Positions 1 to 19,740 of a stretch of DNA of 19,740 nucleotides are shown here, in pieces (within the stretch, counting starts at the first letter, position 1; each line of letters begins with the position of its first letter). This DNA comes from Promethearchaeota archaeon (lineage in GTDB: Archaea; Asgardarchaeota; Lokiarchaeia; Sigyniarchaeales; SOKP01): contig JBHLLT010000040.1 of assembly GCA_048938855.1 (NCBI GenBank), positions 1 to 19,740 of the forward strand, given 5' to 3'. The translations under genes and the position numbers were made by a program. The notes below the pieces were generated by a model that searched no databases, was not told the DNA's origin, and saw nothing but the letters and a program-made list of their open reading frames with translations.

Positions 1-662
1 TCAGGAATCGAACCAACTTTTGAGATTTCCTTGGTAACTTGTTTTTCTCCAAGGAATTGTTGAACTTTTTCAACAATAGAATAAGCTTGATTTCCAATAA
101 TGATTAATTCTCGTTCAAAACCAGCAGGTATTTGAATTTCTTCTAATTTTTGCATTACCTGCTGAAAATCTACTTGAGTTTGTTCTTGTACAGATTCAGG
201 CATAGACTCATCACCCCGATATAAAGGACCTGTATTTTGAGCTGCACGTTCTTTACTACCTGCTATATTCATACCTTCAGCAGGTTTTGGAGCACCAAAA
301 ACATTTTTTTCTCTTAAAGGATGTACACTTGATGGAGAAACTTCTGCTGCTTTAATTTCTTTAGCGATTCCCGCTTCAGTACGCCCTCCAATTAGTTTAA
401 CGAAATCAGCATCTTCCTCACCTTCATCAAGAGGAACAACTGCATAATGCATTCCAACTTGACCTCGAATTTCTTGAGATCTTTTAGCTCCAATGAATTT
501 CGATCTTACACTACTTTTTAAGCCCTTCCATAAAAACACTTTTCTTACATCGTCAGCAACAAGAACATAACATTCATCTGTTTTTAAAACATCTTTTATT
601 GAATCTTTAGTTGTTATTTCAGTAGTAGTCCCATCAGGGTTAATAAGGAATAATTGTGGCAT
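1..662 (-). CDS. Gelsolin-domain protein (single gelsolin domain + linker + C-terminal domain; Asgard 1DGelX-like); 3' end runs off the window
   Basis: Manual translation from ATG at 662 gives 220 open codons to the window edge: MPQLFLINPDG...LKTDECYVLVADDVRKVFLWKGLKSSVRSKFIGAKRSQEIRGQVGMHYAVVPLDEGEEDADFVKLI...IPAGFERELIIIGNQAY. This matches the gelsolin repeat pattern L-x-x-D-x-Y-V-L...WxG-x-x-S...EGxE-x-x-x-F. A GGAGA SD-like motif lies at 672-676 on the minus strand. Confidence 0.85.
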   Translation of the reverse strand, partial: MPQLFLINPDGTTTEITTKDSIKDVLKTDECYVLVADDVRKVFLWKGLKSSVRSKFIGAKRSQEIRGQVGMHYAVVPLDEGEEDADFVKLIGGRTEAGIAKEIKAAEVSPSSVHPLREKNVFGAPKPAEGMNIAGSKERAAQNTGPLYRGDESMPESVQEQTQVDFQQVMQKLEEIQIPAGFERELIIIGNQAYSIVEKVQQFLGEKQVTKEISKVGSIP

Positions 663-843
663 TTTAATCAATCTCCATAATTTTATGTTGAAAGATAGTA
701 TGAATATTACTTAGCTAACCTCAACTGAAGTTTTCACAATAACTAAGTTAATAATATTATAAATTAAGAGTTAATAAATTTTTATTTTGGCATTATTTTA
801 CATTCTGAAATCTTTTGATAGATAAGTATTGTTTTGCAAAATG

Positions 844-2415
844 TTATAAATTAAGAACGTTTCTTAAAGCATTATTAATATTTTTTATCATATCTAATGC
901 TGTAAAACGTTCTCCAATAGTATCTTTACAATATTCTCCTATTAGTCCATTAAGAAATGCTGCAGAGCATGCTGATTTGAAAGGATTATTTTTAATTGAA
1001 ATAAAGCAATTACATAATCCCGCTAATACATCGCCGGTTCCACCAATAGTCATTTCAGCACAACCAGTTTTATTTACCTTAATTTGACTTCCATTCGATA
1101 TATAGTCATATGGTCCTTTAATTAATAAAGTTAAATCCAACCTTTTTGCTAAATCTAATATTACTTTACTTCTCTCATCAATATTTTTATACGGAGGTAG
1201 ATCTACTCCTAACATTATTTTCAACTCTCCCTCATGAGGAGTTAGGATAGCAGGCGACCCTTTTATTAATTCCAAATGATCTTTTACTAGTTTTAAAGCA
1301 TCAGCATCAAGAACAAATGATTTATTATGCTGTTTTAAAACTTTTAATAATTCCACCAAGAGATTTTCAGTTTCTTTTTTTAACCCCATACCAGGGCCAA
1401 TTAAAATCGAATCAGCCCATTTTATAAGTTCTGATAATTCTTCTAATGCATTTATATCTAACCAATTACCTTTATTTGATCTCACGATCATATTTGGAGA
1501 ATAACTCCTGAGAGGATTTGCAACAATATCTGGTACATATGTTATTACTAAATCAATTCCAAAGTGAATCCCAGTCAAAGAAGAATAAGCAGGAGCTCCA
1601 GAATAATTTTTAGAACCTCCGATTATTAAAATTTTCCCGAAATCTCCCTTATGAGCATCTAATTTTCTTTTTTTTAATGTAGAGATTAGATTACCTCTTC
1701 CAACAAAAAGGCTTGCTTCTGGAGGAATACCTATAGATCTGTCTAAAATTTCTTTTATGTGTGTATTACTACAAGATAACCCTAGCTTTCTTTTATGAAA
1801 TGTAATTACTAAATCTGCTATAACAGCTTTATCAGCAACATTACCAGTATTGGGATTTAATCCTGATGGCACATCTATAGATATTACGGTAACCTTTTCA
1901 TTACCCGCTTTTTTAATATCATTTATTAAATCAATAGCAGAAGCAATAGGTTCTCTGATTTTTCCTTCTATTCCTGTACCTAGTAAACCATCTACAACTA
2001 CACAATAACGCTTATCTCTTTTAATACGATTTCCTATAGTTATTAAATCTGTTGAATCTTTTACAATTTCTACATCAATAGAATAAGTAAGATTATTATA
2101 AATTATATCCCAGTTTAATTTAGCTTCTTTAGTACGAATTTTAGCTGGATCACCAACTAAAATAACCAAAACTTTTACACCATATGAGCTTAGGTGTCTA
2201 GCAACGACGAATCCATCTCCTCCATTGTTCCCTGTTCCACAAAAAATGAGTGCTTTATCTGCTTTTCCCAAATACTCACGATTGATAACTTTTTTTGCAA
2301 AGGAATAACCCGCACATTCCATTAAATGACTTTTCGGTATTCCAAGCCATTCTGAATTATTATCTAAAATTGCCATTTCTTCAGAATCTATCTTTTCAGA
2401 TTCAAATGATTTCAT
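844..2415 (-). CDS. nnr: Bifunctional NAD(P)H-hydrate epimerase / ADP-dependent NAD(P)H-hydrate dehydratase (YjeF_N + carbohydrate kinase domain)
   Basis: YjeF_N motifs LMECAG, GTGNNGGDG, DGLLGTG and SIDVPSG; C-terminal motifs HKGDFGK, GPGMG, DADAL, LTPHEGE and GGTGDVLAG. Confidence 0.95.
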   Translation of the reverse strand: MKSFESEKIDSEEMAILDNNSEWLGIPKSHLMECAGYSFAKKVINREYLGKADKALIFCGTGNNGGDGFVVARHLSSYGVKVLVILVGDPAKIRTKEAKLNWDIIYNNLTYSIDVEIVKDSTDLITIGNRIKRDKRYCVVVDGLLGTGIEGKIREPIASAIDLINDIKKAGNEKVTVISIDVPSGLNPNTGNVADKAVIADLVITFHKRKLGLSCSNTHIKEILDRSIGIPPEASLFVGRGNLISTLKKRKLDAHKGDFGKILIIGGSKNYSGAPAYSSLTGIHFGIDLVITYVPDIVANPLRSYSPNMIVRSNKGNWLDINALEELSELIKWADSILIGPGMGLKKETENLLVELLKVLKQHNKSFVLDADALKLVKDHLELIKGSPAILTPHEGELKIMLGVDLPPYKNIDERSKVILDLAKRLDLTLLIKGPYDYISNGSQIKVNKTGCAEMTIGGTGDVLAGLCNCFISIKNNPFKSACSAAFLNGLIGEYCKDTIGERFTALDMIKNINNALRNVLNL

Positions 2416-2541
2416 ATCAATTTTATTTAAGATTTAGAAATAAAAAATCTTTTAGTTTCAATCCAATTTTTAATTAGAAAAATATTTCATTATTCGAATA
2501 TTATTGAAATAAATACCAAGTATAATTAGGAAATTAGAAAT

Positions 2542-3351
2542 ATGAGCAAATCACTTGCAAAATATCAAGATTATGGAAAAAAATTCGAAGAATTTCTAAG
2601 ACCGTTGACATATCCAATTGCGATTAAATTTATTAAAGATGAAACAGATATCCCTCCTAATCATAAAAAGCCAAAAAATGATTTAGACGTTCGAATTTTT
2701 TTGTGTCAAGCATTTAAAATGGTTCGAAGCTATGGATGGACTATGTACATAACGGAAGAGGATTGCATATGCAAATTGGCAAGATATATTTATGGTTGGG
2801 ATCCAATGACAGAAGAGGCGATTAAATTTTCTAATCAGTTTAGTGTTGGACTTTACGCTAAAGATCTTGAAACAGCAAGAAAATGGCAAGAAAATATTTA
2901 TTTATTAGAAGAGAAATTTCTAGGTGTAGCAATATCACCATTAACAAGAACTAAAATAGAACCAGATATAGTTCAAATCTATTGTAATCCTGCACAAGCT
3001 ATGAGATTAATCCAATCTTATCTTTATATTAAAGGTGGGGTACTAACGTTCACATCCGCAGGGAGAGGTGCTACATGCCATGAGGGGGTAATAAAAAGTC
3101 TCAAAACGAATGAGCCTCAGCTAGTAATCCCTGGAAATGGTGATAGAGTTTGGGGTGGAGCAGAAGATACAGAAGTGATGTTTTCGATTCCTAATGAAAA
3201 ATTGGATAATATTATAGAAGGATTAGAAGCTACTCATAAGGCAGGTTTAAGATATCCAATCCCAAAATATATGAATTATAATCCCGGCTTCCAAACTGCA
3301 TTTAAAGATAATGTAAAAGCAAGAGCAGGAAGCACAATAGTTAAAGAATAA
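2542..3351 (+). CDS. DUF169 family protein
   Basis: Motifs YPIAIKF, FLCQAF, DCIC, PDIVQIYCNPAQAMRL, ATCHE, PGNGDR and EVMFSIP match the DUF169 pattern with conserved Cys. Confidence 0.8.
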   Translation: MSKSLAKYQDYGKKFEEFLRPLTYPIAIKFIKDETDIPPNHKKPKNDLDVRIFLCQAFKMVRSYGWTMYITEEDCICKLARYIYGWDPMTEEAIKFSNQFSVGLYAKDLETARKWQENIYLLEEKFLGVAISPLTRTKIEPDIVQIYCNPAQAMRLIQSYLYIKGGVLTFTSAGRGATCHEGVIKSLKTNEPQLVIPGNGDRVWGGAEDTEVMFSIPNEKLDNIIEGLEATHKAGLRYPIPKYMNYNPGFQTAFKDNVKARAGSTIVKE

Positions 3352-3397
3352 TAAATTTGCTTTAAGAATTACTAAAATTGAAATTGAGTGAACAATA

Positions 3398-4399
3398 ATG
3401 AATAATATGCAAAAAATGATAATTTCAGCTCAGAAAGCGATGATTCATGTAATGAAATTAACAAAAGATGATGTTGTATTAATTATAACTGATGAAGATA
3501 CCAAAAGTGTTGGTGAAGCATTTTATAATGCAGTTATTAAAAATAATTGTTCAGCACAGTTGTATTTACTTCCTGAAAAAAAACGCCCATTAATTAACAT
3601 ACCATCAGAAATGGATGAGTTAGCTGAAGATGCAACAATAGTGATTAATGCGTTTAGAGGATTAAGTAAGGAAACACCGTTTCGAGTTAAATGGGTTAAA
3701 AAAATTCTTGCAACAAAATCAATCCGATTGGGACATGGCGCCGGTATTACCAAAACTATGATGATTGATGGTCCATTGAATATTGATTACGATACTATGG
3801 GAAATATTGCAGATAAATTAAAAAATAAATTAGAAAACGCTAAAATAGCACATGTTACAGCACCGGGTGGAACAGATATTGTTTTAAACATTGAAGATCG
3901 AGGATTCTCAACAGATGTTCGAATTACTAAAGAACCTTATTTTGTTAATCTGCCATGTGGTGAAATATGGTGTGGGCCTATTGAAACTCAAGCCGATGGT
4001 ATCATTGTATGTGATGGTTCAATTGGAGATCTTGGGAGAGTAAAAAAACCCTTGAAAATTACAGTAAAAAAAGGTAAACTTACTAAATTAGAAAGTGAAG
4101 ATAAAAAGTTAGTTAAAGAAGTCGAAAAATTAGTAAGTTTTGATGAAGAAGCAAGCATTATCGGGGAATTAGGAATAGGATTAAATCCAAAAGCTAAATT
4201 AAGCGGAATTCTGCTTGAAGATGAAAAGGCACTAAAAACAGCCCATATTGCATTTGGAAACAATACTGATATGCAAGGTGGACAAAACACATCAAAAACT
4301 CACAGAGATTTCTTATTCTATGATCCAACAATAAAAATTACCTATAATGACGGTAATACAAAAATTTTAATGAAAAATGGGAATTTTATATTTAATTAA
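3398..4399 (+). CDS. M29 family (AmpS/AmpT-like) metallo-aminopeptidase
   Basis: Motifs NLPCGEI, DG.IVCDG, IGELGIGLN, LLEDEK..KTAHIAFGNN and HRD. Confidence 0.85.
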   Translation: MNNMQKMIISAQKAMIHVMKLTKDDVVLIITDEDTKSVGEAFYNAVIKNNCSAQLYLLPEKKRPLINIPSEMDELAEDATIVINAFRGLSKETPFRVKWVKKILATKSIRLGHGAGITKTMMIDGPLNIDYDTMGNIADKLKNKLENAKIAHVTAPGGTDIVLNIEDRGFSTDVRITKEPYFVNLPCGEIWCGPIETQADGIIVCDGSIGDLGRVKKPLKITVKKGKLTKLESEDKKLVKEVEKLVSFDEEASIIGELGIGLNPKAKLSGILLEDEKALKTAHIAFGNNTDMQGGQNTSKTHRDFLFYDPTIKITYNDGNTKILMKNGNFIFN

Positions 4400-4770
4400 T
4401 ACAAATCTACTGTTTTTCATAATTCGTGCTTTTCTTTTCTTATTATTACTGTTTATTAGCTTTTAAAATATTTAAAAATGAGAAGACAAATCCTTATTCA
4501 TAATAACTACAATTTTGTAAAACATATTTAAAGAAACATAGAGAATCAATAATAAACGCAATGGATTCTAAATTTCCTTTTTTTCATAGGATAAAGAAGG
4601 AAATTAGATAAAATATATAAATTGTTTGAGATGAACAAACCTTGTTTATTCACACATTTATTAGTCCAATAAAAACTAATCTCTAAAAGCGAAAAAAAAT
4701 AATTGAATACATAGTGAAATCCTTAAGAATTGAATAGAATGTAAAAATATATCAATCATTAGAAAATAAT

Positions 4771-7700
4771 ATGATAAACCGCTTTAGACTTTTTCGAGAT
4801 AAAATACACAGGTTTAGAAGGAAACAGAAAATCCTTACAACCTTAGTTGGACTTATGCTATGCTTAATAATAATGAATTTTTTTTCCTCAGACTCTATGT
4901 ATAATAATTCTCTTAATAATTTACAAAACGATGAGTTCTACATCATCTTAGACCCAAAAGCTTCAGGAGTACCGAATATCACAGTAAATATTCCAACTAA
5001 TTATTCTCTACATGGAAAAACCGCACCAGATTATTCTATTAATATAACTGGAGGCCCAGGTAATTATACTTGGTATGAATTTTTAGAAACTAGTAGCAAA
5101 TCTACTCCTATAGAATTGAGTGGCCTTTTAGATGAAGAGGTGAATGGTACATTTGATCAAGATTTATGGGATAATTTAGATAATGGAACAGTTACTATTA
5201 GATTCTATGCAAATGATTCCCATAATGCAGTTGGATATACTGATATAGTAATTCGGGTTGATAAAATTGCTCCTGGAAAGCCAAGTAATTTAGTAGTAAT
5301 TCCTTCTACATGGGCAAATACAAATAATTATAATTTATCTTGGTCAAATCCTTTAGAACCATCAGGTATAATTGGTGCCTATTATAAATTAGACGGGGTT
5401 CCGACATCAGATAATAACGGAACCTATGTTCCCGGAATAAATATCGAATCGATTACTAATATATCAGTCTCAACAGATGGGAATCACACTATCTATGTAT
5501 GGTTGGTTGATGCTGCAGGAAATATTAATTATACAAATTACGCATCAGCACAATTATATTTGGATACTTCAGATCCTTTAGCACCATCGTTACTAATAGC
5601 TACTCCTAGTTCATGGACAAATGAAAATAGTTTTAGTTTATCCTGGTCAAACCCTTTAGAATCCTCAGGTATAATTGGAGCTTATTATAAATTAGATGAG
5701 GCTCCAAAATCAGATGATAACGGAACTTATGTTCCCGGAGTAAATATCGAGTCGATTTTGAACATATCAGTCTCTATAGATGGAAATCATACAATCTATG
5801 TATGGTTAGTTGATGTTGCGGGGAATATAGACTATACCAATTATGCATCAACACAATTATATTTAGATACTTCTGACCCTCTAGCACCATCTTCATTAAT
5901 TGCTACTCCTGGTTTATGGACAAATATAGATAGCTTTAATCTAACATGGGTAAATCCATCAGAGCTATCTGGAATAGTAGGGGTTTACTATAACTTGGAT
6001 ATTGCGCCTACAGCCGATGATAGCGGAACCTATGTTCCTGGAGTAAATATTGAATCGATTACTGGCATTTCAGTCTCATCAGATGGAAATCATACAATTT
6101 ATGTATGGTTAGTTGATGCTGCGGGAAATGTTAATTATGTTAATTACATAACAACACAGTTATATTTAGATACTTCAGATCCTTCAGCACCGTCTTCATT
6201 AATAGCAACTCCAGGTTCATGGACGAATATAGATAGCTTTAATCTAACTTGGGTAAATCCTTCTGACCTATCTGGGATAAGTGGAGTGTATTTTAAATTA
6301 GATGAGGTTCCTACATCAGATGATAACGGAACTTATGTTCCCGGAGCAAATATCGAGTCGATTACTGGCATTTCAGTCTCATCAGAGGGGAATCATACAA
6401 TCTATGTATGGTTAGTTGATGTTGCGGGGAATATAGACTATACCAATTATGCATCAACACAATTATATTTCGATACGTCAGATCCTTTAGCACCGACTTC
6501 ATTAATTGCTACTCCCAGTTTATGGACAAATATAGATAGTTTTAATCTAACCTGGGTAAATCCATCAGAGCTATCTGGAATAGTAGGGGTTTACTATACC
6601 TTGGATATTGCACCTATAGCGGATGATGATGGAGTCTATGTTCCTGGAGTAAATATTGAGTCGATTACTGGCATTTCAGTCTCATCAGATGGGAATCATA
6701 CAATCTATGTTTGGTTAGTTGATGCAGCAGGAAATGTAGATTACATCAACTACGCATCAACACAATTATATCTAGATACTTCAGATCCTTTAGCACCAAC
6801 TTCATTAATAGCTACACCTGGTTCATGGACGAGAATAGATAGCTTTAATCTAACCTGGGTAAATCCATCAGAGCTATCTGGAATAGTAGGGGTTTACTAT
6901 ACCTTGGATATTGCACCTATAGCGGATGATGATGGAGTCTATGTTCCTGGAGTAAATATTGAGTCGATTACTGGCATTTCAGTCTCATCAGATGGGAATC
7001 ATACAATCTATGTTTGGTTAGTTGATGCAGCAGGAAATGTAGATTACATCAACTACGCATCAACACAATTATATCTAGATACTTCAGATCCTTTAGCACC
7101 ATCTTCATTAATTGCTACTCCTGGTTTATGGACAAATATAGATAGCTTTAATCTGACATGGGTAAATCCTTTTGACCTGTCAGGGATAAGTGGAGTCTAT
7201 TATAAATTAGATGAAGCTCCAATATCAGATAATAACGGAATCTATACTGCTGGAGTAAATATCGAATCAATTTCTGGCATTTCAGTCTCATCAGATGGGA
7301 ACCATACTATCTATGTATGGTTGGTTGATGCTGCAGGAAATATTGATTACAGTAATGTTGGAACTGTTCAAATGTATCTTGATGCATTAGAACCATCAAT
7401 TATTGACTCTCAAGATGGTGATAATAATTGGCGAGATACTGGAGGTACGACATATAACATCGATTTTTCAGATGGTATTACTTCATCTAACCTTGACTAT
7501 GCCCAATACATTATTACTAGTGAGGTTGGACAAGGAGGAATAGTTTTGAAAAATTGGACCTACATTTTTATTGATCTTGGAATAACAGATTATATAGTTG
7601 ATTGGACAATTGATTTTACAGCATGTCAAGAGGGAATAAATTATATCTCTGTAAGAGTTTATGATAAAGCAGGAAATGTAGCGATCTTAAATGATGCCTT

Positions 7701-10700
7701 TTACGTTAAAAAAGATACAATCTATCCCATCGTGACTATTAATGATCCTTTAAATAATTCATACTGGAATTTACCTCCTCCAATTAATGTCTCTGTTCTT
7801 GAACCAAATTTAGCATCTTTAACATATACAATAATTGGATATTTTCCAATAAATAATTGGTTAGAAAACAATACAGAAGAATTATTAAATGAAGATATAT
7901 GGAATAATTTGCCTCAAGGAAAATTCCAGCTTGTAATTACATGTTTTGATATTTTAGGTCATAGTAGCGAAATTATTTTAAGTTTATATAAAGATACTCT
8001 TGCACCAACATTATTAATAAACGCTCCTATGAATGCAACATTTTATAATTCACCCCCATTTTTCAATGTTAGCGCTTTTGATCCTAATCTTGATACAATA
8101 TGGTATAGTATAAACAATATAAACAAAACATTGACAAACAATACTCTACAACAACTGGATTTATCAATTTGGAATGGGTTACCCGAAGAGGGAGAATTTC
8201 AAGTGTATTTCTATGCTAATGATACTTTTGGATATTTAAATAATAATATCACACTTACTCTTTATAGAGATATTATAGCTCCAAATTTGATAATAAACAC
8301 TCCTTCTAATAATACTTATTGGAAAGTAGCACCAACCATTAATGTAATAGTCATGGACTCATATCTTCATACTATTTGGTATCGTGTGCTAGGTACTAAT
8401 ATTATTTTATTGAATAACACAGACCAACAGTTAAATTCGAATATATGGGAAAATTTGCCAGAAGAAGGAGAATTTACAATATATTTTTACGCTAATGACA
8501 CTTCAGGAAATATTAATAATTTTTCTATTTTGAAACTTCATAAAGATATTAGAAATCCATCAATAACTATTAATAATCCAAAACGTAATGATTTGTTTGG
8601 TGATATTGCACCAAGTTTTGATATTTCCATCAGTGAAACCTATTTGAACCAAACTTGGTATACTGTGGTAGGAGGAACTTTAAACTATTCATTTATTGGC
8701 TTTACAGGTCAAATCAATCAAGGCTTATGGAATGAATTTTCAAATGGAACTGTCACTATCAGATTTTATGCGAACGATACTGTCGGTAATCTTGGAATTG
8801 TTGAAGTTACTATTAGAAAAAATATATATGCTCCAATTATTACTATAATCTCTCCTGGAGAAAATGAGCTATTTGGAATTGACGCTCCTAATTTTACAAT
8901 CTATAAATCAGGTCTAGCACTAAATACTACATGGTACACAATTGACAATGGATTTACTAATTTTACTTTTTATGGATTAATTGGTACAATTGATCAAGAT
9001 GCTTGGGAACTTTATGGTTTTGCAAACATAACAATAACGTTTTATATAAACGATTCTCTTGGAAAAATAGGATATGATGTAGTAACTATCAAAAAAGATC
9101 CTGATCCTCCAGTAATTTCTATTACATTTATTAATCCTGTAAGTAATAATTCATATTGTTCGGTAGAGCCAATTTTTAGAGTTTCAGTGTATGAACCTCA
9201 CCTTCTAAAAATTTGGTATAAAGTTGGAACTATAACTGTGGAGATACCAAATAATTCAGATATTACTCTTAACAGCTCCATTTGGGATAACCTCTATCAA
9301 GGCAAATTTGTAATTGAAATTTTTGCTGAGGATTTATTGGGATATGTTAACGACCCTGCTAATTTAACATATTATAAAGACACTCTCGCTCCTACATTAA
9401 TAATAAATGACCCTTATCATCAAGCTTACTATGACTCTCCACCTCCAATAAATGTCACTGTTTTTGATCCAAATTTCCTGACTCTGACCTATACTGTTAT
9501 AGGATATCTTCCAAGTAATATCTGGTTAGTAAATAATACAGAAGAATTTCTTGATCAGGATATTTGGGATGCCTTACCTCAAGGAGAATTTTTTATTAGT
9601 TTTAGTGCTTATGATAGTTTTGGACATCCTAACAATACATTTATTTTAACCTTATACAAAGATACCACTGCTCCAACATTATTGATAAATGCTCCCACAA
9701 ATAATAGTTATTGGAATGTACCACCTTTACTCAATGTAATTGCATTTGATCCAAACCTTGATACTATTTGGTATAATTATGGAATGGCATCAATAGAATT
9801 GTACAATAATACTGACCAATTATTTGATTCTTCTCTGTGGGCTAGTATATCTGATGGTTTTTTTTATGTTGATTTTTATGCTAATGATACTTTTGGTAAG
9901 ATAAGTACGCTAGTACGTATTAATCTAACTAAAGATATTACTTTACCTCTTATTGCTATTTCTTCTCCATTTAACAATACTTATTATTCTAATCCTCCAA
10001 CTATGAATATAATTGCTACTGATATTAATCTAGATACGCTATGGTATATTGTTATGGGTACTAAAATAACCCTTACTAATGGACCAGAACCACTAGATGT
10101 AAATATTTGGAACAATCTATCTCAAGGAAAGTTTCAAGTTTTAATATTTGCAAATGATTCTGCAGGGAATTTAAATGATTTTTATATATTAACCCTCTAT
10201 AAAGATACCTATGCGCCTTTAATTTTTGCTAATTCACCTCAGAATAATACTTTATGGAATTCAAGGCCAATATTAAATATATTAGTATATGATCCAAGTT
10301 TAGATTCAATCAGTTATAGCGTCTTGGGATATTCTCCAATATCACTATTGAATAACACTGATGAGTTATTTGATAGCTTTATATGGACTGAAATAGAAGA
10401 TGGAATGTTTATTGTAAAAATTTTCGCAGAGGATATTTTTGGTCATAATCATTCTATAAATCTAACATTATATAAAGATACTCACGCTCCCGAGATATAT
10501 ATTAATTTTCCTAACCCAGATGGTCTTTTTGGTGATATAGCTCCTGACTTTGATATTTCTGTTATCGATAGTCATTTAGATACCACTTGGTATACTCTAA
10601 TTGGTGAAAATGTAAATATAACATTTACAGGATCAAGTGGGTCAATTGATCAAACAATTTGGAATAAATTTAGCAATGGGACTGTTACAATAAGGTTTTA

Positions 10701-11805
10701 CGCTAATGATACTGTCGGTAATCTAAATCATAAAGATATAACTGTTAGAAAAGATATTTATGCTCCAGTCATTACCGTAACTTCTCCTAGTAACGATGAT
10801 TTTTTTGGAATTAATGCTCCTAATTTTATAATTTATAAATCTGGACCTGGAATTCAAGCAACATGGTATACACTGGACAATGGATTGACGAATTTTACAT
10901 TTACAGGATTAAGTGGTAAAATAGATCAAGCTGCGTGGGATAAATATGACTATGAAACGATTACAATAAGATTTTATGTCAATAACTCACTTGGAAAAAT
11001 TGGTTCTGATGAAGTAATTGTAAGAAAAGATCCAGTTGCTCCCATAATATTAGTAAACTCACCTTTTAATCAAACTGCTTTTTCTTTAGCACCTTTAATC
11101 AACCTCACAATTATCGAACCTAATTTGGATTCTGTTTGGTATATGGTTGACAATAGTATAAGAGATGTAACAAATAATTTAACTCAATATCTCGACTCCT
11201 CTATTTGGGATGATTTACCTCAAGGAACTTTTATTTTAAACCTTTTTGCTAATGATACTTTAGGAAATTTAAATAATTTACTTCAATTACACTTATCAAA
11301 AGATACTATTGGCCCCAATATTACTATTATATTACCAAATGAGAATCAGAGAGTTGATCGAAATGCACCTTTTTTTGAACTCACCCTATTTGATGAAAAT
11401 GGTATAGAAAGATCTTGGTATATCATAGATAATGGCAGTACATCTATAGAATTTACGGGCTCAATAGGTAGAATTAATCAGGATTTTTGGGAATCAATTT
11501 GGGATAATAAAACACATGGTTCTATCATTACTATTAGATTTTACTCAAGTGACAACCTTGGAAATGTTGATTTTCAAGAAGTAAAAGTGATAAAATATCA
11601 ACTACCTCCATTTAAAATTTTATCTAATCCATTAGGATTTATTTTATCAACTATGAGTTTAGGTGTAATGATTCCTATAACTATAAAATTAACAAAAAGT
11701 CGGTATTATGAAAATTTAAACTCCAAAGAAAAGAGTAAATTAAAAAAAGCTCTAATTGCTGCTTTTCTTCTATTATCTGTTATGGTTTTATTCTATATTT
11801 TTTAA
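4771..11805 (+). CDS. Giant cell-surface protein with about 23 tandem beta-sandwich (Ig/FN3-like) repeats, an N-terminal signal/anchor and a C-terminal two-TM hairpin
   Basis: Basic N-region plus hydrophobic ILTTLVGLMLCLIIMNFF; 7 x 101-aa repeats (DTSDPLAP...WLVDAAGN); 14 x ~90-aa repeats (DxxAP...W..L..G.F...YANDxxGN); abundant N-x-S/T sequons; two hydrophobic C-terminal segments. Confidence 0.85.
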   Translation: MINRFRLFRDKIHRFRRKQKILTTLVGLMLCLIIMNFFSSDSMYNNSLNNLQNDEFYIILDPKASGVPNITVNIPTNYSLHGKTAPDYSINITGGPGNYTWYEFLETSSKSTPIELSGLLDEEVNGTFDQDLWDNLDNGTVTIRFYANDSHNAVGYTDIVIRVDKIAPGKPSNLVVIPSTWANTNNYNLSWSNPLEPSGIIGAYYKLDGVPTSDNNGTYVPGINIESITNISVSTDGNHTIYVWLVDAAGNINYTNYASAQLYLDTSDPLAPSLLIATPSSWTNENSFSLSWSNPLESSGIIGAYYKLDEAPKSDDNGTYVPGVNIESILNISVSIDGNHTIYVWLVDVAGNIDYTNYASTQLYLDTSDPLAPSSLIATPGLWTNIDSFNLTWVNPSELSGIVGVYYNLDIAPTADDSGTYVPGVNIESITGISVSSDGNHTIYVWLVDAAGNVNYVNYITTQLYLDTSDPSAPSSLIATPGSWTNIDSFNLTWVNPSDLSGISGVYFKLDEVPTSDDNGTYVPGANIESITGISVSSEGNHTIYVWLVDVAGNIDYTNYASTQLYFDTSDPLAPTSLIATPSLWTNIDSFNLTWVNPSELSGIVGVYYTLDIAPIADDDGVYVPGVNIESITGISVSSDGNHTIYVWLVDAAGNVDYINYASTQLYLDTSDPLAPTSLIATPGSWTRIDSFNLTWVNPSELSGIVGVYYTLDIAPIADDDGVYVPGVNIESITGISVSSDGNHTIYVWLVDAAGNVDYINYASTQLYLDTSDPLAPSSLIATPGLWTNIDSFNLTWVNPFDLSGISGVYYKLDEAPISDNNGIYTAGVNIESISGISVSSDGNHTIYVWLVDAAGNIDYSNVGTVQMYLDALEPSIIDSQDGDNNWRDTGGTTYNIDFSDGITSSNLDYAQYIITSEVGQGGIVLKNWTYIFIDLGITDYIVDWTIDFTACQEGINYISVRVYDKAGNVAILNDAFYVKKDTIYPIVTINDPLNNSYWNLPPPINVSVLEPNLASLTYTIIGYFPINNWLENNTEELLNEDIWNNLPQGKFQLVITCFDILGHSSEIILSLYKDTLAPTLLINAPMNATFYNSPPFFNVSAFDPNLDTIWYSINNINKTLTNNTLQQLDLSIWNGLPEEGEFQVYFYANDTFGYLNNNITLTLYRDIIAPNLIINTPSNNTYWKVAPTINVIVMDSYLHTIWYRVLGTNIILLNNTDQQLNSNIWENLPEEGEFTIYFYANDTSGNINNFSILKLHKDIRNPSITINNPKRNDLFGDIAPSFDISISETYLNQTWYTVVGGTLNYSFIGFTGQINQGLWNEFSNGTVTIRFYANDTVGNLGIVEVTIRKNIYAPIITIISPGENELFGIDAPNFTIYKSGLALNTTWYTIDNGFTNFTFYGLIGTIDQDAWELYGFANITITFYINDSLGKIGYDVVTIKKDPDPPVISITFINPVSNNSYCSVEPIFRVSVYEPHLLKIWYKVGTITVEIPNNSDITLNSSIWDNLYQGKFVIEIFAEDLLGYVNDPANLTYYKDTLAPTLIINDPYHQAYYDSPPPINVTVFDPNFLTLTYTVIGYLPSNIWLVNNTEEFLDQDIWDALPQGEFFISFSAYDSFGHPNNTFILTLYKDTTAPTLLINAPTNNSYWNVPPLLNVIAFDPNLDTIWYNYGMASIELYNNTDQLFDSSLWASISDGFFYVDFYANDTFGKISTLVRINLTKDITLPLIAISSPFNNTYYSNPPTMNIIATDINLDTLWYIVMGTKITLTNGPEPLDVNIWNNLSQGKFQVLIFANDSAGNLNDFYILTLYKDTYAPLIFANSPQNNTLWNSRPILNILVYDPSLDSISYSVLGYSPISLLNNTDELFDSFIWTEIEDGMFIVKIFAEDIFGHNHSINLTLYKDTHAPEIYINFPNPDGLFGDIAPDFDISVIDSHLDTTWYTLIGENVNITFTGSSGSIDQTIWNKFSNGTVTIRFYANDTVGNLNHKDITVRKDIYAPVITVTSPSNDDFFGINAPNFIIYKSGPGIQATWYTLDNGLTNFTFTGLSGKIDQAAWDKYDYETITIRFYVNNSLGKIGSDEVIVRKDPVAPIILVNSPFNQTAFSLAPLINLTIIEPNLDSVWYMVDNSIRDVTNNLTQYLDSSIWDDLPQGTFILNLFANDTLGNLNNLLQLHLSKDTIGPNITIILPNENQRVDRNAPFFELTLFDENGIERSWYIIDNGSTSIEFTGSIGRINQDFWESIWDNKTHGSIITIRFYSSDNLGNVDFQEVKVIKYQLPPFKILSNPLGFILSTMSLGVMIPITIKLTKSRYYENLNSKEKSKLKKALIAAFLLLSVMVLFYIF
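5260..7380 (+). repeat. Intragenic tandem array, 7 x 303 bp (101-aa FN3/Ig-like units)
   Basis: Unit-initial GAT (Asp) codons at 5260, 5563, 5866, 6169, 6472, 6775 and 7078; the next domain starts at 7381. Segment 6541-6798 is identical to 6844-7101. Confidence 0.95.
7714..11595 (+). repeat. 14 diverged ~90-aa Ig-like repeats arranged as two higher-order blocks plus a terminal unit
   Basis: Unit starts: DTIYP, DTLAP, DIIAP, DIRNP, NIYAP, DPDPP | DTLAP, DTTAP, DITLP, DTYAP, DTHAP, DIYAP, DPVAP | DTIGP. Confidence 0.85.
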
Positions 11806-11812
11806 ATTCTCT

Positions 11813-12814
11813 CTAATTTTTTGAATGCTTTAAAATGAGCTGTAATTCATAGAAATTTAATTTTTTCCCCGCTTTTTGCTTGTTTAACGCAATTTCCAAT
11901 TTCTTTTGTTCTAGTCTTTTTAATTTTCTTTTTTTCTTAATGATAACATTAATACTGGATTGTGGCATTTTTCTTGGTCGCAGTTTAGCCTTTTTAGCAA
12001 ATTCTTCTAATACAACTTTTTTATTTAAGTTCAATAATTTTGAGAAGAGTATTTGAAATTCATCAGCATTATTTTTGTTTTCTATTAATTGCTTTTGTAC
12101 TTCCCTCTTAATTATTTCAAATTCTCCTACCTTCCTGCACAATTCAAACATATTCTTATGAGTAAATAGCCTTTTGTTTGAGAATTTAATTAAATTTTCG
12201 TAGACTTCTGTTAAATCCTTTTCAATTGCTAATTTTTTATTAAGAGTTTTATAATACTCATTACTCTGTAATTCTAAAATTTGTTTCTGCTTCAGACCTG
12301 ATAATATTTTCAAATTTTTTTCTTTAATATTCTCCAATTCCGTTAGTTTTTCAATAATCTCATTTTCCTCGTCAATGTTTAGGATTTGTTCATCAAGTGC
12401 ACTATTTAAATTTTCTATTTTACCTTCTATATCTTCAAGAGAACGTTTAGTATATTCAATTGTAGTCGAAATATTGCTATTTATTTCTAGTTTTGGGAGA
12501 GTATTCAATTTTTTAGTAAGAGAATTCCAAAGTCGTTCATACTCTTTTTTTTTTCTTCTTAAATCTTCTAATTTTAGATTGTACTTATAACGCTTTTCAG
12601 TATAAAAGTCTCTCGCATCTAAAAGTGATTTGTAAATATCAGAATCATAGCTTTGGAAACTAAGAATATAATTCTTGAGTTTCATATTCAACTGTTCCCT
12701 CTCAAGCTTAAATTCTTTAACTTTTTTTTGTGCTTCACTTAAGCATTTGTCAAAATTATTGTCGTTTTTACCACTCATTTTGAAAAAAAAATTAGATGTA
12801 CTATAGGATACCAT
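11813..12814 (-). CDS. Archaeal coiled-coil protein (COG1340-like)
   Basis: K/E/L-rich heptads throughout, an EENEIIEKLTELE segment, and the C-terminal ALNKQKAGKKLNFYELQLIL resembling the COG1340 'K.G.KL...EL' tail. Convergent with the giant gene, with 7 bp between the stop codons. Confidence 0.65.
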   Translation of the reverse strand: MVSYSTSNFFFKMSGKNDNNFDKCLSEAQKKVKEFKLEREQLNMKLKNYILSFQSYDSDIYKSLLDARDFYTEKRYKYNLKLEDLRRKKKEYERLWNSLTKKLNTLPKLEINSNISTTIEYTKRSLEDIEGKIENLNSALDEQILNIDEENEIIEKLTELENIKEKNLKILSGLKQKQILELQSNEYYKTLNKKLAIEKDLTEVYENLIKFSNKRLFTHKNMFELCRKVGEFEIIKREVQKQLIENKNNADEFQILFSKLLNLNKKVVLEEFAKKAKLRPRKMPQSSINVIIKKKRKLKRLEQKKLEIALNKQKAGKKLNFYELQLILKHSKN

Positions 12815-12954
12815 TATAATCTATTGCTTAAATTTTTTATATATTGGCAGAATTATTAATCAAACATATTTCATATTCTAATTTTACACTCAAGTTAAAT
12901 AAAATTAGAATGTTAAACAATCCAAATATTTAGGTTTTAATAATTGAGAATTTA

Positions 12955-12985
12955 GAAAAAGAAAAAATGGCAAGATAACTTGCCA
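12955..12985 (-). terminator. Hairpin + T-tract terminator downstream of the Cys-rich gene
   Basis: The minus strand reads TGGCAAG-TTAT-CTTGCCA followed by TTTTTTCTTTTT. Confidence 0.6.
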
Positions 12986-13012
12986 ATTCAACAGTTATTC
13001 TAACTGTTAACT

Positions 13013-13825
13013 TTACACTGGCGATGTTTTATCGGGAGTATAGGATTCCGGGACACAATAAATGTGTGCCAGCATTTTATCAAATGCACAACCCGTCCAA
13101 TGGGTGTTAAATTCTATGGTATAATATTTACCTTCAGTAGGATCTTGTTCACCTAATTGGTAACTAGAGTCTAAGCAGACCCAATTATCACAGGCATAAG
13201 GATCAATCGTGAAATTATACCAGACCCAGCAACAACTACATAGACAATCAGGATTTCTATATTGGTCGCTTACATCTGTATAACTGTCTAAAAGCCAACC
13301 GACATACATGTTGGGATTACAATCGTTAAATACAATATTACCATCGGCATCTCTTAAGATCATTAATCCATAATAATCTCCATAACCGGCGTAATGTTGC
13401 AATCTAGGTGTATAACCACCTTTAACTCTAATGACAACCCATTTATCAGCACCATAAGCCATATCAAAACAAATAGGTAAATCGCTTTCGAAATTATCTT
13501 CGACAAAGCATATTTGACCAGGCTCAACGGTATATTGCACAGGATCGTACACTACTTGATATGCTGGCTTGAAACAACTCGGATTAGCTTTTATAAAGTT
13601 ATCTTTAACACTTTCCGCGCTATCGCATCCCAACATAGAAGACGAATTTGAATTCATAGGTAGAATGCTCCTATTGTAATTCGCGGAAAATTGATTAAAA
13701 GCTGTAACTCCCAATATAGATACCATGAACACTAGTAGGGTTAAAAAAACTAGAATCCCTATAACAGCTCGAGAATAACTGTCATTGGTCTCTTTACAGA
13801 GACATGGTTTTCTATATGGAAACAT
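13013..13825 (-). CDS. Cys-rich exported or membrane-anchored hypothetical protein
   Basis: The ORF track uses TTG at 13846. ATG at 13825 is preferred because TTTAAATA lies about 28 nt upstream, consistent with a leaderless transcript. Hydrophobic segment AVIGILVFLTLLVFMVSILGV; 15 Cys including CLCSCCW. Confidence 0.7.
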   Translation of the reverse strand: MFPYRKPCLCKETNDSYSRAVIGILVFLTLLVFMVSILGVTAFNQFSANYNRSILPMNSNSSSMLGCDSAESVKDNFIKANPSCFKPAYQVVYDPVQYTVEPGQICFVEDNFESDLPICFDMAYGADKWVVIRVKGGYTPRLQHYAGYGDYYGLMILRDADGNIVFNDCNPNMYVGWLLDSYTDVSDQYRNPDCLCSCCWVWYNFTIDPYACDNWVCLDSSYQLGEQDPTEGKYYTIEFNTHWTGCAFDKMLAHIYCVPESYTPDKTSPV

Positions 13826-13852
13826 CACCAAATACTTATAGCACAACGAATA

Positions 13853-13860
13853 TATTTAAA
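13853..13860 (-). promoter_or_regulatory. Archaeal TATA box for the Cys-rich gene
   Basis: TTTAAATA on the minus strand, preceded by a purine-rich stretch, about 28 nt upstream of ATG 13825. Confidence 0.5.
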
Positions 13861-14083
13861 TTTTATTGTTAGTGTAAGCACATAAAAAAACATGTTTTTA
13901 GCTCAATTTTTTCGCATAATATATTTATTTTGCTTAAAATAGAATCTTTTGAAATTATTCTTTCTTTTTGAGAATTAAAATAGAGCCAATAAAATTTTTA
14001 TGTTTTCAAAAATGTTAAAGTGAATTGATTAAGTTTAAAAAAAAAATTGAATATATACTAATAGGGATTAAAATCAATATTAG

Positions 14084-16117
14084 GTGAGTGATATAACATC
14101 CATTATGCAATTAGCGAATAGTATTGGAAAATTAACAGCAGAAAAGATGAAAGAAATTGGAATTGATTCAGTAGAAAAGTTAGCTTCTTCTAATGTAGAA
14201 AATTTATTAGCTATAGATGGTATTGGAGTTTCAAAAGCAAAGACATACATCCAATTTGCACAAAGACATATCCAAAGCATCAAAGCAAAAGATAAAATAT
14301 ATAATATAATTAACAAAGGAGTATCACCAAATCCTTCTAGATCAACGAATATTTCTAGTACTCTAAAATCACCTAATAAAAAACTGGATCCAAGAATTCC
14401 TTTAAGTTCAATAAAACAATTAGCTTCTTGGAGTATTGAAGATTTATCGAAGACAAAAGGAATGGAGCCAGCAGAGGCAAAAAGGTATATCGAAATTGCT
14501 AATAAATACCTAGAGAGTATGAGAAAGGAAGAAAAATCTTCAACTGTATCAAGTATGAGAAAAGGAAGTCAAGATCAACTTTTGGGGTTTGTAAAGTTTA
14601 ATAGTAAAATTCAGTCCCAAAATGTGGGGACAATAACTCCAACCAAAGAATACGAACAACCTCAATTAGAAAAACCTCTTATGGAATATACACAGTTAAA
14701 GAAACCCACGCTTAAGGTCAAACCCTTATTAAAACCAAAGATTGAGCTAAAATCACCTGCACAACAATCAAAACAAAAAAAAGTCGAAGAAGAATTACCA
14801 AAAGTCGAAGTAAAAAAACAATCAGAATTAAAAACCTTTTTCAATTTGGCTACAATGCAGAGGATCCGCTTTTTACACTATAAAATTAAAAGAATAGAGG
14901 AAGCACTAGAAAAGAAGCAAGAATTTTCCTTGTCTGAACTCAACAACGTTTTAGAATATATAAAAATCCTAAATGTTAATTATAAAACTCAAAGCCAAAT
15001 AAGAATTTTTAAAGAATTAGATATTACACCCTCCTTCTATGATCCTATTGCTAAAAAAGAGATTAAAATATGGGATTTAATTTTTGAATGTTCACGAGTG
15101 TTATGGATTGCAGCCCAGGCATATTCTTACCTCTCTAATAAGTTCGAAGCAGATAATTTAATGGAAAACGCAATAGTCACTATGGTAGAATGCAGTAAAA
15201 TGTATAAAACTGCTGCTTATTTTAGTGCAGCATGTACTCGACAGGAAGATAAGGGACTTGCATTATCCGTAGAAAATCTTGAATTAAATTCTGAAGAAGC
15301 TCGTATTCTTGCCCAAAATTTAGCCACCATAAGCGAAGAAAGGAAGGAAAACTTTGCAATGGCAGCAAATTTATCTTCTGGGTTAAGTGCGCTAACAAAA
15401 AGATTAGCATTTTTAAGAAAATATGATAAGAATAAGGAAACTCACTTTAAAGCTCAATATAATTATGATATGGGAAGAGCTTGCCATTTAAAAGCTAAAT
15501 CATTGCTAAAAGTATCACCTGAAGGCGAAAATGAAAAGCAAATTGAAAACCTGCAAAAGAAAGCTAATTACTATTATATAAAAGCGGAAGAAACATGGGA
15601 GGATATGTTAACTAAATCTTCGGATTTAACTGATTCTGAAGAAGAGAGTATAAGAACTAATTTATCGATAGTAAATGATAATATCATTGAGAATGATGTT
15701 GAGATGATAACTGATAATCAAGCTCTAGAAATACAGGATCCGGAGCCTCTTATAATAGTTCCTGAAAACTTAGCACCCTTTATTCCACGTACAACTAATT
15801 TTTTAACCAAGTACAATCAATCAGATTTAAATTTTGATGCTTACCGACGATATAAGAATATTATGTCAGATGTTTTGATTGATTACAATAAAATACAAGA
15901 ATTGCAAAATAACAAAGCAGGAATTGGTCGAACATTAAAGCAGTTAAAAGTTTTATATGAGAATAATGATATTGATATAAACAGCTTTACAGAATTATAT
16001 GAAAAATATTCTATAAAACTAGAATCACTTGAGAGCGCAATTCAAAACTTAAAAAACCCTAAAAACAAAGGTAAAGTATCAGAAGAACAGTCAGAAACTC
16101 TTAAAACAATAATTTAA
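14084..16117 (+). CDS. Helix-hairpin-helix domain protein with putative Bro1-like domain and C-terminal steadiness-box/CdvA-like hairpin
   Basis: N-terminal RadA/Rad51-N-type HhH (IGKLTAEKMKEIGIDSVEKLA...LLAIDGIGVSKA); a second partial copy (SSIKQLASWSIEDLSKTKGMEPAEA); K/P/Q-rich linker; all-helical region with Bro1-like motifs; C-terminal TLKQLKVLYENNDIDINSF. The HhH call is firm; the other domains are by-eye inference. Confidence 0.7.
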   Translation: MSDITSIMQLANSIGKLTAEKMKEIGIDSVEKLASSNVENLLAIDGIGVSKAKTYIQFAQRHIQSIKAKDKIYNIINKGVSPNPSRSTNISSTLKSPNKKLDPRIPLSSIKQLASWSIEDLSKTKGMEPAEAKRYIEIANKYLESMRKEEKSSTVSSMRKGSQDQLLGFVKFNSKIQSQNVGTITPTKEYEQPQLEKPLMEYTQLKKPTLKVKPLLKPKIELKSPAQQSKQKKVEEELPKVEVKKQSELKTFFNLATMQRIRFLHYKIKRIEEALEKKQEFSLSELNNVLEYIKILNVNYKTQSQIRIFKELDITPSFYDPIAKKEIKIWDLIFECSRVLWIAAQAYSYLSNKFEADNLMENAIVTMVECSKMYKTAAYFSAACTRQEDKGLALSVENLELNSEEARILAQNLATISEERKENFAMAANLSSGLSALTKRLAFLRKYDKNKETHFKAQYNYDMGRACHLKAKSLLKVSPEGENEKQIENLQKKANYYYIKAEETWEDMLTKSSDLTDSEEESIRTNLSIVNDNIIENDVEMITDNQALEIQDPEPLIIVPENLAPFIPRTTNFLTKYNQSDLNFDAYRRYKNIMSDVLIDYNKIQELQNNKAGIGRTLKQLKVLYENNDIDINSFTELYEKYSIKLESLESAIQNLKNPKNKGKVSEEQSETLKTII

Positions 16118-16130
16118 TATAGAAACTCTT

Positions 16131-16655
16131 ATGTCTAGTAGAAAAAATAAACATATACTCAAAAATATTTTTAAATTTTTTAAAACTTTTACGAAAATTA
16201 TTTTCTATCCGTTTTTAATAATTACAATTATTATTTTTATTTTTAATCAAATATTAGGAATATTACTAGCAGTTATTTTCTTTTTACTATATTTTCTTTC
16301 TTATTTAATTACTCTCTCTTCCAAGAAAAGGCTTTTAGCATCAATACAAAGCTATTCTTTAATAAATGACACTGAAATTTCCGAAAAGTTAAAACGACCT
16401 GTCGAGGATATTAGAAAAATTTTATCCTCATTATCAAAACATCAGAAAAGAAAAAATTGGCTAGTTGTGTTTTTGAATAAACGTTATATTTTCTTAAATG
16501 AGAATGGTGTCGAGAATTATAAACAACTACATATGCTAGGTTATAATGAAAAAAAGATTTTGGAAGAATTACAACCAGAAATGAATATTAGATCCAGAGC
16601 GGAAGTTAAAGCCATTGAAATAACATTAGCTAATCTTAATAGACTCAATAATTAA
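16131..16655 (+). CDS. Membrane protein with an N-terminal two-TM hairpin and cytoplasmic winged-helix/HTH-like domains
   Basis: Hydrophobic segments IIFYPFLIITIIIFIF and ILGILLAVIFFLLYFLSYLI, then NDTEISEKLKRPVEDIRKILSSL with a beta-hairpin WLVVFLNKRYIFL. Starts 13 bp after the previous stop codon. Confidence 0.65.
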   Translation: MSSRKNKHILKNIFKFFKTFTKIIFYPFLIITIIIFIFNQILGILLAVIFFLLYFLSYLITLSSKKRLLASIQSYSLINDTEISEKLKRPVEDIRKILSSLSKHQKRKNWLVVFLNKRYIFLNENGVENYKQLHMLGYNEKKILEELQPEMNIRSRAEVKAIEITLANLNRLNN

Positions 16656-16823
16656 TTTCTTAAACTTTTTTTAAAATTCAGTAATTTAACTCTCTGAATA
16701 TTGATAAATAGGATAACTGAAATAACTTTCTACTCTATTAGAATATAAATTTTTATTAAACCATGTAATTTTATTCAAAATAAAAAAACAAAATTGAAAA
16801 TTCTAACCAATTAAGGTGATGAT

Positions 16824-17246
16824 ATGAGTCCTAGGCCTGGACCGATGCGTCGTGGTATGATTCGCCGACCAATTCGCCCCCCTATACGACGCAATATATG
16901 GAGAGCTCGTAGAGTTCTATGGCGCACCACAAGACGTCTGATCTTGGGATCCTCGGTATTATTGATGATAGGTGGTAGTTATGCTGTTTACAAAATAGCT
17001 CAACATGATATTGAAAGAATTGAGCATGAAACGGGGAAGTCTGCTGAAGATATGACGGAAGAAGAATTAAAAACTGTGATGAGAAATTTAAACATCCGAA
17101 AAATGGAACTTACTCCTGACGATGCAATCCACATTGAAAGAGTCGCAAATGAAACAGCAGTAGAAACAAAAACGTTTTGTGTGTATTGTGGTGTTCAATT
17201 AAATGCAAATGCTAAATTTTGCCCCAATTGCGGACAAAAAGTCTAA
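16824..17246 (+). CDS. Arg-rich N-terminus / single hydrophobic helix / C-terminal zinc-ribbon protein
   Basis: SD-like AAGGTGAT just upstream; C-terminal FCVYCG-x(8)-FCPNCG zinc ribbon; T-rich tract after the stop. Confidence 0.75.
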   Translation: MSPRPGPMRRGMIRRPIRPPIRRNIWRARRVLWRTTRRLILGSSVLLMIGGSYAVYKIAQHDIERIEHETGKSAEDMTEEELKTVMRNLNIRKMELTPDDAIHIERVANETAVETKTFCVYCGVQLNANAKFCPNCGQKV

Positions 17247-17262
17247 TTTTTTTATTTTTTTT
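17247..17262 (+). terminator. Oligo-T archaeal terminator
   Basis: TTTTTTTATTTTTTTT immediately after the stop codon of 16824-17246. Confidence 0.55.
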
Positions 17263-17306
17263 AATACTGGTTTTCTTAAGTTATATTTTTAATCCTAAAA
17301 TAAGAA

Positions 17307-17423
17307 TGCCGGTGGAGGGATTCGAGCCCTCGACCTCCAGATTATGAGTCCAGCACATTCAGTCTGACCCAAATTTCAGAATGTATGCGTGTCTGGCGCT
17401 ATAACCAGCTAAGCCACACCGGC
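17307..17423 (-). tRNA. tRNA-Met(CAU), elongator type, with a 43-nt intron (17348-17390) at position 32/33
   Basis: Acceptor stem GCCGGTG/CACCGGC + A73; D-arm GCTTAGCTGGTTATAGC; anticodon stem CCAGA/TCTGG; spliced loop C-T-CAT-A-A; T-arm GAGGG-CTCGAAT-CCCTC; no CCA. G1:C72 and the absence of a GGG/CCC anticodon stem argue against initiator. Ile2 is not fully excluded. Confidence 0.9.
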
Positions 17424-17439
17424 GCTTTTATTCAAATAG

Positions 17440-17537
17440 AGCCCCAAGGGGGCTATGATCCCCCGACCTTTGCCTTTTTGTGTTAAATTACAAAATTTAA
17501 TACCAAGGCAACGCTCTACCAGCTGAGCTATTGAGGC
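17440..17537 (-). tRNA. tRNA-Thr(GGU) with a 25-nt intron (17476-17500) at 37/38
   Basis: Acceptor stem GCCTCAA/TTGGGGC + U73; D-arm GCTCAGCTGGTAGAGC; anticodon stem TTGCC/GGCAA; loop T-T-GGT-A|A; T-arm GGGGG-ATCATAG-CCCCC. A 16-nt spacer separates it from tRNA-Met, so they are probably dicistronic. Confidence 0.9.
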
Positions 17538-17638
17538 ACCATTTGGCGAAACCTATGATACTATCATGTAATTATTGTTAAATTAAAAATTTTTTTACTG
17601 AAAAAGATTAAAAAAAAAAGAGAAATTGATTTGTATTT

Positions 17639-18322
17639 CTATATTAGAGCAGTAAATAATGCCCCCATTGTAATAAAGAGCTGAGCCGTTACATATGTTG
17701 ACATTATAACTAATCTTGCGTTTGTAAACTCACCAGCCCATTTATTTACAGCAATCATTGAATCAGAATAAATAAACGAGATAGAACCGACATAGATAAA
17801 AATAAATGGTAATCCAGTCAGCCCAAATTCTGCGAACCGTAATATAGCTGCAATGTGCATTAATAAAATTGCTCCCATATATACCACAACTGGAATTTTC
17901 ATATCTTCAGTTTTATTAATAAATCTTGGTACAGTAAATATTAGAATTAAGATAGTTGGTCCAAGTAAGAACAATCCCCATAAATTAAAAGCTCCATAAT
18001 TAGTGATAGACAAGAAAAATGATATAATATAGAAGATTTGGTTAACCAAGAAGGCAACCATCCCAAACAAAAACCATTTTTCTTCATTCTTAAGCATTAA
18101 GAAAATATCACCAGCACATCCACCTATCAAAGCAACAACAATTAACCAATCAACTCTAGCTATTGAAGCACCCTCAAGTACTCCAAAAATATAGAATAAA
18201 ATCAGCAACGGCATTAACAGTGGTTTTGTACAATATTCAAGTTTTTTGTTGTCTTTATATTGTGCGAATATTTCTATAAGGACAATTATAAAAAAAATAA
18301 TTAAAAAAATGTACTCAATCAT
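17639..18322 (-). CDS. YhhN family (lysoplasmalogenase/TMEM86-like) membrane protein
   Basis: About 8 hydrophobic segments; motifs TKPLLMP, GDIFL, FLFGMVAF, IPVVVY, FIYSDSMIA and VIMSTYVTAQLFI. Confidence 0.9.
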   Translation of the reverse strand: MIEYIFLIIFFIIVLIEIFAQYKDNKKLEYCTKPLLMPLLILFYIFGVLEGASIARVDWLIVVALIGGCAGDIFLMLKNEEKWFLFGMVAFLVNQIFYIISFFLSITNYGAFNLWGLFLLGPTILILIFTVPRFINKTEDMKIPVVVYMGAILLMHIAAILRFAEFGLTGLPFIFIYVGSISFIYSDSMIAVNKWAGEFTNARLVIMSTYVTAQLFITMGALFTALI

Positions 18323-18455
18323 CGTTTTTCACTAAAGAGGTGTTAAATTTAATGATATTCTATTAATTAAGACAAATTTATATAATTTTAGAATTAATAA
18401 TTACAGATTTGTCATTCATTGATAGTCAAGAAGGAGAGTGTTTTAATACAAAAGA

Positions 18456-18463
18456 TTTATATA
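18456..18463 (+). promoter_or_regulatory. TATA box with BRE-like upstream purines for the flavin reductase gene
   Basis: CAAAAGA-TTTATATA upstream of the gene. Confidence 0.55.
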
Positions 18464-18566
18464 TAAAAAAACAATATTGTTCTATATCGAACTATTCGAA
18501 TACGAACAAAAATAAAAAATGTGATAAAAAATAAAAAAAATAAAAACAGGATGGAACTTCCCGATA

Positions 18567-19100
18567 ATGCCTATGCCAATATGTTTATTAGGAGCTCATG
18601 TGAATGGTAAACCAAATTTCAAGACAGTGGTATGGTTTACCATGATCCATGATGATCCTCCCTTAATGGGTATTGCAGTGTCAAAAAGACATTATACTAC
18701 TCCTGGTATTAAGGAAAACAAAACATTTAGCATTAATATTCCGACTAGTGAAATGTATGTTGTCACAGATTATTGCGGTCTTCACTCCGGCTCTGAAGTG
18801 GATAAGGCTAAGGAGTTTGAAATATTCTATGGAGATTTAAAAACAGCTCCAATGATAAAAGAGTGTAGTATAAACATCGAATGTAAACTTGTAGATATTA
18901 AAGAGCTCAAGAAAACCGAATTTCTTATAGGAGAAATTGTTGAAATTTACTCAGATGAGAAATTTATCAAAGATAACGATCCAGATGTTTCTGACTTTGA
19001 TTCATTTATTTTTATGATGCCACAAGGCCCATACAGGACTATTGGAAATTATTTAGCTGAGGCATATGAAGTAGGGACAAGTTATAAACCTAAAAAATAA
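18567..19100 (+). CDS. Flavin reductase-like / flavoredoxin family FMN-binding split-barrel protein (true start possibly ATA at 18531)
   Basis: Motifs PMPICLLGA..NGKPNF, HYTTPGIKENKTFSINIP, TDYCGLHSG..VDK, APMIKEC..NIEC and FLIGEIV. Confidence 0.9.
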   Translation: MPMPICLLGAHVNGKPNFKTVVWFTMIHDDPPLMGIAVSKRHYTTPGIKENKTFSINIPTSEMYVVTDYCGLHSGSEVDKAKEFEIFYGDLKTAPMIKECSINIECKLVDIKELKKTEFLIGEIVEIYSDEKFIKDNDPDVSDFDSFIFMMPQGPYRTIGNYLAEAYEVGTSYKPKK

Positions 19101-19102
19101 GA

Positions 19103-19113
19103 TTTTTTTTTTT
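19103..19113 (+). terminator. Oligo-T terminator
   Basis: Run of 11 T two bases after the stop codon. Confidence 0.5.
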
Positions 19114-19154
19114 AAAAAAATTAAAGTAAAAATAAATAAAACGATGAACTTACT

Positions 19155-19493
19155 ATGGAAAAAATTATAGCTTATTGCGGAATTAGTTGTTCAGAATGTC
19201 CTGCATATTTGGCTACACAAAAGGATGACTATGAAGAACTTAAAAAAGTTGCAGAAGAATGGTCAAGTGAAGAAATGTCATTTAAACCTGAAGATCTTTA
19301 TTGTGATGGTTGTACTTCCAATGGAAAGCATGTTGCCTGGAATAGTGAGTGTCCAATCAGGAATTGTTGTAGGGCAAAAGGGTTAGAAAATTGCGCTTAC
19401 TGTAATAATTACTTCTGTGATAATTTAAAGATGACTTTCGATAAGTCTCCGTCGGCAAAGGAGAGATTAGATGAAATTAGGAAAACAATATAA
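19155..19493 (+). CDS. DUF3795 family Cys-rich protein
   Basis: IAYCGISCSECPAY...CDGC...CPIRNCC...NCAYC..YFC pattern. Confidence 0.85.
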   Translation: MEKIIAYCGISCSECPAYLATQKDDYEELKKVAEEWSSEEMSFKPEDLYCDGCTSNGKHVAWNSECPIRNCCRAKGLENCAYCNNYFCDNLKMTFDKSPSAKERLDEIRKTI

Positions 19494-19522
19494 ATAGAAT
19501 ATCAAAATTAAAGGTAAAAAAA

Positions 19523-19740
19523 ATGGAAAAAGAAGAGGTAAAAAAAATAAGTTTGGAATTAATGAAAACCTCTAAAGCTGCCTATTTAACCACAATTGAT
19601 TCTGAAGGATATCCCATTACAAGAGCTATGTTTAATTTGAGAAATGAAAATCAATTTCCTGAGTTTTCAGATTTCTTCAATGGATTAAACAATGAATTTG
19701 AAATATATATCTCAACAAATACATCATCTTCTAAAACTGA
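19523..19740 (+). CDS. Pyridoxamine 5'-phosphate oxidase family (general stress protein 26-like) FMN-binding protein; truncated by the window end
   Basis: Manual translation MEKEEVKKISLELMKTSKAAYLTTIDSEGYPITRAMFNLR...IYISTNTSSSKT; the LTTID..GYP.TR.M and ST..SS.K motifs are typical of the family. Confidence 0.8.
   Translation, partial: MEKEEVKKISLELMKTSKAAYLTTIDSEGYPITRAMFNLRNENQFPEFSDFFNGLNNEFEIYISTNTSSSKT

Follow-up and report, generated by a model that had tools for sequence, protein, structure and literature searches.

The locus analysed here raises the question of whether two adjacent genes of a Lokiarchaeial genome form a module that brings ESCRT proteins to the membrane, and whether nucleic acid has a part in it. 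The original prediction answered both with yes: a helix-hairpin-helix (HhH) head would bind DNA, a Bro1 domain would recruit ESCRT-III directly, and a membrane partner akin to ESCRT-II or CHMP7 would complete the link, so that chromosome or vesicle DNA is coupled to scission. The window, meaning the whole stretch of 19,740 nt that was analysed, is contig C71 of a Lokiarchaeia genome of 3.95 Mb with 3737 ORFs. ORF1 (14084-16117, 677 aa) and ORF2 (16131-16655, 174 aa, net charge +15) are both on the + strand, as are all of their features given below, and are separated by exactly 13 bp (16118-16130), just as had been described. Those close homologues that bear a name are mostly labelled Promethearchaeota or Lokiarchaeota. 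In GC content ORF1 does not differ from the genome mean; composition thus gives no sign of recent transfer.

A divergent upstream gene (13013-13846, - strand), encoding a transmembrane segment and a Cys-rich domain, is retained close to the pair at 9 of the 30 related loci; it is only loosely associated, and we do not claim it for the module. The window holds no ESCRT-III or Vps4 gene, in agreement with the original prediction; the ESCRT genes of the host (two ESCRT-III, Vps25, Vps22, Vps28 and a Vps4-like gene) are on other contigs, and in the loci read none was close to a paired or a core Bro1 copy. A sigma-70 promoter scan stayed at chance level, sigma-70 models not covering archaea, and a search for an RNA holder listed none.

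Bro1 fold and steadiness box of ORF1

ORF1 consists of an HhH head, a linker, a Bro1 domain and a steadiness box (SB), and it is an N-extended paralogue of a core Bro1-SB gene of about 410 aa, whose copy in the host (G000:C43:23735-24964) is 50% identical to it. Judged from a structure model covering aa 248-677 (pLDDT 84.6), the central domain (aa 248-569; 14825-15790) is a true Bro1 fold. With this model, all 21 Foldseek matches at E < 1e-3 were Bro1 domains, and an exhaustive VIA search placed five eukaryotic Bro1 structures, namely yeast Bro1, HD-PTP, ALIX (two entries) and BROX, at Z 21.0-21.7 (272-297 residues, rmsd 3.6-4.8), followed by the next row at 11.4. The helical domain had been called Bro1-like from its letters, with a generic TPR/SNAP solenoid lacking any Bro1 match as the outcome that would speak against it. 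That candidate was rejected, as TPR-like rows reached Z values of at most 11.4 compared with 21 for Bro1. The ESM Atlas concurs, and its automatic name for the core cluster is 'putative BRO1 domain-containing protein'.

At the sequence level the domain is far from its eukaryotic relatives. PF03097 does not match ORF1, and across 301 Asgard genomes it yields no match above cut-off, which is why surveys would have missed an Asgard Bro1. Likewise, sequence searches of the PDB with A1, A3 and P0274 retrieved no Bro1 structure, so the Bro1 link rests on the fold and on the bridge provided by P0274. This protein is a syntenic orthologue of the core paralogue, with a shared neighbourhood in which it is divergent from an ATP-grasp gene; it matches ORF1 at E 4.9e-23 and PF03097 at 33.3 bits (E 3.2e-8; Pfam cut-off 35.1 bits). 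In comparison with the eukaryotic proteins (yeast Bro1, 1zb1; ALIX, 2oew, 2xs1 and 3c3o; HD-PTP, 3rau; BROX, 3um3), ORF1 shares the whole fold, including the extended C-terminal segment, at 10-15% identity. ALIX, Bro1 and HD-PTP have a V domain, whereas ORF1 has neither this nor a proline-rich tail; its Bro1 domain is followed by only about 100 aa, which form the SB hairpin instead. The HhH head, a feature of the extended paralogue, also sets ORF1 apart from the eukaryotic Bro1 proteins.

The C-terminal hairpin (aa 597-661; 15872-16066) is, by reciprocal profile searches, homologous to the Vps23 steadiness box, the head of ESCRT-I, and the ESCRT-I-type hairpin originally called here was therefore right. 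When run on other Asgard families, a profile of the ORF1-family hairpin retrieves the SB at the C-terminus of UEV-Vps23 proteins, and these proteins are encoded beside Vps28 and Vps22. In the reverse direction, a profile built from seven Vps23 tails ranks the ORF1 hairpin second among the 3737 host ORFs (E 2e-6), behind a Znr-PH-CC-SB protein. Structural comparison is less discriminating, as Vps23 (2f66_A) superposes at Z 9.3 (rmsd 1.9, 65 aligned) and unrelated hairpins tie at 9.0-9.2, and PF09454 has no direct match in ORF1. The hairpin is a homologue of the ESCRT-I SB (the head of Vps23, Vps28 and Vps37, PF09454; the CdvA hairpin), but it falls below the Pfam cut-off and is encoded away from ESCRT genes, unlike ESCRT-I SB proteins. 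The host encodes other SB proteins as well. Known Asgard SB proteins carry the SB on a UEV-coiled coil or on Znr-PH-CC, whereas ORF1 carries it on Bro1; many Asgard SB fusions are patchy, with putative functions (PMC10936438). All Lokiarchaeial copies of the Bro1 family have kept the SB.

The membrane partner and its co-inheritance with ORF1

ORF2 has the two transmembrane segments and the winged-helix-like segments that had been read from its sequence. A tight hydrophobic helical hairpin flanked by basic residues, the predicted membrane anchor (about aa 19-62; 16185-16316), is followed by a tandem winged-helix-like part, presumably cytoplasmic (aa 61-174; 16311-16652), in whose second domain G137, E140, K141, R156, E158 and K160 are conserved. 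According to its structure model (pLDDT 85.4), ORF2 combines a membrane anchor with tandem winged helices, and it belongs to no named family. Its kinship with ESCRT-II or CHMP7, which the original prediction favoured, is not supported. Vps22, Vps25 and Vps36 of ESCRT-II and CHMP7 also have tandem winged-helix-like domains, but ORF2 differs from them by its membrane hairpin, and human ESCRT-II (2zme_B) superposes on one winged helix only (Z 5.2, 66 aligned). The ORF2 sequence matches neither the EAP30/ESCRT-II Pfam families nor host Vps22 and Vps25 (hhalign probability 1.1% and 0.2%), and EAP30 and ESCRT-II are not among the 25 most-matched families across 68 ORF2-family members. In a wide structural search ESCRT-II chains were outside the top 50, an absence that by itself excludes nothing. 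By predicted structure, ORF2 is closer to the winged-helix pair of SelB (1lva, 2pjp; Z about 9.8-9.9, rmsd 3.4, 106 aligned, both domains) and to UFL1/DDRGK1 (8qfc, 8c0d; Z 6-7) than to ESCRT-II. DDRGK1, too, is a membrane-anchored winged-helix adaptor. Identity to these best folds is 5-15%, ORF2 has neither GTPase nor E3 parts, and their functions are not transferable to it.

The two families are inherited together. In the taxonomic family of the host, the Bro1 family occurs in 67 and the transmembrane winged-helix (TM-wH) family in 66 of 68 genomes. Most of these genomes have the core Bro1-SB gene of 410 aa and a stand-alone TM-wH gene, as at G000:C13:40085-40627 in the host, and the two are unlinked: none of the 63 core Bro1 copies has a TM-wH gene within 4 kb, and this partner is not among the genes downstream of distant core orthologues either. 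It is the N-extended Bro1-SB gene that is paired. This gene is present as 37 copies in 31 genomes, and a TM-wH gene lies directly 3' of 32 of them, in all 31 genomes; of the remaining copies, four are additional tandem ones no more than 4 kb away and one lies at a contig end. A pair that is not conserved had been named as another outcome against the prediction; for the extended copies the pair is conserved, and the pairing is retained down to about 42% identity. In the trees, of which the Bro1 tree is a quick version, the paired copies of either gene fall into a single clade separate from the core copies, and the subclades of the two genes correspond. From these phylogenies, the genes of the pair in the window are operon-linked duplicates of two core genes, and the pairing arose once; because of this single origin, the 31 genomes are not independent tests of a functional link.

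A complex between Bro1-SB and the winged-helix part of ORF2 was also predicted. It scored 0.38 against 0.00 for the best control, a mark that 58 of the 80 solved pairs reached, as did 2 of the 110 mismatched ones; of these, only 7 solved pairs but both mismatches scored 0.60 or lower. The runs agree in 100% of contacts, and the pLDDT of the partner is at least 84. The model gives weak support to binding; given the co-inheritance of ORF1 and ORF2, it raises the odds modestly.

The HhH head and the ESCRT-III contact site

The claim of HhH repeats in ORF1 stands, with one nuance. The first module (aa 13-59; 14120-14260) is a clear HHH_5 domain (Pfam E 3e-10; 40.9 bits, cut-off 27) and the sole Pfam match in ORF1, ORF2 giving nothing credible. 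However, the only canonical HhH motif is the GIG at aa 46-48; the others are degenerate, including the second half-module (aa 108-141; 14405-14506; 10 bits). The flexible linker was described correctly, as a basic Pro/Ser/Thr-rich stretch of about aa 149-247 (14528-14824) whose length varies among homologues. An HhH is present in 30 of the 37 extended copies, the N-terminal extensions being basic, and is absent from every core Bro1-SB copy examined. Five or more complete extended copies also lack it, and four of these are still paired with an ORF2-type gene. In the host genome, HHH_5 is also appended to RadA paralogues, eIF2gamma, an FKBP-type isomerase and proteins of unknown kind. The nearest relatives of the ORF1 module are those on the FKBP-type PPIase (47%, E 2e-7) and eIF2gamma (44%, E 3e-7), the RadA module being more distant (36%, E 0.014). 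The HhH is an exchangeable module and may have DNA, RNA or neither as its ligand. The case for DNA binding by ORF1 is weak, because the core copies and some extended copies lack the HhH and because its nearest modules are on FKBP and eIF2gamma; the nucleic-acid role assigned to the protein at first is thus unsupported.

Direct recruitment of ESCRT-III fares similarly. ALIX binds CHMP4 through F199, I212 and L216, which contact an MxxLxxW tail (PMC4312039, PMC4772496). The counterpart of this patch in ORF1 (aa 411-430; 15314-15373) has A414 at F199, M426 at I212 and L430 at L216, in a register chosen by eye from the conserved AQ and KL dipeptides against a primer-derived Drosophila ALIX sequence. 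In the same by-eye register, homologues have Ala at the F199 position in 88%, Leu, Phe or Met at the I212 position in 31, 31 and 27%, and Leu at the L216 position in 87%; two-thirds of the patch is kept, the I212 and L216 positions being hydrophobic. On the side of ESCRT-III, none of 24 tails from Loki- and Helarchaeota, those of the host included, has the MxxLxxW Trp motif. All 24 end in MIM1-like helices, and we found no tail feature that co-varies with Bro1, the tails looking the same whether or not a Bro1 was detected in the genome.

A proposed membrane-anchored accessory module and its alternatives

We propose that ORF1 and ORF2 form a membrane-anchored, ESCRT-I-linked Bro1 accessory module, to which we assign a probability of about 0.5. 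The folds and the co-inheritance are computed, and from them we infer every binding step, as follows. The winged-helix part of ORF2 would bind the Bro1-SB protein and keep it on the cytoplasmic side of the membrane; that ORF2 anchors ORF1 there is probable. The SB of ORF1 could then pair with SB hairpins that the host has on ESCRT-I-type proteins, among them Vps28 (C49:50045) and Znr-PH-CC-SB (C34:455989); in this way the Bro1 domain would enter the ESCRT pathway like an ESCRT-I subunit, and not through an ALIX V domain. The concave face of Bro1 may present a cargo or partner peptide, possibly an ESCRT-III tail recognised by a non-CHMP4 code. The HhH head, an exchangeable part, would have been added later; it may bias the module towards nucleic-acid-bound cargo and is dispensable for the pair. 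In favour of such a module are the Bro1 fold, the SB homology, the presence in the host of Vps28, Vps22, Vps25, two ESCRT-III and other SB proteins, the co-inheritance and the weakly supported complex. Several observations count against it: the lack of ESCRT neighbours, the single origin of the pairing, the absent CHMP4 tail motif, the partial loss of the ALIX patch, the seven sister-family genomes in which Bro1 was not found, and the patchiness of Asgard SB fusions (PMC10936438).

Several of these same observations would suit a Bro1-fold scaffold that acts outside ESCRT, as Bro1 domains of rhophilin or the PalC type do in part; its SB would serve self-association only, and its co-transcribed neighbour might not bind it. 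The missing ESCRT neighbours and the degenerate CHMP4 patch favour it, together with core copies of the two genes that are never adjacent and homologues from other Asgard lineages that have no detectable SB. We consider this reading rather unlikely, since every Lokiarchaeial copy has an SB homologous to that of Vps23, the pair is strictly co-inherited to the limit of identity given above, and an interface, albeit a weak one, is predicted. A module at membrane-bound ribosomes or RNA, used for the quality control of membrane proteins or to sort RNA cargo, would have the HhH and the SelB-like winged helices as its contacts to RNA or the ribosome, and its Bro1-SB part would pass the product to ESCRT. 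It would fit the HhH relatives on eIF2gamma and an FKBP chaperone, the RNA-binding SelB pair and ribosome-binding UFL1/DDRGK1 as best folds of ORF2, and the DnaK/DnaJ-like genes near the pair in four loci. Nevertheless, Z values of 6-10 are middling and give no indication of function, the Bro1 family can dispense with the HhH, and chaperone genes are away from most loci, which makes this a poor candidate.

The coupling of DNA to ESCRT-III, as originally proposed, can draw on the HHH_5 match above cut-off, the prevalence of the HhH among the basic extensions, the basic ORF2 and the two hydrophobic patch positions. Set against these are the copies without HhH, the affinity of the module to those on FKBP and eIF2gamma, Ala at the F199 site, ESCRT-III tails that lack the Trp whether or not Bro1 is detected, and an ORF2 with no sequence link to Vps22 or Vps25; we regard it as improbable. 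The same low credence applies to a bolder possibility, a dedicated Lokiarchaeial membrane-tethered complex in which HhH and winged helices bind nucleic acid and Bro1-SB recruits ESCRT. Such a complex would be a functional forerunner of the links between nucleic acid and membrane scission of the LEM2-CHMP7 or ALIX type.

The accessory module would matter beyond this locus. In the 2024 survey by Makarova et al., Bro1/ALIX, unlike most ESCRT parts, was not identified in Asgard archaea (PMC10936438); here almost every genome of one Lokiarchaeial family has it. Eme et al. 2023 claim Bro1 homologues in Asgard archaea (PMC10307638); in the parts of this source consulted, the supplementary rows named 'Bro1' carry PF18097, which is Vta1_C and not the ORF1 family, come from non-Loki lineages and include three short sequences (under about 160 aa). 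Two structure-based ESP surveys (one is PMC12962969) do not mention Bro1 in their main text, and our literature search for the ORF1 Bro1-SB family or 'archaeal Bro1' found none. The fusion of Bro1 to an SB suggests that ESCRT recruitment once had a single arm in place of those of ALIX and ESCRT-I, and ORF2, inherited together with ORF1, is a concrete candidate for targeting an archaeal ESCRT system to the membrane without ESCRT-0.

The wider distribution of the domain bears on its age. In seven sister-family genomes no member of the Bro1 family was detected; the four of them that were checked all have ESCRT-III, and one sister-family genome (G165, 91% complete) has the membrane partner in spite of this. 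Profile searches recovered Bro1-like domains in a Borrarchaeum protein of 510 aa, in a Heimdallarchaeia protein of 371 aa that also carries a zinc ribbon, and in Helarchaeota, none with a detectable SB. Because of these homologues and its near-universal presence in one Lokiarchaeial family, the Bro1 domain probably predates eukaryotes. One further observation concerns Helarchaeota, where, according to the profile matches, six clusters fuse the Bro1-like domain to an intact JAMM protease; it speaks for the accessory module, although we give it little weight as ESCRT evidence, and the arrangement recalls Bro1-Doa4.

Neighbours and variants of the Bro1-SB and TM-wH gene pair

Among the pair's neighbours in the window, three genes differ in how often they are retained across the 30 related loci that we compared. 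A surface protein of 2344 aa (4771-11805) carries a signal/TM segment, about seven tandem repeats of ~100 aa and many Ig-like domains, and its relatives are found near the pair at 12 of the 30 loci; the long coiled-coil protein of 333 aa (11813-12814) is retained close to the pair at seven. The 140-aa protein at 16824-17246, whose N-terminus is rich in Arg and Pro and whose C-terminus carries a zinc ribbon, has one TM segment and is not retained near the pair at any of the 30 loci examined. Tandem duplications place one TM-wH gene amid two extended (N-extended) Bro1-SB genes at loci L056, L057, L058 and L109. One clade of extended genes (L095, L102, L104 and L056:7405-9219) has a conserved non-HhH head, for which no Pfam match was found.

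Bro1-like and SB-like proteins beyond the pair

In Helarchaeota, a Bro1-like domain is joined to a JAMM/MPN+ protease with an intact motif (L147:559-2319, on G240:C130; P0312-P0318; n = 6 clusters). In G000, the window's genome, the core Bro1-SB gene (the paralogue without HhH) is the reciprocal best hit of the fusion protein, in which no SB was detected. Heimdallarchaeia encode a Bro1-like protein of 371 aa whose C-terminus carries a zinc ribbon (L084:3868-4983, L085:3603-4721, L090:4299-5423). At L084 its gene has an actin-like (ALP/MreB-like) gene on one side and a gene for an Arf/Ras-like GTPase on the other; ORFs of similar size surround it with the same spacing at L085 and L090. The Borrarchaeum-type protein of 510 aa (L042:7840-9372, L043:7304-8839, L087:4544-6079) gives weak PF03097 matches, has an unrelated C-terminal domain of 150 aa and lacks an SB. 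Further large G000 proteins ending in an SB-like hairpin (C28:9046-10923, C34:232428-233801, C64:12177-13691) are candidate ESCRT-I-linked adaptors.

HHH_5 modules and the core TM-wH gene block

In the window's Lokiarchaeial family, HHH_5 is also present at the N-terminus of eIF2gamma (L067:686-2215, on G000:C22; L047:12601-14136), for which our literature search found no paper, and likewise on an FKBP-type PPIase (L065:694-1782). A conserved block (L041, G000:C13:32000-43620; L045; L047; L054) holds the stand-alone core TM-wH gene together with one or two small GTPase genes and an aIF1A-like gene, and at three loci the HhH-eIF2gamma gene as well.
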